A stretch of 64,000 nucleotides of DNA from Deltaproteobacteria bacterium HGW-Deltaproteobacteria-2 (GTDB lineage: Bacteria; Desulfobacterota; Syntrophia; Syntrophales; Smithellaceae): assembly GCA_002840505.1 (NCBI GenBank), contig PHBC01000001.1, forward strand, positions 703,738-767,737, given 5' to 3'. Positions 1-64,000 of this stretch are shown here, piece by piece. The notes under the pieces were generated by a model, which was not told the origin of the DNA, did no database searches, and was given only the letters and a program-made list of their open reading frames with translations. Both the position numbers and the translations under genes were made by a program. Every line of letters begins with the position of its first letter. Positions within the stretch are counted from its first letter, which is position 1.

Positions 1-1523
1 ATAAAAAAAGCACAGATAAAGAAAACGCCAGCCCCTATAATAATGGAAGTCGTAAGATACAGTAATCTTATTCTAAATGCGGCATAAGTATTCCAGGGAT
101 TTAGTAAATCAAAAAGATAGATCGCCACCAGCATAACAAGAGCGGATATTATAATTTTAAAAATTGATACAAAAAAAGAGCGGTCGAGATATGTCCCAAT
201 TTTTCTTTTTAAGACAAAAGCCAGAACAAGGACATTGACCGAAGCTGCAATTGAACCAGCCAGAGCAATACCATTATGTTTTAAAGGATACATCAAGGCA
301 AGGGCAGCCAGTACATTCACTATCAATGTAACAATGGCAGCTTTAAGTGGCCATTTGGAATCCTGAAGGGAATAGAAAGAAGAAACAAATACGCGGATGG
401 TTGCAAAAGCCCAAAGACCAAGCGCGTAACATAATAAAGCCTGACTTGTATAAACGGCGGCTCTAGTATCAAAAGCGCCCCGTTGAAACAATACGGAAAT
501 AATCGGCAGGTTCAGAGCCATTAAAGCAACCATGGCCGGAATGGTTAAAAAAAGCATCAGGCGCAGGGAAAAAGAAATGCTCGATTTTAATTCATCAATT
601 TTACCGGCAGCAACATGATTGGAAAAACTGGGCAAAGCCGCCGTTCCGATGGCAATGGCAAATACTCCCAGTGGTAATTCCATAATTCTGTCGGCATAAA
701 AAAGATAGGTTACCGAACCGCCCGGAAGCAGTGAAGCCAAAACAGTCCCAACAACAACATTGATAGTAGTCACACCGGCACCCAAGATGGCCGGAATCAT
801 TAACAGGCCTATCTGTTTAATTCCAGGATGGTGCAGGTTCACTATAAGTTTCAGTTTGAAACCGAAATTCTTCAAAAAAGGCCACTGCAAGGCCAGTTGC
901 AGAAGACCTCCAATCAGGACTCCAACTGCCAGAGCTGTAATAGGTTCGGCAAAAAATGGACGCAAAGTAAATGCCGCCGCAATCATGGCAATGTTTAACA
1001 TTACCGGAGAGAGCGCAGGTGCTGCAAAATGTCTGAATGAATTTAAAATACCCATGCATAAAGCGACAAGCGCAACAAAAAATATATAAGGAAACATCAG
1101 ACGGTTCAAAAAAACAGCCAGTGAAAACTTCTGAGGATCGGAAATGAAACCGGGAGCGATTATTCCGACAATCAGAGGAGAGAAGAGAATGCCCAACATC
1201 GATACAACGACTAAAATTATGGAAAGGATGGTAAAAGTGTTATTAGCCAGTTCGAAGGCTTCTTCTTTTGTTTTTTTCTGGAGGTATTCGGTAAAAACAG
1301 GAACAAAGGAAATGGTTAGAGATCCTTCACCCAGCAGACGTCTGAGCATGTTCGGAATTCGAAAAGCCACCCAGAACGCGTCAGTCATCCAATTAGCGCC
1401 AAAAAAAGCGGCGATAACAATATCTCTCAGCATTCCAGAAATACGGCTGACCATCGTTGCCGCACCCACAACTCCGGCAGCTTTGGCGACTTTTGCGTTT
1501 TCCGAATTTTTTGTTTTTTCCAT
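1..1523 (-). CDS. murJ: lipid II flippase MurJ/MviN, C-terminus cut by window edge
   Basis: Absent from the ORF track because it runs off the edge. My reverse-strand translation from the ATG at comp. 1523 reads MEKTKNSENAKVAKAAGVVGAATMVSRISGMLRDIVIAAFFGANWMTDAFWVAFRIPNMLRRLLGEGSLTISFVPVF..., a canonical MurJ N-terminus, and the frame stays open to position 3. Confidence 0.85.
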   Translation of the reverse strand, partial: MEKTKNSENAKVAKAAGVVGAATMVSRISGMLRDIVIAAFFGANWMTDAFWVAFRIPNMLRRLLGEGSLTISFVPVFTEYLQKKTKEEAFELANNTFTILSIILVVVSMLGILFSPLIVGIIAPGFISDPQKFSLAVFLNRLMFPYIFFVALVALCMGILNSFRHFAAPALSPVMLNIAMIAAAFTLRPFFAEPITALAVGVLIGGLLQLALQWPFLKNFGFKLKLIVNLHHPGIKQIGLLMIPAILGAGVTTINVVVGTVLASLLPGGSVTYLFYADRIMELPLGVFAIAIGTAALPSFSNHVAAGKIDELKSSISFSLRLMLFLTIPAMVALMALNLPIISVLFQRGAFDTRAAVYTSQALLCYALGLWAFATIRVFVSSFYSLQDSKWPLKAAIVTLIVNVLAALALMYPLKHNGIALAGSIAASVNVLVLAFVLKRKIGTYLDRSFFVSIFKIIISALVMLVAIYLFDLLNPWNTYAAFRIRLLYLTTSIIIGAGVFFICAFF

Positions 1524-1590
1524 AATGAGTTAGCTTAATATAACATGTTGCCCTTATAGCACTATAAGGAATGAATTACGACGTGATAAT

Positions 1591-1908
1591 CTAATTGGTT
1601 TTGCAGAAATTATTTATTTTCGTTTCCAATTCCACCTTGCTTATATCTTTAACCATAATTGTTTTTTTTCGTGATTTCGCGCCGGAAGCTATTTCCATCT
1701 GACTTCTCTTTAGTCCCAGTTCTTTGGCTAATAATTTTATGCAAGCCTCGTTGGCCGCTCCTTCTACAGGTGGCACGGTAACCTTGACTTTTAAAGCACC
1801 TTCCTGCACGCCCACTATTTCTACACGGGAAGCGTGAGGGATTACGTGAATATCAAAAGTCAGGCCTTTTTTTGACTCTCTCAAAAAAACCATATCAGTC
1901 AAAGGCAT
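1591..1908 (-). CDS. DUF167/YggU family protein
   Basis: 105-aa ORF (FDIHVIPHASRVEIVG...LKVKVTVPPVEGAANEA). It lies immediately downstream of yggT, the usual yggT-yggU pairing. Confidence 0.7.
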   Translation of the reverse strand: MPLTDMVFLRESKKGLTFDIHVIPHASRVEIVGVQEGALKVKVTVPPVEGAANEACIKLLAKELGLKRSQMEIASGAKSRKKTIMVKDISKVELETKINNFCKTN

Positions 1909-1925
1909 TTTCCTTTCTCAAAGAA

Positions 1926-2222
1926 TTAGAGATGACTGGCCAGCTGAATAATAGTTTCCACAAGAAAATATTTTAAAAAGACAATCGCCAGGATAACTAT
2001 AATAGGTGAAATATCGATCCCTACATTGCGCATAGGCAATTTTCTGCGAATAGGTTGCAGAACCGGTTCGGTAACACGATACAAAAAGACCACGATCTGA
2101 TTATAGGGATCAGGATTAACCCATGATATCACGGCACGGAAAATAATAATCCACATGTAAAGGGTTAGAACAATATCAACGACTTTCGCCAGCGCAATAA
2201 TTAAATTACTTAAAGCAAACAT
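1926..2222 (-). CDS. yggT: YggT family integral membrane protein
   Basis: Start trimmed to the ATG at comp. 2222 (MFALSNLIIALAKVVDIVLTLYMWIIIFRAVISWVNPDPYN...). The longer track ORF would overlap the upstream hydrolase gene. Confidence 0.75.
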   Translation of the reverse strand: MFALSNLIIALAKVVDIVLTLYMWIIIFRAVISWVNPDPYNQIVVFLYRVTEPVLQPIRRKLPMRNVGIDISPIIVILAIVFLKYFLVETIIQLASHL

Positions 2223-2247
2223 TAAAACCTCTCTAATCGATTGGTGT

Positions 2248-3057
2248 TCAGTCTTTTCTGTTAACTGACGCTGAAATTGATGCAGCGAATTTATCCAGAG
2301 ACATATTAAAATCGTCCGGTCTTTCCAACATGACCATGTGACCGGCGCCATCAACTATTGCCAGCCTTGCTCCATTAATGTTTGCGGCAAGTTGACGGGA
2401 AAAATCCGGAGGTGTCATTTTATCTTCTGCTCCACAGATGATAAAAGCAGGTACGTTGATTTTACATATTTCTTCAGTCAAGTCCAAGTTATTGCACGCC
2501 ACAAGATCTCCATATAAAATATCAACTTTTGATTGGGCAATGCTTCTTCGCAGCGGATCGGATAATTTGGCGCGGTTTTCCTTAGCCAGTGAAAATTTGC
2601 ACATTAAGTCTATTATTTCTGTCGGCATTTCTGCCGGATTTGTTTTTAAAAATTCTAACATAAAAGGATTAACCGGCATTTTTATGCCGCCGCCGAGGCA
2701 GACAATGCCCGCGATTTTTTCCGGATAATCGACGGCAAATTGAAGGGCGATGGCCGCGCCCAGAGAATGCCCCACAAGGATCGGCTCATTTAGTGCGAGA
2801 GTATCCAGCAGTTTATTGACCCAGACGCAATAGTCTTTCACATGGCTTTCGCCCTTCCCTTCCGAGCGGCCGTGGCCGGGAAGATCGATCATCGCCACAT
2901 TATATTTTTCTTTGAGCTGCGCGTACTGATTCAACCAGCCGGTGTGGTCGCCGCCGGAACCGTGGATGAAAACCAGACTTTTTTTAGACGTGTCGGATTC
3001 ATTTTTGCCCATCAGGCAGGCAATTTTCACGGAATCAATCTCAAAATATTTCAACAT
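2248..3057 (-). CDS. alpha/beta-fold hydrolase
   Basis: HGSGG oxyanion motif, GHSLG nucleophile elbow, C-terminal GAGHMVMLE. Start trimmed to MLKYFEIDS (ATG at comp. 3057). Confidence 0.8.
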   Translation of the reverse strand: MLKYFEIDSVKIACLMGKNESDTSKKSLVFIHGSGGDHTGWLNQYAQLKEKYNVAMIDLPGHGRSEGKGESHVKDYCVWVNKLLDTLALNEPILVGHSLGAAIALQFAVDYPEKIAGIVCLGGGIKMPVNPFMLEFLKTNPAEMPTEIIDLMCKFSLAKENRAKLSDPLRRSIAQSKVDILYGDLVACNNLDLTEEICKINVPAFIICGAEDKMTPPDFSRQLAANINGARLAIVDGAGHMVMLERPDDFNMSLDKFAASISASVNRKD

Positions 3058-3575
3058 TATTTTCTCCCGAAAGTTAATCCCGACAATCCATCCAACATTA
3101 AGAAATTGATTGATTCGGAATAATACCAAGTCAGTTTTTCATTATTCATATGCTAATGTTCGAAAGCAACTTACTGTAACTATCACAAAAGCAAAATCTA
3201 ATGCAATGAAAGAAAAGAACCCCGAAAATTGTACAAGAACCATCCATTCGGAAGTAAATAAAATTTAATTGAACTCTAACAAAATATGTAGTAGTCGCTA
3301 TCAAAATAGTGACAGCTGTATGCCGATCGCTACTTTAACAAATATCCAAAACATTTTTTTGATGAAGCAATGGCTTCATATCAATGACCTGCGCCCAATT
3401 AAAGTGCCGGCTTCATTTGGGACAGCCAGTTCAATTTGATCCCTCTTGAAAGAGAGGAGCGTCCAAAAGATAGGCGAAAACCTGTGCAAAACACTGATGC
3501 TGATAAGTTTTATAAACATAAATTATCATACCAATTAAATTGATTAACTTTACAAAGAAATAGCATACAAAGATC

Positions 3576-5093
3576 ATGGAAATAAAAAAAGGGGCATTTA
3601 ATAATCGTCCCAACATTACAACGGCCGGCCTGCTCATCTTGATTGTTGGATTAAGCATATTTCTTCGTTTTTATGAGATCGGAAAACTTTCGTTTTGGTT
3701 GGACGAAATTCTGACGGCTTCCTGCGCGAGGGGAAGCATTTCCAATCTTATCCAGACAGTAAAAAATGATGCCAACATGAGTTTATATTTTTTATTAGTT
3801 TTTCTGGAAAACCAGATATTCCCGAATGTGTCAGATGGAATGCAAAGATCACTTTCCGCTGTTTTTTCCGTCGCCAGCATTCCTGTTGTCTTTTTATTAG
3901 GGAAAAATTTAGAGGCAGACGCAAAAAAAGGTTCTGTAATTGGTTTGGTTGCTGCTTTTCTGATAGCCGTTAACGCTTACCACATCGAGTACGCTCAGGA
4001 ATTTCGTTCTTACAGCCTGACTTTTTTATTAACCGCATCGTCTACTCTCCTGCTGATTAAAATTCTCGAAAATGAAGATACTAAAACCATCTGGTTGATT
4101 CTTTATACGGTTATTTCCGCCGCGTCCTTTTACAGTCATTTACACGCCTTGTTTATTATTGTCGCCCAGGCAGTAACACTTCCCCTGTTATTAGTTGATA
4201 AAAAAAAATACGGCCTCAAATTAAAGCAAATTCTGTACTGCTTAATCGGCATTATATTGTTGATTTTGCCCATTGCTTTGATCGCCATAAATAAAGGGCC
4301 GGGACCTATTAACTGGATTTGGAAGCCGGCATTTGTCGATGTCTTATATTTATATCTCAACATATCAGGTTATCATGGCCTTTCCCTTCTAATCCTTTAT
4401 ATTGCTTTTGGCTGTTTCGGTATTTTAGCCGGCACAAGATATCCGTCCCGGCGGGACCTGTTGACCAGATGGAAGTATTCTCTTTTAGTTAGCTGTCTTT
4501 TATTGCCTGTCATATTGACATTCATTATTTCAAATATTATTGTCCCTATCTTTATAGATCGGTATTTACTTTATACTATGCCCTATCTCGTATTGTTGGC
4601 GGTTTCCGGTATCATAGCTTTGGCGAATTTAGCCGGCAAAGACGGGAAACATTCTTTTTCATTTATTTCAATTGTAATGATTACGGTGGCTCTTTTTTCT
4701 GTCTTTGCAGGTCTGGGTGTTAAGAACTATTATAAAAATCATCAGAAGGAAGATTGGAGAAATGCAACTGAATTTCTTTCAACAAAATGTTCCAAAAGCC
4801 TTCGTGTTTATTATCCTAACTTCATAAAAAAATGCGTCCTATATTACAACCCAACGCTCATGCCTGTGGAAAATAAAAAATTGACAAACTATCTGCAGCA
4901 GGAATCTGTCCCCGGAAAATCCATCTTTTCTGTATCAAACGGATATGATCAGGCATGTTTAGTTTTAAGCCATGCCGAAATCGGGGAAAGGGCCGTAGAA
5001 GCGGATAATATCAGGGCTGCCCTTCAGAGTAAATATCCTAATTTTTCTCTTGAAGAGTTTGCCGGCGTAATAATTGAAATTTATCAAAAGTAG
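3576..5093 (+). CDS. polytopic membrane glycosyltransferase, GT-C / family 39 (ArnT/PMT-like)
   Basis: 505 aa with about 10 hydrophobic segments. N-terminal FWLDE acidic motif after TM1 as in ArnT/PMT_2 enzymes, plus a soluble C-terminal domain. Confidence 0.6.
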   Translation: MEIKKGAFNNRPNITTAGLLILIVGLSIFLRFYEIGKLSFWLDEILTASCARGSISNLIQTVKNDANMSLYFLLVFLENQIFPNVSDGMQRSLSAVFSVASIPVVFLLGKNLEADAKKGSVIGLVAAFLIAVNAYHIEYAQEFRSYSLTFLLTASSTLLLIKILENEDTKTIWLILYTVISAASFYSHLHALFIIVAQAVTLPLLLVDKKKYGLKLKQILYCLIGIILLILPIALIAINKGPGPINWIWKPAFVDVLYLYLNISGYHGLSLLILYIAFGCFGILAGTRYPSRRDLLTRWKYSLLVSCLLLPVILTFIISNIIVPIFIDRYLLYTMPYLVLLAVSGIIALANLAGKDGKHSFSFISIVMITVALFSVFAGLGVKNYYKNHQKEDWRNATEFLSTKCSKSLRVYYPNFIKKCVLYYNPTLMPVENKKLTNYLQQESVPGKSIFSVSNGYDQACLVLSHAEIGERAVEADNIRAALQSKYPNFSLEEFAGVIIEIYQK

Positions 5094-5369
5094 GTCAATA
5101 ATCCTGAAGGTTTCACTCTGAACCTTTTGCAAACAATCCGCAGTTTCCCCATTTTTAATTTTATGGTATTTTACAATGTGAAAGCTTCAAGTCATTTTTG
5201 CCGCTGCGGCGGCAAAACTCACCGATAGTTTGCTGATTAAGAAAACAATATGAACGACAAACTGCTTCTAGTGTTTTAATAAAGAATCCTCATGTTTTAA
5301 TATTGACAGCAGGCATCAACCTGTGATTTTCTTACAACGATGCGATCACAACGACAGGGAGGTTTGTTC

Positions 5370-6188
5370 ATGCTTAAAGATAAAAAGATAGCCGTTATTG
5401 GCGGCGGGAAAATGGGAAGTATCATTGCCGAAGGTTTAATTGCGCATAAAATTGTTCCTGCTAAAAACATCATCGTTACAGACATTGACGCCGCAAGGCT
5501 TAAAATACTTCGTTCTTCTTTAAAATTAAAAGTTTCTCATGATAATGAAAAATCCGTCAAAGATGCGGATATAATAATACTTGCCGTTAAACCGCAAAAT
5601 ATGGCCGCAACACTCCAGGGAATAAGCCCCGCTGTTAATAAATCAAAAATAGTGATTTCCATTGCTGCAGGAATCACGACAAATTTTATTGAAAAATTCT
5701 TCACCAAAGGAGTTCGAGTTATAAGAGTAATGCCTAATACACCGGCGCTTATCGGCGAGGGAGCGGCAGCAGTAGCCAAAGGAAGCTGTGCTAAGAAAAG
5801 CGATGTCAAATTGGCGCATACTATTTTCAATGCCGTCGGTATCAGCGTTGAAGTCGAGGAAGCTCTTATAGATGCGGTAACCGGCCTGAGCGGCAGTGGT
5901 CCAGCTTATTGTTTTTTGATAATTGAAGCGCTTATCGACGCCGGAGAACAAATGGGTCTGCCGCGGGATTTAGCGACAAAACTTACCATGCAAACCATGC
6001 TGGGAGCCGCCCGCCTCTGTATCCACAGCGATAAACAACCGGCGCAATTAAGGGAGATGGTTACATCGCCCGGAGGTACTACAGTTGCCGGCCTCAAAGC
6101 GCTGGAAGAAGGGAACATCCGGTCAACAATTATTTCCGCCGTCAAAGCAGCGACAAAAAGATCTAAAGAATTAGCCGGCGGCAAATAA
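5370..6188 (+). CDS. proC: pyrroline-5-carboxylate reductase
   Basis: MLKDKKIAVIGGGKMGSII Rossmann motif and SPGGTT motif near the C-terminus. GGGAGG SD sits 7 nt upstream of the ATG at 5370. Confidence 0.9.
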   Translation: MLKDKKIAVIGGGKMGSIIAEGLIAHKIVPAKNIIVTDIDAARLKILRSSLKLKVSHDNEKSVKDADIIILAVKPQNMAATLQGISPAVNKSKIVISIAAGITTNFIEKFFTKGVRVIRVMPNTPALIGEGAAAVAKGSCAKKSDVKLAHTIFNAVGISVEVEEALIDAVTGLSGSGPAYCFLIIEALIDAGEQMGLPRDLATKLTMQTMLGAARLCIHSDKQPAQLREMVTSPGGTTVAGLKALEEGNIRSTIISAVKAATKRSKELAGGK

Positions 6189-6203
6189 TGGTGATTTTAT
6201 CTC

Positions 6204-8051
6204 CTACTCTTCATCTTTTCTGTTTGTTTCTGTTTCACTAATATGATCTTCCTGCTCATCCTCTTTTGAAGTAACAATAATTTCTTCAGGCTTAGCCGGT
6301 TCAATAATAAAAGGACTGGATTTCGCCGGAATATTGTCCGCTGCCGGTAATGTATCTTCCTCGTGAACTTCCCGAACAATCGCAGATGCGCCATTCATTA
6401 CCGGAGAGGTTCCCGTTGACGCTTCCGTCGGTTTTCTCTTCTTATGCCGTGGTCTCCGGCGGTTTTTCTTTTTAGTATGTTTCTCGCCGTTTGCCGAAGC
6501 TTTTTCCTCAACGTTCGATCTCGAAACTTCTTGAACTTCGGCATCCTTTGTTTCTTCCGGAAGGTCCTGATCATCAACATGCTCTCTGGCTATTTGCCTT
6601 ATTTCCACCTTATCCCAGGGTATTTCCGCACTACCGGCAATATTCAAAGCAATATCGAACTCCGATTCCAAATCCAGCAGTTCGCTTCTTTTACGGTTGA
6701 GAATGTAATCGGCAATTTCGTGGGGCAAGATTATTTTCAATTCGGAACAAATTCCCTTGACGGCTTCCGATTCAATCTTACGAAACGCCCCCAACGCAGC
6801 GGCTTCCAGAGATTGACGTAAACCGCTGCCTTTACAGAAAGGACATTTCGTGTAACTGATTTCCTGAATTGTCGACTGCTTCTTTTGCCTTGATAATTCG
6901 AGTATCCCGAATTTAGATATACGTGAGAGCTGGATTCTCGCTTTATCTATACTAAGTGCTGTTTTAAAAGATTTTTCCACCTCGGCAATATGTTTTTTGT
7001 CCATCATGTCAATAAAATCGATAACAATCAATCCGCCTAAGTCCCGTAACCGCAGTTGCCTGGCAATCTCCTCGCTGGCTTCAATGTTTGTTTTAAAGGC
7101 TGTCTCTTCAATATTTTTCTTATTGGAAGCGCGCCCGGAATTAACATCTATCGTAATCATAGCTTCTGTAGGATTGATAACAATGTGTCCACCGGATTTA
7201 AGGTCTACGCGTTCCTGATAAATAACGCGTATTTGATCTTCCAAATGATAATTGTCAAAAAGAGGTGTTTTTTCTTTGTAATGTTTGAGTATTCTTATAT
7301 AACGTGGAGAAATAGCCCTCAAATAAGCTCGCATTTTGCGGAAAGTTTCCAGATCATCAACAAGAATTTCATCAATTTCCGACGTAAGGTAATCGCGCAA
7401 ACTGCGTACGCCGAAATCTGTTTCCTGGTAAATCATGGAAGTTTTACTAAGACTGCTTGCTTTTTTATTGATTTCTTTCCAGAGACGCACGAGATGTTGA
7501 TAGTCACGGGCAATCTCCTGCTTTGTCCGGTTGAATCCCGCCGTTCTGACAATAAATCCCATGCTCTCAGGGATTTTAATTTGTTTCATTATATTTTTTA
7601 TTTTCTGCCGGTCTTCTTCATCTTCAACTTTGCGGGAAATTCCACTGCCGGGTTTGTTGGGAAGTAAAACCAGATATCTGCCGGGAAGAGAAACATAAGA
7701 GGTAAGAAGAGCTCCTTTGTTGCCAATCGCTTCTCTAACAGCCTGTACTATTATTTCCTGCCCAGCCTTCAGAACAGGCCGACTATGGTCCTGGCCGTTT
7801 TCCTGTTCGGTTAAATTCTCGGGGCTGACATCTTTTAGAGGAAGGAACCCATCTTTAGAGCCTCCGTAATCAACGAAAGCCGCCTGAAGGCCGCGTTCAA
7901 CTTTAAGAACTATACCTTTATAAATGTTGCCGGTAATCGGTTCTCTCGTCGGCATTTCAATGTTGAAATCAACTAAAATGCCTTTTTCGTTAACCGTAGC
8001 CATCCGCATCTGTTCTTTGTGAACAGCGTTAACTAGCATAATGTGCTTCAT
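6204..8051 (-). CDS. Rne/Rng family ribonuclease (RNase E/G) with basic/acidic C-terminal tail
   Basis: MKHIMLVNA...GNIYKGIVLKVERGLQAAFVDYGG S1 domain and IVIDFIDM catalytic core. The Lys/Arg/Glu-rich C-terminal ~130 aa are RNase E-like. Start trimmed to comp. 8051. Confidence 0.85.
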   Translation of the reverse strand: MKHIMLVNAVHKEQMRMATVNEKGILVDFNIEMPTREPITGNIYKGIVLKVERGLQAAFVDYGGSKDGFLPLKDVSPENLTEQENGQDHSRPVLKAGQEIIVQAVREAIGNKGALLTSYVSLPGRYLVLLPNKPGSGISRKVEDEEDRQKIKNIMKQIKIPESMGFIVRTAGFNRTKQEIARDYQHLVRLWKEINKKASSLSKTSMIYQETDFGVRSLRDYLTSEIDEILVDDLETFRKMRAYLRAISPRYIRILKHYKEKTPLFDNYHLEDQIRVIYQERVDLKSGGHIVINPTEAMITIDVNSGRASNKKNIEETAFKTNIEASEEIARQLRLRDLGGLIVIDFIDMMDKKHIAEVEKSFKTALSIDKARIQLSRISKFGILELSRQKKQSTIQEISYTKCPFCKGSGLRQSLEAAALGAFRKIESEAVKGICSELKIILPHEIADYILNRKRSELLDLESEFDIALNIAGSAEIPWDKVEIRQIAREHVDDQDLPEETKDAEVQEVSRSNVEEKASANGEKHTKKKNRRRPRHKKRKPTEASTGTSPVMNGASAIVREVHEEDTLPAADNIPAKSSPFIIEPAKPEEIIVTSKEDEQEDHISETETNRKDEE

Positions 8052-8148
8052 AAATGTCCTTTTTGGCCGGCTGATATTTCTGCATGTGTACACGCTCCAA
8101 TAGACTTTTTAAGTGTCTATTTATAAAATACCGCTCAACCTGTTATAT

Positions 8149-8757
8149 TTATAGAAAGGCGCTTATATCGCCTTTTCCTATTCTTATAATTTCTATGTTG
8201 TCATCAACCAAACTGATGACGCTTGATGGTTGCGGCATAATAATACCACCATCAATAATTAAGTCAACCACACGGCCGAAGTATTCTTTGATCACAGAGG
8301 GATCGCCAAGTGTTTCGCCCTGTTCTGTTTTTACACTGGTGCTGATTATCGGCTGACCGAGTTCTTTGACCAGCGAAAGACAAATCTGATTGTCCGGAAC
8401 CCTTATACCCGTTGTTGACCGTTTCGGCAAAATAATTTTTGGCACCAGACGCGATGCTTCCAGAATAAAAGTATAAGCCCCCGGTAAAAGTCTTTTCATG
8501 GTTTTATAGGCGTAATCGGTAACTTTGGCGTATTCGCTTATGTGTTTCAGATCGGAGCAGACAAAACTCAGGGGTTGTTTCCTGTTTCTTTTTTTTAATT
8601 CGTATATTTTTTCAATACCTTTTTTATTCGATAAATCACAGCCCAGCCCATAGACCGTATCGGTAGGATAGATTATTATCCCTCCGTCACGCAGAATATC
8701 CACGGCTTTTTTAATAAGCCGCATTTGCGGATTCTGACTGTTAATAGAAAACAGCAT
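8149..8757 (-). CDS. tsaC: L-threonylcarbamoyladenylate synthase (YrdC/TsaC family)
   Basis: 202 aa with GGIIIYPTDTVYGLGCD and the YrdC-domain signature. Confidence 0.8.
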   Translation of the reverse strand: MLFSINSQNPQMRLIKKAVDILRDGGIIIYPTDTVYGLGCDLSNKKGIEKIYELKKRNRKQPLSFVCSDLKHISEYAKVTDYAYKTMKRLLPGAYTFILEASRLVPKIILPKRSTTGIRVPDNQICLSLVKELGQPIISTSVKTEQGETLGDPSVIKEYFGRVVDLIIDGGIIMPQPSSVISLVDDNIEIIRIGKGDISAFL

Positions 8758-8894
8758 ATTCTAACTTTCCGTGAATTTCTCAACTTTTACGAAGGACATA
8801 TATCAAGAAACAGACACTTTCGCAACGAAGCTTTGAAATGAAAAGGATTTAACCATCACAGCCAATGAGTCTGTGTAGCAATTACTTTTCCTGT

Positions 8895-9020
8895 CATTAG
8901 GTGCGTGTCCCCCGCTGGCGGGGGATTAAGGGGGTGGATGTGTTAATGTGTCGTTTTTTTACAAGTTATATGTCCACCTCTGTCCCGATTCCTCATCGGG
9001 ACACCTCCGCCAACGGAGGA
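8895..9020. repeat. cluster of GC-rich palindromic intergenic modules (REP-like)
   Basis: Hairpins TCCCCCG-N4-CGGGGGA (8908-8925), GTCCCGAT-N5-ATCGGGAC (8982-9002) and CCTCCG-N4-CGGAGG (9004-9019), plus TTTTTACAAG (8956-8965). The CCCGAT...ATCGGG and TTTTTACRAAG modules recur at 18.5, 24.2 and 27.7 kb. Confidence 0.45.
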
Positions 9021-9030
9021 TACTGTGGTA

Positions 9031-10614
9031 TTATTTAATGTTGAGATTTTTCTCCTTACTCAGTTTATACTCAATACTGTCTACAAGAGCCTGCCAGCTG
9101 GCCTCAATAATATTTTCAGAAACACCGATGGTGCTCCAAAACTCTTCGCCGTCGGTCGAATCCAGAAGCACCCTGACTCCCGCGGCTGTTCCTTCCGAAC
9201 CTTCCAGTGTGCGGACTTTGAAATCTACCAGATGCATATCCTTGATTTGCGGATAAAATTTAGTAAGCGCTTTACGCAGGGCATGATCCAGAGCATTCAC
9301 CGGACCGTTTCCTTCGGCAGCGGTTAATTCTTCTTCGCCTGCAACAGATATTTTAATTGTTGCCTGAGAAAGGCACGGATTGTTCTCCGTGCGTGAAGTA
9401 ATAACACTGAAACATTCCAGATTAAAGGGTTCGATAAATTCACCAATAGTTTTTTTGATCAGCAAAGAAAGCGACCCGTCGGCGGCATCAAACTGAAATC
9501 CGCGGTCTTCCATAAGTTTTACTTCATGCACTATCTTTTTGCTAAGGGCGTCATCTTTAGAAATGTCAATGCCCAATTCCTTGGCTTTATATTCAACATT
9601 GCTTTTGCCCGCCAGATCGGAAACTAAAACGCGCCGGTGATTGCCGACAAGTTCCGGTTCAATATGCTCATAGGCGATGGAGTTTTTGACTACAGCACTG
9701 ACATGGACTCCCCCCTTATGCGCGAACGCGCTTCGTCCGACAAACGGCCGCGAATTAAGCGGCGGAACGTTGGCAACATCACTTACATAATGAGAAAGGC
9801 TGGTGAGCTGTTTGATTGATTCAGGCGGCAGACAATTTTTACCCAATTTCAATTGTAAATTGGCAATTAGCGTTATCAAATCGGCGTTGCCACATCTTTC
9901 ACCATAACCGTTGATCGTTCCCTGAACCATGGCTACCCCTTCCTGCACTGCGGCAATGGAATTCGCCACAGCAAGTCCGCCGTCATTGTGCGTGTGGATT
10001 GCGGCAGAAGTTAAGGGGAGGGAAGAAGAAATTTTTTTCACGATGGTACAAATTTCATGAGGGAGAGAACCACCGTTGGTATCGCAAAGAACAATAAAAT
10101 CCGCTCCGGCGGCCAGTGCCGTTTTCACAACTTTGGTTGTGTAGCGGGGATTATTTTTATAACCGTCGAAAAAATGTTCGGCATCAAAAAAAACTTCCTT
10201 ACCCATTGATTTCAGATACTCAATAGAATCGGCAATCATCGCCAGGTTTTCATTCAGGTCGGTTTTAAGAATTTCAGTAACGTGCAAATCCCACGATTTC
10301 CCGACAATAGCAGCGGCAGGAGTGCCTGCTTTCACCAAAGCTTTTAAATTCGGACACGACTCCGTTTTGGTATGCGCACGGCGCGTACTGCCGAACGCGG
10401 TCAGACGCGAATTTTTAAAATTAACGGCTTTGGCCATTTCGAAAAAACGCATATCTTTGGGATTGGAACCGGGCCAACCGCCTTCAATGTAGTGAAAATG
10501 AACATCATCAAGGCGCTGGGCAATGCGTAATTTTTCCTCTGCCGAAAAATTTGTCTGCTCTCCCTGTGTACCATCTCGTAAAGTTGTGTCATAAATCAGT
10601 ACTTTGTTTTTCAT
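9031..10614 (-). CDS. cimA: (R)-citramalate synthase (LeuA/CimA family, long form with C-terminal regulatory domain)
   Basis: MKNKVLIYDTTLRDGTQGEQTNFSAEEKLRIAQRLDDVHFHYIEGGWPGSNPKD matches the CimA-type subgroup. Start trimmed to the ATG at comp. 10614. Confidence 0.8.
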   Translation of the reverse strand: MKNKVLIYDTTLRDGTQGEQTNFSAEEKLRIAQRLDDVHFHYIEGGWPGSNPKDMRFFEMAKAVNFKNSRLTAFGSTRRAHTKTESCPNLKALVKAGTPAAAIVGKSWDLHVTEILKTDLNENLAMIADSIEYLKSMGKEVFFDAEHFFDGYKNNPRYTTKVVKTALAAGADFIVLCDTNGGSLPHEICTIVKKISSSLPLTSAAIHTHNDGGLAVANSIAAVQEGVAMVQGTINGYGERCGNADLITLIANLQLKLGKNCLPPESIKQLTSLSHYVSDVANVPPLNSRPFVGRSAFAHKGGVHVSAVVKNSIAYEHIEPELVGNHRRVLVSDLAGKSNVEYKAKELGIDISKDDALSKKIVHEVKLMEDRGFQFDAADGSLSLLIKKTIGEFIEPFNLECFSVITSRTENNPCLSQATIKISVAGEEELTAAEGNGPVNALDHALRKALTKFYPQIKDMHLVDFKVRTLEGSEGTAAGVRVLLDSTDGEEFWSTIGVSENIIEASWQALVDSIEYKLSKEKNLNIK

Positions 10615-10777
10615 TTTCCTCTCTCCTTCAAAACCACCGCTTTGCGGAATTGTTCCCAATAGCCTATGACTATTTGGATAATTCGACTAACGCTTAAAAC
10701 TTCACTAAGTTCGTTTTAAGCTTGTCTCATTATGATTAGCCAATTTCAGTGCTCTACGCTTCTGAAATTGGGATCTC

Positions 10778-10815
10778 ATAAAAAATCCGCTGCCGGGCTT
10801 GCCTGGCAGCGGATT
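10778..10815 (-). terminator. intrinsic terminator inside the cimA 5' leader (attenuator candidate)
   Basis: The minus strand reads AATCCGCTGCC-AGGCAAGCCC-GGCAGCGGATT followed by TTTTTTAT. No gene lies upstream on this strand, so it sits in the leader. Confidence 0.6.
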
Positions 10816-10841
10816 AAATTTTTGTTTATTTAGAGTTGATA

Positions 10842-10922
10842 CTATTCCGCGACCCGGCCTCCTGTAAAGAAGCTAATTATAATGTTGCTAATTATTATTT
10901 CTTGAATTTTGATCATGTTCAT
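10842..10922 (-). CDS. putative Ile-rich leader peptide (26 codons)
   Basis: My translation is MNMIKIQEIIISNIIISFFTGGRVAE*. Eight of 26 codons are Ile (ATC/ATT/ATA), including two III runs. It lies between a good promoter and the terminator. Confidence 0.5.
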   Translation of the reverse strand: MNMIKIQEIIISNIIISFFTGGRVAE

Positions 10923-10944
10923 AGCGCCAACCATCTTTTTTTAC

Positions 10945-10973
10945 ATAATAATTTTTTAGGTAAATTTTGTCAA
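10945..10973 (-). promoter_or_regulatory. sigma70-type promoter for the cimA leader
   Basis: Minus strand: TTGACA (comp. 10973-10968), 17-nt spacer, TATTAT (comp. 10950-10945). It ends 22 nt upstream of the leader ATG. Confidence 0.5.
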
Positions 10974-11155
10974 TAGAAATAATTAATTGAATTTATGTTG
11001 ACGAAGTTTTATATTATTACTACAAATTATTTTTTCACAGATCGAAAAAAATATTTCCACAAATTGCCGTATGGAATTTCACATATAATATATTATGACT
11101 TGTATCAGACCATATGTCTTAAATACTATTAAAAATTAATCAGCGGAGTAACCAA

Positions 11156-12832
11156 ATGAAACGAGTTATTTCAGGATTTCTCATTGTAACGATAGGAATA
11201 ATCATGTTTGGGTGTTCGAAGATAGATAGTCCTCCAAACAACGCCAAAGCCATCACTGAATTTAAGTTTATAAGTCAGGATGCAACCGGAATCATCACAG
11301 AGACAACGCACACTATAGCCATAACCGTGCCGTATGGAACGGACGTAACATCTCTGATTCCGACGATTACTCATACGGGCACAAGCATCAGTCCGGCTTC
11401 GGGAGAGACACAAAACTTTACGAACCCTGTAACTTACACCGTGACAGCCGCGGATGGTTCAACCCAAACCTACCAAGTTACAGTGACGCCCGCAATAAAC
11501 CCTGCTAAAGCCATTACAGCCTTTAATTTTATAAGCCCGGTAACGGCAACTGGAGTCATTACGGAAGCAGATCATACAATAACAATCACCGTACCGTATG
11601 GAACGGATGTAAAATCTCTAACTCCAACAATTATTCATACAGGCGTCAGCGTCAGTCCCGCTTCGGGAGTGGCGCACGACTTTACCAATCCTGCAACTTA
11701 TACCGTTACAGCCGCAAATTCCTCCACGCAGGCATACACGGTGACAGTCACTCAGTCGATTACAGCTAAAGCCATTACAGCCTTTAATTTCACTAACCCT
11801 TCGGCAACAGGTATTATTACAGAATTATCACATACAATTGCTGTAACAGTGCCAGCTGGAACGGACGTAAAAACTCTAACTCCAACAATTACGCATACAG
11901 GCGTCAGTGTCAATCCCGCTTCGGGAGTGGCACACGACTTTACCGATCCCGCGACTTATACTGTAACAGCCGGAGATTCTTCAACCCAGGATTATATAGT
12001 AACTGTAACAATATGGACTCCTATCTCAGGAATGATCCCGGTTCCCTCCGGAATCTTCAGTCGAGATGGTGTGTCTGGCAATGATAGTACCGTCTCAGCT
12101 TTCCAGATGAGTGACAAGGAGATTACCAGGAGCCTGTTTACCACGGTAACTGCACTGCCCGATCCCAGTGACACACGCTATACAAATGATACCAACGACC
12201 CTGTACAAATGGTTAAATGGTATCATGCCCTGGTATTCTGCAACAAACTCAGTGCGTTGGAAGGTCGAACTCCCGTGTACTCCATCAAAGGCAGTACGGA
12301 TCCTACCGTGTGGATCGCCGCCAACGGAGGAGTCGTACCGACCGCTACCAATGCCGATTGGGACGCGGTTACTGCAAACTGGTTAGCTGATGGCTACCGC
12401 CTGCCAACGGAAATGGAATGGATGTGGGCGGCTATGGGAGCAGATACAGTTAACCCTGGAAACCCAAATACAACGGGCTATGCCAAGACCTTTGCCGGAA
12501 GCACAGGAAGCAATGCCATTGGAAATTATGCCTGGACAAGTGAAAACAGCAGCGGAACAACCCACCCCACAGGAACCAAGCTGCCCAACGAACTTGGCTT
12601 ATACGATATGAGTGGAAATGTGTTTGAATGGTGCTGGGATTGGTGGACAAATACTTATCCATCGGGAGTATTGACGGACTACAGGGGAGCAGTTTCCGGC
12701 ACTACCCGAGTCGCACACGGCGGCACTTTTCTATTTGGGGCCAGCCCTTTTGCATCGATTGCCTATCGTAACTTCGGTGGCCCGTCTGTCGGATACAGCA
12801 TTGCTGGCTTCCGGGTTGTTCGCCAACCTTGA
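11156..12832 (+). CDS. lipoprotein: 3 tandem Ig-like beta-sandwich modules + formylglycine-generating-enzyme (SUMF1/FGE-sulfatase) domain
   Basis: Lipobox IMFGC. Three ~85-aa modules (AKAIT.F.F...TI.ITVPYGTDV..L.PTI.HTG.S.SPASG...FTNP.TYTVTA...). C-terminal GYRLPTEMEWMWAA and GLYDMSGNVFEWCWDWW are FGE-family motifs. Confidence 0.75.
   Translation: MKRVISGFLIVTIGIIMFGCSKIDSPPNNAKAITEFKFISQDATGIITETTHTIAITVPYGTDVTSLIPTITHTGTSISPASGETQNFTNPVTYTVTAADGSTQTYQVTVTPAINPAKAITAFNFISPVTATGVITEADHTITITVPYGTDVKSLTPTIIHTGVSVSPASGVAHDFTNPATYTVTAANSSTQAYTVTVTQSITAKAITAFNFTNPSATGIITELSHTIAVTVPAGTDVKTLTPTITHTGVSVNPASGVAHDFTDPATYTVTAGDSSTQDYIVTVTIWTPISGMIPVPSGIFSRDGVSGNDSTVSAFQMSDKEITRSLFTTVTALPDPSDTRYTNDTNDPVQMVKWYHALVFCNKLSALEGRTPVYSIKGSTDPTVWIAANGGVVPTATNADWDAVTANWLADGYRLPTEMEWMWAAMGADTVNPGNPNTTGYAKTFAGSTGSNAIGNYAWTSENSSGTTHPTGTKLPNELGLYDMSGNVFEWCWDWWTNTYPSGVLTDYRGAVSGTTRVAHGGTFLFGASPFASIAYRNFGGPSVGYSIAGFRVVRQP
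11243..12010 (+). repeat. 3 x ~261-264 bp in-frame tandem coding repeats
   Basis: Modules span aa 30-111, 117-199 and 205-285. Copies 2 and 3 are also highly similar at nucleotide level (for example GCTAAAGCCATTACAGCCTTTAATTT occurs in both). Confidence 0.8.
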
Positions 12833-12888
12833 GTTCTACGGCATGTAACAGAACTTTTGACGAATCAGCCGGTTTCGCTTTCGAGAAA

Positions 12889-12904
12889 GAAATAAATTTA
12901 TTTC
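12889..12904. promoter_or_regulatory. perfect 16-bp palindrome GAAATAAATTTATTTC upstream of the CDF transporter (operator candidate)
   Basis: Perfect inverted repeat ending 28 nt upstream of the TTG start. It is AT-rich like Fur/Zur-type boxes. Confidence 0.3.
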
Positions 12905-12932
12905 CGCACCCAACTAAAATGGTGGAGGAATC

Positions 12933-13865
12933 TTGTCAACTCATCAGCATCAACATCACAACCACGAAAAAGCATCATGGGGTAAACGCTTAGCCGTTTC
13001 CATGATTATGAATCTGATTATTCCAGCGGTGCAGATTTACGGCGGCATTATTTCCGGAAGCATGGCGCTGATCAGTGACGCTTTGCATAATTTAAGCGAC
13101 TTTGTTTCTCTGGTTATAAACTACGCGGCCCTGCTGCTGGGCAAACGCGGACCAACTCATAAACATACTTTCGGTTTCAAGCGTGTGGAAATATTCGCTA
13201 CGTTAATTAGCGTAGCTCTGTTGTATGGCGCAGGCATTTATATTGCCATAGAGGCCTGGCAAAGATTCCGGAATCCCCAGCCGATAGCGGGACAACTTGT
13301 TATCTGGATTGCTCTTCTGGGGTTCGCTGGAAATTTCATTTCCGCTTTAATGCTGCGCGCGGGATCAAAAGTAAATTTGAACATGAAAAGCGCCTTTCTG
13401 CACATGCTCAGCGATGCCGCTACTTCTCTCGTAGTTGCAATATTGGGATTTGTCTGGCTTTACAAACCATGGTTTTGGCTTGATCCGGTTTTTTCCTGGC
13501 TGATCGTAGCTATGATATTATTCAGCGGTTGGGGTCTGATAAAAGACAGCATTCTCATTCTAATGAACGCAACTCCGGAGGGAATAAACCTGTCAGATAT
13601 TCAAAAATCTCTGGAATCAATTGATGGAATCAAAGAAATTCACGACCTGCACGTCTGGAATCCGTCGGCTGAAAATATCGCCTTGGCCGTGCACATTACC
13701 GTGCCGGATCAAATGCTCAGCACAGTCGATGACCTGGCTGAAAAAATAAGGCATATGCTTTACGAAAAGTTCAGAATTGATCATCCGATTTTACAGTTCG
13801 AGTCTAATTCCTGCGACGAAGCAGAACTTCTGTGCAGCACGGTAAAACATCATGTTCACGATTAA
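12933..13865 (+). CDS. cation diffusion facilitator (CDF) family metal efflux transporter
   Basis: His-rich N-terminus MSTHQHQHHNHE, six TM segments, HNLSD and HMLSD metal-site motifs in TM2/TM5. TTG start with GGAGG SD 5 nt upstream. Confidence 0.85.
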   Translation: MSTHQHQHHNHEKASWGKRLAVSMIMNLIIPAVQIYGGIISGSMALISDALHNLSDFVSLVINYAALLLGKRGPTHKHTFGFKRVEIFATLISVALLYGAGIYIAIEAWQRFRNPQPIAGQLVIWIALLGFAGNFISALMLRAGSKVNLNMKSAFLHMLSDAATSLVVAILGFVWLYKPWFWLDPVFSWLIVAMILFSGWGLIKDSILILMNATPEGINLSDIQKSLESIDGIKEIHDLHVWNPSAENIALAVHITVPDQMLSTVDDLAEKIRHMLYEKFRIDHPILQFESNSCDEAELLCSTVKHHVHD

Positions 13866-13989
13866 AACAATTGCCCCATTTAAGAATTAAATATACAAAT
13901 AAAAAAACGGCACCGTCTGCGCCATCGTGGGAAAGATGCTTCACTGTAAAAAAAGAATGACTAATTATTGTATTTCTATAAATAGAATA

Positions 13990-13998
13990 TGCTATAAT
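13990..13998 (+). promoter_or_regulatory. extended -10 promoter element (TGcTATAAT) upstream of the fecR-ompA-CHASE2 operon
   Basis: TGCTATAAT at 13990-13998, 108 nt upstream of the 14107 ATG. There is no good -35 (TTGTAT with a 19-nt spacer). Confidence 0.35.
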
Positions 13999-14106
13999 TA
14001 CACATAATCTACGCCTGACTTTCAAGTTATCGGAAAAAGTGAAATTGTATATTAATTGTCCATGCGGGATGCGGACACTCCACAACTTTAAGAAGGGAGG
14101 CTATCT

Positions 14107-14574
14107 ATGAAAAGACTAATTATCCTCTGTCTCATGATCGCGATTCTGCTGCCATGTTTCGCAATGGGTGAAGAGTCGCCAATAGGAAAAACAAAAACAG
14201 GCAAGGGTGACGTTGTTGTTATCCGCGGCGGCAAAGAAATCCCCATTAATATTGGTGACAGACTTTACCAAAAGGACATCATCCGGACCGGGGCAAACAG
14301 CTCGGTGGGTATTATTTTCGAGGATAACACGATTTTGTCCCTGGGACCGAAAAGCGAAATAGTAATTGATGAGTATGTTTTCGCCCCCGAAAAAGGCATA
14401 TTGTCCATGATCACCCGTATGGTAAGAGGCACTGCTTCTTACCTATCAGGAATTATAGGACGACAGTCTCCGGAATCGGTGAAGTTTCAGACACCTGATG
14501 CGACAATCAGCATTCGTGGAACTCAATTTCTTGTCAAGGTAAAAGAAGACAATCCATGCCCTTGCTGCCTGTAA
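14107..14574 (+). CDS. secreted FecR-domain protein
   Basis: Signal peptide, then GDVVVIRGGKEIPINIGDRLYQKDIIRTGANSSVGIIFEDNTILSLGPKSEIVIDEY, a FecR fold signature. Confidence 0.7.
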   Translation: MKRLIILCLMIAILLPCFAMGEESPIGKTKTGKGDVVVIRGGKEIPINIGDRLYQKDIIRTGANSSVGIIFEDNTILSLGPKSEIVIDEYVFAPEKGILSMITRMVRGTASYLSGIIGRQSPESVKFQTPDATISIRGTQFLVKVKEDNPCPCCL

Positions 14575-14630
14575 TAAGGCTTTTTCACTAATTGATAATT
14601 TGTCAGACAATCCTGACGAAGGAGGCGGAC

Positions 14631-15233
14631 ATGAAAACAATAATCAACACGCTTGTCAGCTTAGGTCTTGTTTTGGTTTTAGCGGGCTGCGGAGCAAGGA
14701 GCATGGTCGTACTAATCCCGGATCCTGACGGTAATGTCGGGCAACTGTTAGTGGCGAACGATGGTGGACAACAAGTCTTGAACGAGAATAATCAATCGGT
14801 GCAGCTGACGGACAAAAAGACAGCGCCTGGTAAAGTAACAACGCTCAGCGCCGAAGAAATCCGCGCCACTTTTTCCGATGCGTTGGCCGCACAACCTTTG
14901 CCGCCGGCAACATTCATCCTCTATTTCCTGCAGGATTCAAATGAACTAACCGACGAATCCAAAGCCGTTCTCCCGCAAATTTTTCAGACCATCCAGAAGA
15001 GGGGTTCCACCGATATCGTCATTTCGGGGCATACCGACACGGTTGGTGCAAAGGAATATAACTACAAGCTGGCCCTTGAACGGGCACAGGTAACATCTGA
15101 AATACTGGTGGCCAACGGCGCAATCCCCGCCAATATCACCGTAACCTCACATGGGGAAGGAAATCCTCTCATTAAAACCGCTGATGAAGTTGCAGAACCA
15201 AGAAACCGTAGGGTAGAGGTCGTGATAAAGTAA
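14631..15233 (+). CDS. OmpA-family lipoprotein (peptidoglycan-binding C-terminal domain)
   Basis: Lipobox LVLAGC. ISGHTDTVGAKEYNYKLALERAQ...NRRVEVVIK is an OmpA_C motif. Start trimmed to the ATG at 14631 with GGAGG SD. Confidence 0.8.
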   Translation: MKTIINTLVSLGLVLVLAGCGARSMVVLIPDPDGNVGQLLVANDGGQQVLNENNQSVQLTDKKTAPGKVTTLSAEEIRATFSDALAAQPLPPATFILYFLQDSNELTDESKAVLPQIFQTIQKRGSTDIVISGHTDTVGAKEYNYKLALERAQVTSEILVANGAIPANITVTSHGEGNPLIKTADEVAEPRNRRVEVVIK

Positions 15234-15261
15234 CTCAACCTTCGGCACGGCAAGATTATTC

Positions 15262-17370
15262 ATGAAAAAAGAATCGAGCAAACTTCCAATTCGCGACTCC
15301 GACAATTTAATCGTAACCGGCAAGTCGGGAAACCGCCGTATTTTTTTCTGGGGGGTTCTGTCCACTCTATTTTTTGTGGTTCTCTTTGCACTTAAGCCAA
15401 CACTGCTACAACGACTTGATTTTATAAACTATGACCTGCTTCTGAGAAATTTCCCGAACAATCATGCCAGCAGCAGGCTGGTAATTGTTGACCTTGATGA
15501 AAAAAGCCTGAATCAATATGGGCAGTGGCCTTGGCCTCGCTACCGGGTCGCCGAGTTATTCAACAAAATCGCCGCTATGAATCCGGATGTCATAGGTATC
15601 GACATGTTTTTTGCCGAACATGACCGGACATCTGCGGGACAACTAATCAAAGACCTCAGAAATGCTTATAAAATTAATATAGATATCGACTTACTTCCCC
15701 ATGAGCTGAGCGATAATGATCGGATCCTTGCTGAAACACTGGCCAAGGGGCCCTTTGTCCTGGGCAATAAATTCCAATTCAACAGGCTTGAAAAAAATTC
15801 GGCACAATGCCTTTTGCATCCTGTTAAGGTTTCATTTATTCAGAATATGGCAGAATTGGAAGAAAAAACAAGGCTTCCGGAAAGCACTGGTGTTCTGTGC
15901 AATCTAAACATGCTCTCCGAAAAGGCCGGCGCATCAGGCTTTCTTAATTTTAGTCCCGACAAAGATGGTATGCTTAGGCGCATGCCAATGCTCATTCAAT
16001 ACAAGGGAGAAGTTTACCCCAGCTTGGGCCTTGCCACTGTATTGAAACTTAAGAAAACCAACAATATTATTTTGCAAAAAAACGGGCCCTCCCTGCAATC
16101 AATCCGTTACAAGGGAGCCTCAGTTCCTGTTGACCTGCACGGTCAGTTGTTAATCAAGTTCCGGGGCGCTAAGAAAAGCTATGACTATATATCGGCAACA
16201 GATATCATGAATGGCAACGTTTCCTCAGAACGTTTGCAGGGACGAATAGCTTTTGTCGGTACCTCATCGGCAGGATTGAGTGACTTTCTAACCACGCCTT
16301 TTGATCCAATATTTCCGGGCGTAGAGGTGCATGCCACTGTTGTTGATAATCTGCTGACTGGTGATTTCATCACCAGTCCAAGTTGGTCCAACGGCCTGGT
16401 CCTGCTCCTTATTCTCGGTTTTGGTGTGTCATTGAGCTTGCTTATTACCTTTAGAAGTGCCGCCTCCGGTTTCATTGTTATGTTGCTCTTCATTGTCGGG
16501 TTATGGCTGACAACGCAAGAGGCTTTTTTTCGCATGGGATTGTTTGTCGGGACGGCATTTCCGATTGCAGCTGTTGTTTGCAATTACATATTTCTGACCG
16601 TCCTAAAATACCGTTTGAAAGAAAAGCAAATGCTCTCCGGTATGCGTGAACTTATCCTCACTCAGGACATAACCATCGAGAGCATGGCCAATCTGGCCGA
16701 GTATCGGGATCAGGAAACCGGTGGCCATATAAAGCGCACCAGGATGTATGTCAGACTGTTGGCCGAACACATCAAGCATCACGAAAAATACAAACATTTC
16801 CTCAGTGATGAAAACATTGATATGCTTTATAAATCCGCTCCGCTGCACGATATCGGCAAAGTCGGCATTCCCGATAATATCCTGCTTAAGCCGGGCGAGT
16901 TGACCAGGGAAGAGTTCGAAGTCATGAAGACCCACACGACAATCGGCCATGACGTGATCGAGACCTCCGTTCGCAGACTTGGCAAAAATTCATTTCTGAC
17001 CATTGCCGCGGAAATGGCCCTCTCCCATCAGGAGAAATGGGACGGCTCCGGATTCCCGCAGGGCCTCAAAGGGGATGCAATCCCCATCAGCGGCAGACTG
17101 ATGGCACTAGCCGATGTCTATGACGCCTTGATCAGCAAAAGGGTCTACAAGGCAGCCTCTCCGCATGACGCAGCCGTGGACATTATCAAAAAAGGTAGAG
17201 GGACTCACTTTGACCCTGACATGGTGGATGCGTTTCTTGAAATTCATGAACAGTTCAGAAATATCGCCCGTGAATTTGCCGATTTCGAAGAGAAAAGGGA
17301 AGTCCTGGATAAGAATATCCCCTTAGAAGATTTAACGCATGATTCACAAATATTTTCCGCACGGGAATAG
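15262..17370 (+). CDS. CHASE2 sensor fused to HD-GYP-type phosphodiesterase domain
   Basis: The N-terminal periplasmic CHASE2 domain (VIVDLDEKSLNQYGQWPWPR, IGIDMFFAE) is followed by TM helices. The C-terminal part carries LHDIGKVGIP...SHQEKWDGSGFPQGL, an HD-GYP variant with GFP in place of GYP. Confidence 0.8.
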   Translation: MKKESSKLPIRDSDNLIVTGKSGNRRIFFWGVLSTLFFVVLFALKPTLLQRLDFINYDLLLRNFPNNHASSRLVIVDLDEKSLNQYGQWPWPRYRVAELFNKIAAMNPDVIGIDMFFAEHDRTSAGQLIKDLRNAYKINIDIDLLPHELSDNDRILAETLAKGPFVLGNKFQFNRLEKNSAQCLLHPVKVSFIQNMAELEEKTRLPESTGVLCNLNMLSEKAGASGFLNFSPDKDGMLRRMPMLIQYKGEVYPSLGLATVLKLKKTNNIILQKNGPSLQSIRYKGASVPVDLHGQLLIKFRGAKKSYDYISATDIMNGNVSSERLQGRIAFVGTSSAGLSDFLTTPFDPIFPGVEVHATVVDNLLTGDFITSPSWSNGLVLLLILGFGVSLSLLITFRSAASGFIVMLLFIVGLWLTTQEAFFRMGLFVGTAFPIAAVVCNYIFLTVLKYRLKEKQMLSGMRELILTQDITIESMANLAEYRDQETGGHIKRTRMYVRLLAEHIKHHEKYKHFLSDENIDMLYKSAPLHDIGKVGIPDNILLKPGELTREEFEVMKTHTTIGHDVIETSVRRLGKNSFLTIAAEMALSHQEKWDGSGFPQGLKGDAIPISGRLMALADVYDALISKRVYKAASPHDAAVDIIKKGRGTHFDPDMVDAFLEIHEQFRNIAREFADFEEKREVLDKNIPLEDLTHDSQIFSARE

Positions 17371-17418
17371 AATTAAATTATATTTATATGAAACCTTCCG
17401 TGCCTATTGGCGGAAATT

Positions 17419-18411
17419 TCACTCAAATCGAATTTTCTCCAGACCTGAAAAAACAGCTTTCTCTTCCTGCCAGTGAAAACCGATAACGAATATATTTATT
17501 CTTCTTAATTCCGGTTCGTAATGATTTTTTTTATCTTCCGGCAGAATTAGAATAGGCAAAGGATTTACAGCGGCCGCTGATGTCTGCAAAATTAATTTGC
17601 CGGTGGCCGCCAGCACGCTTTTTTCTTTTGTATCGGTTACAATTTCAAAAATATGAGAAATTCTGTTTTCAGCCGTATCAACCGCAAAAAGTTCGCTTTC
17701 CGTATCGTTGCCTATTTTTATTCTCTGCTGCAGAAGCAGCGTGGCTAGTTCGCTGACAATCAGGTCATGATCACACGCAGAGATTATTTCATCTTCAGGC
17801 AGGGGTACTTCGCTTCCGATTAAGTCTTCCCGGAAAGTTATTTCTGAAAAATCCATTTCCGTCTGCGTTGACTCAGCGGCTGATAATTTCATTATTTCTA
17901 TTTTTTTCACAAACTGTGCCGCCTGCAGAGCAAAACGGCTGGAGGCAAGATTGCCTATCACCGCCACCTGGCTTATGGAATCCCCATCTTCCATAAATGA
18001 CCAGACGCCTCGATAATTTTGTTCAAAAAGAGATTTCCCGACTCCTTTTCTTCCACCACCGATTTTACCCCGATGAACCACAAAAACATTACCCCACGAA
18101 TCATGAGCAAATGCACCACCGGTTTTTCGATCTATTTGAGCCCAGGGGAAATTGATTTCAGAGGCAATAGACAAAACGTTGGACGTTCCCGGCTTCCCTA
18201 TGCCAAACGCGTTCCAGTAACGCACTTCCTTTATAGTTTTAGAAAATTTCCAGATGTCCAATTCTTTTGACCAGAGAACTTTCGCAGAAAAACCTGCCCC
18301 CTGATGGCCTAATTTTACTTTTATCTCTTCATCAATAAAGGGCTTAAACTTTTTATTGAATTGTCCGGCGTATTTTTTTATGGCCGGTTGATCCGCTATG
18401 ACTTTAAGCAT
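17419..18411 (-). CDS. hypothetical protein (330 aa), no family recognised
   Basis: A long ORF with no competing frame. No motif I can assign. The C-terminal ELFAVD...HIFEIVTD only loosely resembles a PD-(D/E)xK nuclease core. Confidence 0.6.
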   Translation of the reverse strand: MLKVIADQPAIKKYAGQFNKKFKPFIDEEIKVKLGHQGAGFSAKVLWSKELDIWKFSKTIKEVRYWNAFGIGKPGTSNVLSIASEINFPWAQIDRKTGGAFAHDSWGNVFVVHRGKIGGGRKGVGKSLFEQNYRGVWSFMEDGDSISQVAVIGNLASSRFALQAAQFVKKIEIMKLSAAESTQTEMDFSEITFREDLIGSEVPLPEDEIISACDHDLIVSELATLLLQQRIKIGNDTESELFAVDTAENRISHIFEIVTDTKEKSVLAATGKLILQTSAAAVNPLPILILPEDKKNHYEPELRRINIFVIGFHWQEEKAVFSGLEKIRFE

Positions 18412-18453
18412 AAATAAGCTTCCTGAAATGTTATTCCAATTCTAACTCTCTGT

Positions 18454-18546
18454 GTCATTTCGAAGTCCCGCATGCGCTGGATCATACTCCGCGAGAAATC
18501 TTGATTTTAAGATTCCTCATCCCGATAAATCGGGATTCGGAATGAC
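18454..18546. repeat. 93-bp MITE/REP-like element with terminal inverted repeats
   Basis: The terminal inverted repeats (TIRs) are GTCATTTCGAA (18454-18464) and TTCGGAATGAC (18536-18546), a 10/11 match. Internal hairpins are AATCTT-N6-AAGATT and ATCCCGAT-AA-ATCGGGAT. Its translation creates the spurious track ORF at 18452. Confidence 0.6.
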
Positions 18547-18595
18547 ATTGTTTATTTGTTTCATTGCCGGGGTAATATTATATGAAAAAATGCCA

Positions 18596-19717
18596 CTAAT
18601 CCAGCCGTTTTTTAGAGCGACTGATGGCGCCGGTAAAAACGATTGTCCCCAGTATGGTCAGCGCAAGGTATTGCGGCCAGAGCACATCAAATCCAACTCC
18701 TTTAAGGAAAATATCCCTAATGATTACCAGAAAAAATCTCAGCGGATTAAAATACGTAAGCCATTGCACAATTTCGGGCATGTTGGCGATGGGGAATATA
18801 AAACCGCTGAGCATGAAAAACGGCAAAACGAAAAAGAAGGCCGTCATCATGGCCTGCTGTTTGGTTGCCGCTATGGTTGATATAAAAAGTCCGATACCCA
18901 TAGTGCTTAGCATAAAGAGGCAGGTGGCGATAAAAAGCAACAGGAGGCTTCCTTTAAAAGGTATTTCAAACCAGTAAACGGCAACCGCGGTAACGGCAAA
19001 AAGTTGAAAAAGAGATAAAAGAATGTAAGGAATTGTTTTACCGATGATAAATTCATACGATTTTAAAGGCGTGACAATAAGTTGCTCCATTGTACCGTCC
19101 TCTTTTTCCCTGATTATGGCGATGGATGTCAGGATAAAAGAGGTAAGCATAACCAGAAAAGCGACAATCCCTGGAACAAAGAAGTATCGGCTATTGAGGT
19201 TGGGATTGTACCATGTTCTGATGCGCGCATCCACCTTACCGTAACTCATGTTCATCGGATAAAGTTCACGCAAAGTTTCGCGGTTAAATCTATCCAAAAT
19301 TGACGCTGTGTATGCCACTCTCATGGAAGCCATGTTGCTCATCGAACCGTCAACAAGGATCTGAACAGGGGCTGTTTGTCCCTTTCTGATAATGGAGGCA
19401 AAATCTTCATCTATTTTTATACCCATATCTACCTTTCCCCTAAGCAGTAGTTCCGTCATCTGACGTTCATCAGTTGTGTTATATGTGATATGGAAAATAT
19501 TGCTTCCGGTAAAGTTATCAAGAAGCCTGCGACTTTCATGTGTTTTCGAATAATCCAGGACAGCCATCTGAATATTGCTGATATCGTAATTGACAACATA
19601 ACCGAAAATCAGCATTTGAATAAAGGGAAAAATAAACATCAAAGCGCGATTCCGCCTGTCGCTGAGAAGCTGAATGAATTCCTTGCGTACCAGTTCTTTG
19701 ATTCGAAGCCAGCTCAT
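18596..19717 (-). CDS. ABC-2 type transporter permease (YbhR/YbhS-like)
   Basis: 373 aa with one N-terminal TM, a large periplasmic loop and five C-terminal TMs. It overlaps the upstream permease gene by 4 nt. Confidence 0.8.
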   Translation of the reverse strand: MSWLRIKELVRKEFIQLLSDRRNRALMFIFPFIQMLIFGYVVNYDISNIQMAVLDYSKTHESRRLLDNFTGSNIFHITYNTTDERQMTELLLRGKVDMGIKIDEDFASIIRKGQTAPVQILVDGSMSNMASMRVAYTASILDRFNRETLRELYPMNMSYGKVDARIRTWYNPNLNSRYFFVPGIVAFLVMLTSFILTSIAIIREKEDGTMEQLIVTPLKSYEFIIGKTIPYILLSLFQLFAVTAVAVYWFEIPFKGSLLLLFIATCLFMLSTMGIGLFISTIAATKQQAMMTAFFFVLPFFMLSGFIFPIANMPEIVQWLTYFNPLRFFLVIIRDIFLKGVGFDVLWPQYLALTILGTIVFTGAISRSKKRLD

Positions 19718-20847
19718 AGACCTTCCTTCTTCAACAAACGGAAATTAAAAATACTTAGCATGACAAACATAACCAGCAGAACCAGCATGCTCGGCCATAG
19801 ATAAGCAAGGCCGAGATTGCGCAGATAGATACCCGATAAAATATCAATGAAATATCTTGCCGGAACTATCAGCGTTATATATTGAATAACTGTTGGCATG
19901 TTTATTATCGGAAAAACAAAATTGGAAAGAAGCAGCGACGGTAGATAAGTCGTCAGAATAGCAATCTGATTGGCCATCAATTGCGATTTGGTAAGGATGG
20001 AAATCAGCAAGCCCAGCGATAAGGCAACTCCCAGGTAAAGCGAAGCGGAAATTATCATCAACCAGAAATTTCCTTTCATCACTATGCCGAAAAGCAATTG
20101 TCCCAGCAAAATTGCTATTAAAACATCCGCCAGCCCGATAAAAAAATAGGGAATAGCTTTACCCAAAAGCAATTCGGCAGCCCTAACCGGCATGGACTTG
20201 ATGGTTTCCATCGTGCCATTTTCGTATTCACGGGCGATAACCAGCGAAGTAAGAATAGCGCCAACAATCATAATAATGACGGCGATGATCCCCGGAATAA
20301 TAAAATTGCGGCTCTCCAGATCTTCATTAAACCAGATACGTATGCGTCCGTCGACGGGTTGATTTAATTTGTCGCGCCCCTCCCTGTTGAGAAAATCTAC
20401 CAGGATTTGCTGATTGTACTGTTTGATGAAGGAGGTAATATAACCGCGGATTATGTTTCCCGAAGTGGGATCGCTGGCATCAATAATAACCTGTAGTTGA
20501 ATTTCCCGGTCAGCCGTGATGCTCTTCATAAAATCGGCTGGAATAACTATTACCACTTTTGCCTTATCATGATCGAGATAATCAACGGCATCTCTTGTCC
20601 GGGGAAGGTTTTCCGTGACATTAAAATAGGTTGACGCATCCAGCTTGCGAATAAAATCACGGCTGAGTTCGGTCCTGTCATGATCGACGAATACCGTTCC
20701 CACATTGTCTACATCAAGGCTCAGTGCATAACCAAACAAAATAATCAGTATCAGCGGAATAGCAAATGCCAGATACAGACTGCGGTAATCGCGAATCAGG
20801 TGATAGAATTCCTTGCGGACAATAGCTTTGAGTCTGATGAATCTCAA
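19714..20847 (-). CDS. ABC-2 type transporter permease (YbhS/YbhR-like)
   Basis: Paralogue of the adjacent permease. It has a 4-nt overlap with the ATPase gene. Confidence 0.8.
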   Translation of the reverse strand: MRFIRLKAIVRKEFYHLIRDYRSLYLAFAIPLILIILFGYALSLDVDNVGTVFVDHDRTELSRDFIRKLDASTYFNVTENLPRTRDAVDYLDHDKAKVVIVIPADFMKSITADREIQLQVIIDASDPTSGNIIRGYITSFIKQYNQQILVDFLNREGRDKLNQPVDGRIRIWFNEDLESRNFIIPGIIAVIIMIVGAILTSLVIAREYENGTMETIKSMPVRAAELLLGKAIPYFFIGLADVLIAILLGQLLFGIVMKGNFWLMIISASLYLGVALSLGLLISILTKSQLMANQIAILTTYLPSLLLSNFVFPIINMPTVIQYITLIVPARYFIDILSGIYLRNLGLAYLWPSMLVLLVMFVMLSIFNFRLLKKEGL

Positions 20848-21599
20848 TTGCTGTCCCTCGTCATCAATTTTATGAAAGCGTCATTCAGATCGGCATCCGG
20901 CTTATCCGGACAGGCGTTGTTGATAATCTCCGCCGGAGTTCCAGAAGCCACAATACGGCCTTCGTTAATCATCACGATTCTTTCACAGAAACGCGCTTCA
21001 TCCATGTAGTGTGTGGTAACAAAAACGGTCATTCCAGCTGCGGCAAGCTGCTTGATGAAATTCCAGAAATGACCTCTGGTGACAGGATCAACTCCCGACG
21101 TAGGTTCATCCAGAAACAAAATGTCCGGTTTATGCAGGAGCGAACATCCCAAAGCCAGTCGTTGACGCCAGCCCTGAGGCAAATCTTTGGTTTTGCGGTT
21201 GCGCACGTCCTGCAGTTGCGCCATATTCAAAACCCAGTCGATGCGCTCCGTCCACTGCTTCCGGGGAACATTGTATATCCCCAGGTAAAATCGCAGATTC
21301 TCAAAGGGAGTCAAATCTTCATAAAGTGAGAATTTCTGCGACATGTAACCGATTGACTGTTTGATTTCTTCCGCTTCTTTTATTATGTCGTGCCCGGCTA
21401 CTATTCCGCCGCCGGATGTGGGTGTAATTATGCCGCAAAGCATACGGATTGTTGTGGATTTGCCGGAGCCATTCGCACCCAGAAATCCAAATATCTCTCC
21501 TTTTTTTACTGAAAAAGTGATTCTGTTGACGGCAACAAACTGGCCGAATTTTTTCTCCAGATTATTGACAGTTATGGAATCAGAGCCGGAATGAGTCAT
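20844..21599 (-). CDS. ABC transporter ATP-binding protein
   Basis: Walker A GANGSGKST, signature LPQGWRQRLAL, Walker B ILFLDEPTSG. Start trimmed to MTHSGSD (comp. 21599). Confidence 0.85.
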   Translation of the reverse strand: MTHSGSDSITVNNLEKKFGQFVAVNRITFSVKKGEIFGFLGANGSGKSTTIRMLCGIITPTSGGGIVAGHDIIKEAEEIKQSIGYMSQKFSLYEDLTPFENLRFYLGIYNVPRKQWTERIDWVLNMAQLQDVRNRKTKDLPQGWRQRLALGCSLLHKPDILFLDEPTSGVDPVTRGHFWNFIKQLAAAGMTVFVTTHYMDEARFCERIVMINEGRIVASGTPAEIINNACPDKPDADLNDAFIKLMTRDSN

Positions 21600-22353
21600 T
21601 GGCAATATCCTTATCCACTTCGATGATGCGTGCAATTATTGATTGTTCCAGATCGGCATATTGTCCGCGCATTTTTGCCGGTGTCTCCGACGCCAGAATA
21701 ACAGAACTGTGCATCAGCATCAGCCGGTCGCATTTTTCTCCTTCATCGAGGTAGGCCGTGGAGACAAGAATGGTCATGCCTTCTTCTTTCATACCGCCCA
21801 ATATTTCCCAGAATTCATGACGTGATACCGGATCGACACCATTGGTCGGCTCGTCCAGTATCAACAGTTGCGGTTCATGCACCAGTACGCAGGCAAGTCC
21901 CAGTTTCTGTTTCATTCCTCCGGAGAGATTGCCGGCCAGCCTGTTTGTAAAAGGAAGAAGGTTGGAAAATCCCAAATATTTTTCTCGGCGGGTTTTTCTC
22001 TGATTGCGTGGCACATCAAAAACATCCATGAAAAATTGCATGTTCTCATCGACGGTAAGGTCCTGATAGAGACCAAAACGCTGAGGCATGTAACCGATAA
22101 TGTTTTTGATTCTTTGTTTCTGGGTTACCACATCGAGACCGTTTACCATAATTTCGCCTTGCGTTGGTTCGATCATGGTGGCAATCAGCCTCAGGAGAGT
22201 TGATTTGCCCGCACCATCGGAGCCAACCAAACCGAAAATATTGCCTCTTTCAACATTAAAAGAAACGTCCTTAACTGCTTCAATATCATCAAAGCGTTTG
22301 GTAATGTTTTTGACTTCCACGATGTGGGAGGAATTTTCCAGGGAAGCGGCCAT
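21580..22353 (-). CDS. ABC transporter ATP-binding protein (second, separate ATPase)
   Basis: Walker A GSDGAGKST, signature LSGGMKQKLGL, Walker B LLILDEPTNG. There are two separate ATPase genes here, whereas E. coli YbhF has both domains fused. Confidence 0.85.
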   Translation of the reverse strand: MAASLENSSHIVEVKNITKRFDDIEAVKDVSFNVERGNIFGLVGSDGAGKSTLLRLIATMIEPTQGEIMVNGLDVVTQKQRIKNIIGYMPQRFGLYQDLTVDENMQFFMDVFDVPRNQRKTRREKYLGFSNLLPFTNRLAGNLSGGMKQKLGLACVLVHEPQLLILDEPTNGVDPVSRHEFWEILGGMKEEGMTILVSTAYLDEGEKCDRLMLMHSSVILASETPAKMRGQYADLEQSIIARIIEVDKDIANDSFRL

Positions 22354-22364
22354 CGGGAACTCCT

Positions 22365-23378
22365 CTATTGCCGCAACCAGGCATCAGCCGGCATTCCTGC
22401 TTTGAGTTCAAAGTTAGGATTCTCAATGGACACCTTGACTAGATAAACCAGCTTTACGCGCTCTTTTTTCGTCTGGATTATTTTGGGAGTAAATTCTCCT
22501 TCCGGAGAAATAAAAGAAACTGTTCCGGTGTAAGTTTTACCGGGGAAAGTATCTATTTTTACATCTACCTTCTGACCAGGTCTGACTTTACCTATTTCTG
22601 TTTCATCTATAAATATTTTTAAATCAACACGGGAAAGATCGGAAATGGTAATGACTTCCCTGCCGGAATTTACGGTTTCGCCCGGTTCAATATTGCGGCT
22701 GGTTATTACGCCATCCATGGGCGATTTTAATTGTGTGTAAGCCAACTGAATGGATGCTTGACTTAATGATGCGTTCACCGAATTAATTTGCGCCGTGGCG
22801 ACCTCGATATCTTGTTTGACGGCATCTATTTTGGTCAAATTACCCTGCGCAAGGTTCAGGACCGATTCACTTTCAGCTAATCGCGACTGGGCAACTTCAT
22901 ACGTAAGTTTCATACCATCGCGTTCTTTTTCTGTAATCACGCCCTTGCTGAACAAATCTTCGAAACGCTTGTAATTTTTTTCCGCATCCCTGAGCGTGTC
23001 CCGGGTGCTTTGCACATTCGCCTTGGCTCTGGCAACCTCGGATGGAAGAGTTTTTCTGCTGATCTCCAGCATTGTCTCCAGTTGTTTCTTTGTTTTTTGA
23101 GCTCGGTCCAGATTCGCTTTGGCCTGCTCATAACGTGATTCAAATTCCTCGCGATCAAGTTCAGCAATAATCTGGTCCTTTGTAACAGACTGACCTTCCT
23201 GAACATTGACTTTAACAACACGACCCGGAACCTGGAAGGATAAATTCGCCTGTGTTGTCTCTATTGTACCGGAATAATAAAGTCCCTTTTCACGATTATT
23301 TTTCTGGCCGAAATAAACAAGCAGCCCAACGGTCACAAAGAGAATTATAAAAACAATAATTATTATTCTTTTTTTCAA
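22365..23378 (-). CDS. HlyD-family membrane fusion protein (YbhG-like)
   Basis: N-terminal TM, a long coiled-coil, and a beta-barrel C-terminus (GMPADAWL). Confidence 0.8.
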   Translation of the reverse strand: MKKRIIIIVFIILFVTVGLLVYFGQKNNREKGLYYSGTIETTQANLSFQVPGRVVKVNVQEGQSVTKDQIIAELDREEFESRYEQAKANLDRAQKTKKQLETMLEISRKTLPSEVARAKANVQSTRDTLRDAEKNYKRFEDLFSKGVITEKERDGMKLTYEVAQSRLAESESVLNLAQGNLTKIDAVKQDIEVATAQINSVNASLSQASIQLAYTQLKSPMDGVITSRNIEPGETVNSGREVITISDLSRVDLKIFIDETEIGKVRPGQKVDVKIDTFPGKTYTGTVSFISPEGEFTPKIIQTKKERVKLVYLVKVSIENPNFELKAGMPADAWLRQ

Positions 23379-23460
23379 CGTTCAAACCTCCCGTTTATGT
23401 TTTCATCTATAGCATTGAGCACTCATACAAACGCAGGTAGAATTAACTATTACCAGTTGT

Positions 23461-24108
23461 TCATCGCTTTATAGCCTTTAGCACCAGCTTAGCCACTTCC
23501 TCTCCTAAACTACCTTCTAATTTTTTATCACGGGCTTTAATCTCGGCAGGCAACCATGACTGTCTTTCTTTAATTGGCTGAGCCTTTTTATAAAAAAGAA
23601 TTGTCCCCACGATCATCATATGGATGAGGAATGGTGATACTTCCATAAATATTTTTCTTTTTAGACCTTCGTCCACAATACCAAAAAGAATAGTCAGTAC
23701 CGCAACTATATCTTCAGTGACAACACGAGGCAGATGAGCGCCGTCCGCAGCTATTTCCCGCATCATAATCGGCGGCCATTCCGGGTTTTTATCTATGGCA
23801 TCAGCAATGTACATTATATAGGTTTTAAGTTTTTCTTCCGGATGATCAACTTTGGCCACGGACGCAGCAATATTCTGGGCAGTGTTACCCAGAACCTGAT
23901 GGATTACATTGGCGTAAAGAGTATCTTTGTCACCAATCTGGTAATAGAGCGTCGCTTTATTCACACCGGCTCGCCTGGCAATTTCATCGACATGCGCCCC
24001 GTTATAACCATTTTCTGCAAACACAGCCCGTGCCGCTTTTAAAATCTTATCTGCAGTTTTACCCGTTTTTTTTATGTCAATTACCTTTTTAATCAAACGT
24101 TTCACCAA
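23461..24108 (-). CDS. TetR/AcrR family transcriptional regulator (YbiH/CecR-like position)
   Basis: The N-terminal HTH is AARAVFAENGYNGAHVDEIARRAGVNKATLYYQIGDK. It is the first gene of the HlyD-ABC operon. TTG (24108) or GTG (24105) start. Confidence 0.8.
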   Translation of the reverse strand: MVKRLIKKVIDIKKTGKTADKILKAARAVFAENGYNGAHVDEIARRAGVNKATLYYQIGDKDTLYANVIHQVLGNTAQNIAASVAKVDHPEEKLKTYIMYIADAIDKNPEWPPIMMREIAADGAHLPRVVTEDIVAVLTILFGIVDEGLKRKIFMEVSPFLIHMMIVGTILFYKKAQPIKERQSWLPAEIKARDKKLEGSLGEEVAKLVLKAIKR

Positions 24109-24126
24109 TGCTCGTTGTCATTCCGT

Positions 24127-24276
24127 CTTCGTAAAAATCCTCAGAGGCAAGGCGCGCTAACCCTGAGACGTGAGGTGTATTTTTACATACATCGCAATAA
24201 GCCTGCCCCGGCGAAGGCCGAGAAAGGATGACGCGCAATCCCGATTTGATCGGGACATTATGAGTTTTTTACGAAG
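24127..24276. repeat. 150-bp composite palindromic intergenic element
   Basis: TIRs are CTTCGTAAAAA (24127-24137) and TTTTTACGAAG (24266-24276). The core CAGAGGCAAGGCGCGC (24142-24157) is identical to 27667-27682. It also carries the GCCTGCCCCGGCG..GGCCG and ATCCCGAT..ATCGGGA modules. Confidence 0.6.
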
Positions 24277-24285
24277 CCGGCATTT

Positions 24286-24310
24286 AACCGTACGGTTTAA
24301 CCATACAGTT
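24286..24310. promoter_or_regulatory. operator-like tandem 12-mers AACCGTACGGTT-T-AACCATACAGTT
   Basis: The first 12-mer is a perfect palindrome and the second differs at 2 positions. The site lies about 180 nt upstream of the TetR start, beyond the inserted repeat element. Confidence 0.3.
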
Positions 24311-24496
24311 AAATATTATGAATTATATGTCAAGATTTTTTTATATTTACCCTTTATGAAGGCAGGACGACGAGACAACAATTTATGAGCTTTAAGTATG
24401 ATTTATGCCGTTTCTAAAGATATTCCTTTAGAAACGGCAAATGAAGTTTCGGGTTATGAGGAATGCAAATTTATTAGGCAGGCAAAGTCTCTTGTA

Positions 24497-25402
24497 TTAC
24501 TTTGATTTTTCCTTTTTCAGCAGCTTTTGCATCTGTTTATCTTTTTCCTGCCACAACTTTTGCACCCATTTATGCATGGTGTCACGAAACGCCGGGTCTC
24601 CTTCATAATCACCCTGTAAAAGATGTTGAGGAATCTCTATTGTTCTCATACGCACAGTTATCCGCTTGACTTTGCCGCAGAGAAAATCGCCGAAACCCGG
24701 AATTCCATCCGGATAAACTATGGTAATATCCAACATAGAATTAAACTTCTCGCCCAGCACGTTTAACGCCAGTGCGAGTCCGCCTGATTTGGGGCGAAGG
24801 AGGAATTTATACTCGCTTTTCTGTTTATCGTGTTTTTCTTTGGTAAAGCGCGTTCCTTCCAGAAAATTCATCACGCTGGTAGGTATAGTAGCAAATTTTT
24901 CACAAGCTTTGCGCGTTGCTTCAAAATCCTTGCCTTGTTGTTCGGGGTGTTGTTTCAAATACTCTGAGCTGTGGCGATATAGGAAAGGATAATCCAGAGC
25001 CCACCAGGCAAAACCCATAAGAGGCACCTTGATAAGTTCTCTCTTAATAAAAAATTTAAGCAGTGGAATGCGTCGGTTCAGCAGGTGCTGCATTACCAGT
25101 ATATCAACCCAGGATTGATGATTACTGACAACCAGATACCAGCCGTTATAATTCAAACCATCTACGCCCTGCACGTCCCACTGTGTTTTTTGAGTAAGCC
25201 ACATCCAGCCGCTGTTGCCGGCAATCCAATTTTCTCCAATCCAATGAAGAATCCTGTTTATTATCCGAAGAAGCGGGGGCCAGGGCAAAAGGATTTTTGG
25301 AATGGAAAACACGAACAAGATAGTTACCCAAAACAAAATATTTACGAATAAAAGAAAACCCGCTATCACTCCCACAAGTTTTGAAGGCAGAAAATTCAGC
25401 AT
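24497..25402 (-). CDS. lysophospholipid acyltransferase family protein (YihG-like)
   Basis: N-terminal TM, an HX4D motif (NHQSWVDILV), and an EGTRFT motif. Confidence 0.75.
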   Translation of the reverse strand: MLNFLPSKLVGVIAGFLLFVNILFWVTILFVFSIPKILLPWPPLLRIINRILHWIGENWIAGNSGWMWLTQKTQWDVQGVDGLNYNGWYLVVSNHQSWVDILVMQHLLNRRIPLLKFFIKRELIKVPLMGFAWWALDYPFLYRHSSEYLKQHPEQQGKDFEATRKACEKFATIPTSVMNFLEGTRFTKEKHDKQKSEYKFLLRPKSGGLALALNVLGEKFNSMLDITIVYPDGIPGFGDFLCGKVKRITVRMRTIEIPQHLLQGDYEGDPAFRDTMHKWVQKLWQEKDKQMQKLLKKEKSK

Positions 25403-25771
25403 GATGATATTCCTAAGCTCCTAATTTATATTATATCGATCTTTCATAGTTGATATCGTTCGGCTATAAAGAAAATTCATAAACAAGTCAAGATAATTAG
25501 AGCAAACATTAATATGGCTTAATGTAAATAATTTTATTGATTTACCTGAATATAAACATAAATTCTCTCTTTATGTTGGTTTCTTAAATTCTTAAAGATC
25601 AGACGGTATAATATGTTCTGAAAGAAATAACTGGTCTAAACATAAGTTTTTTGTTATAAATTAATTAAGTAAAGGCTATTTTAACCATTCCTAAATAAAA
25701 TTGGTTGTGTTCAAAACTGTTACAAATCAATTAATTCAGTTAAAAATCATGGCCCGGAAGGATTTAAAAGA

Positions 25772-27589
25772 TTGAAGAAAAATCATTTACGCAATATTGC
25801 CATTATTTCCCACGTTGATCACGGCAAAACCACTCTACTTAACGCCATGCTGAAGCAGACTGGAGTGTTTCGGGTAAATCAGGCTGTCGAAGACCGCGTT
25901 ATGGATTCGATGGATCTGGAAAAAGAACGCGGCATAACCATCACGGCGAAAAATACAGCGGTGGAGTATAACGGCGTAAAAATTAACATTGTCGATACAC
26001 CCGGCCATGCCGATTTCGGTGGCGAAGTGGAACGCAGTCTCAATATGGTTGATGGAGCGATATTGCTTGTTGATGCCAGCGAAGGACCTCTGCCGCAAAC
26101 CAGATTTGTTTTAAAAAAAGCTCTGGCACTGGGTCTGCCGATAATTTTAGTCATCAATAAAATTGATCGAAGTGACGCCCGCATTGACGAAGTTATCAAT
26201 GAAACTTACGATCTCTTCATTGATTTAGGCGCGGAAGAAAATCAAATTGAATTTCCCATTCTCTATACCAATGCCAAAATCGGAGTCAGTCATAAAAAAT
26301 TAGGTGATGACAGCGCCGACCTGCAACCTCTGCTTCAAACAATCATTGAACATATACCTTCTCCCCGGGGAAACGATGAAGCCATTACGCAGTTTCTGGT
26401 TACCAATCTGGATTATGATCCTTATGTGGGACAAATTGCTATAGGCCGTCTGCAAAGCGGCAAATTGGAAATGAATACCAATTACAGCCTTTGCACCGAA
26501 GATAAAATAATTCCAGGCGTCAAACTAACGGCCCTTTATACTTTTTATGGTCTGGCAAAAAAACCTGCCCAGTTCGTTGAGTCCGGCGACATTATCGCTT
26601 TATCGGGAGTTGAAAATGTCACCATCGGCGACACCATTTCATCTTTTATCGAACCACAGGCGCTTCCCCGTTTGCAGGTGGACGAACCAACGGTATCCAT
26701 GATGTTTTACGTCAATGACAGTCCTTTTGGCGGGAAAGAAGGGAAATATCTGACCTCGCGCCACCTGCTGGAACGGCTGGAAAAAGAGGAGCTGAGAAAT
26801 GTCGCCATTAAAATCAAAAAGCTGGATAGAACCGACGCATTTGAAGTTTGCGGACGCGGTGAACTGCAAATGGCGGTATTGATCGAAACCATGCGCCGCG
26901 AAGGCTACGAGCTGATGGTTTCGCGTCCCCAGGTAATTACCCGGCAGCAAAACGGCAAAACCTGTGAACCGGTGGAAAGACTCTTTCTGGATATCCCGGA
27001 GGAATTCGTGGGGAAAATTACCGAAAAGTTATCCATCAGAAAAGGACGCATGGAGAGTTTAGTCAACAAAGGATCCGGCAGAGTCAGCATGGAATTTTTA
27101 ATTCCCTCCCGGGGATTAATCGGTTTTCGCAGTCAGTTTTTGACTGACACCAAAGGCGGTGGTGTAATGAATTCACTGCTCGAAGATTACGCGCCGTGGT
27201 TCGGCCCTATCCCGCAAAGAACGACAGGTGTCCTGGTTGCCGACCGTTCCGGCCGCGTTACACCTTATGCCAGCTATGCCATGGAAGACAGGGGCGAAAT
27301 GATTGTGGAAATCGGAACGGAAGTTTACGCGGGAATGATTGTTGGAGAACGCAACCGCAGCAGTGACCTCAACGTAAATATTGTCAAAGAAAAGAAGCTG
27401 ACAAACATGCGGGCATCCACATCCGACGCCACAATAATTTTAAGACCACCGCGTGTTTTTTCGCTGGATCAGGCCATCGAATTTATAGCTGAAGATGAGC
27501 TTGTGGAAGTAACTCCCAAAAACATCCGCCTGAGAAAAATGGAGTTGGACGCTACCAGGCGCCAAATGAAAAGTCGCAAAGAAGATTAA
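25772..27589 (+). CDS. typA: translational GTPase TypA/BipA
   Basis: [15 protein letters not shown] and [14 protein letters not shown] motifs, 605 aa, TTG start. Confidence 0.9.
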
Positions 27590-27652
27590 ATCTAATTCAG
27601 CAACCTATCGTGACTGCTTTTTGCGTGCTGTGTCGTTATATATAAATAGAGG

Positions 27653-27769
27653 CTTTGTAAAAAGGCCAGAGGCAAGGCGCGCAAGTCATGAGGAGTGAGG
27701 CGTACTTTATGCGTACGCCGCAACGACGTCGTGACGCAGCGCAACGCAGTATATGGGTTTTTTACAAAG
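27653..27769. repeat. 117-bp palindromic intergenic element, same family as 24127-24276
   Basis: TIRs are CTTTGTAAAAA (27653-27663) and TTTTTACAAAG (27759-27769). It shares the core CAGAGGCAAGGCGCGC..TGAG..GTGAGG.GTA and has an internal hairpin GGCGTAC-N7-GTACGCC. Confidence 0.6.
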
Positions 27770-27779
27770 TCGATAATAT

Positions 27780-28748
27780 ATGATTAGTGAAATTGAGAAA
27801 AATTTTTACCGCATATCTTTACGTATGCCGTATCGCTTAAGACATGTGAACGCTTATCTGTTCGCACACGATAAGGAACTGGCACTTTTTGACACAGGAT
27901 TAAATATGTCCGGTTCTTATGAAACACTCGAAAAAGATTTGAGCGATGCGGGCCTGGACATCAATAACATCAGACACGTTTTCTTGACTCATGTACATAC
28001 CGATCATTGCGGTATAGCTGGTCTTCTGCAAAAAAATACAGGAGCGAAAATTTATCTTTCCAAGATCGCTTTTGACGAATATCAGCATTTTCGGCAACCG
28101 GATTCGGCAATAAAACAATTAAGAAATTTTTATTCGCGACGGGGTATGTCTCCCCAGCAGATTGATCTCGTCATCGAAGAATATAAATATATACGAAACA
28201 TAATCACGGAATTTAACACCGATAGTTATTTACAGGACAAGGAATCACTCGAATTCGGCGACTGGAAATTTGAAGTTCTCTTTACTCCAGGACATGCCGC
28301 CGGACATGTTTGCTTTTTCTTCAGAGAAAAAGGTTTCCTGCTGGCCGGTGATCATGTTTTACCTTTTATAGCGCCGATTCTTAGCCCTGATATATTTGAT
28401 GATAGTTTTCGTCCATTGGCGACTTATCTGGATTCGCTTAGCGATATTGAAAAATTGCCCATCTCCACTGTTTATCCGGGACACGGTAATTCTTTTGTTG
28501 ATATAAACGAAAGATTGACAGACCTACGAGAACATCACCGAAAAAGAAAAAATGTTGTTCTTGGTCATGTGAACATACAACCCAAAACCACCTACGACAT
28601 TTGCCATGAAATTATCAGTGCCACGCTTTCGGATTTCGATAAATTTTTAGCCTTGAACGAAACCCTCATTTATTTAAAGGAACTGAAAACCGAAGGCACC
28701 ATCAACGAAAGCATCTCCAACAACGTTTTGGTTTACACCAAGGATTGA
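27780..28748 (+). CDS. MBL-fold metallo-hydrolase
   Basis: The HxHxDH motif is LTHVHTDHCG, with a downstream GHAAGH. Confidence 0.8.
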   Translation: MISEIEKNFYRISLRMPYRLRHVNAYLFAHDKELALFDTGLNMSGSYETLEKDLSDAGLDINNIRHVFLTHVHTDHCGIAGLLQKNTGAKIYLSKIAFDEYQHFRQPDSAIKQLRNFYSRRGMSPQQIDLVIEEYKYIRNIITEFNTDSYLQDKESLEFGDWKFEVLFTPGHAAGHVCFFFREKGFLLAGDHVLPFIAPILSPDIFDDSFRPLATYLDSLSDIEKLPISTVYPGHGNSFVDINERLTDLREHHRKRKNVVLGHVNIQPKTTYDICHEIISATLSDFDKFLALNETLIYLKELKTEGTINESISNNVLVYTKD

Positions 28749-28826
28749 GGATAATTGTTGACAGATATTTAATAATGATTAATATACGCCGCCTGATTAA
28801 ATGAGAATATTTAGGAATTTTTAAAT

Positions 28827-30413
28827 TTGAGTAAGCAACTGCAAAAAGAAATCGACCGCCGCCGCACATTCGGCATCATCAGCCATCCTGACGCGGGCAA
28901 AACCACGCTCACGGAAAAGCTTTTGCTTTTTGGCGGAGCCATTCAAATGGCCGGAGCGGTCAAAGCACGCAAAGCTTCCAAGCACGCTTTGAGCGACTGG
29001 ATGGCTATTGAGAAAGACCGCGGCATTTCCGTGACTTCGTCGGTCATGAAATTCGAATACGCGGACTGCGAAATAAATCTTCTGGACACGCCAGGCCATC
29101 AGGATTTTTCGGAAGACACTTACCGCGTGCTGACAGCAGTGGATAGCGCGCTCATGGTGATTGACGGCGCCAAAGGCGTGGAAACGCAAACCCAGAAACT
29201 TATGGAAGTCTGCCGCTTGCGTAACACTCCGATTATAACTTTTATCAACAAACTTGATCGCGATTGTCTGCCGCCACTGGACATTCTGGCGGATATCGAA
29301 GACAAACTGCAGATAGAATGCTCGCCGCTGTCCTGGCCTATAGGAATGGGCAAGCGTTTCAAAGGCGTTTACAATATGTACGATAAAAAACTGCATCTGT
29401 TCACGCCGGGGAAATCCAAACGTTCGGAAGGCGGAGTTGTCATCAATGATTTATCCGATCCGCTGCTTGATGAATTACTGGAGAGCCAGGCCTATGAACT
29501 GCGCGAAGAAGTCGCTCTTTTGGAAGGAGCGGCCAATCCATTTGATTTAAAAGAATATTTAAAAGCAGGCCAGACACCTGTTTTCTTCGGCAGTGCCATC
29601 AATAACTTCGGTGTCAAGGAATTGCTGGACGCCTTCGTGGAAATCGCTCCGCCGCCGGTCGCCCGTCCGACAACAACAAGAGAAGTATCTCCTGACGAAG
29701 ATGACTTCTCCGGTTTCGTTTTTAAAATTCAGGCCAATATGGATCCGGCGCATCGCGACCGTATAGCCTTCATGCGAATTTGTTCGGGACAATTCCAGCG
29801 CGGCATGAAAGTCATTCATCACCGTATCGGCAAGGAAGTATCTCTCGCCAACGCCACAATTTTTATGGCGCAGGACCGCACCAATGTCGAAGAGGCATAT
29901 CCCGGCGATATTATCGGCATCCACAATCACGGTACGATTAAAATCGGCGACACCTTCACACAGAAAGAACCGCTCAAGTTCACCGGCATTCCGCATTTCG
30001 CGCCGGAGCATTTCTGCCGTGTTCGGCTGAAAGACCCTCTGCGCATGAAGCATCTGCAGAAAGGATTGATTCAACTCTCCGAAGAAGGCGCCATTCAGGT
30101 TTTCAAACCTCTGTGGGGATCGGACAATATTCTGGGCGCGGTAGGCGCTCTGCAATTTGACGTGACGATGTCACGCCTTCAGGATGAATACAGCGTTTAT
30201 GCTGATTATGAAAAAACTGATTACGCCGCCGCCCGCTGGGTTACCTGCGACGACGCCAAAATAATGGAAGATTTTCAGAAGAAAAATCAAACCAACCTCG
30301 CGCTCGATACTGAAGGAAATCTTGTCTATCTGGCGCTAAGCGAATGGCGCCTTTCGCACACCATGGAAGAGTGGCCGAAAGTTAAATTCCTCAAGACGAT
30401 GGAAAAGAACTGA
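28827..30413 (+). CDS. prfC: peptide chain release factor 3
   Basis: [29 protein letters not shown] and [14 protein letters not shown] motifs, 528 aa, TTG start. Confidence 0.9.
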
Positions 30414-30443
30414 TCTCTGTTTTATTTCGAATCAAAATCAATA

Positions 30444-30471
30444 TTGAAATTATTATTCTAATCTGTATAAT
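30444..30471 (+). promoter_or_regulatory. sigma70-type promoter for the repeat-lipoprotein gene
   Basis: TTGAAA (30444-30449), 16-nt spacer, TATAAT (30466-30471). It ends 86 nt upstream of the ATG. Confidence 0.45.
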
Positions 30472-30557
30472 GCATTCCATTCTTTAAGCTATAAAGAATA
30501 ATTACCACCTTGTAACAAATCCATTAAGTAGCAGTAAAAATATTTGGGAGGCTGAAC

Positions 30558-31955
30558 ATGAAAGTCAGAGGAATAGTTGCATCATTACTTATTAGTCTGA
30601 TATTTGTCTTGATTTCCCTTGGAGGCTGCAGCGGAGGAGGAGACGAAGGCGCATCTGGTACTTCATCATCAAAAAAATGGACGCATCCGGCAAGCTTATC
30701 CGATAACATCAGCCCTGACGCACAGAATGCTGGATATCCTAGCGTAGCGATGGACAATAATGGTAATGCGATTATTGTCTGGCAGCAATCTGACGGTACC
30801 GGTTATGGCCTCAATACTCAGATATTCAAAAGTGAATATAGGAATGGCACATGGGCTAATCCTTCGAACCTTTCCGACAACATCAGCCCTGATGGCTCGC
30901 AGGTTCTTGCCCCAGAAGTGGCCATGGATAATAATGGAAATGCGATAATCGTTTGGATGCAGTATGATGGCGCCAATTATCAGGTTTTCAAAAGTGAATA
31001 CAGAAATGGCTCTTGGACTCATCCGGCAAATCTAGCTGATAACATCAGTCCCGATGGACAGGATGCTGAATTCCCCCATATAGCAATGGATAACAACGGC
31101 AATGCCATTATCGTCTGGGACCAGAATGGTGGCACATTTAAGAGCGAGTACAGAAATGGCTCTTGGATTCATCCGGCAAACTTATCTGACCATATAAACC
31201 CTGCTGGTGGTGGAGCTTATAATACTGAAGTGGCAATGGATAATGACGGCAATGCTATTATTGTTTGGGAAGAATCTGACGGTTTTGATTCTCAAATATT
31301 CAAAAGCGAATACAGAAACGGTTCTTGGATTCACCCGTCTAGTTTAACCGATAATATAAGCCCCGACGGCAGTGATGCTAGAGTTTCTCATGTAGCAATG
31401 GATAATGACGGCAATGCGATAATCGTGTGGATGCAATATGACGGCCCCAATTATCAAATTTTTAAAAGTGAATATAGAAATGGCATTTGGACACACCCCT
31501 CTAGTTTAACTAACAATATAAGCCTCGACGGGACTGATGCTGAATACCCCAACCTAGCAATGGATGACAACGGCAACGCTATTATTGTATGGAATCAATC
31601 TGATGGTACCAATAGTCAGACATTCAAAAGCGAATATAGAAATGGTAGCTGGACTCACCCGTCAAGTTTAACCGACAATATAAGCCCCGATGGATATGAT
31701 GTCTACCTATCGCCACATGTTTCTATGGATAACAACGGCAATGCTATTATCGTCTGGGATCAAAATGGCGGCACATTTAAAAGCGAGTACAGAAATGGTT
31801 CTTGGACTCATCCGGCAAATTTATCTGACCATATAAATCCTGGTGGTGGAGCTAACAATACAGAAGTGGCGATGGATAATAATGGTAACGCTATTATTGT
31901 GTGGTCTCAAGATGATGGCACCAATTATCAAATATTCAAAAGCGAATACCGCTGA
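30558..31955 (+). CDS. lipoprotein made of 8 tandem ~50-54-aa repeats (beta-propeller-like), family not recognised
   Basis: Lipobox LGGC, then a Gly/Ser linker. Eight repeats fill aa 41-465 exactly, with consensus W.HP..LSDNISPDG....P.VAMDNNGNAIIVW.Q.DG...QIFKSEYRNG. Confidence 0.8.
   Translation: MKVRGIVASLLISLIFVLISLGGCSGGGDEGASGTSSSKKWTHPASLSDNISPDAQNAGYPSVAMDNNGNAIIVWQQSDGTGYGLNTQIFKSEYRNGTWANPSNLSDNISPDGSQVLAPEVAMDNNGNAIIVWMQYDGANYQVFKSEYRNGSWTHPANLADNISPDGQDAEFPHIAMDNNGNAIIVWDQNGGTFKSEYRNGSWIHPANLSDHINPAGGGAYNTEVAMDNDGNAIIVWEESDGFDSQIFKSEYRNGSWIHPSSLTDNISPDGSDARVSHVAMDNDGNAIIVWMQYDGPNYQIFKSEYRNGIWTHPSSLTNNISLDGTDAEYPNLAMDDNGNAIIVWNQSDGTNSQTFKSEYRNGSWTHPSSLTDNISPDGYDVYLSPHVSMDNNGNAIIVWDQNGGTFKSEYRNGSWTHPANLSDHINPGGGANNTEVAMDNNGNAIIVWSQDDGTNYQIFKSEYR
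30678..31952 (+). repeat. 8 x ~150-174 bp in-frame tandem coding repeats with an internal 639-bp segmental duplication
   Basis: The repeat 3-4 block (from 31089) and the repeat 7-8 block (from 31728) are near-identical at DNA level. Both contain the shortened WDQNGGTFKSEY junction and the HINP.GGG variant. Confidence 0.8.
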
Positions 31956-31977
31956 TTAGTATTAAAGTTTTCATCCG

Positions 31978-32012
31978 GGCAGGAGATGAAAATATCCTGC
32001 CTTTAATAAAAA
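31978..32012 (+). terminator. candidate intrinsic terminator after the first repeat-lipoprotein gene
   Basis: GGCAGGA (31978-31984), 10-nt loop, TCCTGCC (31995-32001), then TTTAATAAAAAA. The U-tract is weak. Confidence 0.4.
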
Positions 32013-32048
32013 AGTTTATGCTCCAAGAATAAATTGGGGGGGCTGACC

Positions 32049-33671
32049 ATGAAAGCCAGAGGAATTATTTTATCATTAATTAGTATTCTGATATGCGCGT
32101 TGATGTTTCTTAGCGGATGCAGTGGTGGTGGAAGTGATTCGCCATCATCGACAAAAGCGATTACCGAATATTCTCTAAACGATATTGCCGGAACGATCAA
32201 TGAAACAGAGAAAACAATAGCAGTTACCGTGCCTGTTTCAACAGATCTATCGTCTTTAGTGGCGACATTTACCACAACCGGTACCAGCGTCAAAGTGGGT
32301 TCAGTCGATCAGAAAAGCGGAACGACGGCAAATAACTTTACCAATCAGGTAGTTTATACAGTAATAGCGGCAGATACTTCGACACAGGATTATATAGTAA
32401 CGGTAACCGTGGCACTATCATCGGAAAAAGCCATTACGGCATTTTCTCTGAATGGATCTGTCGGAGCGATCGATGAAACGAACAAGACTATAGCTGTAAC
32501 CATTCCTAGCGGCACATATCTAATGGATTTGGTGGCGACCTTTACAACGACCGGCGTCAGTGTCAAAGTTGGTTCAACCATTCAGGTAAGCGGGACAACG
32601 GCACATAACTTTACGTCGCCCGTGATATATAAGGTGACTGCGGCGGATGGAACAACCGTTACCTATACTGTTACAGTAACCCCTTGGTATCATCCGTCAA
32701 GTCTCTCCGATAACATCAGCCCCGATGGGCAGGATGCTTATTTCCCGCAAGTAGCGATGGACAACAAAGGCAATGCCGTCATTGTCTGGCAACAGTCCGA
32801 CGGATCCTATGATCAGATATTCAAAAGTGAGTATAGAAACGGCGTTTGGACTCACCCGTCAAGTCTCTCTGATAACATAAGTCCTGATGGACAGCATTGC
32901 CACTTGCCCCAGGTCACAATGGACAATAATGGCAATGCTTTAATCGTCTGGTATCAATCCGACGGCACTAATTTTCAGATATTCAAAAGCGAGTATAGGA
33001 AAGGCGTCTGGACTCATCCGACAAGCCTTTCCGACAGTATCAGCCTTGACGGTCAGACGGCCTACAATCCTCAAGTGGCGATGGATAACAACGGCAATGC
33101 TATTATTGTATGGCAACAGTCTGATGCCTCCATGTATCATGTTTATCATATATTCAAAAGCGAATACAGAAGCGCCATATGGAAGCATCCGACAAGTTTA
33201 TCCGACAATATAAGCCCCGACGGGCAGAGGGCTTGGAACCCTCAAGTGGCAATCGACAACAACGGCAATGCCATAATCGTCTGGTATCAATATGACGGTT
33301 CAACCGGCGCGTTTGAGGTATTTAAAAGCGAATACAGAAGCGGCGCATGGAAGCATCCGGCAAGCATTGCCGACCATATCAGCCCCGACGCAGTTAATTC
33401 ATTGAATGTCGTTCCACAGGTAGCGATGGACAATAACGGCAATACCATTATTGTATGGGGTCAAACTAACGGCGCCACGGAACAGGTATTTAAAAGCGAA
33501 TACAGAAGCGGCGTATGGAAGCATCCAGTAAACTTATCCGACAACATCAGTCCTGACGGAAAACCTGCATGGAATCCTCAAGCCGCAACAAACAATAACG
33601 GCAACGCTGTTGTTGTATGGTGGCAGTATGACGGTACCAATCATCAAATATTCAAAAGCGAATACCGCTGA
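32049..33671 (+). CDS. lipoprotein: 2 Ig-like modules + 6 copies of the same ~55-aa repeat (paralogue of 30558-31955)
   Basis: Start set at the ATG at 32049. Its upstream TTGGGGGGGCTGACC-ATGAAAGCCAGAGGAAT aligns with TTGGGAGGCTGAAC-ATGAAAGTCAGAGGAAT of the first gene. Lipobox LSGC. Both genes end in IFKSEYR*, followed by the identical TGATTAGTATTA. Confidence 0.8.
   Translation: MKARGIILSLISILICALMFLSGCSGGGSDSPSSTKAITEYSLNDIAGTINETEKTIAVTVPVSTDLSSLVATFTTTGTSVKVGSVDQKSGTTANNFTNQVVYTVIAADTSTQDYIVTVTVALSSEKAITAFSLNGSVGAIDETNKTIAVTIPSGTYLMDLVATFTTTGVSVKVGSTIQVSGTTAHNFTSPVIYKVTAADGTTVTYTVTVTPWYHPSSLSDNISPDGQDAYFPQVAMDNKGNAVIVWQQSDGSYDQIFKSEYRNGVWTHPSSLSDNISPDGQHCHLPQVTMDNNGNALIVWYQSDGTNFQIFKSEYRKGVWTHPTSLSDSISLDGQTAYNPQVAMDNNGNAIIVWQQSDASMYHVYHIFKSEYRSAIWKHPTSLSDNISPDGQRAWNPQVAIDNNGNAIIVWYQYDGSTGAFEVFKSEYRSGAWKHPASIADHISPDAVNSLNVVPQVAMDNNGNTIIVWGQTNGATEQVFKSEYRSGVWKHPVNLSDNISPDGKPAWNPQAATNNNGNAVVVWWQYDGTNHQIFKSEYR
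32685..33668 (+). repeat. 6 x ~165 bp in-frame tandem coding repeats
   Basis: The repeats run from W218 (track numbering) to the C-terminus, with the same consensus as in 30678-31952. Confidence 0.8.
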
Positions 33672-33683
33672 TTAGTATTATTG

Positions 33684-33715
33684 TTTTTACCCGAGGAGGG
33701 AGTAAAAATTTTCTA
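33684..33715 (+). terminator. candidate intrinsic terminator after the second repeat-lipoprotein gene
   Basis: TTTTTACCC...GGAGTAAAAA hairpin followed by TTTTCT. Confidence 0.4.
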
Positions 33716-33866
33716 CCCGATTTTTTTAATTGATGTTTTTATTAATTTAACGTAGTCACATTGGCGTAAGTAGTGATCCGAAAAAGAGGAGGCCGTTTAG
33801 CTTAACAGTTTCCGTTGTTTTTTCGGGGCATATGAAAACCAAAGCCCACACACAAGGAGATAAAAA

Positions 33867-34208
33867 ATGAGTAACGGCGGACCCAAAATAGCGGAGATTA
33901 AAATTGATCCCAACAACCTCTACAAGGAAGAAGCATTTACCGATCTGACTTTCGCCACAATCAGACGACTTACGCCCGTAAAGATTGACGGCTCGCCGGA
34001 CGAAAGCCGAGAACCTATTTTTACCGGCATGACCCAGCTTATGTCACCCAACGGTCCAATTCCTGTTCAATGCCTTATTGAAGGCGCAAAGACTCTTAGC
34101 GAAGCGGTGGATAAACTACCGGCAGCCATTGATAAAACTGTTCAGGCGATGATTGCCGAGGCTAGGGAAATGGAACGGCAAGAAGCATCGAAAATTATTG
34201 TTCCCTAA
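33867..34208 (+). CDS. hypothetical cytoplasmic protein (113 aa)
   Basis: Clean ORF with an AAGGAG SD 7 nt upstream. No family recognised. Confidence 0.6.
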   Translation: MSNGGPKIAEIKIDPNNLYKEEAFTDLTFATIRRLTPVKIDGSPDESREPIFTGMTQLMSPNGPIPVQCLIEGAKTLSEAVDKLPAAIDKTVQAMIAEAREMERQEASKIIVP

Positions 34209-34347
34209 TTCCAAGTTCCTTCTTCGGCTAACTTTGTTGGCATAGCCTGCCCCGGCGCAGGCCGGGGTCGGCTTCCTCGACGTATTAGTTATACGCCTGC
34301 GGAGCCTCCTCCTTGCCGCCGCGTTATCCTTTGAATGAAACTTGGAA
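34209..34347. repeat. 139-bp palindromic intergenic element
   Basis: TIRs are TTCCAAGTT (34209-34217) and AACTTGGAA (34339-34347). The internal module TTTGTTGGCATAGCCTGCCCCGGCGCAGGCCGGGGTCGGCTTCCTC is shared with 44466-44521. It starts right at the stop codon of the upstream gene. Confidence 0.6.
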
Positions 34348-34366
34348 TAAAGACTTTAAAATAATT

Positions 34367-34549
34367 TTATTTTAGTCTTTTATCCATTCCTACAAATCCG
34401 CAATCCGGTTGGTAGCAGGTCACGTTCAGAAATTCGCATTTTTGCTTACAGGAAGGGCATATTTCCGGCGGCTGAATTTCTACAACTGTATTGCCGCAAT
34501 TACTGCATTTCCAGGTATTTTCGGGAACGGGTGTTTTTTTGTCAGTCAT
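34367..34549 (-). CDS. rubredoxin-like zinc-ribbon protein (60 aa)
   Basis: Two CxxC knuckles (CSNCGN and CPSCKQ) 16 residues apart, plus further Cys residues. Confidence 0.55.
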   Translation of the reverse strand: MTDKKTPVPENTWKCSNCGNTVVEIQPPEICPSCKQKCEFLNVTCYQPDCGFVGMDKRLK

Positions 34550-34693
34550 TGCCGTATTTTCTCCTTATTGCTTTTTCATAAATCCAATGTAAAAATAACA
34601 AGATAGATATTTTTTCACTTACGTAACGAATGTACTTGATATTATACCTTACTTTCGGTAAACGAATATACTATTTTTATTCGGAGCAACGTA

Positions 34694-35098
34694 ATGCCGA
34701 AAAACACCAAAAAAAATGATCTGGCGGGATTGACTCTGTTGGGCAAACCTGCAAAACCTACGCGCAAGCTGGAGACATTTCCTAATCACAACGACAGCCG
34801 CGATTACGTGGTCACTCTGCAAACAGAAGAATTTACCTGCGTCTGCCCTAAGACAGGACAGCCTGATTTTGCTAAAATAAAAATCCAATACATACCGGAC
34901 AAGAAAATTATAGAATCCAAATCGTTGAAATTGTATCTTTGGTCTTTCCGCGATGAAGGCGTTTTCCACGAACATGTTACCAATATAATTCTTGATGATC
35001 TGATCGCTGCACTCAAACCCCGCTGGTGCAAGGTAAGCGCGGAGTTCGCCGTGCGGGGCGGTATCGGAATCACTGTTGATGCTGAATATAAAAAATAA
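34694..35098 (+). CDS. queF: NADPH-dependent 7-cyano-7-deazaguanine (preQ0) reductase, type I
   Basis: EFTCVCPKTGQPDFAKIKIQYIPDKKIIESKSLKLYLWSFRDEGVFHE contains the QueF motif and the catalytic Cys. Confidence 0.9.
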   Translation: MPKNTKKNDLAGLTLLGKPAKPTRKLETFPNHNDSRDYVVTLQTEEFTCVCPKTGQPDFAKIKIQYIPDKKIIESKSLKLYLWSFRDEGVFHEHVTNIILDDLIAALKPRWCKVSAEFAVRGGIGITVDAEYKK

Positions 35099-35122
35099 TC
35101 CCTTATAAGGAAAGGAAAATAA

Positions 35123-38100
35123 ATGGGAAAAAGAACAGATATAAAAAAGGTTTTGATTATCGGCTCCGGGCCTATTGTTATCGGTCAGGCTTGCGAATTC
35201 GATTACTCGGGAACCCAGGCCTGTAAGGCTTTGCGCAAACTCGGTTATAAAATAGTGCTGGTAAATTCTAACCCGGCGACAATCATGACCGATCCGGGCA
35301 TGGCTGATGTCACTTATATTGAACCTCTTAATTTACAGGCATTGACGGAAATAATCGAAAATGAAAAACCGGATGCGATCCTGCCAAACCTCGGAGGCCA
35401 GACCGGTCTTAATTTAACTTCCGAACTGCACCGCAAAGGCGTTTTAAAGAAACACGGGGTCAAGGTAATCGGCGTTCAGGTTGACGCCATCGAACGCGGC
35501 GAAGACAGAATCGCGTTTAAAGAAACCATGAACAAACTGGGCATCGAAATGCCGAAGAGCGAACCAGCCGTTACCGTGGAAGAAGCGGAAAAGATCGCCG
35601 CCAAGCTCGGCTATCCTGTCGTTATTCGTCCGGCCTACACCATGGGCGGAACAGGCGGCGGCATGGTTTATAACCTGGAAGAATTGCGCCTCATCGCCAG
35701 CCGCGGCATTTCGGCAAGTCTCATCGGACAGATCCTGGTGGAAGAATCGGTAATCGGATGGGAGGAACTGGAACTGGAAGTCGTCCGTGACGCGAAAAGC
35801 CAGATGATTACCGTCTGCTTTATTGAAAACGTTGACGCTATGGGAGTGCATACCGGCGATTCCTACTGCACAGCACCCATGCTGACCATTTCTCCCGAAC
35901 TGCAAAAACGACTGCAGAAATATTCTTACGACATTGTGGAAGCCATTCAGGTAATCGGCGGAACCAATGTCCAGTTCGCGCATGATCCCAAAACAGACCG
36001 CGTAGTGGTCATTGAAATCAATCCGCGCACTTCACGTTCTTCGGCGTTGGCATCGAAAGCTACAGGTTTTCCCATTGCGCTTATTTCTTCTATTCTCGCT
36101 TCCGGTGTGACGATGGATGAAATTCCTTACTGGCGCGACGGCTCTCTGGAAAAATACACGCCGTCAGGCGACTATGTCGTCGTGAAATTCTCCCGCTGGG
36201 ATTTTGAAAAATTCCCCGGCGCAGAAGACAAACTGGGCACGCAGATGCGCGCCGTCGGCGAAGTCATGAGTATCGGTAAAAATTATAAAGAAGCCTTTCA
36301 AAAATCCATCCGCTCTCTAGAGAAAAAACGCTACGGTTTGGGTTTCGTCAAGGACTTCAATACAAAATCGTTGGAAGAATTGTTGGAAATGCTTTCCGAA
36401 CCATCCAGCGAAAGACAATTCATTATGTATGAAGCTCTGCGCAAAGGAGCTTCAGTGGAAAATCTTTCCGCCAAAACATATATTAAAAAATATTTTATCG
36501 AACAGATGAAGCAACTGGTAGAACTGGAAGAAAAGATTCTTAAATACAGGAACAAGAAACTGCCCGATGATTTGCTGATTCAGGCGAAAAAAGACGGCTT
36601 TGCCGACCGTTACCTGGCGCAAATTCTGGAAAAGAAGGAAGATGAAATTCGCAAACAGCGCCTTTCCTTAGGAATGACTGAATGCTGGGAAGCAGTGCCA
36701 GTCAGCGGAGTAGAAAATGCGGCTTATTATTTTTCCACCTACAACGCGCCGGATACAGTTTCCGTAACCTCCAACCGCAAGATTATGGTTTTGGGCGGCG
36801 GACCTAACCGAATCGGACAGGGAATCGAATTCGATTATTGCTGCGTGCACGCAGCATTCGCCCTGCGCGACGAAGGAATCGAATCCATCATGGTCAATTG
36901 TAATCCGGAAACTGTTTCCACTGATTACGACACTTCCGACAAACTTTATTTTGAGCCGCTCACAGTGGAAGATGTTTTGAGTATTTACGAAAAAGAAAAA
37001 CCCGAAGGCGTTATCGTCCAATTCGGCGGACAGACTCCGCTCAATATCGCGGCGGATCTGGCAAAAGCCGGAGTAAATATTATCGGCACATCGCCCGAAA
37101 CTATCGACCTGGCGGAAGACCGCGACCGTTTCCGCAAAATGATGGATAAGCTGGGCATTCCCATGCCTAAATCCGGCATGGCCAGCAATCTGGAACAGGC
37201 GCTCAAAGTTGCGGGCGGCATCGGCTACCCCTTGATGGTTCGTCCCTCTTATGTATTAGGCGGACGCGGCATGGAAGTTGTGCATGATGAAGAAATGCTC
37301 AAACGTTATGTCAATGCGGCCGTCGGCGTCACACCGGATAGGCCGATTCTGATTGACAAGTTTCTGGAAAACGCCATCGAAGCCGAAGCCGACGCTATCT
37401 CGGACGGTACGGACGCCTTTGTTCCGGCAGTGATGGAACACATCGAGCTTGCCGGTGTCCATTCCGGTGACTCCGCCTGCGTTATTCCGCCGGTCAGCAT
37501 TCCCTTGCGCCATATAGACACAATTAATGAGTACACGAAAAAAATTGCTGTAGAGTTCGGCGTAGTAGGATTGATGAATATTCAGTACGCTATTGCGAAT
37601 GACATCGTTTATATTCTGGAAGCCAATCCCCGCGCATCGCGCACGGTGCCTTTGGTCTCGAAGGTTTGCAATATTTCCATGGCTCGTCTGGCAACGCAAA
37701 TCATGCTGGGCAAAAAACTCAAAGACTTGAAACTGAAAAATAAAGTCTTCCACCATTTCGGTGTGAAGGAAGCGGTCTTCCCCTTCAATATGTATCCTGA
37801 AGTTGATCCAATTCTGGGACCGGAAATGCGCTCCACCGGTGAAGTTCTGGGACTTGCCGATTCCTTCGGCCTTGCTTATTACAAAGCCCAGGAAGCGACA
37901 CAACAGAATCTTCCTTCGGAAGGCACTGTTTTGATTACTGTGGAGGAAAAAGACAAGGGCGGCGTTCTGGAAGTCGCCCGCGCGTTTAAGAAAATCGGTT
38001 TCAAGATCAGAGCTTCGGAAGGCACTTACAATTTCCTGAAAGACAATGGAATAGCTTCTGAGAAAATTCTAAAAATGCATGAAGGAAGACCCAATATTGT

Positions 38101-38323
38101 TGACGCCATCAAAAACGGCGAAATTCAACTGGTGATTAACACTCCGGCGGGACGCCTGAGCAAATACGACGATTCCTACATCCGCAAGGCGGCGATTAAA
38201 TACAAGATACCTTATATAACCACTATCGCGGCGGCGGTTGCCGCGGTGAAGGGCATTGCCGCGTTCCGCCAAGGGCATGGCCGTGCTAAATCTCTGCAAA
38301 GCTATCATGCGGAAATAAAGTAA
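35123..38323 (+). CDS. carB: carbamoyl-phosphate synthase large subunit
   Basis: 1066 aa with duplicated ATP-grasp halves, an IIGSGPIVIGQACEFDYSGTQA N-terminus, and a C-terminal MGS-like domain. There is no carA adjacent. Confidence 0.95.
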   Translation: MGKRTDIKKVLIIGSGPIVIGQACEFDYSGTQACKALRKLGYKIVLVNSNPATIMTDPGMADVTYIEPLNLQALTEIIENEKPDAILPNLGGQTGLNLTSELHRKGVLKKHGVKVIGVQVDAIERGEDRIAFKETMNKLGIEMPKSEPAVTVEEAEKIAAKLGYPVVIRPAYTMGGTGGGMVYNLEELRLIASRGISASLIGQILVEESVIGWEELELEVVRDAKSQMITVCFIENVDAMGVHTGDSYCTAPMLTISPELQKRLQKYSYDIVEAIQVIGGTNVQFAHDPKTDRVVVIEINPRTSRSSALASKATGFPIALISSILASGVTMDEIPYWRDGSLEKYTPSGDYVVVKFSRWDFEKFPGAEDKLGTQMRAVGEVMSIGKNYKEAFQKSIRSLEKKRYGLGFVKDFNTKSLEELLEMLSEPSSERQFIMYEALRKGASVENLSAKTYIKKYFIEQMKQLVELEEKILKYRNKKLPDDLLIQAKKDGFADRYLAQILEKKEDEIRKQRLSLGMTECWEAVPVSGVENAAYYFSTYNAPDTVSVTSNRKIMVLGGGPNRIGQGIEFDYCCVHAAFALRDEGIESIMVNCNPETVSTDYDTSDKLYFEPLTVEDVLSIYEKEKPEGVIVQFGGQTPLNIAADLAKAGVNIIGTSPETIDLAEDRDRFRKMMDKLGIPMPKSGMASNLEQALKVAGGIGYPLMVRPSYVLGGRGMEVVHDEEMLKRYVNAAVGVTPDRPILIDKFLENAIEAEADAISDGTDAFVPAVMEHIELAGVHSGDSACVIPPVSIPLRHIDTINEYTKKIAVEFGVVGLMNIQYAIANDIVYILEANPRASRTVPLVSKVCNISMARLATQIMLGKKLKDLKLKNKVFHHFGVKEAVFPFNMYPEVDPILGPEMRSTGEVLGLADSFGLAYYKAQEATQQNLPSEGTVLITVEEKDKGGVLEVARAFKKIGFKIRASEGTYNFLKDNGIASEKILKMHEGRPNIVDAIKNGEIQLVINTPAGRLSKYDDSYIRKAAIKYKIPYITTIAAAVAAVKGIAAFRQGHGRAKSLQSYHAEIK

Positions 38324-38334
38324 CGTAAAATTAT

Positions 38335-38364
38335 TGCCGGATTCCTGATTCCGGGAATCCGGCA
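38335..38364 (+). terminator. stem-loop downstream of carB (terminator candidate, no U-tract)
   Basis: TGCCGGATTCC (38335-38345), 8-nt loop, GGAATCCGGCA (38354-38364). It is followed by AAGTCTC, so it is not a classical intrinsic terminator. Confidence 0.3.
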
Positions 38365-38509
38365 AAGTCTCAAAATCACCTGATTTCAAAATCTAATATT
38401 CTCTTTTTATTTTTGCTGAAATAAAGTAAAATCATGTAAACGTTTCGAAAAAGCCAATTGGGCATATATTAAACCTTAGCCGTTAATTTACGACGAAAGA
38501 GAGATAATT

Positions 38510-39535
38510 ATGTCACCCGATTTATGGTCTCTTTATTCACTCATGCTTAAGTCCCGCTTGTTCGAAGAAGCCACAGCCAAACTCTGGCACGAGGGTTTGA
38601 TCTCCGGCGAGATGCACCTTGGAACAGGCGAAGAAGCAATTATCGCCGGTGTCGTTTCCCACCTCAAAGATGGCGATGCCATGGCATTGGACCATCGCGG
38701 CACTGCGGCAATGCTCATGCGCGGCATAGAACCTGTGCCACTCCTTCGCGAATTTCTTGGTTACAAAGACGGCCTTTGCGGCGGCATGGGCGGACACATG
38801 CACTTGTTTTCCAAAGAACATCTGGCCGCTTCCTCGGGAATCGTGGGCTCCGAAGGACCGGCCGCAGCTGGTTTTGCCCTGGCAGCTCAATGCTTGCGTC
38901 CGGGAGCAATTGCTGTTGCCTTTTTTGGTGATGGCGCCATGAATCAGGGAATGTTGATGGAGTCGATGAACCTTGCTGCGGTTTGGAAACTGCCGGTATT
39001 GTTTATCTGCAAGGACGACGGATGGGGCATAACCACCAAATCGGAAAGTTCGACTGGCGGAGATTTGAATGAGCGGGCGCGTGGCTTGGGAGTCCCCGCG
39101 GTTGATATTGACGGATGCGATGTCTCGAAGATGTGGGAAGCTGCAGGAATAGCGATTGAACGAATCCGTTCAGGCCAGGGGCCAATTTTTCTCCATACCA
39201 AATGTGTTCACTTCGAAGGCCATTTTCTGGGATTTCAACCGATAAGAATCGTACGAGATCCCTTAAAAGAAATGCCGAAAGTTGCCATCGGCCTTACAAA
39301 GTCAATACTGCGATTTGACGGTGCTGCTATACGCGAGCGAATTGCCGGTTTAAAGAATGTTATGTCTTCCGTTATCTCAACACTGCGCGACCCGCGACGT
39401 GATCCAAACAATGATCCAATTACTCGCACCCGCGTGTCCTTACAATCAGAGCCGACAAAACTGAAAGAAATGGAAGACCAAATGGAAAAAGATATAAATA
39501 ATATTTTGACAACCGTACTTGGGGAGGTGCAGTAA
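38510..39535 (+). CDS. thiamine-diphosphate-dependent 2-oxoacid/acetoin dehydrogenase E1 alpha subunit
   Basis: The TPP-binding motif is FFGDGAMNQG...N. The stop overlaps the beta-subunit start (TAATG). Confidence 0.8.
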   Translation: MSPDLWSLYSLMLKSRLFEEATAKLWHEGLISGEMHLGTGEEAIIAGVVSHLKDGDAMALDHRGTAAMLMRGIEPVPLLREFLGYKDGLCGGMGGHMHLFSKEHLAASSGIVGSEGPAAAGFALAAQCLRPGAIAVAFFGDGAMNQGMLMESMNLAAVWKLPVLFICKDDGWGITTKSESSTGGDLNERARGLGVPAVDIDGCDVSKMWEAAGIAIERIRSGQGPIFLHTKCVHFEGHFLGFQPIRIVRDPLKEMPKVAIGLTKSILRFDGAAIRERIAGLKNVMSSVISTLRDPRRDPNNDPITRTRVSLQSEPTKLKEMEDQMEKDINNILTTVLGEVQ

Positions 39536-40545
39536 TGAAAACAATGTCTTTCATACAGGCTGCTGATGACGCTCTTGCCCAGGCTATGGCTGAAGATCCT
39601 AACATTGTTGTCTTTGGCGAAGATATTCCGTTGCTCAGGCGTGACCTTCTGGTGCGCTTTGGACCTAAACGCGTGAGGGGAACGCCGATCAGCGAAAGCG
39701 CTTTTTTAGGGGCGGGGGTGGCAGCTGCCATGGCTGGATTACGCCCGGTTGTGGAAATGTATATGGTGGATTTTCTCGGAGTGTGCTGGGACGCTCTGCT
39801 CAACCATGCCTCTAAAATTGAAGCCTTTTCAGGAGGAAAATGGACCGCGCCTGTTGTGGTGCGCGCTCCTTGCGGCGGAGGATACGGCGACGGCGGCCAG
39901 CATGAACAATCTTTGTGGGGTATGCTGGCGCATATTCCGGGACTGACAGTAATGGTTCCGTCTACGCCCGCTGATGCTGGTGGCCTGATGCTGGCAGCGT
40001 TAAAACATGATGGTCCTGTTATTATCCTCGAGCATAAACTTCTTTCAGAGACATGGCTAGAGTTCCTGGGATCAGGAGCGCGAGAAACCGTTCAATTTGA
40101 TATCCCTGCCGAGGGAACAAAGGGAGAAGTGCCGTCTAAGTGGGAACCAATTCCCATCGGCAAAGCCGTTCTTCGCCGGGAAGGAAGTGATGTAACAATT
40201 GTCAGTTTAGGTCTAAGCGTGCACCGCGCTCTGGAAGCCGCAAAAACTCTGGAGACTGAAAGAATTTCAGCGGGCGTGCTGGATTTGCGAACCGTCTCTC
40301 CGTTGGACAAAACGGCAATCTGCAAAGAAGTTAAAAAAACCGGACGTCTTTTAGTGGTTGATGAAGATTATGAAACTTTTGGTCTTTCGGGTGAATTGTC
40401 AGCGATCATTTTGGAGGCTGGCATTGCCTGCAAATACGCCCGTGTCTGCACTCAGACAAGCATCCCTTACAGCCGTAATTTGGAAGATCAGGTTCTTCCT
40501 AACGTGCAACGTATCTGCACAAGTGTCCGCCAGTTGATGAAATGA
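39535..40545 (+). CDS. 2-oxoacid/acetoin dehydrogenase E1 beta subunit (transketolase-like)
   Basis: VVFGEDI...RVRGTPISESAFLGAGVAAAMAGLRPVVE and the pyrimidine-binding and C-terminal transketolase domains. Confidence 0.8.
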   Translation: MKTMSFIQAADDALAQAMAEDPNIVVFGEDIPLLRRDLLVRFGPKRVRGTPISESAFLGAGVAAAMAGLRPVVEMYMVDFLGVCWDALLNHASKIEAFSGGKWTAPVVVRAPCGGGYGDGGQHEQSLWGMLAHIPGLTVMVPSTPADAGGLMLAALKHDGPVIILEHKLLSETWLEFLGSGARETVQFDIPAEGTKGEVPSKWEPIPIGKAVLRREGSDVTIVSLGLSVHRALEAAKTLETERISAGVLDLRTVSPLDKTAICKEVKKTGRLLVVDEDYETFGLSGELSAIILEAGIACKYARVCTQTSIPYSRNLEDQVLPNVQRICTSVRQLMK

Positions 40546-40587
40546 TTATTATAAAAATATCAGGGAAACGACTATTAACACCAATTT

Positions 40588-40917
40588 TTAATTTTTTTCC
40601 AGAAAATCCAGTTCCTGTAAAATTTCTCTGGCCCTCTGAACATCTTCGGCTTTAACCAGCAGGCGAGCGTAAGCGCCCGCCCAGCCGATAAGAATTGGAC
40701 TTTCTCCTTCAAAAATATACGTGATGCCCTCACCGTCAAGAACAGATTTTATGAAAGCTATATCGCCCTGTTGATAAGTAGAATAAACTTCAACGAGATT
40801 GACATAACTCACTTCTTCCATAAGTTCCGGCGGCTCTTCAGCAACCAAATCTGTTCCACAATCGGTGCACTTATAAAAACCTTCTCTGTATTCGCTTTTG
40901 CATTTGGGACAGAACAT
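40588..40917 (-). CDS. zinc-ribbon + DUF2007-like (putative signal-transducing) protein
   Basis: N-terminal CPKC...CTDC ribbon. The C-terminal part (VEVYSTYQQGDIAFIKSVLDGEGI...) is DUF2007-like. Confidence 0.55.
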   Translation of the reverse strand: MFCPKCKSEYREGFYKCTDCGTDLVAEEPPELMEEVSYVNLVEVYSTYQQGDIAFIKSVLDGEGITYIFEGESPILIGWAGAYARLLVKAEDVQRAREILQELDFLEKN

Positions 40918-40942
40918 ATTATTTGCTCACATATTTAGCAAT

Positions 40943-41473
40943 TTATGGCAGATACACACCGGTCCCTATAAAATAGTCTGTCCCTGGAATAGGTTCAACA
41001 TAACCCAGTTTTTTCTTTTCACCTTTTGTACCGGGCTTCACCCAATAGAATTCGACGAATCCGCCACCTTTCTTTGCGGCTGCACTCAATTCGCGAATAA
41101 CATATTTCCCTTTTACATCTTTATGATCATAAAGATTCTTGCCCTGTAAATCTTTTTGTGTCGCGTGAGCAATATTCACGCACTTGAAATCATAACCATA
41201 AAAATATCCCGAGTTATCCGGATAAAAACGTATGGGACTGACAAAGGCGCGGATCAGAACAATACGTTCGTCTGCAGTCTTCACATCTTTTAAAATTTCA
41301 CCTAATCCCAAAGCGGTTGCATGTACGACTGTTTTTGCTATTTCTTTGTAGCATTTGATAGATTTGTCTTTATCTGCCGAAAAACAAGTGTTTGTGTTGA
41401 TGGAAAAAAATACAGCTATAAGCAATATAGTTGCTCCAATTATTCCATAACTTTTAAAACTTTTCTTCATCAT
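40943..41473 (-). CDS. secreted single-Cache (sCache_2-like) domain protein
   Basis: Signal peptide, then YFYGYDFKCVNIAHATQKDLQGKNLYDHKDVKGKYVIRELSAAAKKGGGFVEFYWVKPG. There is no output domain. Confidence 0.65.
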   Translation of the reverse strand: MMKKSFKSYGIIGATILLIAVFFSINTNTCFSADKDKSIKCYKEIAKTVVHATALGLGEILKDVKTADERIVLIRAFVSPIRFYPDNSGYFYGYDFKCVNIAHATQKDLQGKNLYDHKDVKGKYVIRELSAAAKKGGGFVEFYWVKPGTKGEKKKLGYVEPIPGTDYFIGTGVYLP

Positions 41474-41500
41474 GGTAATCTCTCCTTATTGTGTTGGCGG

Positions 41501-42310
41501 TTATTGTTTTACTTCCTTATATGCCACAACAATCCAATCGTTATTAAAGAAGTGAATTGTTTTCCAAACAGCCTGCTTCTTTACGACATTTTTTGTTCCT
41601 TGAGCCTGAAAAATATAAAATCCTTTCCCCTTGTTCTTTTTAATCATCTTCTTGCCCAGAGAAATCAAGTCAGGATAATCTTTATAAAGAGGATCGGAAA
41701 AGATGTTCAACCCGATCTGGATCACATCTGTTTCATAAAGAATCATACCGTCTTTCTGCATTACCCAGCATTTTACCCCGAATTCCTCTTCAATTGACGC
41801 CGCAACAGAATGAATTACTTCGTCCGGTTTTACCAGTATGCTGACAGAACCAAGAAACTTCTTTCCTTTTGAAAATATAGGGTGTTCAATATCAATCGAT
41901 TTTATGCCTTCGACGGAAAGGAACAAATTCCCCATGCGTGGTTTTTTTGTCTTCATCATTTTAATGATAGCTTCCTGCTTAGAGATATCTGAGCCTTCAT
42001 AACGACGGTATTTGCCTGGTTCGATAATTTTCATAACACCTTTATTATCAATGAATGCGGAATCGATTACAAAAGGTTTGCCTTCATTGACATTTTTCTG
42101 AAGAAGCTTTCTTATTTCAGTTTCATTATTGATTCCAATCTTTCCTGTTTCCTTCGCGACAAGAGAAATAGTATTACCTAGATTATTCAGGATACTCAAG
42201 ATGCCTGTTTCGATTCTTGAGGCTGCATTGTTTAGATTATTCTCGGCAAATACCTGTCCCGCTGTGGAAAAAACCAGGCATGCTATAATAACAAGCGCAA
42301 GACGTTTCAT
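41501..42310 (-). CDS. secreted Cache/PDC-like sensor-domain protein without output domain
   Basis: Signal peptide MKRLALVIIACLVFSTAGQVFA and two PDC-like halves. Start trimmed to comp. 42310 with GGAGGGA SD. Confidence 0.55.
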   Translation of the reverse strand: MKRLALVIIACLVFSTAGQVFAENNLNNAASRIETGILSILNNLGNTISLVAKETGKIGINNETEIRKLLQKNVNEGKPFVIDSAFIDNKGVMKIIEPGKYRRYEGSDISKQEAIIKMMKTKKPRMGNLFLSVEGIKSIDIEHPIFSKGKKFLGSVSILVKPDEVIHSVAASIEEEFGVKCWVMQKDGMILYETDVIQIGLNIFSDPLYKDYPDLISLGKKMIKKNKGKGFYIFQAQGTKNVVKKQAVWKTIHFFNNDWIVVAYKEVKQ

Positions 42311-42417
42311 ATATCCCTCCTTATTTTTTATTGAAAACAAAAATTATCCTTTTCAAGAATGACAAAAACCAGCACAGTAATATTATATGTTTTGCCAGGT
42401 ATCATTGCAATTTTTCC

Positions 42418-42831
42418 TCAGAATGAATATGTGCCCGACGAGAAAGGGACGCTTGCCATTCCAGCACAAATTTTCCATTTTTCATTTTCTTTAACAAGCG
42501 TCAGAGCGTAACGAAAAAGCGTTTTCACTTTTTCCTCATCATTCTTATAAGAAACAGGCATTTCAACAATCACGCAGGCAAGCGTTGGAGAAGCTTTAAC
42601 ATAGAGATTGCGACGCTTGCCCCAGCGGATATCACTCATGCTTTCGAAATCCTTTTTGAAGGCAGCTCGAACATCCTTAGTTGTTTTAAAAATTTCGTTG
42701 TCATTAGTGCCCAGCACCATTATTGGTTTTGATTTTGTCAGCACGGCCAGGCATCCCTCGATATCTTTTTTCGAGTAACTGTTGAGAAAAATTGTAACAG
42801 CTTTCAACGCAGCATTTTCCTCCTTAGTCAT
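42418..42831 (-). CDS. SnoaL/NTF2-like fold protein (DUF4440-like)
   Basis: 137 aa with the alpha+beta cone pattern (...KWKICAGMASVP). Weak assignment. Confidence 0.4.
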   Translation of the reverse strand: MTKEENAALKAVTIFLNSYSKKDIEGCLAVLTKSKPIMVLGTNDNEIFKTTKDVRAAFKKDFESMSDIRWGKRRNLYVKASPTLACVIVEMPVSYKNDEEKVKTLFRYALTLVKENEKWKICAGMASVPFSSGTYSF

Positions 42832-42939
42832 TGTTAACCTCCTTCTTTTGTTGGTACAGTGTTTTAAAATGCATAATATTAATTAACAATACCTGTATTG
42901 ATTTGGCGATTAATAATTATTTGAGTCGAAAACCCGTTG

Positions 42940-43731
42940 TCAAATGGCTTTAGAAACACAAATACGGTAATGAAGATAGGCAACAAAACCATCCGGCGTA
43001 AGTTGAAAAACATTTTCTATTTCTCCAAACTGTCCCTTGACCCTGCCGCAAATTTTCTCCAACGATTGCAAATCGAGCCCGTATCGCTGTCCCAGTGCTT
43101 CAGAAGTTAATTTCAGTGGCGGCGCTGGACATGTATCAATCATTTGCCAATCAGTAATTGCCATATTATCGTGCAGTTCACTGATTGTAGGATACCATTT
43201 TTGAGTACGCATTTCTCTATACAGAAAATTGATACAACGGGCTTCTTCCGCATTTTCAAAGCAGGCGGTTTGATGGATGAAAATTTCATTTTCCCGAGCC
43301 TGATTGCGAATGTGACGCAATATAGAAATCAGTCCATCCTTGCCGAAATAATGCAACACCGATCGCATAATGAAAAAAACATTTTTATCGATGGAGGTCA
43401 GATCATTTCGGCTAAAGTCGGAAATCGAACGATTTACGCAAAAGATACCGCTTTTTCCCATTGCTTCCAGTTGAGTTTCGGAGCAGTCGAGATTTACCGG
43501 AATTATATTTGTCGTTATGCCCTTCGTAATCAGTTCCAGGAGTATAAAACCAGTTCCTCCTCCCAAGTCCACCAGCAAATCCGTATGCGACCCTAAAAGA
43601 TACTTGGTTATAGTCGCTACAAGAGGATGAGCGATAACGGAGCTTGAAAAATATCCTTCATGCATTTCATTCCATTTTTGTCCGTGAACGCCTATTTCGC
43701 GATTTATCTGTTCATTTATATTCATATGCAA
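42940..43731 (-). CDS. class I SAM-dependent methyltransferase
   Basis: Motif I is LVDLGGGTGF. It has a Rossmann-like core. Confidence 0.7.
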   Translation of the reverse strand: MHMNINEQINREIGVHGQKWNEMHEGYFSSSVIAHPLVATITKYLLGSHTDLLVDLGGGTGFILLELITKGITTNIIPVNLDCSETQLEAMGKSGIFCVNRSISDFSRNDLTSIDKNVFFIMRSVLHYFGKDGLISILRHIRNQARENEIFIHQTACFENAEEARCINFLYREMRTQKWYPTISELHDNMAITDWQMIDTCPAPPLKLTSEALGQRYGLDLQSLEKICGRVKGQFGEIENVFQLTPDGFVAYLHYRICVSKAI

Positions 43732-43801
43732 CCTTGTCCATCAATTAATGTAGTAATGATACCACAGGAATCATACGTGTCAATCTGGTTCACAAGAGCT
43801 A

Positions 43802-43830
43802 TTGACTGCTCGATAACCTTCGGTTAGAAT
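43802..43830 (+). promoter_or_regulatory. sigma70-type promoter for the PEBP gene
   Basis: TTGACT (43802-43807), 17-nt spacer, TAGAAT (43825-43830). It ends 76 nt upstream of the ATG. Confidence 0.5.
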
Positions 43831-43906
43831 GTCACATTAAATTTATCTCAGTTGTTCAAACACGAGAAAGAAATAAAATTGATGCTAATAAAAAGGAGGG
43901 GAGATT

Positions 43907-44359
43907 ATGGAAATAATAAGTTCGTCGTTTAAACATGAAGATATGCTTCCAGCTAAGTATGCCTATGAAAATCAAAATGTTTCGCCGTCACTTTCCTGGA
44001 GCGGTGCGCCAAAAGAAACTAAAAGCTTCGCGCTCATCTGCGATGATCCCGACGCGCCCGTAGGTACCTGGGTACATTGGGTAATTTTCGATATACCGGC
44101 AAATATTAACTCTCTGCCGGAAAATGTGTCTAGGCAAGAGGAAATTGCGGGGACAGGGAAAAATGGCAAAAATTCTTACGGGAATTATGGCTATGACGGC
44201 CCTTGTCCTCCGGGCGGCACGCATCGTTATTATTTTAAGTTGTATGCTTTGGACACCATGTTGAATCTTAAAGCGGGATTAACAAAAGAAGATTTGCTCG
44301 CAGCAATAAAGGGACATGTGCTGGCGGAAGCGCAGGTTATGGGCAAATATAAAAGATAA
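43907..44359 (+). CDS. YbhB/YbcL family Raf-kinase-inhibitor-like (PEBP) protein
   Basis: ICDDPDAP...WVHWVIFDIP...GYDGPCPPGGTHRYYFKLYALD. Confidence 0.85.
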   Translation: MEIISSSFKHEDMLPAKYAYENQNVSPSLSWSGAPKETKSFALICDDPDAPVGTWVHWVIFDIPANINSLPENVSRQEEIAGTGKNGKNSYGNYGYDGPCPPGGTHRYYFKLYALDTMLNLKAGLTKEDLLAAIKGHVLAEAQVMGKYKR

Positions 44360-44363
44360 TTCC

Positions 44364-44471
44364 CCAATTTTAAAGGAAGTTTTCGCCATATTGGCGAAAA
44401 CTTTCGGCAAGGTAAAGGTCTATTAATTATGCGCTCCCCTCAAAGGGATGCGCTTCCGATCAAAGCGCTAT
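44364..44471. repeat. 108-bp structured repeat, left copy of an inverted pair (partner 63721-63827)
   Basis: About 85% identical by eye to the reverse complement of 63721-63827. That includes the identical 24-mers AAGTTTTCGCCATATTGGCGAAAA and ATGCGCTTCCGATCAAAGCGCTAT. Internal hairpins are GTTTTCGCCA-TAT-TGGCGAAAAC and GCGCTT-N7-AAGCGC. Confidence 0.75.
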
Positions 44472-44521
44472 TTTTGTTGGCACAGCCTGCCCCGGCGTCG
44501 GCCGGGGTTGTCGGCTTCCTC
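44466..44521. repeat. GC-rich palindromic module shared with 34232-34277
   Basis: TTTGTTGGCACAGCCTGCCCCGGCGTCGGCCGGGGTTGTCGGCTTCCTC with hairpin CCCCGGC-N4-GCCGGGG. Confidence 0.6.
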
Positions 44522-44593
44522 ATCATCTTTGATTTAGAAATGGGGATATGGAATAGGGGATGATATCATTAACATTAATGGCCGCATGATGAT

Positions 44594-45976
44594 CTAAGCT
44601 GGCTTTTTGCCATCTACAAATAATTGCTCAATCCGGCGACGATCAATTTTACCGGTGGCTGTTCTGGCTATTGAAGAAACAATTTTAATGCGACGGGGAA
44701 CTGCGTAAGGTTCCAGCATATCAATTAAAAGCTTTTTTACGTGGGTTTCAGTCAGATCACAGGCAATGACCGCTGCAATTAAACTTTCCCGTCCTTTATC
44801 CGTTGGCATCGCTATCACAACAACGTCGCTGACTGTAGGCAATGTTTTTATTTTATTCTGTACATCCAACAGGTCAACTCTTTTTCCGGCGACTTTTACA
44901 ATGCCGTCGGCTCTGCCCAGAAGAACAAAACGGCTATCCTTGTCTTCACGTGCATCATCACCGGTCATACAGAAACCATTAGCATCACGTTCCATTTCTG
45001 ACGAAGCAAAATCGGATTTAACAGACAACCTGCGGCCAACCAACTTCCATGATACAACATCAAAAGCCTTCCAGCTATCTGTATACTCACTAATACAGCG
45101 CGCAGCAATGCCGCCTGTTTCCGTGGAACCGTAGATTTCCGTAATTCCCACTCCTGTTTTTTTTAGGAAATACAAACCATCGGAACGATTCAGAACACCG
45201 GACGAAGAAAACGCGATTTTGAGAGAAGGAGCGGACAAATTATCAACTTTCAGGGCGCGGTAATGAATGGGCACGCTGACCAGGACAGACGCTTTATGTT
45301 TATTGATCGTGGAAATAATTTCCTGCGGGAATGTATAAATATCCGGCAGTACCCGCGCATGAGCGACAAGGGGAACCAGAACAGAGAAAAGCAACCCATA
45401 AATATGATAAGGCGGAATAGTGGCTACAAAAAGGTCCTTATCCGACAGAGCAAATTTTTCCTGCAAATAAAAAGCTTCCGCTAATAGATTTCGTGGAGTT
45501 TTAGACCAGACTTTCGGTTTGCCTGTTGAACCGCCGGTGAAAAGACGTAAAAATGGTTTGTCCGGATCGCGGACTAACTCCGATTTAATGTTTTCTATTG
45601 CAGCGGTAACCGGTGTTATTACTTTTACACCCATCGGCATTTCTTCCGGCTGATCAGCAATGGCAAAGTCAAAACCTACAGCATCATACATTTCCGCCAG
45701 AGCATGAGCGGACAAGGAATAAGGCAGAATTAGCTGACAGGAGCCGGCCAGTGAGGCCAGTACGCAAGCGGCGGTAACCGCTTTGTTTGTGGTGCAAAGG
45801 CAAAGAGTTTTTTCTGTGCCGTGACGTGCCAAAGTTTTCTTAAGGCCTGCGGCCAATTCAAACACATCGTTGTAACTGTATCCGGAAGAAGTAAAATCTT
45901 TCTGAAGAAAAGTTTTGGATGGCACCAGAATTTTTTTGTATAATTTGATAAAAGAATCTTTTTTTGCGTCGGTCAT
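44594..45976 (-). CDS. short adenylate-forming (AMP-dependent) acyl/aryl ligase, ApeH-like size
   Basis: Core motifs are FTGGSTGKPKV, YGSTETGG and a C-terminal TATGKIDRR. At 460 aa it is shorter than FadD-type ligases. Confidence 0.8.
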   Translation of the reverse strand: MTDAKKDSFIKLYKKILVPSKTFLQKDFTSSGYSYNDVFELAAGLKKTLARHGTEKTLCLCTTNKAVTAACVLASLAGSCQLILPYSLSAHALAEMYDAVGFDFAIADQPEEMPMGVKVITPVTAAIENIKSELVRDPDKPFLRLFTGGSTGKPKVWSKTPRNLLAEAFYLQEKFALSDKDLFVATIPPYHIYGLLFSVLVPLVAHARVLPDIYTFPQEIISTINKHKASVLVSVPIHYRALKVDNLSAPSLKIAFSSSGVLNRSDGLYFLKKTGVGITEIYGSTETGGIAARCISEYTDSWKAFDVVSWKLVGRRLSVKSDFASSEMERDANGFCMTGDDAREDKDSRFVLLGRADGIVKVAGKRVDLLDVQNKIKTLPTVSDVVVIAMPTDKGRESLIAAVIACDLTETHVKKLLIDMLEPYAVPRRIKIVSSIARTATGKIDRRRIEQLFVDGKKPA

Positions 45977-46001
45977 ATCTAATAAATAATATTATTTAAT
46001 C

Positions 46002-47357
46002 TTATAATGTATGATGGTACTTTAAATAATAATGCGAATTTTGCCAACTCGTTTTCCCCGCCTGGTTTAACTTCATCACTACATAGAAATTAAATCGATT
46101 TAAACAAACAAATGATTTCAGAAGACGATAGGGATAGGCCGGAAAGGAATAAATATTTTTTTTAATAAAATTATCCCCCCTATAAACAGTTTCTTCCTCA
46201 ACACCTCTGGTTTTATGAACGACATGAGAAAATCGATATTTTTCCCAGTCTTTCGGAAAATCTGTATGAATCAGACGCCCCTCATTATCTAATTTTTCCA
46301 TTAATTCCGTGCCCGGAAGCGGGGTCAGTATGGTGATCTGAACAATATCGACTCCGGAAGTTATCACATCTCTGGCCATTTTCTTATAATAATCAGGAGA
46401 TTCGAAATCGTTACCCACGATAAAGGCCCCAAAAACCCCTATGCCGTATTTATGAAAAGTATCCACTACCTTCTTATAATTCTCAGACCCTGTCTTAAGA
46501 TTAATTCCTTTTTTCATGTCTTTAAGCATGTCCGGATTGGTCGTTTCAAAACCTATAAACGCGAACATACAGCCGGCCTGTGCCGCCAGCTTAAGCAGCG
46601 GTTCATCTGAGGCTGCATTGATCGATGTCTGCATTGCCCATTTTTTATTGAACCCCCTTTTGATCATGCCTTCAAATAATTCCTTGGCCCTTTTTCGGCT
46701 TTCAGGGCTATAGCCGATCAGGTTGTCATCGAGAAAAAGAACGAACCTCCCCTGAATTTCGTCGAGTTCTTTTAATACATCTTCTGGGTTGCGTTGCCGA
46801 TAGTTTTTGCCCAGGTAGTTGGAAACCGAACAAAAATGGCAGCTAAAAGGACAGCCGCGGGAAGTTTGGATTGGACTCCAGAAATAATCAGGATGAATTA
46901 AATCGCGCCGGGGAGTAATCTTTGATTGTGCCAAATCAAGCCTGGGACCTATGTATTTTGGTTGCAGGGTATTATTTTCAAAGTCACTGATCACTTTATC
47001 CCAGATACCTTCCACCTCACCCACCACTACGGCATCTCCATACTTTAAGGCTTCATCAGGTACCATAGAGACATGAATTCCTCCAAAAATGACTTTGATT
47101 TTCTTTTCCCGGTAAATCGCGGCTATTTCATAAGCCCTGTTGATATTGCTGGTAAAGGCCGTGATTCCCACCAAATCCGCTTCTTCAAATTCAAAGGGAG
47201 TAAAGTTCTCATCCCATATTTTAACCGACCAGTTTGAAGGGGTAACGGCAGCTACATAAGCTAGGCTTAAAGGAGGGATATTGGAAATTTTGCTCAGAGC
47301 CATTCCACTCTTGCGGCCCATCGGATTTATTAATAACAGTTTCTTCATGGTTACCAT
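46002..47357 (-). CDS. B12-binding-domain radical SAM enzyme (class B)
   Basis: The N-terminal cobalamin-binding-like Rossmann region is ADLVGITAFTSN...VIFGGIH. The CxxxCxxC cluster motif is TSRGCPFSCHFCSV. The start may instead be the ATG at 47348. Confidence 0.8.
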   Translation of the reverse strand: MVTMKKLLLINPMGRKSGMALSKISNIPPLSLAYVAAVTPSNWSVKIWDENFTPFEFEEADLVGITAFTSNINRAYEIAAIYREKKIKVIFGGIHVSMVPDEALKYGDAVVVGEVEGIWDKVISDFENNTLQPKYIGPRLDLAQSKITPRRDLIHPDYFWSPIQTSRGCPFSCHFCSVSNYLGKNYRQRNPEDVLKELDEIQGRFVLFLDDNLIGYSPESRKRAKELFEGMIKRGFNKKWAMQTSINAASDEPLLKLAAQAGCMFAFIGFETTNPDMLKDMKKGINLKTGSENYKKVVDTFHKYGIGVFGAFIVGNDFESPDYYKKMARDVITSGVDIVQITILTPLPGTELMEKLDNEGRLIHTDFPKDWEKYRFSHVVHKTRGVEEETVYRGDNFIKKNIYSFPAYPYRLLKSFVCLNRFNFYVVMKLNQAGKTSWQNSHYYLKYHHTL

Positions 47358-47503
47358 CTCTATTTTATTCTATAAAATATTGCTTGTTCATGGTTGGACT
47401 ATAAGAAACCCTGTCTATATGTCAATTCTATCCTATTCTGAAACATCCTCTGTGCCTTCCATCAGCTTTTTCAGGATACGGTGTGTTTTCGTTAAGACAG
47501 GGT

Positions 47504-49849
47504 TTACACCCAATAAGCATTGGCAGATGATTCGTCTTCATCCAGCTTGAAATTGAAACCTTTTCGTTCAAAGAGGCTTAGACAGGCGTCTACAACCAAA
47601 GCGTCGAGAGTGGAGCCACGCTGCTTTCTGATTTCTTCCAATGCAAATGTTATCCCCCGTGCCGGTCTGTAGGGCCGGTTGCTTGCCATGGCTTCCACCG
47701 TATCTGCAACAGCAACAATCTTTGATTCTAAAAATATTTCATCACCGGAAATCCCTAATGGATACCCTAAGCCATCTATTCTTTCGTGGTGTTGATGAAC
47801 AATATCAACAATAACCGGGATAAAATCAACCTTATTCAATATTTTGTAACCTACGGAGGGATGAGATCTCATCATCGCAAATTCAAGGTCGCCTAATTTT
47901 GATGGTTTTGTCAGGATGGAAGCGGGAATATATATTTTCCCTATGTCATGAATCAGGCCACCCATCCGAATCAATTCAATTCTTTCTTCCGTTAATCCTA
48001 ATTCCTGGGCTATAGCCACGGCAAGCTTAGCGACTCGCCTCTGATGACCAGCCGTGTAAGGATCCCTCGATTCAACAATCATAGAAATGGCGTCAATGGT
48101 ACTGCTCATGGCTAATTGAAGCTTCTCTAGGCTCCTTTTCAGTTCCATTTCCGATCTTCTGATATCGGTCAGATTTTTAAATATTCCAACCAATCCGATA
48201 AAATTTCCTTCTGAATCAAAATTCGGAGCACCGCTGATACTGAAGTATCGCTCTGTACCATCTTTATGAAGAAGGATACCTATCTCTTCTTTAAGGGTTT
48301 GCTTCTGATCCCTAACCTGCTTGAAAGATTTAATATATCTAAACACATCTTCTTTTCTGGCAACATCCACAAAATATTTGCCGATAATTTCCTCAGGCCG
48401 GTATCCTAAAATCGGTTCAATTGCCGGGTTGATATATGAAAATTCCCCGTTGATACCTAAGGTATAAATTATATCCGGCGCATTCTCGCTGAGAGACCGG
48501 AAACGCTCCTCGCTCTCTTTTATTTTCTGATAAGCTATGGCATTATTAATGCTGATACCGATCTGCGGGGCAATGCCCATCAAAAGACTCATATCCGTCT
48601 GACTCAGAGGCTTCTTTGATTGCACATTATCCACAATCAGGATTCCCATAGACTCCCCTTTATAAATAATAGGAACGCAGATAAAAGACCGGGAGCCCAT
48701 GGCACGGACGAAATCAAGACTTTTAACTGAAAGATCACTCTCGATTTCGGAAACATCATTGACTAAGATTGGTGTTTGTTTCCTGAAAACATCTACCGCC
48801 GTACCCTTGGAGAGAGGATTATCAAGATGAAATTTAATGCTCTTCAGGTAATCTTCATCTTTCGGATTGTGTCCATAACCTACCGTATAAACGAGACAGT
48901 CTTTTTGCTTATTGGCAAGCATGATCATGCCCCGGTCGAAATCCAGCCTTTTCTCCAGAGACTCCATTACGAATTTGAGCAGTTGATCAATATCCAGGAT
49001 CATGGAGGAAGCCTGGCCGATTTCCTGTATCAATAGGGTCTCATTATATCGTTTATTGATCTGATCCAGCAGGCGGTCAGCCGAATCACCTTGATTCTGG
49101 ATGTTGGCAAGTAACTCCTTCTTTTCCAGATGTTCACTATAAATAGTGATGCCCATAGCTATGACAACAAAAAATAAAACCATTCTATCCCAGTAAACAG
49201 GATTGAGAAAACTCATGGAGATCAGGCAAATCAGAAAGCTAATAATAAAAAAATAATTGCGGATCTTTTTCCAGACAAAGGCGCGCGTTTTTTCCCAGGT
49301 GACAATATAAAGACAGCAGTCGCCGCCTTTGTGAAGACAGATAGGATGTTCTATACTGGCAAATTTATTTGTGAAAAGTTTCGCCAGCGATTCCAGCGAA
49401 CCAAACCGGTTAAGACATTGATAAGGCTTTTCAACCACTCCCGGCTGTGGTATGATTTTTACTTCAATTTTTTCAGCCCCAATGGCTCTAGTCTTTAAAA
49501 CGACTCCCCGGCTGAGACGAGCAGTAATTTTTTCCAAAAAGGCATAAGCCGTTGCCGGATTAATGAAGCCCAGCAAATATTGTCCTAAGGCTCCGGAAGC
49601 GCGGGAGGTGGCTATAAAGCGTCCTACTTTTCTGGAAATGTCCGGGTCATCAGTCTCTTGAGAAAGCATCAGGTGAAAACGATCAACCTGGCTTTGAGTC
49701 AGCCAATGACCTTCATCTTCCAGTTGATAGAATTCAATATCAGCATATTTTAAAAGAGGAGCTATATCTATATCGGGAAGATATCTGTGCAGATATTCCA
49801 CGTAACTCTTAATGATTCGGCTGCTGTAGAGGGGGAGTTCTTCCATCAT
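47504..49849 (-). CDS. membrane-anchored sensor: N-terminal cytoplasmic domain, 2 TM, GAF, PAS, HD-GYP phosphodiesterase
   Basis: GAF domain (SFICVPIIYKGESMGILIVDN), PAS domain (EERFRSLSENAPDIIYTLG), HD-GYP domain (GGLIHDIGKIYIP...HQHHERIDGLGYPLG). Confidence 0.8.
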   Translation of the reverse strand: MMEELPLYSSRIIKSYVEYLHRYLPDIDIAPLLKYADIEFYQLEDEGHWLTQSQVDRFHLMLSQETDDPDISRKVGRFIATSRASGALGQYLLGFINPATAYAFLEKITARLSRGVVLKTRAIGAEKIEVKIIPQPGVVEKPYQCLNRFGSLESLAKLFTNKFASIEHPICLHKGGDCCLYIVTWEKTRAFVWKKIRNYFFIISFLICLISMSFLNPVYWDRMVLFFVVIAMGITIYSEHLEKKELLANIQNQGDSADRLLDQINKRYNETLLIQEIGQASSMILDIDQLLKFVMESLEKRLDFDRGMIMLANKQKDCLVYTVGYGHNPKDEDYLKSIKFHLDNPLSKGTAVDVFRKQTPILVNDVSEIESDLSVKSLDFVRAMGSRSFICVPIIYKGESMGILIVDNVQSKKPLSQTDMSLLMGIAPQIGISINNAIAYQKIKESEERFRSLSENAPDIIYTLGINGEFSYINPAIEPILGYRPEEIIGKYFVDVARKEDVFRYIKSFKQVRDQKQTLKEEIGILLHKDGTERYFSISGAPNFDSEGNFIGLVGIFKNLTDIRRSEMELKRSLEKLQLAMSSTIDAISMIVESRDPYTAGHQRRVAKLAVAIAQELGLTEERIELIRMGGLIHDIGKIYIPASILTKPSKLGDLEFAMMRSHPSVGYKILNKVDFIPVIVDIVHQHHERIDGLGYPLGISGDEIFLESKIVAVADTVEAMASNRPYRPARGITFALEEIRKQRGSTLDALVVDACLSLFERKGFNFKLDEDESSANAYWV

Positions 49850-49912
49850 TTTTTCAGATACTTCTCTATGAAAAAACAGATGTAGAATTTAAGAGTAATT
49901 TTATATTTGCCA

Positions 49913-51982
49913 TCATGTACCCCCCGTCATGTATTCACCGTACTCTTTTCCATAATACACATCCAGTATCCATAGGTTATATTTCTTTTCAAAAGGAACG
50001 CCCTTAGCTTCCAAGTAACTAGAGGGATAAACCAGAACAGGTATTTTGTCAATCGTAAAACGGCCGGCTAATTGGGAAATGGCGGCGGATAGCTTCTCCC
50101 ATGGCAATCCGGCCTCATCATTGACTATAATTTTAATCCCATTGAGAAAATCTGACAAGCTAATGCCCGGATCCGATTCGTTTACAATAAGCACAGCTTT
50201 TAGCTTTCCGTTATACTTCAGAGAGAAGCTTTGATAGCTTCTTTTAAACCCATGCCGGGCATATAACTCCGACAGAGATTCAGTATTTTCCTGTTCTTTG
50301 TCCAGACGCAAAACCTTTAGCAAGAGGCCTCCGGAAACATTTTTGTAAAAACGATCTAATTCACCGATATCAGATGTCATAAATGGCCCCAGTGACCACT
50401 CCGCAGGAAGCGGTTGAGGGGCACCGGATGTCGGATAGCTAAGATAGGAAAACAGATCGAGGGAACACGCGCCAGGATTATTGAGATGCCTGGCAAAGCC
50501 ACCGAAGAAATGATCGGGGAAAATGTTTTCGGGACGAAAATAAAATATCATATAGTCCATTCCGAATGAGGGAAGACGATAAAGGCCATCAAAATAACGA
50601 ACGATTTGTTTCAGAATTTGCAGGCCGACCCGTTTATTGTCCAACGTTGTGGCAGCAAGATGATGAACCATCCAGGTCCGCTCATAAGACCGAATCATGG
50701 AAACATGTCCGTAAATCCGGCCGTTTCGCTGATAGGTTACCTGGGTGATGATTTCCGGATTATCACGATAAAGCCTTTTATAAGTTTCTTTCATGGACTG
50801 CCGGTGGGCGTGAACCAGATTATATTTTTTAGGATAAATGAATCCGCTCTCAAAAAGAAATTTCCACAACTGATCCACATCTACTTCATCGGCAATATGA
50901 GTGTTAGGATCAATAATATTCATTATAATATGACTCAGACGGTTATAATTGACAACATCCATATCCAGAATGACAAAACCATAGCGTATATTTCCCTTTT
51001 CCGCCTCACTACGATAGAGAACCTGAGCCTTGCACTGTATTTTTAAGGCTCCACCATAATTAATGGTTAAATCAGGAACGATCAGCCCGGCCATCAGAAC
51101 ATCTTCTTCGGCCGAAACATTAACGGCGAAGCCCGATGTTGAAAGATCATAAATATCCAGTTGAATTTTCTTCCTCGTTGTTGGGTGATCAAAAGTAATA
51201 TTCGGCATGGGGGTGACTCCAACGCGGGGAGTGCGCGACTTCTGCTTAAGAACACGACTTATTTGGTTGATTGCCGGCGCAAAGACAATATCCCGCGCTG
51301 CCTGATCAGATGTCTGCCTAATGCATTGACAGGATGCTGAAAAAATCATCAGCCCATTCCGATAAAGATGGACTGTTGATGGATTGTCGACATTAAACCA
51401 ACGAAAAGAACCAACTTCCTCAGGGCTGACTTCAACGCTAAAGGCCAAGGCACTGAAATCAACAAGCCGTCCTTGAGCCCAAAAACCGTTCTGCACAACT
51501 TCGACCTCAATGCCTTGGCAAAGATAGCGTCTGGCCCGGCGCTGACCCAATGCATAACCCTTTTCAGGCAGGTGAATTGTAAAATGATCCTGTTGAACGT
51601 CCTTGATTTGGGTGGGGATGAAAAAAACCGAACGGCCATCCGTGAAAATGATATTTAGAATTTCCGCATTTTCCACAATGTCGTGGCTTTCCTCCATCCA
51701 GCGACAGGTCATCGAACTACCGCTGCAAGGTTCCGGATGTGCCCAAACAAGAATATCTTCCTTATACTGAGGATGACTAAGCTGTACGTATACCATGCCC
51801 TCGGTGAAGTGATGACTATTCCAAAGATTAATCAGTTTTTTCTGTTTGATAATCTTGGCGGATTCGAGATTTTGGAGAAGTCCCTTATTTTGAAAACGCA
51901 AGGGAATAGATATTTCGTCGCGTTCAATCAGATCTTCACACAACCTGAATATTGGTTTTACATTTTGATCTATACTAAACAT
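49913..51982 (-). CDS. tandem PilZ-domain protein with ~320-aa uncharacterised C-terminal domain
   Basis: PilZ 1 is RRARR...(27 aa)...DFSALAFSV. PilZ 2 is KSRTPR...DLSTSGFAV, with a degenerate Arg motif. Start trimmed to MFSIDQ (comp. 51982), which has GGAGG 8 nt upstream. Confidence 0.65.
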   Translation of the reverse strand: MFSIDQNVKPIFRLCEDLIERDEISIPLRFQNKGLLQNLESAKIIKQKKLINLWNSHHFTEGMVYVQLSHPQYKEDILVWAHPEPCSGSSMTCRWMEESHDIVENAEILNIIFTDGRSVFFIPTQIKDVQQDHFTIHLPEKGYALGQRRARRYLCQGIEVEVVQNGFWAQGRLVDFSALAFSVEVSPEEVGSFRWFNVDNPSTVHLYRNGLMIFSASCQCIRQTSDQAARDIVFAPAINQISRVLKQKSRTPRVGVTPMPNITFDHPTTRKKIQLDIYDLSTSGFAVNVSAEEDVLMAGLIVPDLTINYGGALKIQCKAQVLYRSEAEKGNIRYGFVILDMDVVNYNRLSHIIMNIIDPNTHIADEVDVDQLWKFLFESGFIYPKKYNLVHAHRQSMKETYKRLYRDNPEIITQVTYQRNGRIYGHVSMIRSYERTWMVHHLAATTLDNKRVGLQILKQIVRYFDGLYRLPSFGMDYMIFYFRPENIFPDHFFGGFARHLNNPGACSLDLFSYLSYPTSGAPQPLPAEWSLGPFMTSDIGELDRFYKNVSGGLLLKVLRLDKEQENTESLSELYARHGFKRSYQSFSLKYNGKLKAVLIVNESDPGISLSDFLNGIKIIVNDEAGLPWEKLSAAISQLAGRFTIDKIPVLVYPSSYLEAKGVPFEKKYNLWILDVYYGKEYGEYMTGGT

Positions 51983-52084
51983 ATTAAAAACCTCCGTTGT
52001 TGACCATGCTTCCCAATTTATCACTGGCTTTCTTGTACAAAAAGGGAATCAACAAATCCGATTCTTATAATGAATCTTCTTCTT

Positions 52085-53302
52085 TCATCGGTTCTTACAA
52101 ATAAAGGTTAATTTTTCTTTTTCTACTTCGGTCATGAGAGACATGCTACACTGCATCCCAAATCCTATTTTCCAGTTTTCGACCGGAATGATCTGAAGTC
52201 CCTGATCCGTTTCGAGAGAGTATGGAGAATTCAAATCCAGCAAACCATGATGGCCGAATTTTAACATCGGGCTTACCGGTTCCCGTTCTACCAGATAATC
52301 GCCAAATGCACCCTCATGGGCAAGAAGACTATTTCCAGCAGCACCGGAAACCACAAGAGCAGCCCTGGTGAGTAAAGAGGTTTCACCCACATGGCATCCA
52401 ATTATGATCGGCCAGCCCATTTTTCTTAACTCTTCTATAATTTTCAAGGCTCTTATTAGACCACCCACCTTTGACACCTTGATATTCGCTACAAATGATC
52501 CTGCCACCTTTCTGTAAAGGGATAAATCATCGAGAGTACAAAGACTTTCATCCAAAATAACAGGAAGCCCCGTAGCAGTGCTGAACTTGCTTATGTCTTC
52601 GGCATTTTTTGCCCCCACCGGTTCTTCCATGGCAAATACCCGCCCAGTTCCCAGCATCATTGTGTAATTGATTGCTTCGTCACAGCGATCTTTCCATAAA
52701 TTATTGGCATCAAGACGAATACGTATGGATTTGGCATGATGCTGCACAGACAATTTTTCAAGAATGTCTATCTTTTCAATATCACGTTTCAAATTACCGC
52801 TTAACTTAATTTTAAAATCAGAAATCCCACGGATCAGATATTGAGCCAAGAGTGCAGTATATTTTCTTTTCGGGTCGTTTCCCAATACGGCCGTATAGCG
52901 GCCACACAGTTTACCATCTTTCAGTCCCAATATCTTTTCAACAGTACAACCCTTCTCCCTGGAAAGCAGATCAAGCATTGCCACTTCTATGGCACACCAT
53001 GCCGACGGGTAGTTGTCGATTTCTTTTTTATTATCTTCCACCCATTGTTTCAGTTCCGCCAAAGTTCCAAAATTCATTTTACCGGAAGAAATTTTTTTCT
53101 TTATCCAGACAAGACTAGCTTCAAGATCATCGCCAGCCACGTAAACTCGCGGACAACCCTCGCCATATCCGATTTTTTCATTTCTCTTGGCTTGAACCAA
53201 GATGCTTTCGCCCTTGTTCCTGACTGCCGAGGCATGACGAACGGTCGTTTTTAAATTCAACCGTAATGGTTTTGCTTCTATGCGCAAAGGTCGCTGCTTC
53301 AT
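52085..53302 (-). CDS. enolase-superfamily enzyme (mandelate racemase/muconate lactonizing / OSBS / dipeptide-epimerase-like)
   Basis: The metal-ligand pattern on barrel strands is IRLDANNLW (Asp), AMEEP (Glu) and ILDES (Asp). It has an N-terminal capping domain. Confidence 0.7.
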   Translation of the reverse strand: MKQRPLRIEAKPLRLNLKTTVRHASAVRNKGESILVQAKRNEKIGYGEGCPRVYVAGDDLEASLVWIKKKISSGKMNFGTLAELKQWVEDNKKEIDNYPSAWCAIEVAMLDLLSREKGCTVEKILGLKDGKLCGRYTAVLGNDPKRKYTALLAQYLIRGISDFKIKLSGNLKRDIEKIDILEKLSVQHHAKSIRIRLDANNLWKDRCDEAINYTMMLGTGRVFAMEEPVGAKNAEDISKFSTATGLPVILDESLCTLDDLSLYRKVAGSFVANIKVSKVGGLIRALKIIEELRKMGWPIIIGCHVGETSLLTRAALVVSGAAGNSLLAHEGAFGDYLVEREPVSPMLKFGHHGLLDLNSPYSLETDQGLQIIPVENWKIGFGMQCSMSLMTEVEKEKLTFICKNR

Positions 53303-53527
53303 TATATGATTTTCTCCCCTATATCGTCATGGCCGTTTATTTATAACGACAAATGTGAATTCAGTTTTTTATTCATTATAGTTTTTATGAACTTAGAAGT
53401 ATATGGGTGCTATTTTTACTTGTCAAGGGATATTATACGTCCAAGAGTAGAGTTTAATTATTGATTTAAACGAATTATCATAGCAATATCTGGAAGAAGT
53501 AAAACCTTCTTTACTTATTTACCAAAA

Positions 53528-53546
53528 AACAAGAACAATTCTTGTT
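53528..53546. promoter_or_regulatory. operator-like palindrome AACAAGAA-CAA-TTCTTGTT overlapping a -35 hexamer
   Basis: Perfect 8-bp arms with a 3-nt spacer. The right arm overlaps TTGACT (53545-53550). Confidence 0.35.
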
Positions 53547-53575
53547 GACTTCTCTGCTGTTTTTTCATTTATTAT
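53545..53575 (+). promoter_or_regulatory. possible sigma70 promoter of the dehydratase-to-nitroreductase operon
   Basis: TTGACT at 53545-53550. The best -10 is TATTAT at 53570-53575, but with a long 19-nt spacer. Confidence 0.3.
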
Positions 53576-53593
53576 CTAATACTTTTCTAAAAG

Positions 53594-54040
53594 ATGCCTA
53601 TGCTTAACATTGATATTGAAAGCTTGATTCCCCATCGGGAAAAGATAAAGATTATCAGTGGAATTCTGGAAATTAAAGAAACCACTGCCATTAGTACAGC
53701 TATGGTAAATCCTAACTGGCCTCTTTATGATGGAGACGCAGTAAACTCGCTGGTTTTGATTGAGGCCATTGCGCAGACCGCCGCTATTGTCGAGGGTTAC
53801 AAGAGAAAACAACAGGGGAAAGATGGCGTCAAGGGCTGGTTAGTTGGCATCAAGAGCGCCGAATTTAATATAGCGAAAATCCCGGTAAATACAAACCTAA
53901 TTATTATGATTGAAAGCAAGTATTCGTTTGATAATTACGGTGTAGTGGAAGGGGTAGTTAAAACCGGGGATAAGATATTAGCTACTGCCACTCTTCAGGC
54001 CCTGCGCATGAATGAAGACAATAAAATAAATATTTTTTAA
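53594..54040 (+). CDS. hotdog-fold (3R)-hydroxyacyl-ACP dehydratase-like protein (FabZ/ApeP-like)
   Basis: 148 aa. LIPHREKIKII...LIEAIAQTAAIV matches the dehydratase hotdog helix pattern with a His in the N-terminal motif. Confidence 0.65.
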   Translation: MPMLNIDIESLIPHREKIKIISGILEIKETTAISTAMVNPNWPLYDGDAVNSLVLIEAIAQTAAIVEGYKRKQQGKDGVKGWLVGIKSAEFNIAKIPVNTNLIIMIESKYSFDNYGVVEGVVKTGDKILATATLQALRMNEDNKINIF

Positions 54041-54056
54041 GGAGTTCTGTTAAAAT

Positions 54057-54785
54057 ATGGATGATAAAAAAACTGCGATAATCACGGGAGCAAGTCGTGG
54101 AATTGGCCGTGCTACAGCGATAGAACTGGCTAAGACCGGGTATTTTGTAATCATTAATTTTAAATCCAATGAAGCTGCGGCACAGGAAACATTAAACCTT
54201 GTACGATCAGCCGGCGGAGATGGAGAAATTTCTCAATTTGATGTCGCCGATAATACACAGACTAAAGAAGCAGTTAAAGCCATTACCGAGCGTCATAAAA
54301 ATATTCAAGTGCTCATCAACAACGCCGGCATCACCGCTGATGGGCTTTTTATGCTACTGGGCGAAGATGAATGGGACAGCGTTATTAACACAAGCTTGAA
54401 AGGCTTCTATAATATGACGAAGCCTGTTTTGCGGGAAATGGTCAGAAAAAAGCGCGGTTCTATCGTCTCTGTTTCTTCTCTTTCAGCATTGATGCCTAAT
54501 CGTGGACAGGCAAATTATGCCGCAGCCAAGGCGGGAATAATTGCCGCTTCCCGTTCACTGGCCACAGAAGTGGCGCGCTTCGGCATTCGCGTTAATCTTG
54601 TGGCTCCGGGTTTAATTGAAACCGACATGATCAAGGAAGCTCCCGTCGAACAAATCAAACAAATGATTCCCATGGCACGCCTGGGAAAACCGGAAGAGAT
54701 TGCCAACGTCATTCGTTTTTTATGTTCTGATGACGCCTCTTACATTACAGGACAGGTTATCGGAATCAACGGTGGAATATGCTGA
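54057..54785 (+). CDS. fabG: 3-oxoacyl-ACP reductase (SDR)
   Basis: The cofactor motif is TGASRGIGRA, with NNAG. The catalytic S...YAAAK triad is SSLSALMPNRGQANYAAAKAG. Confidence 0.85.
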   Translation: MDDKKTAIITGASRGIGRATAIELAKTGYFVIINFKSNEAAAQETLNLVRSAGGDGEISQFDVADNTQTKEAVKAITERHKNIQVLINNAGITADGLFMLLGEDEWDSVINTSLKGFYNMTKPVLREMVRKKRGSIVSVSSLSALMPNRGQANYAAAKAGIIAASRSLATEVARFGIRVNLVAPGLIETDMIKEAPVEQIKQMIPMARLGKPEEIANVIRFLCSDDASYITGQVIGINGGIC

Positions 54786-55420
54786 TGCAAGTTCGCTACA
54801 CCTTATGTAATCTGGTTTGTATCATTGCAGGCATTTTTTTAGTCATGGGCCCGCTGAATTGCGCTCATGCAACTGACTTCGAGCAATTGCGTAAAGAATC
54901 GGCCAATATCAAAACGATTCAGGCCCACTTTGTTCAAAAGAAATCCTTGAAAATTTTATCTAAACCCCTTGTCTCGGAAGGCCGTTTTTATTATTCTGCC
55001 CCCGATTCATTCCGTTGGGAATATTTTAAGCCTTTAAAGAGCGTCGTCATTACCTATAAAAACAATACCAAACGCTATATCGCTTCCGGCGGGAAAATGG
55101 TGGAAGACAAGACCGGCGGCGCACAGGCGATGAAGATTGTACTCAATGAAGTTACCGGCTGGATGAACGGCAAGTTCGACCAGAATCCGTCATTTAAAGC
55201 AACCATTAATGAAGGAACAAATACCAAAATCACGCTGACGCCCACAGAAAAAAACATGACTGGCATGATTGAGAAAATTGAAATTACCCTTTCTAAAAAA
55301 TCAGCAACTGTTAAATCTGTAAAAATTATTGAAGGCGCAAACAACTTCACGCAGATAGATTTCGACAATGTAGAAATCAATAAGGCAATTAATTCCTCAG
55401 TATTTCAGGATGTGGAATGA
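54779..55420 (+). CDS. LolA-like outer-membrane lipoprotein carrier family protein
   Basis: Signal peptide, then IKTIQAHFVQKKSLKILSKPLVSEGRFYYSAPDSFRWEY (LolA fold signature). The start overlaps the fabG stop (ATGCTGA). Confidence 0.7.
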   Translation: MLMQVRYTLCNLVCIIAGIFLVMGPLNCAHATDFEQLRKESANIKTIQAHFVQKKSLKILSKPLVSEGRFYYSAPDSFRWEYFKPLKSVVITYKNNTKRYIASGGKMVEDKTGGAQAMKIVLNEVTGWMNGKFDQNPSFKATINEGTNTKITLTPTEKNMTGMIEKIEITLSKKSATVKSVKIIEGANNFTQIDFDNVEINKAINSSVFQDVE

Positions 55421-56106
55421 AGGGCGTATTTGTTTTAATATTATCTTTTTTTCTTTTATCCTGCCAGACCTTGCCGTTGATCAATTCACCTGTTTCTCCG
55501 GCAAAGGAAAAAGCTTTAACTTGTCCTTTTCCTTTTTTAAAAGAAAAATATAGACTGGTACACTCCATTGAGAACCGTATGTTTGGCGAAACACAGAGTG
55601 TAATTATCGGAGTAACTTTGGCCGATCCTTATACCCGCGTCATATCCTGCGCAATTATGACCGCGGAAGGAATGGTGCTGTTTGAGGCCGAATCCGGTCC
55701 GGGCACACTCAAAATCAATCGGGCGTTGCCTCCCCTGGATTCGGCAGATTTCGCGAAAAATATGATTGAAGACATTAAGCTGATCTTTTTTGCGCCGGAA
55801 GGAAAGCTTCAGGTGAAAGGCTCTCTTCCCGATGGAACAACTGCCTGCCGCTACAAAGAAGAAAACGGTGACTGGATCGATTTAATTAACGATAAATCGG
55901 AAGACACGATAATTAAACGCTACTCTTCAGTCGGCACTCTGAAACGTCAGATCAAGTTTAGCAAAACGACGGGAAATATTTATCAAACCATTGAACTACA
56001 GGCAAATGAAACATTTAATTATTCGCTCTTGATGACTCTCATTGAAGCCCAACCTGTAAAAAAGGAATTCCTGCAAAAAAAACAGCCCAGGAAAACTAAA
56101 AAATGA
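55417..56106 (+). CDS. lipoprotein of unknown function (position equivalent to DUF3261/ApeN in APE clusters)
   Basis: Lipobox FFLLSC. ATGA overlap with the upstream gene. The family assignment rests on context only. Confidence 0.55.
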   Translation: MKGVFVLILSFFLLSCQTLPLINSPVSPAKEKALTCPFPFLKEKYRLVHSIENRMFGETQSVIIGVTLADPYTRVISCAIMTAEGMVLFEAESGPGTLKINRALPPLDSADFAKNMIEDIKLIFFAPEGKLQVKGSLPDGTTACRYKEENGDWIDLINDKSEDTIIKRYSSVGTLKRQIKFSKTTGNIYQTIELQANETFNYSLLMTLIEAQPVKKEFLQKKQPRKTKK

Positions 56107-57587
56107 GACATCCTGTCGAAGGCAAAAATATTGTTGTTATCGGCTCCGGTATCGGCGGTCTGAGCGCGGGCATTCTTTTGTCACTTTTAAATTTTAAAGT
56201 AACCGTTGTGGAAAAAAATCCTCTGCCCGGCGGTTTGATGCGTTCTTACCGTCGCGCTGGAATTGATTGCCCTGTCGGCGTGCATTATGTCGGTGCTCTG
56301 GGCAAGAACGAACTTTTAGGAAAAATGTTCCATGTTCTCGGCATATCGGTTGATGAACTTTTTACCCCTATGGGGCAAGAAGGCATTATCGACCGTTATA
56401 TTTTTGATGATTTAACTTTCGATTTGCCTATAAACGTTGACTCGTTGGAAAAAAGTCTGAGAATTGCTTTTCCTAAAGACACGGAAGCTCTGAACGTAAT
56501 AATGAAAAATTTGCGCGAAATTTCCCGACAGATGATGGACGATTCTTTTTTGTTCAGTCAGGGCAATCCCTTTCAGAATATGGACTACTATCTTCCCATG
56601 GGAGAATTACTCGACTCTCTGGAAGTGACGGCCGGTTTGCGGGCAGTTTTAGCTGTTCCCTGCAATCTGATCGGCGTAACACTTGGTGATTGTCCGGTAA
56701 TCTTTCATCACATGGTTTTAGCCAGTTATCTTTTTTCATCCTGGCGATTAAAAGAATGCGGTAGCAAGATGACAGATACTTTTGTTCGTCGTTTTGAAGA
56801 ACTGGGAGGAAAGCTCATCTTGAATGACGGTGTAAAAAAAATATCTTTCGCCGAAGGCAAGGTAACCGGGGTTATTTTGGAATCGGATACCGCACTTTTA
56901 GCTGATGGTGTCGTTGCTGCAATACATCCAAAAACACTGCTCCAGTTACTGGATAAGGATGTCTTGCGCGATTCCCACCAACGGCGCATTCAGGGACTTA
57001 AAGAAACAGAAGGCGTTATTGCCGTTCAGGTAAGCGTCGACGCCGTGGCTCATCCGAAAATCAATCACAATATCTACCGTCTCAGTAGAAACGAAAAAGG
57101 TATTATCGAAGATGGAGTATTTTATCAAGTACAAGGCACAAACTCTTCCGGTGTCAATCTACTTTCCATAATTACAAAATCTTTATACAGTGACTGGAGC
57201 CAATGGGAAAATACCTCTACAGGCAAACGAGGACAGGACTATGAAGAAAAGAAAATGAGCATCGCCAGGAATTTGCTTAATAAAGCGGATGAAATTTTTG
57301 GCAACCTGAAAGACGCCAAAATACTTGATGTTTATACTCCCCTGACTATTCGTGATTTTGTAAATGCTCCTGAAGGCGCCTGCTACGGCATAATGCGTTC
57401 GTCCCGTCAGTTGCTAAAAGTCGTTTCACTAAATAACATCCCTCTTCACGGCTTGTGCCTTGCCGGACAAAATTCTATTGCCCCGGGGGTTTTGGGCAGT
57501 ATATTAGGTTCTTTCAACGCGGCCAGACAAATTATCGGCCAAGAGAGATTTGCCCAGGCAATCAAATGGGATACGCAGAAAATATAA
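56103..57587 (+). CDS. NAD(P)/FAD-dependent oxidoreductase, phytoene-desaturase (CrtI) family
   Basis: The dinucleotide-binding motif is IVVIGSGIGGLSAGILL...VTVVEKNPLPGG. 494 aa. ATGA overlap with the upstream gene. Confidence 0.75.
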   Translation: MRHPVEGKNIVVIGSGIGGLSAGILLSLLNFKVTVVEKNPLPGGLMRSYRRAGIDCPVGVHYVGALGKNELLGKMFHVLGISVDELFTPMGQEGIIDRYIFDDLTFDLPINVDSLEKSLRIAFPKDTEALNVIMKNLREISRQMMDDSFLFSQGNPFQNMDYYLPMGELLDSLEVTAGLRAVLAVPCNLIGVTLGDCPVIFHHMVLASYLFSSWRLKECGSKMTDTFVRRFEELGGKLILNDGVKKISFAEGKVTGVILESDTALLADGVVAAIHPKTLLQLLDKDVLRDSHQRRIQGLKETEGVIAVQVSVDAVAHPKINHNIYRLSRNEKGIIEDGVFYQVQGTNSSGVNLLSIITKSLYSDWSQWENTSTGKRGQDYEEKKMSIARNLLNKADEIFGNLKDAKILDVYTPLTIRDFVNAPEGACYGIMRSSRQLLKVVSLNNIPLHGLCLAGQNSIAPGVLGSILGSFNAARQIIGQERFAQAIKWDTQKI

Positions 57588-57655
57588 ATCATTGAAAAGC
57601 AACGTGATATTTGTTAAAAGCGACAAAATCCATTCAGGAAGTTACATCAGATAAA

Positions 57656-57925
57656 ATGACACGTCAGGAAATAGAACTCGAAGTAAAAAATGTTTTTCAA
57701 CGGGAATTTGAAATCGCAAATCCGGACATGGATGCTGATTTGCGCGAAACTTACGAATTCGACAGCATTGATGCCATTGAACTTTTGCTGGCAATAGAAA
57801 CTTTTCTGGATACGGAAATTAGCCAGGAAGAAAAAAAACAGGCCATCAATATCCGCACAATAAATCAGATTTGCGACTATATTGAAAAGATCGCGCAAAA
57901 ACGAAACCTTTTTTCACCGGCATAG
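57656..57925 (+). CDS. acyl carrier protein (atypical, dedicated)
   Basis: The phosphopantetheine-attachment motif is EFDSIDAIELLLAIE. 89 aa from the ATG at 57656. The TTG at 57611 is less likely. Confidence 0.75.
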   Translation: MTRQEIELEVKNVFQREFEIANPDMDADLRETYEFDSIDAIELLLAIETFLDTEISQEEKKQAINIRTINQICDYIEKIAQKRNLFSPA

Positions 57926-57932
57926 AATAATT

Positions 57933-59171
57933 ATGGAACGCAGAGTTGTTATTACAGGTATGTCAGCTATTACGCCTATCGGTCATGGAAAAGACCGGAT
58001 AGTGGAAAGCCTGTTAAACGGAGTTTCCGGAATAAAACCATTGCGCGCAGAAGAGTTTCTCAGCCATTATATTCATTCCAAGGTTTATGGGACAGTAGAT
58101 TATCCCGTTGAGTATGATTTTAAAAGGATTCACCGCAAAACCATGGGACCGGTGGCCTATTACGCCTGCCAGGTGGCTAAGGAAGTTCTGGAGCAGACCG
58201 GACTGACTGAAGAGTTCATTACATCCGGAAGGCTAGGAGTGGCCTTCGGTTCCATTCACGGCTCTCCAACTGTGCAGAGAAATATTTACCGCATCTTCTT
58301 CGGAGCCACCGATAAATCAGCAGTCAAGGAAATCGGCGCAGTTGATTATTTGAAATCAATGGTGCACACGACCGCCGTCAATATTACCAAGATGTTCGGT
58401 ATTACTGGTCGCGTTATAGCTTCGGGAACCGCGTGCACCACAAGCTCCCAGTCAATAGGCTATGGTTATGAATCCGTCAAATTCGGTATGCAGGATGCCA
58501 TGCTTTGCGGCGGCGCCGATGAATACGATACAACCACGGTAGCCGTTTTCGATAATCTGCTGGCGTGTTCCACGGCGTTTAATGAAACACCTCAGAAAAC
58601 GCCTCGTCCTTTTGATAAAGATCGCGACGGTCTGGTGGTGGGTGAAGGCGCCGGCGCGGTCATGCTGGAAGAATACGAATTTGCCAAAAAACGTGGAGCA
58701 AATATCCTGGGTGAAGTCATCGGTTTTGCCTGCAACAATAACGGCGGCGATATGATTCTACCGAATTTAACAGGCATAACAAACACTCTGAAACTCGGCG
58801 TGGAAAACGCGAGAATCAATCCTCAGGCAGTTGACCTGATCAGCGCCCATGCCACCGCCACAAAGATGGGCGACATTATTGAAGCACAAGCTATCAGCGA
58901 CGTCTTTGGTAACAATCCTTATGTCATAGGCTTGAAAAGTTACACCGGCCATACCATGGCCGCCTGCGGCGCTATTGAAACAATCATGTCTCTCTATATG
59001 ATGCAGGAAGGATTTATCGCGCCGACATTGAACCTCGAAGAAATCGATGAACGCTGCGCGATGCTTAAACACGTACAGAAAGTATTGCAGCAACCAGCGA
59101 ATATAGCGGCCATACAAAATTTCGCCTTCGGCGGAGTCAATACCATCTTACTGATAAGAAAATTTTCCTGA
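57933..59171 (+). CDS. beta-ketoacyl-ACP synthase (KAS I/II type, Cys-His-His)
   Basis: MERRVVITGMSAITPIG, active-site GTACTTSS, and His motifs SAHATAT and YTGHTMAACG. Start trimmed to 57933. Confidence 0.85.
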   Translation: MERRVVITGMSAITPIGHGKDRIVESLLNGVSGIKPLRAEEFLSHYIHSKVYGTVDYPVEYDFKRIHRKTMGPVAYYACQVAKEVLEQTGLTEEFITSGRLGVAFGSIHGSPTVQRNIYRIFFGATDKSAVKEIGAVDYLKSMVHTTAVNITKMFGITGRVIASGTACTTSSQSIGYGYESVKFGMQDAMLCGGADEYDTTTVAVFDNLLACSTAFNETPQKTPRPFDKDRDGLVVGEGAGAVMLEEYEFAKKRGANILGEVIGFACNNNGGDMILPNLTGITNTLKLGVENARINPQAVDLISAHATATKMGDIIEAQAISDVFGNNPYVIGLKSYTGHTMAACGAIETIMSLYMMQEGFIAPTLNLEEIDERCAMLKHVQKVLQQPANIAAIQNFAFGGVNTILLIRKFS

Positions 59172-59178
59172 GATTAAA

Positions 59179-59970
59179 ATGTTTCTTGCCCGGTTTTTTC
59201 AATGCATAATTGATCTGCTCGTAACATTAATCCTGTGGAGTTATTTTCTTTTCGGTTATCTGTTTATTTTATTATTTTTTTATATACCCTTTTATCTTGC
59301 CGCGAAAAACAAAACAACAGCCTTGCAAAACATAAATCACGTTCATTTAAAGATTTTTTTTGCATTGGCACAAATACTTGTTCCCCGAACTAAATTTAAC
59401 ATTCCCGAAAATGTGCGGGAAATTCGTTCATCGGTTATTATTTGCAATCATCTATCCTATCTTGATCCTATCCTGCTCGTATCGCTTTTTCAAAGACAGC
59501 GGACAATTGTAAAGAATACTTTTTTCAAAGTCCCCGTTTTCGGCTGGTTTTTAAGAAATTACGGTTATATTTCCTCCGGTTCCGATGGAATAACCGGATC
59601 GGCAATGATCAACAATCTGGAGTCCATCAAGCAACATTTGAAGGAAGGTGGAATTTTATTTGTGTTCCCGGAAGGAACCAGAAGCCGCGATGGAAACCTT
59701 GCGCCTTTCAATAAAGGAGTTTTTACTATCGCCCGTTACTGCAATGCCCCGCTGAAACTTATTTTAATCACCGGAACGGATAAATTATTTTCACCGGGCC
59801 ATTTTTTATTTAACACCCGAGACTTTAATCACATTCAACTGGAATTAATTGGCTCTCTGGAACCAAAATACAAGGATAATAATTATTCCATTTCCGCTCT
59901 TGCCGATGAGGCCAGAAAAATTTTCGAAGAAAAAATAGCCAATTTAAAATCAGAAAAAAAAGGAGAGTAA
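59179..59970 (+). CDS. 1-acyl-sn-glycerol-3-phosphate / lysophospholipid acyltransferase (PlsC family)
   Basis: N-terminal TMs, HX4D motif (CNHLSYLDP), and FPEGTRS motif. Confidence 0.8.
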   Translation: MFLARFFQCIIDLLVTLILWSYFLFGYLFILLFFYIPFYLAAKNKTTALQNINHVHLKIFFALAQILVPRTKFNIPENVREIRSSVIICNHLSYLDPILLVSLFQRQRTIVKNTFFKVPVFGWFLRNYGYISSGSDGITGSAMINNLESIKQHLKEGGILFVFPEGTRSRDGNLAPFNKGVFTIARYCNAPLKLILITGTDKLFSPGHFLFNTRDFNHIQLELIGSLEPKYKDNNYSISALADEARKIFEEKIANLKSEKKGE

Positions 59971-59973
59971 GCT

Positions 59974-60531
59974 ATGGAATTGCAGGAAGCTATTTTAAAG
60001 CGACGAAGTGTAAGAAAATTTACCGAAGAAATTGTAACCGACGATGAACTTCGGCAAATATTCGAAGCCGTCCGATGGTCGCCTTCCTGGGCAAATACTC
60101 AAGTGTGGGAATTTATAGTTGTCCGTGATAAGGAGATAATCAAAAAGGTAACGGGTACTTATTCAGAACACAATCCAGCCACCACATGTTCACTTACCGC
60201 TTCAGCTTTAATCGTCGCCTGTGCCAGGACTGGCGTTTCCGGATGCTACGGTGGTAAGGAAGCCACAGCAATTCAAAACTGGTACATGTTTGATTTGGGC
60301 ATGGCTGTTCAGACTTTATGTTTGAAAGCTCATGAACTGGGTTTAGGAACTGTAGTGGTAGGTTTGCTGGACCATGAAACCTGTAAAAATATTCTCGATG
60401 TTGGGGAAGGCTATAAAGTAGTCGCTGTTATTCCCATTGGACGGCCTGCCATACCGCCAAGAGAAGGTCCTGCGCGCAAAGATCTTTCTGAAATTATTCA
60501 TCTGAACAGTTTCAATAAAGCGATGTTTTGA
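59974..60531 (+). CDS. nitroreductase family protein
   Basis: The typical N-terminus is AILKRRSVRKFTEE. 185 aa. Confidence 0.8.
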   Translation: MELQEAILKRRSVRKFTEEIVTDDELRQIFEAVRWSPSWANTQVWEFIVVRDKEIIKKVTGTYSEHNPATTCSLTASALIVACARTGVSGCYGGKEATAIQNWYMFDLGMAVQTLCLKAHELGLGTVVVGLLDHETCKNILDVGEGYKVVAVIPIGRPAIPPREGPARKDLSEIIHLNSFNKAMF

Positions 60532-60693
60532 TATAAATCCTTTGAGACTGTGACGAAAATTTCTTCTATTGAAACGAGAAGAGCTTTTTAGCTAGTAACA
60601 TCCATTAATTCCAAGAGTATATTTCTATAAAACGCAGCATACAATTTCAGCTAAAAAAATCATTGACTCATCAGAAAATATATCGTAGAAGGG

Positions 60694-60707
60694 AGACCGG
60701 TCGGTCT
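60694..60707. promoter_or_regulatory. palindromic operator candidate AGACCGGTCGGTCT (site 1)
   Basis: Arms AGACCG and CGGTCT with a 2-nt spacer, ending 2 nt before the TetR ATG. A near-identical copy lies at 61361-61374. Confidence 0.45.
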
Positions 60708-60709
60708 GT

Positions 60710-61315
60710 ATGATAAAAGAAACAGCAACATTAAAAGAACGGATCATTGAAGAGTCGCTTAAACTCTTTTCAGTTAAAGGGTATACTAGCACTTCAACGA
60801 CTGATATCATCGAAGCTGTCGGCACTTCCAAAGGTGGATTTTACAACCATTTTAAAAGCAAGGAACAGCTTTTTCGTGAAATGCTGAGCGCGGCCAGAAA
60901 AATCTGGCGCGAAAGAAATCTTTATAAAATAGATGATGAATCAAGGCCTCTTTTAAAAATACAAAAATTGCTGGAAAACTACCGAGACCGTTATCTTGCG
61001 GATTCAAAAAATTTCCCCGGCGGCTGCATTTTTGTAAATCTGGCGGTTGAACTGAGCGATCAGGCGCCGGACCTCGCCAAAGAAGTCAATACCGGATTCA
61101 TCCGGTTGGGAAAGATGATCAAACGCCTTCTGGATGAAGAGAAAAAATCGGGAGGCATCGACAGGAACGTGAATACCGAAGATGTAAGCAACATCGTATT
61201 TTCCGGCCTCCTCGGCGCGTGCGTATTGTACACATCCGACAAATCGAAAAAAAGGCTGAATTCGACAATCATTTCTCTCATTTCGTATCTTCAGAGCATA
61301 GATTCGAAAGGGTAA
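60710..61315 (+). CDS. TetR/AcrR family transcriptional regulator
   Basis: The HTH is IIEESLKLFSVKGYTSTSTTDIIEAVGTSKGGFYNHFKSKEQL. Confidence 0.85.
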   Translation: MIKETATLKERIIEESLKLFSVKGYTSTSTTDIIEAVGTSKGGFYNHFKSKEQLFREMLSAARKIWRERNLYKIDDESRPLLKIQKLLENYRDRYLADSKNFPGGCIFVNLAVELSDQAPDLAKEVNTGFIRLGKMIKRLLDEEKKSGGIDRNVNTEDVSNIVFSGLLGACVLYTSDKSKKRLNSTIISLISYLQSIDSKG

Positions 61316-61360
61316 GGTTTGATTTCATGAATAATGCCGTGTTTTTATATTAGTTAACTT

Positions 61361-61374
61361 AGGCCGGTCGGTCT
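61361..61374. promoter_or_regulatory. palindromic operator candidate AGGCCGGTCGGTCT (site 2)
   Basis: It matches site 1 at 13 of 14 positions and ends 27 nt upstream of the oxidoreductase ATG. Confidence 0.45.
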
Positions 61375-61401
61375 TGAATCAAAATTTACAGGAGGTCCAT
61401 C

Positions 61402-62400
61402 ATGGAAACAAAAAAATACCGCGCGCTTGTTATACGGGAATCGGCAGATAAAAAATTTTCAAGCGCCATAGAGGAATTATCGACAGAAAATCTTCCCGCG
61501 GGAGATGTTCTCGTCCGCGTACTCTACTCATCGCTTAATTTCAAGGACATGCTTTCTGCTTCGGGAAACAGAGGCGTTACAAAAAAATATCCGCACACGC
61601 CGGGCATAGACGCCGCCGGAATTGTGGAAAAAAGCAGTTCGGAAGACTTTAAGCCGGGCGAGGAAGTTATTGTCACAAGTTACGATCTCGGCATGAACAC
61701 CTCAGGCGGATTGGGACAGTATATCCAGGTTCCGGCTTCATGGATTGTCAAAAAACCTGCAAAGCTGGCTCTGCGCGAAAGCATGATATTCGGCACCGCG
61801 GGGCTTACCGCCGCACTGTCCATTCTTAAACTCACCGATCACGGATTAAGAGAAGGCGCCGAGATTCTCGTAACAGGCGGAAGCGGCGGAGTCGGAAGCA
61901 GCGCCGTATCGATACTTTCACACGCCGGTTACCAGGTTACAGCGGTCAACGGAATTTACGACGAAAGCTCTTTTATTAAAAGCATGGGCGCGGCTGAAGT
62001 CATTGAGATACCCGATCCGGCCGAATCGGCGGGAAAACCTCTTCTTAAGGAAAGGTGGGATGCCGCCGTTGATACTCTGGGAGGCAATCTTCTTACTTTT
62101 GCCTTGAGATCGGTAAAGAGCAACGGAGCGGTTACCTGCTGCGGCAATGCGGCATCGGCTGACCTATCGCTTACGGTATATCCCTTTATCTTACGCGGCA
62201 TCACGCTGTACGGAATCGACTCCCAGAACTGTCCCATGCGAACAAGGGAAAGGGCGTGGGAACTGATGGCAGGCCTTTGGAAATACCCGTGGATCGAATC
62301 CATCGCCACGGAGGTAAAGCTTCAAAACGTTATCCCCGAAATTGAGAAAATAAAAGCAGGCAAACACAGAGGAAGAATAATTGTCGATATGCAGGATTAA
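61402..62400 (+). CDS. YhdH/YhfP (AcuI-like) family NADPH:quinone / acrylyl-CoA oxidoreductase (MDR superfamily)
   Basis: VRVLYSSLNFKDMLSASGNRGVTKKYPHTPGIDAAGIV and the cofactor motif VTGGSGGVGS. Confidence 0.8.
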   Translation: METKKYRALVIRESADKKFSSAIEELSTENLPAGDVLVRVLYSSLNFKDMLSASGNRGVTKKYPHTPGIDAAGIVEKSSSEDFKPGEEVIVTSYDLGMNTSGGLGQYIQVPASWIVKKPAKLALRESMIFGTAGLTAALSILKLTDHGLREGAEILVTGGSGGVGSSAVSILSHAGYQVTAVNGIYDESSFIKSMGAAEVIEIPDPAESAGKPLLKERWDAAVDTLGGNLLTFALRSVKSNGAVTCCGNAASADLSLTVYPFILRGITLYGIDSQNCPMRTRERAWELMAGLWKYPWIESIATEVKLQNVIPEIEKIKAGKHRGRIIVDMQD

Positions 62401-62587
62401 ATAATCAGCTAATGCAACACTCGTTCTACAGTAAATCTGCACACGTTGCAGAAGAACGATTAGCGGAGAATATTAACTCATAGCTTACCTGGGAGCACAA
62501 GATTCGTGATTGACATACAGGATACTTCTTCCTATACTCTGTTGCGTCAAAACTAACTTTTTCTAAATGAAAATTGAAGGAGCAAAT

Positions 62588-63724
62588 ATGAATATTGATG
62601 AAAAATACAAAAAAGCCGGTGAAATAATCAGTACAGCAGGAGGAACTCCGATTCCTGTTAACGATACTCTTATTAAAATTTTAAAATATTTCATCATGGA
62701 AGATGAATTGGATTTCATCACCGCTTTCAGCGACAAAAAATCTCAAACCATGGAACAGTTGAAGCAGTCGAGCGGATTATCGGAAGAAGAAATCAATAAA
62801 AAAGTGAAGAATCTGTCGCACAGAGGCGTTATCTTCAATCAGCCCAACAGCAAGGGGCTGATGGTGTTTAGATTACTGCCTCTGGTAAACGTGGGAACCT
62901 TTGAATACACTTTTATGGGCAAGATTGAGAAGAACGAACGAAACAGGGAAATATCCCTGTTATTCGATAAATTGTTCGCGGAATTAGAGCAAATGGTCCA
63001 GACTAATTATGATGCGCTTATTCCTCACCTATCGACTTTACCACCGGTCGACAGAACAGTGCCCATTTTTGATAACAAACCCAAAAACGAGAAAATAAAA
63101 ATTGTCATCGATCAGGAAATCAGCGCCGCTGCCGATAAAATTGTCCCAACCAAAAAAGTTGAGGAATTAATTCAAAAATTTGATGAAATCGCTGTGGGAC
63201 ATTGTTTTTGCCGACATCATAAAGACATGTCCGGAACTCCCTGCAAACAGACGAATGAAAGAGAAAACTGTTTTACTTTCGGCAAATCGGCAAGATTTAC
63301 TTCAGAGCAGGGTTTTTCAAGAATGATTTCAAAAGATGAAGCCCTGGTTATCTTAAAGAAAGCCGAGGATGCAGGACTGGTACATAAGGCCTATCACCCG
63401 AATTTCGACACAAGTAAGGACGAAACAAGTATTTGCAATTGCTGCCGCTGCTGCTGCGCTAACGGCGTCGATAACATGATCATACCGATTGCGAACGCGA
63501 CCAATTTCCTATCTGTGGTTAATACCGATCTCTGCATCGGATGCGGCAACTGTGTTAAGCACTGTCATACATACGCGGCTTATTTAACTGACGATAAAAA
63601 AGCCGGCCGCAAAGCGGAACTTTGTATTGGCTGCGGAGTTTGCGCGCATTTATGCCCGCAAAACGCGATATCAATGATTGAAGGCAAAGAAAGAATCGTA
63701 AGGATTAAGCCGAAAAAGAAATAG
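62588..63724 (+). CDS. Cys-rich Fe-S protein with C-terminal 2x[4Fe-4S] ferredoxin domain
   Basis: CIGCGNCVKHC and CIGCGVCAHLCP motifs, plus upstream GHCFCRHHK...C and ICNCCRCCC clusters. Start set at MNIDEKY (62588) with AAGGAG SD. Confidence 0.7.
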   Translation: MNIDEKYKKAGEIISTAGGTPIPVNDTLIKILKYFIMEDELDFITAFSDKKSQTMEQLKQSSGLSEEEINKKVKNLSHRGVIFNQPNSKGLMVFRLLPLVNVGTFEYTFMGKIEKNERNREISLLFDKLFAELEQMVQTNYDALIPHLSTLPPVDRTVPIFDNKPKNEKIKIVIDQEISAAADKIVPTKKVEELIQKFDEIAVGHCFCRHHKDMSGTPCKQTNERENCFTFGKSARFTSEQGFSRMISKDEALVILKKAEDAGLVHKAYHPNFDTSKDETSICNCCRCCCANGVDNMIIPIANATNFLSVVNTDLCIGCGNCVKHCHTYAAYLTDDKKAGRKAELCIGCGVCAHLCPQNAISMIEGKERIVRIKPKKK

Positions 63725-63827
63725 CGCTTTGATCGGAAGCGCATTCCGTAAGGAGAGCGCATAATAAAGATGACCTTACATTGCCGATAATTTTCGCCAA
63801 TATGGCGAAAACTTTCTTTATAATTGG
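63721..63827. repeat. 107-bp structured repeat, right (inverted) copy of 44364-44471
   Basis: Its reverse complement aligns with 44364-44471. It begins within the TAG stop of the Fe-S protein gene. Confidence 0.75.
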
Positions 63828-63857
63828 CATTACCTATTCTATTAAAGGAGAAGATGT

Positions 63858-64000
63858 ATGTTTAATAACAAATTATTCTGGTCTCTTTTTATGATGCCCG
63901 GCGCAATTCTCGGATGGATTTTTACTATTTTCGGCTTTGTCTGCCCGATCGAAAATGAAACATTGCGAATAGTCTGGATTGTCGTCGCCTGTATATTTTG
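63858..64000 (+). CDS. hydrophobic membrane protein, N-terminal fragment (runs off window)
   Basis: My translation is MFNNKLFWSLFMMPGAILGWIFTIFGFVCPIENETLRIVWIVVACIF. AAAGGAG SD upstream. The frame is open to the edge. Confidence 0.4.
   Translation, partial: MFNNKLFWSLFMMPGAILGWIFTIFGFVCPIENETLRIVWIVVACIF

Follow-up and report, generated by a model that had tools for sequence, protein, structure and literature searches.

In the ilvGMEDA and ilvBN operons of Escherichia coli and Salmonella, transcription is controlled through the leaders ilvL and ivbL, in which a short promoter-proximal open reading frame (ORF) carries clustered regulatory codons and the position of the ribosome selects between terminator and antiterminator. 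The E. coli thrL leader reads both Thr and Ile codons, Thr being the precursor of Ile in the threonine-dependent route, and a protector (anti-antiterminator, 1:2) helix is present in the trp, his, and leu attenuators. The threonine-independent citramalate route to Ile is used by many anaerobes, methanogens, spirochaetes, and Geobacter. It is entered through the committed enzyme CimA, for which the control described so far is, as far as is known, allosteric inhibition by Ile. Enterobacteria, to our knowledge, are without cimA.

For the ilvBNC attenuator of Corynebacterium glutamicum, a three-hairpin model (PMC11857589) and a conserved upstream ORF (PMC10272879) have been described, and leuA and ilvB leaders of actinobacteria were predicted by comparative genomics (PMC1262725). 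A Leu-rich attenuator peptide is associated with ilv-leu in Staphylococcus aureus (PMC5794164), and an ilv leader has been described in Listeria monocytogenes (PMC5864092). In Geobacter, a Leu-specific T-box lies upstream of leuA and is the only one reported (PMC2700814); an Ile T-box on Geobacter cimA was not confirmed by that genome paper. The locus described here lies in a 64-kb stretch of DNA from a Smithella (order Syntrophales), referred to in its entirety as the window, and its features are given on the minus strand.

The cimA locus

The putative regulated gene, cimA (9031 to 10614, ATG at 10614), encodes an (R)-citramalate synthase of 527 amino acids. The protein scored 742 bits against the TIGR00977 equivalog (cut-off, 450), and its homologues are named citramalate synthase, with the PF08502 LeuA_dimer regulatory domain present. 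The ribosome-binding site GAAGGAGAGAGG (10618 to 10629) is located 5' of the cimA ATG. The intergenic region is 541 nt long with 68% A+T and is divergent, the neighboring gene on the plus strand beginning at 11156; a terminator found in this region therefore lies within a 5' leader and not at a gene end.

For comparison, a starting set of 80 genome loci with CimA 71 to 97% identical was assembled, of which 77 passed an automatic filter for an Ile-rich ORF. A first homologue listing covered proteins at least 79% identical, and a second, started from the L080 protein, widened the taxonomic range. Left out were a spurious pass with too little upstream DNA (L023), a locus that was too short (L069), and one with a run of N (L011). 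The resulting alignment held 74 distinct sequences, i.e., the window and 73 other Smithellaceae/Syntrophales loci.

Across these 73 other loci, the antiterminator pairing was conserved, as were the promoter, the terminator, and the ORF with its runs of Ile codons. Four further Syntrophales loci, one from a Syntrophus sp., had the same architecture, with an Ile-rich leader in three. The preliminary description of this DNA had allowed for a mini-ORF that was absent from relatives or not enriched in Ile, an outcome contradicted by this conservation of an Ile-rich mini-ORF followed by a terminator. The leader and cimA stayed linked across loci, while the upstream neighbor gene changed. L054 had no leader, L083 had a leader with only three Ile residues (in its 35-amino-acid, ATG-started form), and the leader of L078 was frameshifted; the element thus appears to be dispensable or decaying in some relatives.

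The minus-strand promoter TTGACA-17 nt-TATTAT proposed in the preliminary description was present, with its -35 box TTGACA at 10968 to 10973 and its -10 box TATTAT at 10945 to 10950. It matched 11 of 12 consensus positions and was the top promoter-like site in the stretch from 8 to 12 kb of the window. In the 74-sequence alignment, TATTGACAAA at the -35 box was almost unvarying, and TAnnAT was kept at the same spacing. Transcription would be expected to start near 10938. The promoter scan of the window detected no promoter-like site on the minus strand between the terminator and cimA.

The leader ORF

The leader ORF (10842 to 10922), MNMIKIQEIIISNIIISFFTGGRVAE, consists of 26 codons plus TAG and is conserved in ~75 loci. 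As first proposed, it opens with an ATG at 10922, 22 nt 3' of the -10 box, and 8 of its 26 codons specify Ile, arranged as two III runs; the stop codon occupies 10844 to 10842. Run 1, composed of codons 9 to 11 (ATA ATA ATT, 10890 to 10898), encoded Ile in 64, 73, and 71 of the 74 aligned sequences, respectively, and run 2, composed of codons 14 to 16 (ATT ATA ATT, 10875 to 10883), in 67, 74, and 73. Among leader residues, Ile made up 31%, compared with 8.4% in long ORFs of the window, while Leu accounted for 3.8% and Val for 4.8%.

At the six core codons (9, 10, 11, 14, 15, and 16), ATA, ATT, and ATC interchanged freely across the alignment, codon 9, for example, being ATA in 33 sequences, ATT in 22, and ATC in 9. 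ATA constituted 37% of core Ile codons versus 24% in genes and was nearly fixed at codon 10 (55/74) and codon 15 (64/74). The N-terminal half of the leader was variable except for the Ile residues. The C-terminal third was conserved at the level of nucleotides rather than amino acids (TTC, GGA, and GGC at codons 18, 21, and 22). Three length differences were observed inside the ORF, each of 3 nt (with the exception of L078), and indels in the spacer measured 1, 2, and 5 nt. The aligned leaders bear the signature of selection on Ile coding.

The leader start was an ATG in the same column in 50 of the 74 sequences and one or two codons away in the remainder, giving ORFs of 24 to 26 codons. In the window, initiation at another ATG of the same frame, at 10934, would give an ORF of 30 amino acids; that ATG lies ~4 nt from where transcription is predicted to begin, and the alignment supported 10922, not 10934, as the conserved start. 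The Shine-Dalgarno sequence of the ORF was weak (GAUGGUUGG in the window; consensus UGGUGC, 2 nt 5' of the AUG), and many loci shared a conserved stretch between the -10 box and the ATG, AAAT-TAGTTATTT-AATGG. The leader ORF was found annotated nowhere. Three variants of the leader peptide matched no Pfam or NCBIfam family at E values up to 10, the models for ilv, thr, his, leu, trp, and phe leader peptides included, and an exact look-up of six variants in a collection of 15 billion proteins found none recorded. The 64-kb window yielded no second copy of the cimA leader.

Could AT-rich intergenic DNA simply have given rise to ATT/ATA-rich frames next to a coincidental hairpin? On composition alone, the probability of at least 8 Ile in 26 codons was ~0.002 for one ORF, which is unremarkable genome-wide. 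The only other Ile-rich mini-ORF in the window (30480 to 30391, minus strand), antisense to a gene end and with no gene 3' of it, was treated as a chance control. From the window alone, the Ile-rich ORF was not convincingly beyond chance. Chance is nevertheless untenable because the leader is conserved across ~75 loci, where diverged noncoding sequence flanks an ORF whose frame and Ile positions are kept, together with the promoter and both helices. With covariation also present (see below), the comparative data refute this explanation, to which we assign a negligible probability.

The mini-ORF might instead be a gene in its own right, encoding a small hydrophobic peptide (membrane or type I toxin-like), with the hairpin as its own terminator and cimA transcribed separately. 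The peptide is indeed hydrophobic (IIISNIIISFF) and conserved, and it has a promoter and a terminator of its own. In most loci, however, the cimA ATG follows the U-tract at a distance of ~20 nt, which is too short for a cimA promoter, so that cimA would be transcribed by read-through only. A peptide under selection for its own sake also accords poorly with an N-terminal half that varies save for its Ile residues and with a C-terminal third that is conserved as nucleotides and shows complementarity to, and co-variation with, the terminator arm. Given, in addition, that the element always accompanies cimA despite differing upstream genes and that the peptide matches no protein family, an independent gene is considered extremely improbable.

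Terminator and antiterminator

The terminator hairpin, AATCCGCTGCC-N10-GGCAGCGGATT, spans 10815 to 10784 and begins 26 nt past the leader stop, the distance originally given. The trailing TTTTTTAT placed after ...GGATT in the preliminary description did not stand, two T's having been counted twice: the U-tract is T6 (10785 to 10780), and its first two T's double as the last two stem bases. Region 3 (10801 to 10815), the 5' arm AAUCCGCUGCCAGGC, is common to the antiterminator and the terminator, and region 4 (10780 to 10798) comprises the 3' arm GCCCGGCAGCGGAUU and the T6 tract. The structure has an 11-bp stem, two additional inner pairs, and a U-tract, with a predicted energy of about -22.7 kcal/mol in the window. 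A hairpin scan with a loop limit of 8 nt reported the terminator on the plus strand only; it missed the minus-strand terminator because an A.C mismatch makes the loop larger than 8 nt.

Within the 74-sequence alignment, 95.9% and 95.2% of cells in the terminator stem were paired. Five pairs showed double (compensatory) changes, including a U-A/A-U swap (36 versus 28 times), and none of 500 shuffles scored as high as observed in either pairing or covariation. The spacer between ORF and terminator was 26 to 36 nt, A-rich, and poorly conserved.

Region 2, the 5' arm of the antiterminator (GCCGGGUCGCGGA, codons 22 to 26, 10846 to 10858), pairs with 10813 to 10801. The complementarity proposed earlier between the 3' end of the ORF, GCCGGGUCGCGG (10858 to 10847), and the terminator 5' arm, CCGCUGCCAGGC, was reproduced, with nine Watson-Crick pairs, one G-U, and two mismatches among 12 positions. 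Over 13 pairs, the antiterminator was 78.6 to 79.9% paired overall in the alignment, nine of the inner pairs reaching 88 to 100% compared with 22 to 51% in slid controls. Double-sided changes were found in 20 cells versus 11.9 ± 3.0 in shuffles, 2 of 500 shuffles being as high, and the percent paired was not above shuffles. These covariation statistics are only moderate because most helix positions are invariant within Smithellaceae. By clade, regions 2 and 3 were seen to change together, CCUGGUCGYGG occurring with CCGCUGCCAGG in Smithella, GGCGCGG with CCGCCGCC in L029, and CCUGAUAAUGG with CCGUUAUCAGG in outgroups, while L053 had a perfect 11-bp duplex.

The geometry placed the end of region 2 1 nt before the UAG, with the last Ile codon ending 16 nt upstream of region 2. 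When RNA from the predicted start to region 3 was folded, the antiterminator formed in 53 of 74 sequences; in the other 21, it was displaced in the naked RNA by other pairings. For full-length RNA, the minimum-energy fold contained the terminator in 74 of 74. The two states were thermodynamically plausible in the window, with predicted energies of -30.2 kcal/mol for the terminator state and -24.0 kcal/mol for the antiterminator state. The preliminary description had suggested folding as a check, and when nascent RNA was folded, once with the stop codon occupied by a ribosome and once with it free, mutually exclusive terminator and antiterminator states were recovered. It had also proposed that a ribosome at the stop masks the antiterminator and that one stalled at the Ile codons exposes it. 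In agreement with this, masking the window RNA at the stop codon (footprint sizes being taken from general knowledge) abolished the antiterminator, and masking at the Ile codons left it in place.

Inside the ORF, codons 17 to 22 form hairpin P (GCUUCUU-UAC-AGGAGGC, 10857 to 10873), a candidate pause or helper hairpin. It was paired in 93.9% of cells over the 74 sequences and was predicted independently by RNAalifold. Outgroups had different sequences at this position and still formed a hairpin, as judged only from single-sequence folds, their alignment register being a different one. The overlap of hairpin P with region 2 amounts to just 1 or 2 nt, and predicted folds contain hairpin P and the antiterminator together; for that reason, untranslated RNA is predicted to read through. 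No convincing protector (1:2) helix was seen in the predicted folds of the leader.

The two alternative helices have support that does not depend on the ORF. This would also suit a genuine switch that is flipped by something other than a ribosome (a metabolite riboswitch, a T-box-like tRNA sensor, or an RNA-binding protein) and in which the ORF is incidental; the conserved stretch between the -10 box and the ATG could then be a binding site. An Rfam search of 10400 to 11200 returned nothing relevant at E values up to 10, and six related loci gave no match at the gathering score. For want of an Rfam match, T-box (RF00230), Thr_leader, Leu_leader, His_leader, Trp_leader, and riboswitches were rejected as classes. 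Moreover, the 26- to 36-nt spacer between ORF and terminator holds no conserved structured domain of aptamer size, and a preserved reading frame, length differences of 3 nt, and synonymous variation of Ile codons would not be expected of an untranslated RNA. A switch of this kind was therefore regarded as very improbable.

Hairpins downstream of the terminator

In the window, an array of four hairpins (10634 to 10779) separates the U-tract from the ribosome-binding site of cimA. Two of them had been noted before and, after correction, lie at 10771 to 10740 and 10721 to 10692; two more were found at 10677 to 10656 and 10647 to 10637. These hairpins do not belong to the device. Most relatives lack them and have the U-tract directly next to the ribosome-binding site of cimA. 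The distance from leader stop to cimA ATG is 227 nt in the window versus 75 to 90 nt in most relatives, which lack the array, and compact loci have a conserved GAAAGnGAGG immediately 3' of the U-tract. The closest relatives, L001, L002, and L005, share the insertion and have an intact switch. Arrays of a similar kind were seen at other loci, also 3' of cimA. Within the 64-kb window, no further copies of the downstream hairpins were detected, and a window-wide repeat family was rejected on that ground. The hairpins represent a lineage-variable insertion rather than part of the core switch. The insertion has cut the U-tract to T6 in the window; it is T8-9 otherwise.

This shortened U-tract, together with the two mismatches of region 2 and the loss or degradation of the leader in some relatives, would be compatible with a decaying relic in the window. 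Alternatively, the leader might be coupled to translation without being specific for Ile, responding to general translational capacity or to the minor ATA-reading tRNA-Ile2, a suggestion prompted by the overrepresentation of ATA in the core and its near fixation at codons 10 and 15. The ATT/ATC codons read by the major tRNA-Ile are, however, equally conserved at codons 11, 14, and 16. Against decay, the window has kept an intact promoter and leader ORF as well as both helices, the switch is intact in L001, L002, and L005, which carry the insertion, and a terminator hairpin of about -22.7 kcal/mol is still predicted. A slim likelihood is left to a relic or a device of other specificity.

Discussion

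Very probably, the cimA leader ties transcription of cimA to the supply of charged tRNA-Ile, acting as a ribosome-mediated (leader-peptide) attenuator of the classical type. The same reading had been put forward in the preliminary description, and it is supported by conservation, synonymous Ile variation, co-variation of the arms, and the folds. In the proposed scheme, which presupposes translation of the ORF, the ribosome footprint sizes, the kinetics, and a response to Ile itself, transcription would begin at the conserved sigma-70-type promoter (10973 to 10945), and a ribosome would translate the 26-codon leader as RNA polymerase moves on. When Ile is ample, the ribosome would reach the UAG (10844 to 10842) and cover region 2 (10858 to 10846). 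Region 3 (10815 to 10801) would then pair with region 4, and the transcript would stop at ~10780, before cimA. When charged tRNA-Ile is low, the ribosome would stall in an Ile triplet (10898 to 10890 or 10883 to 10875), at least 16 nt short of region 2. The latter would be left free to pair with region 3 once region 3 emerges, no terminator would form, and polymerase would enter cimA. Because CimA catalyzes the committed step toward Ile in the threonine-independent pathway, such an attenuator would amount to end-product feedback at the level of transcription, in addition to the allosteric control expected from the C-terminal regulatory domain of CimA.

Three more specific readings can be attached to this attenuator. 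First, it may be on by default: without a protector helix, termination would strictly need a ribosome parked at the stop codon, and hairpin P could make the polymerase pause or could assist the antiterminator by stacking. Second, the nearly fixed ATA-ATT pairs may sense the lysidine-dependent minor tRNA-Ile as well as the other isoacceptor. Third, the polymorphic hairpin arrays in or just after the U-tract, present in the window and ~20 relatives, may re-tune output; with them, the U-tract goes from T8-9 to T6 and the 5' untranslated region gains ~150 nt of structured sequence. We consider these readings rather unlikely.

The preliminary description knew of no such attenuator for cimA, and the literature examined agreed, containing no paper in which a leader peptide or an attenuator is connected with citramalate synthase or cimA; an earlier in silico mention is possible. 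If the proposal is true, the Syntrophales, at least, would also control the citramalate pathway transcriptionally through tRNA-Ile charging, beyond allostery. Classical attenuation would be extended to the Thermodesulfobacteriota and to cimA, for neither of which a description was found, while the understanding of the attenuation mechanism itself would be unchanged. In practical terms, the leader could supply an annotation rule for ~26-codon ORFs overlooked by gene callers; in engineered citramalate or isoleucine pathways, it could be used as a compact natural part that responds to Ile. The re-tuning of terminators by insertions could be studied in the natural series of alleles that carry or lack hairpins inserted at the U-tract.

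Comparison with known systems

The likeness of the cimA leader to ilvL and ivbL resides in the layout of the device and in the control of branched-chain amino acid genes. Sequence or covariance-model similarity to these leaders is absent, ilvL is multivalent (Ile/Leu/Val) and ivbL reads Val/Leu, whereas the cimA leader is Ile-only and has no clear protector helix. The thrL leader and the Thr, Leu, His, and Trp leaders of Rfam belong to the same class of device; thrL, however, serves the threonine-dependent route, while Ile sensing by the cimA leader would serve the threonine-independent one. In the trp and his systems, untranslated RNA terminates by means of the protector helix, in contrast to the read-through predicted for the cimA leader.

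As proposed for the cimA leader, the leaders of C. glutamicum and other actinobacteria involve leader-peptide attenuation of branched-chain genes, in these cases in organisms that are not Proteobacteria, with an overlapping terminator and antiterminator and a third, upstream hairpin. The third hairpin of C. glutamicum is described as an anti-antiterminator (PMC11857589), whereas hairpin P overlaps region 2 by only 1 or 2 nt and coexists with the antiterminator; the gene, the phylum, and the regulatory codons of ilvBNC also differ. The S. aureus and L. monocytogenes leaders share with the proposed cimA attenuator a ribosome-mediated mechanism, one dominant amino acid, and a role in branched-chain synthesis, but they differ in regulatory amino acid and targets, act jointly with CodY, and have no sequence kinship. 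As proposed for the cimA leader, the Geobacter leuA T-box senses tRNA charging through premature termination, and it precedes a synthase of the LeuA/CimA family, in a related lineage that was once delta-proteobacterial. It differs in binding tRNA directly, without translation, and in controlling leuA, the cimA leader having no detectable T-box. Overall, comparison at the sequence level supports placing the cimA leader in the classical ribosome-mediated attenuator class, as a putative member new for this gene.

Leader and terminator upstream of cimA

The 527-aa ORF starting at ATG 10614 on the minus strand, behind a strong ribosome-binding site, was identified as citramalate synthase (CimA) by the TIGR00977 equivalog model, which it matches at 742 bits (cut-off, 450). 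Since cimA and the plus-strand gene starting at 11156 flank 541 nt, the intergenic region is divergent, and the terminator found there lies inside a 5′ leader and not at a gene end. A preliminary description had proposed an Ile-sensing attenuator in this leader, and on re-reading, all of its listed features were present on the minus strand. The promoter (TTGACA at 10973 to 10968, a 17-nt spacer, and TATTAT at 10950 to 10945) was the top sigma-70-like match in the 8- to 12-kb interval, agreeing at 11/12 positions. It is followed by the leader ORF MNMIKIQEIIISNIIISFFTGGRVAE (ATG 10922, stop 10844 to 10842), with 8 Ile among 26 codons, and then by the terminator hairpin AATCCGCTGCC-N10-GGCAGCGGATT (10815 to 10784), which begins 26 nt past the leader stop and merges into T6. 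The U-tract count, the hairpin coordinates (off by one), and the number of downstream hairpins (four, not two) had to be corrected, and an alternative leader ATG at 10934 had been omitted. A direct repeat, ATAATTAGC, includes both Ile runs. Being nearly symmetric and followed on the plus strand by AAATTTTTGT, the terminator hairpin (10784 to 10815) is scored as a terminator on that strand; no plus-strand gene reads into this interval.

The intergenic DNA is 68% A+T, and composition predicts 9.4% Ile codons, giving a probability of approximately 0.002 for 8 or more in 26 in a single ORF. A whole-window scan for mini-ORFs with amino-acid runs recovered a second Ile-rich mini-ORF, MECIIQIRIIISILILIRNK..., at 30480 to 30391 (minus strand). 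The DNA there is AT-rich, and the mini-ORF runs antisense to a plus-strand gene end with no gene downstream of it; we attribute it to chance and regard it as a useful negative control. The window sequence by itself makes a weak case against chance, and comparison with relatives was therefore needed.

Distribution among relatives

Scanning a genome collection with the CimA protein gave 80 loci (71 to 97% identity), all from Smithella, Smithellaceae, or unclassified Syntrophales/“Deltaproteobacteria” MAGs, the top match being Smithella sp. SCADC (lineage Thermodesulfobacteriota; Syntrophia; Syntrophales; Smithellaceae). An Ile-rich mini-ORF precedes cimA in nearly every locus with sufficient upstream DNA (four had too little to judge); examples are MNTIIIRKIIISNIIISFSIGGLVAE, MKKDIRAIIIINIIISFCIGGRGAV, MSIISIAIIIISIIIISFPIGSLAVE, and MMIHTETIITNIIVCFRMGGLAVE and, from the most distant loci, MKSRFAIIIISSIIIQAAHIPA and MANIITRSIIIIEGIISPSDMGT. 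A second homologue search from the protein of locus L080, together with four contig look-ups, extended this architecture to additional Syntrophales, a Syntrophus sp. among them; the leaders there are MNADATAMISIGIIIRPEDTGGLMMR, MTVRAIISRHIILGGIIRPEHRGGLIAV, and MHFTSLNAIIGIIIIGIIRPEDTGA, and one of these loci, L083, has a leader poor in Ile. The leader and cimA are kept as a unit across loci, usually with a Sua5/TsaC-family gene next; the gene upstream encodes an FGE-domain lipoprotein in the window and a cytidylyltransferase, histidine kinase, biotin-lipoyl protein, or HDOD protein in other loci. The Ile-rich ORF, terminator, and antiterminator of the proposed attenuator were conserved in the aligned cimA upstream regions, as that proposal implied.

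The attenuator is not universal among relatives. Locus L054 has no leader (2400 to 2500), its cimA lying 70 nt after another gene; in L078 (about 2360 to 2460), a 1- to 2-nt insertion shifts the frame and closes the ORF early; and L083 (about 450 to 700) keeps the promoter and both helices with an Ile-poor leader (3 Ile only).

Two contigs of one MAG, Smithella sp. SCADC (L001 and L066), encode CimA proteins 97% and 78% identical to that of the window, each with its own Ile leader, reflecting either two populations in one bin or two paralogues. L011 has an assembly gap (about 2270 to 2440), a run of N with a copy of the spacer and terminator sequence on either side, probably an artefact of scaffolding at the hairpin insertion. 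Right after the cimA stop in the window, before the Sua5/TsaC-family gene, lie three GC-rich hairpins (8905 to 9025, minus strand; CCTCCGTTGGCGGAGG, GTCCCGATGAGGAATCGGGAC, and CCCCCGCCAGCGGGGG) with no U-tract; they may represent a further hairpin array or a 3′ structure that stabilises the RNA.

Coding signal in the aligned leaders

In the alignment of 74 leaders (A1), the −35 region TATTGACAAA was nearly invariant, with a TAnnAT box 17 nt on, and the leader ORF start was conserved. Length differences inside the ORF were exactly 3 nt each (L004, L029, and L048); the spacer after the stop carried indels of 1, 2, and 5 nt. The ORF divides into a sensor part and a switch part. In the first, codons 9 to 11 and 14 to 16 were Ile in 64 to 74 of the 74 leaders with free interchange of ATA, ATT, and ATC, showing selection on decoding and not on RNA sequence, and many leaders had extra Ile at codons 4, 6, 12, 13, and 20. 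In the second, codons 18, 21, and 22 onward (TTC ... GGA GGC CUG GUC GYG GAA UAG) were conserved at the nucleotide level, third positions included, showing selection on the RNA. ATA occupied codon 10 (10895 to 10893 in the window) in 55/74 and codon 15 (10880 to 10878) in 64/74, with ATT next in each. Across the core Ile codons, ATA reached 37% versus 24% in the window's genes, and ATC was depleted (10% versus 30%).

Ile made up 31% of leader residues versus 8.4% in the window's long ORFs, and neither Leu nor Val was enriched among them; this makes the leader specific to Ile, as suits a gene whose sole role is in Ile synthesis. A non-specific or decaying element was given low weight, and so was an independent small peptide gene. 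Six leader peptide variants were absent from a 15-billion-protein collection, and no leader-peptide match was found in Pfam or NCBIfam.

Ahead of the leader start codon, the stretch AAAT-TAGTTATTT-AATGG(T/C)GC (A1 columns about 55 to 95) is conserved in many Smithellaceae and missing from the window's nearest relatives. It could belong to the ribosome-binding region or be a protein-binding site.

Conserved and mutually exclusive helices

In A1, 95.9% of terminator cells were paired; the figure was 95.2% in A2, an alignment extended by four outgroup sequences. Five terminator pairs had both sides changed, including a U-A/A-U swap (36 versus 28 times). Neither pairing nor covariation was matched by any of 500 shuffles, slid controls reached 30 to 58%, and RNAalifold recovered the terminator independently.

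The antiterminator suggested in the preliminary description was found in a longer form, GCCGGGUCGCGGA (10858 to 10846; region 2) with UCCGCUGCCAGGC (10813 to 10801; region 3, the terminator 5′ arm), paired family-wide and co-varying between clades. Nine of its inner pairs were 88 to 100% paired, with one conserved internal mismatch (slid controls, 22 to 51%). Formal covariation was only moderate because most positions are invariant within Smithellaceae; both sides had changed in 20 cells versus 11.9 ± 3.0, a count equalled in 2 of 500 shuffles. Low weight was given to the whole pattern being due to chance. Between clades, the ORF end changes wherever the terminator 5′ arm changes: regions 2 and 3 are CCUGGUCGYGG and CCGCUGCCAGG in Smithella, a perfect 11-bp duplex in L053, GGCGCGG and CCGCCGCC in L029, CCUGAUAAUGG and CCGUUAUCAGG in L080, CCUGGUAGUGG and CCGUUAUCAGG in L078, and CCUGAC and GUCAGG in L079.

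A further conserved hairpin within the leader ORF, P (GCUUCY/GGAGGC; 10873 to 10857, minus strand), was 93.9% paired and was also predicted by RNAalifold; in the outgroups, different sequences are predicted to form a hairpin at its position. Since it shares only 1 to 2 nt with region 2, it seems unlike the protector of trp-type leaders; it may make the polymerase pause or help by stacking, and leader RNA that is not translated may read through by default.

Predicted folds reproduced the mutually exclusive states expected of an attenuator. From hairpin P through region 3, P and the antiterminator formed in all ten sequences printed; from the predicted start, the antiterminator formed in 53/74 when folding ended at region 3, and the terminator in 74/74 when it ran through the U-tract. 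With a ribosome masked at Ile11 or Ile16 of the window leader, the antiterminator was kept; with the mask at the stop (10862 to 10832), it was lost, and adding region 4 (the terminator 3′ arm and U-tract) gave the terminator. From hairpin P to the U-tract of the window, the terminator state (−30.2 kcal/mol) lies below the forced antiterminator state (−24.0 kcal/mol), so the switch would be kinetic, as classical attenuators are. A single nucleotide separates region 2 from the UAG downstream, and 16 nt separate it from the last Ile codon upstream; the 26 nt between leader stop and terminator exceed the reach of a terminating ribosome. This geometry fits a ribosome-controlled switch; the same helices could be flipped by something non-ribosomal, which was weighted low.

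Read-through into cimA and hairpin insertions

In most loci, the leader stop lies 75 to 90 nt from the cimA ATG, and the U-tract runs directly into GAAAGnGAGG-N5-7-ATG. This leaves no space for a second promoter, so cimA would depend on read-through. The distance is 227 nt in the window because a four-hairpin block (10779 to 10634) lies between U-tract and ribosome-binding site; a promoter scan found no promoter-like site on its minus strand. The two hairpins noted here in the preliminary description belong to a lineage-variable insertion outside the switch, by which the U-tract was cut back from T8-9 to T6. This block or a relative of it, of varying length, is present in about 20 further loci and missing from most; it lies in or just after the U-tract in L001, L002, L005, L007, L012, L026, L027, L031, L033, L034, L039, L040, L042, L047, L058, L072, L077, and L079. 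Related arrays also separate promoter from leader ORF in L003, L005, L026, and L062, and others follow cimA in L003 and L022 (at about +1685 and +2324, respectively, from the cimA start), indicating that the elements are dispersed in Smithella intergenic DNA; the block is single-copy within the 64-kb window. Typical units are CCAATTTCAG-AAGCGTAGNGCA-CTGAAATTGG and ATCCCGCAAAGCGGTGG, and the insert ends ...GCGGTGG followed by TTTTGAAGGAG, resembling the original GCGGATTTTTTTTGAAGGAG junction. The arrays look like mobile REP/MITE-like elements favouring the U-tract spot.

Discussion

The cimA leader is a real and conserved element and almost certainly a functional one. It shows five of the features by which ribosome-mediated attenuators are defined and which can be assessed in silico, and a classical leader-peptide attenuator is, with high probability, the best explanation of the parts, conservation, Ile coding selection, structural covariation, geometry, and thermodynamics observed. 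With charged tRNA-Ile plentiful, a ribosome at the UAG would cover region 2, and the terminator would halt transcription ahead of cimA; under a shortage of charged tRNA-Ile, translation would stall in an Ile triplet, region 2 would pair with region 3, and cimA would be transcribed. For this scheme, we infer the transcription start, ORF translation, footprint sizes, kinetics, and Ile response.

No Rfam match was found in the window region or related loci, and the leader belongs to no curated sequence family. The literature search found no leader-peptide attenuator for cimA, and an earlier in-silico mention in older comparative-genomics surveys is possible. Within the literature searched, this would be the first transcription-level control found for the citramalate route to isoleucine; its interest lies in this and in an Ile-only leader in Syntrophales, the mechanism itself being unsurprising. 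It most resembles the ilv and thr leaders of enterobacteria, the ilvBNC and leuA leaders of actinobacteria (PMC11857589, PMC10272879, PMC1262725), and the ilv-leu leaders of Firmicutes (PMC5794164, PMC5864092). By contrast, the paralogous leuA of Geobacter is under a Leu T-box (PMC2700814).

Follow-up and report, generated by a model that had tools for sequence, protein, structure and literature searches.

Two tandem predicted lipoproteins of a fast-evolving beta-propeller family, probable multivalent binding heads on the cell envelope

The best sequence and fold neighbours of the proteins described here are the Asp-box/BNR beta-propellers, such as the GH33 sialidases and the BNR_4 proteins including GH145 BT3686, Dfer_1899 and BACOVA_03493. 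The function of Asp-box-type propellers resides in the top face alone, and their bottom face is conserved in structure (PMC2716378). Their six or seven blades are irregular and divergent, whereas the proteins here have eight (or six) nearly identical ones. Highly repetitive blades, as here, occur in the symmetric lectins PLL and PLL4 of Photorhabdus, CV39L of Chromobacterium and AAL of Aleuria and in the designed Pizza6 and Tako8, and in the symmetric lectins each blade, or each interface between blades, carries one equivalent site. Designed eight-bladed symmetric propellers reportedly show that such rings are stable. BamB of the BAM complex is likewise a lipoprotein with an eight-bladed propeller, but it is single-copy, slowly evolving and built of PQQ-like blades, while the family here is multi-copy and fast-evolving.

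The two genes lie on the + strand of the window (the 64-kb stretch of Deltaproteobacteria bacterium HGW-Deltaproteobacteria-2 DNA that was analysed), and all coordinates below refer to this strand. Gene 1 (30,558–31,955; PKN39251.1, CVU62_03395) encodes 465 aa, and its product is an exact public match (P0001). This ORF and that of gene 2 were confirmed at the positions given in an earlier note on this DNA. Its leader of 38–40 aa consists of MKVRGIVASLLISLIFVLISLGGC, Cys24 and then SGGGDEGASGTSSS. The signal peptide with its lipobox (..LISLGGC, Cys24; 30,558–30,629) was read from the sequence, and residues 2–21 form a helix in the AF2 model; the Gly/Ser-rich tether, likewise read from the sequence, follows at 30,630–30,671, with a pLDDT below 50 for residues 23–35. 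After the leader come exactly eight repeats of 50–57 aa (30,672–31,952; starts at 30,672, 30,843, 31,005, 31,155, 31,317, 31,479, 31,641 and 31,794), each ending in FKSEYR; the ORF and the repeat search agree with the description of gene 1 in the earlier note. The first element of the array is strand D (W-T-H-P) and the last is strand C (IFKSEYR), a phase that fits a 1+3 "velcro" closure of the ring.

Gene 2 (32,049–33,671; PKN39252.1, CVU62_03400) encodes 540 aa. The mechanical ORF starts from TTG 32,034; homology to gene 1 and the public gene calls both place the start at ATG 32,049. A signal peptide with a canonical lipobox (..MFLSGC, Cys24; 32,049–32,120) was again read from the sequence and is followed by SGGGSDSPSS; the lipoprotein leaders proposed before were thus recovered in both genes. 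Two DUF5018-type Ig-like modules of ~88 aa each and 62% mutual identity come next (module 1, 32,154–32,423; module 2, 32,424–32,678), and it is module 2 that aligns with the single module of the homologues. Gene 2 scores 51.2 bits against DUF5018 (cutoff 38.2) in two matched stretches, in keeping with the Ig-like modules claimed earlier; the claim that both genes are built entirely of the repeat holds for gene 1 and fails for gene 2, which contains these modules. AF2 confidence is low on module 1 because the alignment is thin. Six blades of 53–57 aa follow (32,679–33,668; starts at 32,679, 32,838, 33,000, 33,171, 33,339 and 33,507), phased like those of gene 1, with a W-Y-H-P start and an IFKSEYR end.

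The AF2 model of gene 1 (pLDDT 92.7, pTM 0.88) is all-beta with four strands per repeat, and that of gene 2 has a pLDDT above 90 across the propeller part. When the PDB was searched with Foldseek, every top match (probability 1.00) was a beta-propeller, and these included sialidases, GH145/BNR_4 proteins, PLL, CV39L and AAL lectins, PL24, PL25 and PL42 lyases, and TolB, with TM-scores to solved propellers of only 0.3–0.66, the highest target-normalised value (0.66) being that of CV39L. Both results accord with the four strands per unit and the propeller fold suggested earlier from the letters alone, and the PD40/TolB likeness suggested there proved to be as faint as described: TolB ranks 32nd among the fold matches, and Pfam PD40 has no match in genes 1 and 2 at E ≤ 10. 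The lectins PLL, CV39L and AAL have no sequence similarity to genes 1 and 2 (12–15% identity) and are soluble proteins of six or seven blades, not lipoproteins, whereas the products of genes 1 and 2 are predicted lipoproteins.

One ~54-aa repeat makes one blade, with P-x-V-A-M-D as strand A, A-I-I-V-W-x-Q as strand B, Q-I-F-K-S-E-Y-R as strand C and W-x-H as a short strand D. The N-terminal strand D would complete the last blade and so close the ring. The conserved MDNNGNAIIVW, FKSEYR-NG-x-W and L-x-DNISP would form the scaffold and the bottom face, and the hypervariable positions would fall in the D-to-A and B-to-C loops on the top face; ring closure and this placement of the variable residues would follow from standard propeller topology. 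In our reading of the motifs, S-E-Y-R-N-G-x-W, the hairpin from strand C to strand D, stands here in place of the Asp-box S-x-D-x-G-x-T-W: S and W are equally far apart and strand 4 starts with a conserved Trp, but neither the Asp nor the Gly position of the Asp-box is kept. Both kinds of propeller would also combine bottom-face conservation with top-face variability (PMC2716378). The strand A-turn-strand B motif V-A-[VM]-D-x-x-G-N-[IA]-I-V is also common to the NHL repeats (e.g. the TRIM3 NHL domain, 7qrw), but the NHL match to the repeat is not significant (E 0.38) and NHL propellers have six blades; Pfam NHL gave no match at E ≤ 10.

The repeat had been called unassigned, but gene 1 exceeds the Pfam gathering cutoffs of DUF5894 (37.9 bits, cutoff 25, four matched stretches) and BNR_4 (32.1 bits, cutoff 27.3), and the relatives match NCBIfam NF053835 (PDIAV_lipo). 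Gene 2 reaches only 14 bits against DUF5894, which is matched by 15 of 31 relatives. The 57-position DUF5894 model (PF19246) corresponds to one blade of the repeat, its positions 10–46 aligning to "SPDG....P.VAMDNNGNAIIVW.Q.DG...Q.FKS", but it covers only part of the family and carries no information on fold, blade number or function. NF053835, a 458-position equivalog named "PDIAV motif-containing lipoprotein", describes a lipoprotein whose length fits a leader plus eight blades, and all 31 tested relatives match it (best E 1.1e-27), though with scores under its cutoff. Genes 1 and 2 score 78.6 and 51.4 bits, both under its cutoff of 90 bits, and have P-Q-V-A-M instead of P-D-I-A-V. They are a sister group of NF053835 and not members of it, and are new members of an already catalogued but uncharacterised family. 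The profile search led to no Pfam repeat of known function, the matched families being without one, and a literature search returned no papers on DUF5894 or PDIAV lipoproteins.

The propeller family comprises 19,471 cluster representatives from many phyla. Repeat number is quantised, with eight repeats in 110 of 122, 206 of 264 and 102 of 132 proteins, and ~78% of the members have exactly eight blades; double-propeller members have 14–17 repeats, and complete members with five and six also occur. The arrays start in the W-x-H-P phase and, in almost all 122 proteins of the first survey, lie at the C-terminus, with P0083 (116-aa tail) as the clear exception; among 132 apparently N-terminally complete members, the last repeat lies at most one residue from the protein end in 82 and at most six in 112. 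Relatives carry Ig-like, cadherin-like, Rib or CARDB-type stalk modules at the N-terminus and the propeller at the distal C-terminus. Across the 206 eight-bladed proteins the per-blade entropies equal the pooled entropies, and no blade-specific residue preference was found beyond the N-terminal junction. The repeat residues W4, P7, G32, W38, E52, Y53 and R54 are 88–100% conserved, and variability is highest at positions 19–23, 39, 41 and 44–46 (entropy 3.2–3.9 bits). Blades have no positional orthology, since identity between proteins is 0.468 at the same index versus 0.465 at other offsets, and a blade's closest counterpart has its own index in 13.3% of cases versus 12.5% by chance. Lineage-specific features are repeated in many blades of one protein, e.g. 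the Cys-containing insertions in P0007, P0024 and P0143.

A tblastn search of the window with the repeat consensus returned exactly 14 significant copies (E 1e-20 to 1e-29), all within genes 1 and 2, and none elsewhere (next matches E > 2). Close syntenic relatives carry a single propeller gene at this site, so the pair is a tandem duplication relative to these outgroups and, as proposed earlier, the genes are to be read as tandem paralogues encoding predicted lipoproteins. Their 5′ ends are homologous starting at the ribosome-binding site, both end in IFKSEYR*, and the 38 nt spanning the gene 1 stop codon (31,927–31,964) are identical to those spanning the gene 2 stop codon (33,643–33,680), with homology extending roughly 60 nt further downstream; the common 5′ regions, C-termini and 3′ flank had all been recognised in the earlier note. 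Four short-read (Logan) contigs all terminate inside the 38-nt stretch at the gene 1 stop. Within gene 1, blades 3–4 and 7–8 form two ~312-nt blocks that are 79% identical overall. What had been taken for a 639-bp internal duplication is the offset between them (636–639 nt), together with a gene-conversion tract, one copy of which spans late blade 3 and early blade 4 (31,086–31,264) and the other late blade 7 and early blade 8 (31,725–31,900). The two copies are 88.8% identical over 179 columns versus 66.9% in the rest of the same blades, and the tract carries the WDQNGGTFKSEY junction and the HINP.GGG variant, which had been correctly noted.

Genes 1 and 2 are flanked by housekeeping genes. 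Neighbouring proteins are mostly 91–96% identical in the syntenic relatives (lower for a metallo-beta-lactamase-fold protein, 74%, and a 113-aa ORF, 82%), whereas the propeller proteins are only 54–59% identical, and the gene content at this site differs among close relatives. Across the family no conserved neighbourhood pointing to a substrate or partner was found.

We consider it probable that these two tandem propellers of a fast-evolving family are pseudo-symmetric multivalent binding heads on the cell envelope and not enzymes. Each protein would be held to a cell-envelope membrane by its N-terminal lipid anchor and flexible Gly/Ser linker, after which the two Ig-like modules of gene 2 would form a stalk. 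The C-terminal head would be a closed pseudo-symmetric ring of eight (gene 1) or six (gene 2) blades, most likely presenting eight (or six) equivalent sites because all blades are statistically equivalent. It may act as an adhesin or in the capture of ligands, plausibly glycans; ligand binding or adhesion is our best functional guess, and the products are predicted to be surface-located, on the outer surface or the periplasmic side. The family would change through gene conversion between blades, gene duplication and turnover and an occasional change in blade number, with selection holding the ring at eight in most members. The loop variability could reflect relaxed constraint instead of selection for diverse binding.

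A glycan-active enzyme (resembling a sialidase, a GH145 protein or a polysaccharide lyase) whose one active site would lie centrally on top of the ring is suggested by the BNR_4 score of gene 1, by the relatives matching BNR_4 (28/31) and the Neuraminidase-like domain (26/31), by the name "sialidase family protein" that NCBI gives to one relative, and by top fold matches to sialidases, GH145 proteins (5mul, 5mum, 5mvh) and the PL24, PL25 and PL42 lyases. We nevertheless hold it to be highly improbable. The BNR_4 score adds up several weak stretches, all on one profile blade (positions 215–266 of 272), and in a family-wide scan no stretch passed alone at the 0.01 threshold. An asymmetric active site would need blade-specific residues, so the equivalence of the blades speaks against it; unlike the Asp-box enzymes, the family has no catalytic residues, and the polar residues it does conserve (K-S-E-Y-R, D-N-N-G-N) sit in strand C and the bottom-face hairpins. 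TM-scores to these enzymes are only 0.3–0.5, the blade number is eight versus six or seven, and no PUL-like or sugar-utilisation neighbourhood was found. A periplasmic scaffold for envelope assembly or integrity, like BamB or TolB and the Pal-associated PD40 propellers, would suit the eight-bladed lipoprotein architecture, weak profile matches to BamB and PD40, the presence of TolB among the fold matches and the housekeeping flanks, but is unlikely: the matches to the BamB model TIGR03300 (17.2 bits, cutoff 285.2) and the PD40-containing region of NCBIfam CHU_0125 (39 bits, cutoff 620) lie far under the cutoffs, the content of this site varies among close relatives, and multiple copies (3–5 loci in several MAGs), fast evolution, variable stalks and the lack of a conserved neighbourhood do not fit a component of core machinery.

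The earlier note had the repeats expanding rapidly by unequal recombination, which would make these propellers nascent ones that arose lately by amplification of a single blade and continue to grow by unequal crossing-over. The blades are indeed similar to one another (median protein identity about 66–69%), which puts them in the "highly repetitive" group of propellers that Pereira and Lupas describe (PMC9218822), and the conversion tract, the gene duplication and the variable blade number in the family point the same way. At the DNA level, however, the blades of both genes are only 63–82% identical, with matching codons at about half of the identical residues; independent assemblies of this population do not differ at all (100% identity) and show no polymorphism in copy number; and most members keep eight blades, the symmetric eight-blade architecture occurring in at least 10 phyla, so the symmetry is maintained and not newly created. 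Recent expansion is thus very doubtful, and the data show blades recombining while their number stays constant or constrained. A structural surface coat or decoy layer of abundant, variable envelope proteins whose diversity evades phages or predators would agree with the fast evolution, multiple copies, variable loops, lipid-anchored stalks and turnover of the site between close relatives. The profile search gave no defence or phage family match with individually significant stretches, and we give this reading a small chance, although nothing in the present data separates it from the binding role and both could hold together.

Between genes 1 and 2, a hairpin (GGGCAGGA..UCCUGCC then UUUAAU; 31,977–32,002) may act as a terminator; it was not called by a consensus terminator scan, and it folds with an MFE of −15.3 kcal/mol (z = −2.87), which 0 of 200 shuffles equalled. 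Upstream of gene 1, a promoter-like site TTGAAA-16-TATAAT (30,444–30,471), found by consensus match, agrees with the consensus at 11 of 12 positions, the best in the region, and the stretch from 30,434 to 30,606 is 76–82% identical in DNA to the region preceding the lone propeller gene of two syntenic relatives (L013 and L006).

Within the window, PKN39251.1 (gene 1) and PKN39252.1 (gene 2), both annotated as hypothetical in the MAG 'Deltaproteobacteria bacterium HGW-Deltaproteobacteria-2', lie on the same strand and are flanked by prfC (28827-30413) on one side and by a 113-aa ORF, queF and carB on the other. Gene 1 (30558-31955, 465 aa) encodes a signal peptide, the lipobox L-G-G-C (Cys24), a Gly/Ser-rich tether and exactly eight repeats of 50-57 aa, each with FKSEYR at its end. 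Gene 2, whose best start is the ATG at 32049, as in the public gene calls, encodes 540 aa with the lipobox L-S-G-C (Cys24), a short linker rich in Ser, a pair of ~88-aa modules (62% mutual identity) and six repeats. A tblastn search with the repeat consensus found 14 copies in the 64-kb window (E 1e-20 to 1e-29), all within these two genes, and no further copy below E = 2 outside them, which confirms the tandem lipoprotein repeat genes where the earlier note had described them. Both genes end in IFKSEYR and the stop codon, and an identical 38-nt stretch spans the two stop codons (31927-31964 and 33643-33680), past which a weaker homology continues for about 60 nt; their 5' ends are also homologous, beginning at the ribosome-binding site.

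Substrates of signal peptidase II carry a lipobox of the pattern [LVI][ASTVIG][GAS]-C. Both predicted lipoproteins have such a site, with Cys24 placed after a hydrophobic helix (sequence reading and AlphaFold2 helix), in line with the predicted lipid anchoring; a strict lipobox was found in 52 of 132 N-terminally complete relatives. Between the genes, a stable hairpin followed by UUUAAU was detected at 31977-32002 (+) (z = -2.87), and given this hairpin the two genes may be transcribed separately. After gene 2, the corresponding region folded no better than shuffled sequence. Directly 3' of gene 2, the 113-aa ORF (33867-34208, +) had no match in Pfam, PADLOC or PHROGs, and between it and queF lies a 60-aa ORF (34367-34549, -) in which a rubredoxin-like domain was matched (RUBY_RBDX, 33.8 bits) and which the public assemblies likewise annotate as a gene.

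The frame of prfC, the 113-aa ORF, queF and carB is common to two related loci, L013 (HGW-Deltaproteobacteria-13) and L006 (Syntrophaceae UBA6255). Protein identity between the window and these loci is 91% for BipA/TypA, 93-96% for prfC and 95% for both queF and carB, the less alike neighbours being a metallo-beta-lactamase-fold protein (74%) and the 113-aa ORF (82%), which holds the same place there. At the site itself, L013 and L006 each carry one gene of DUF5018 plus eight blades, together with unrelated inserted genes. Identity of these propeller proteins, both with the window's pair and between the two loci, is only 54-59%. In a DNA comparison, the L013/L006 gene aligned with the sequence upstream of gene 1, with the 5' part of gene 2, and with the 3' end of gene 2 and the flank beyond it. 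Since a single gene there shares DNA matches with both of the window's genes, the pair represents a lineage-specific tandem whole-gene duplication, and the tandem paralogy proposed earlier is upheld. This duplication was followed by loss or gain of the Ig-like modules and by a change in blade number. The site just 3' of prfC (window 30414-30557; L013:3643-7739; L006:789-2809) is a variable insertion spot, where L013 holds a weak Peptidase_M74-like protein (372 aa) and a CARDB/FIMAH protein (681 aa), and L006 an SGNH/GDSL-like protein (376 aa). L006 also repeats the final ~230 nt of prfC, at 2190-2421, with an 84% match to window 30183-30414.

Six independently assembled contigs (JGI, ENA, Logan) were 100% identical to the window, and the check for repeat-number polymorphism that the earlier note had proposed revealed none among them. 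Horonobe-type groundwater samples also contain this population. The four Logan short-read contigs with gene 1 (L082-L085) all end one base past its stop codon. As this point lies inside the 38-nt stretch common to gene 2, short-read assemblies will systematically fragment the propeller family.

The structure of gene 1 was predicted with AlphaFold2 from an alignment of 31 homologues with the same architecture, and the model reached a pLDDT of 92.7 and a pTM of 0.88. The same four strands recur in every repeat: strand A (..P-x-V-A-M), strand B (A-I-I-V-W-x-Q-x), strand C (x-Q-I-F-K-S-E-Y-R) and a short strand D (x-W-x), which is joined to the following strand A by a loop of 15 residues, P-x-x-L-x-D-N-I-S-P-D-G-x-x. 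In gene 2 the propeller part was predicted as confidently as in gene 1, but the Ig-like modules were not, because the alignment is thin there. DSSP analysis of the two models found four strands in all eight and all six units, with pLDDT above 90. Further Foldseek results showed that every top PDB fold match was a beta-propeller (probability 1.00), including sialidases, the GH145/BNR_4 group (5mul, 5hx0, 4irt), CylK, TolB, the lectins PLL, PLL4, CV39L and AAL, and PL24, PL25 and PL42 lyases; TM-scores to PDB propellers were low (0.3-0.66), which a differing blade number would lead one to expect. The propeller fold suggested in the earlier note is thus supported by both models and by the fold matches.

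Propeller rings are typically closed by a 'velcro' strand exchange between the termini. In this family, strand D (W-x-H-P) opens the repeat array and strand C (FKSEYR) comes last, usually at the C-terminus: the array is C-terminal in nearly all of the first 122 proteins, with the homologue P0083 (116-aa tail) as the clear exception, and the last repeat lies at most one residue from the protein end in 82 of the 132 N-terminally complete relatives and at most six in 112. This phase, D first and C last, would be that of a 1+3 velcro closure, and the array phase, the pTM of 0.88 and the quantised copy number lend indirect support to a closed ring in the predicted structure.

The repeat is assigned in part, and its description as unassigned proved wrong in the strict sense, given that gene 1 scored above the cutoffs of DUF5894 and BNR_4. 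Against Pfam DUF5894 (PF19246), whose 57 profile positions correspond to one blade of the window's repeat, gene 1 reached 37.9 bits in four stretches (gathering cutoff 25), and gene 2 reached 14.0 bits, under the cutoff on its own. BNR_4 (PF15892, cutoff 27.3) scored 32.1 for gene 1 and 27.0 for gene 2, with all stretches on profile positions ~214-266 of 272, or one blade, and none individually significant at 0.01. Gene 1 also scored 37.1 bits against the Neuraminidase-like domain (cutoff 25), and its totals for this domain and BNR_4 are both sums of weak stretches on one short region of each profile. The 458-position NCBIfam lipoprotein model PDIAV_lipo (NF053835) was matched by 31 of 31 relatives (best E 1.1e-27); with 78.6 for gene 1 and 51.4 for gene 2 against a cutoff of 90, this model describes a sister group or family of which the window's genes are not members. 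The N-terminal modules of gene 2 matched Pfam DUF5018 (PF16410) at 51.2 bits (cutoff 38.2) in two stretches limited to profile positions ~121-212 of 352, the Ig-like part. A literature search on DUF5894, PF19246 and PDIAV lipoproteins found nothing relevant, and the family to which the window's genes belong as new members is catalogued but completely uncharacterised. The automatic JGI names of family members (HigB toxin, YheU, CbrC, YpmB, BamB) are mutually inconsistent and look like spurious low-complexity or repeat matches, and one relative is named 'sialidase family protein' in its NCBI record.

Other propeller families were also compared. PD40 (PF07676) gave no match at E ≤ 10 with either gene, and the PD40-containing region of NCBIfam CHU_0125 was matched at only 39 bits (cutoff 620); BamB (TIGR03300) scored 17.2 bits, below its cutoff of 285.2. 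Pfam NHL gave no match at E ≤ 10, and the hit of the repeat profile to the TRIM3 NHL domain in the PDB was non-significant (E 0.38), a likeness at motif level only. No solved structure of any family member was detectable by sequence in PDB searches with gene 1 and the repeat profile, gene 1 itself returning nothing at E ≤ 10. In Asp-box propellers, the motif S-x-D-x-G-x-T-W forms the hairpin between strands 3 and 4 (PMC2716378, PMC9218822). By our own reading, the C-to-D hairpin of the window's repeat, S-E-Y-R-N-G-x-W, occupies this place: it keeps the Ser, the Trp and the Ser-to-Trp spacing, and strand 4 begins with the conserved Trp, but it lacks the Asp and the Gly position and is not an Asp-box proper. 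Given the place of this hairpin and its retained Ser, Trp and spacing, the repeat fits a distant position in the Asp-box/BNR supercluster (PMC2716378, PMC9218822).

Among 8,000 candidates scored, gene 1 had more than 885 homologues, none with a meaningful name; the exact sequence of gene 2 was unlisted in its own homologue search because a 250-aa fragment serves as representative of its 90% cluster. A profile built from the 14 blades retrieved 19,471 proteins at E ≤ 1e-3 and 8,735 at E ≤ 1e-10 from 1.84 billion cluster representatives (50% identity). Among the uncharacterised families of secreted proteins in environmental bacteria, the one defined by this repeat ranks with the larger. The matched stretches per protein were overwhelmingly 8, or 14-17 in double-propeller proteins, with a few giants at 27-40, and eight blades were counted with the blade HMM in 110 of 122, 206 of 264 and 102 of 132 N-terminally complete proteins. 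The copy number is quantised at 8 or about 16. Since other complete six-blade (P0252, P0263, P0117) and five-blade (P0224) homologues exist, the architecture of gene 2 is rare but not unique.

Scanning one genome per species recovered 177 loci, distributed over Desulfobacterota, Nitrospirota, Bdellovibrionota/Oligoflexia, Spirochaetota/Leptospirales, Sumerlaeota, Omnitrophota, Planctomycetota, Myxococcota, Acidobacteriota, SAR324 and Gammaproteobacteria. The carriers are almost all MAGs, the sole cultured one being Geothermobacter hydrogeniphilus HR-1, and several genomes hold 3-5 loci. The propeller forms the distal C-terminal head, preceded by no further domain, by one to several DUF5018, cadherin-like or other Ig-like modules, or by long lineage-specific domains. 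Clustering of 893 ORFs from 79 related loci and the window found no conserved neighbour gene family in more than six loci, those being syntenic close relatives, and operon-based functional inference was rejected on this ground. In modest terms, the window's pair comprises two ordinary family members, tandem-duplicated at a variable site between housekeeping genes. The family is notable for its size, its strict eightfold pseudo-symmetry across phyla and its fast-evolving predicted top face, and merits structural and functional study.

To describe the variability of the blades, position-wise conservation was analysed over 2,245 of them. W4, P7, G32, W38 and the S-E-Y-R of positions 51-54 were 85-100% conserved and positions 12, 14, 15, 27, 34 and 40 were 78-85% conserved; positions 19-23, 39, 41 and 44-46 were almost unconstrained (3.2-3.9 bits), with many Tyr, Ser, Asn and Asp residues. 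By standard propeller topology, the top face around the channel would hold the variable positions, in the D-to-A and B-to-C loops and at the entry of strand A, and the conserved D-N-N-G-N and R-N-G hairpins would lie on the bottom face. The bottom face of Asp-box propellers is structural and only the top face functional (PMC2716378), a rule matched by the conserved-bottom, variable-top pattern of the window's family.

Sialidases and the GH145 group are among the fold matches, and an enzyme with an asymmetric site of that type was considered. The per-position entropy of each of the eight blades equals that of the pooled set. Apart from the N-terminal (linker) junction, none of the blades diverged from that set by more than 0.2 bits (KL divergence, 206 eight-bladed members), and neither comparison showed blade-specific conservation. 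Because the blades are equivalent and show no blade-specific preference, an asymmetric catalytic site is unlikely, and the enzyme hypothesis was rejected. A phage or defence origin was rejected as well, as the PADLOC and PHROGs matches contained no individually significant stretch. The best-supported mechanism would be a multivalent binding head on the envelope, displayed there by the lipid anchor, tether and stalk modules and offering eight (or six) equivalent sites, as in symmetric propeller lectins; PLL, CV39L and AAL are such lectins with Foldseek matches to the window's propellers. For a putative multivalent glycan binder with one sugar site per blade, these lectin matches, the equivalent blades and the variable loops rich in Tyr, Ser, Asn and Asp give indirect support. 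A binding role, already raised in the earlier note, is probable, and with the predicted closed eight-bladed pseudo-symmetric head on lipid-anchored stalks the family gains a function that can be tested, multivalent surface binding.

High blade symmetry is usually read as recent amplification, and the repeats had been thought to be expanding rapidly. The opposite is indicated here. The relation of blades 3-4 to blades 7-8 in gene 1 is real, but its description as an internal duplication was overstated: the blocks (~312 nt each) are 79% identical, with a 179-nt core (31086-31264 against 31725-31900) at 88.8% and 66.9% outside it, and this core looks like a gene-conversion tract. DNA identity among blades within the two genes is 63-82%, and codons match at only about half of the identical residues, which together argue that the blades are old. 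Family-wide, same-index blades are 0.468 identical versus 0.465 at every other offset (0.662 versus 0.658 in closer protein pairs), and the best-matching blade has the same index in 13.3% of cases, with 12.5% expected by chance. Positional orthology of blades thus appears to be absent across the family, and saturation of the variable positions could partly account for the missing signal. Blades are 0.53 identical within one protein and 0.47 between different proteins, and lineage-specific features, such as Cys-containing B-C loop insertions, recur in most blades of a protein. Taken with the conversion tract and the missing positional orthology, these data point to homogenisation by recombination, with the blade number held at 8 by selection; high symmetry kept across phyla without positional orthology likewise points to a long-term process. 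The propeller family is therefore a natural test case for propeller evolution.

A more far-reaching and rather improbable reading is a surface-receptor repertoire on a rigid C8-symmetric scaffold, in which conversion between blades and paralogues would keep the scaffold uniform and positive selection would diversify the top-face loops. If true, each cell would carry several multivalent binders that differ in specificity, the propeller counterpart of diversification as in variable lymphocyte receptors or antibodies, and high internal propeller symmetry could be ancient and maintained, not a sign of recent amplification. A diversity-generating retroelement was not indicated: mismatches in the only near-identical repeat pair were not adenine-specific, and no template/variable pair was seen.

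In the homologues P0007, P0024 and P0143, most blades carry the same two-Cys B-C loop insertion (e.g. DGTTNCGGSACxQIF), possibly a disulfide-stapled loop spread through the blades. A Sumerlaeota-type subfamily (P0006, P0018, P0020, P0021, P0030 and others) is without lipobox; its proteins carry a long, conserved domain at the N-terminus (..PGLINYQGRLTD..) and, past the final FKSEYR, an additional W-G-F or F-G-F. Double-propeller or giant examples are P0121, P0122, P0125, P0156, P0167 (7019 aa) and P0202 (2560 aa), and in a divergent subfamily the blades read ..PQVAMDGSGNAVAVWQQSDGT..NIWANRY.. (P0156, 16 blades).
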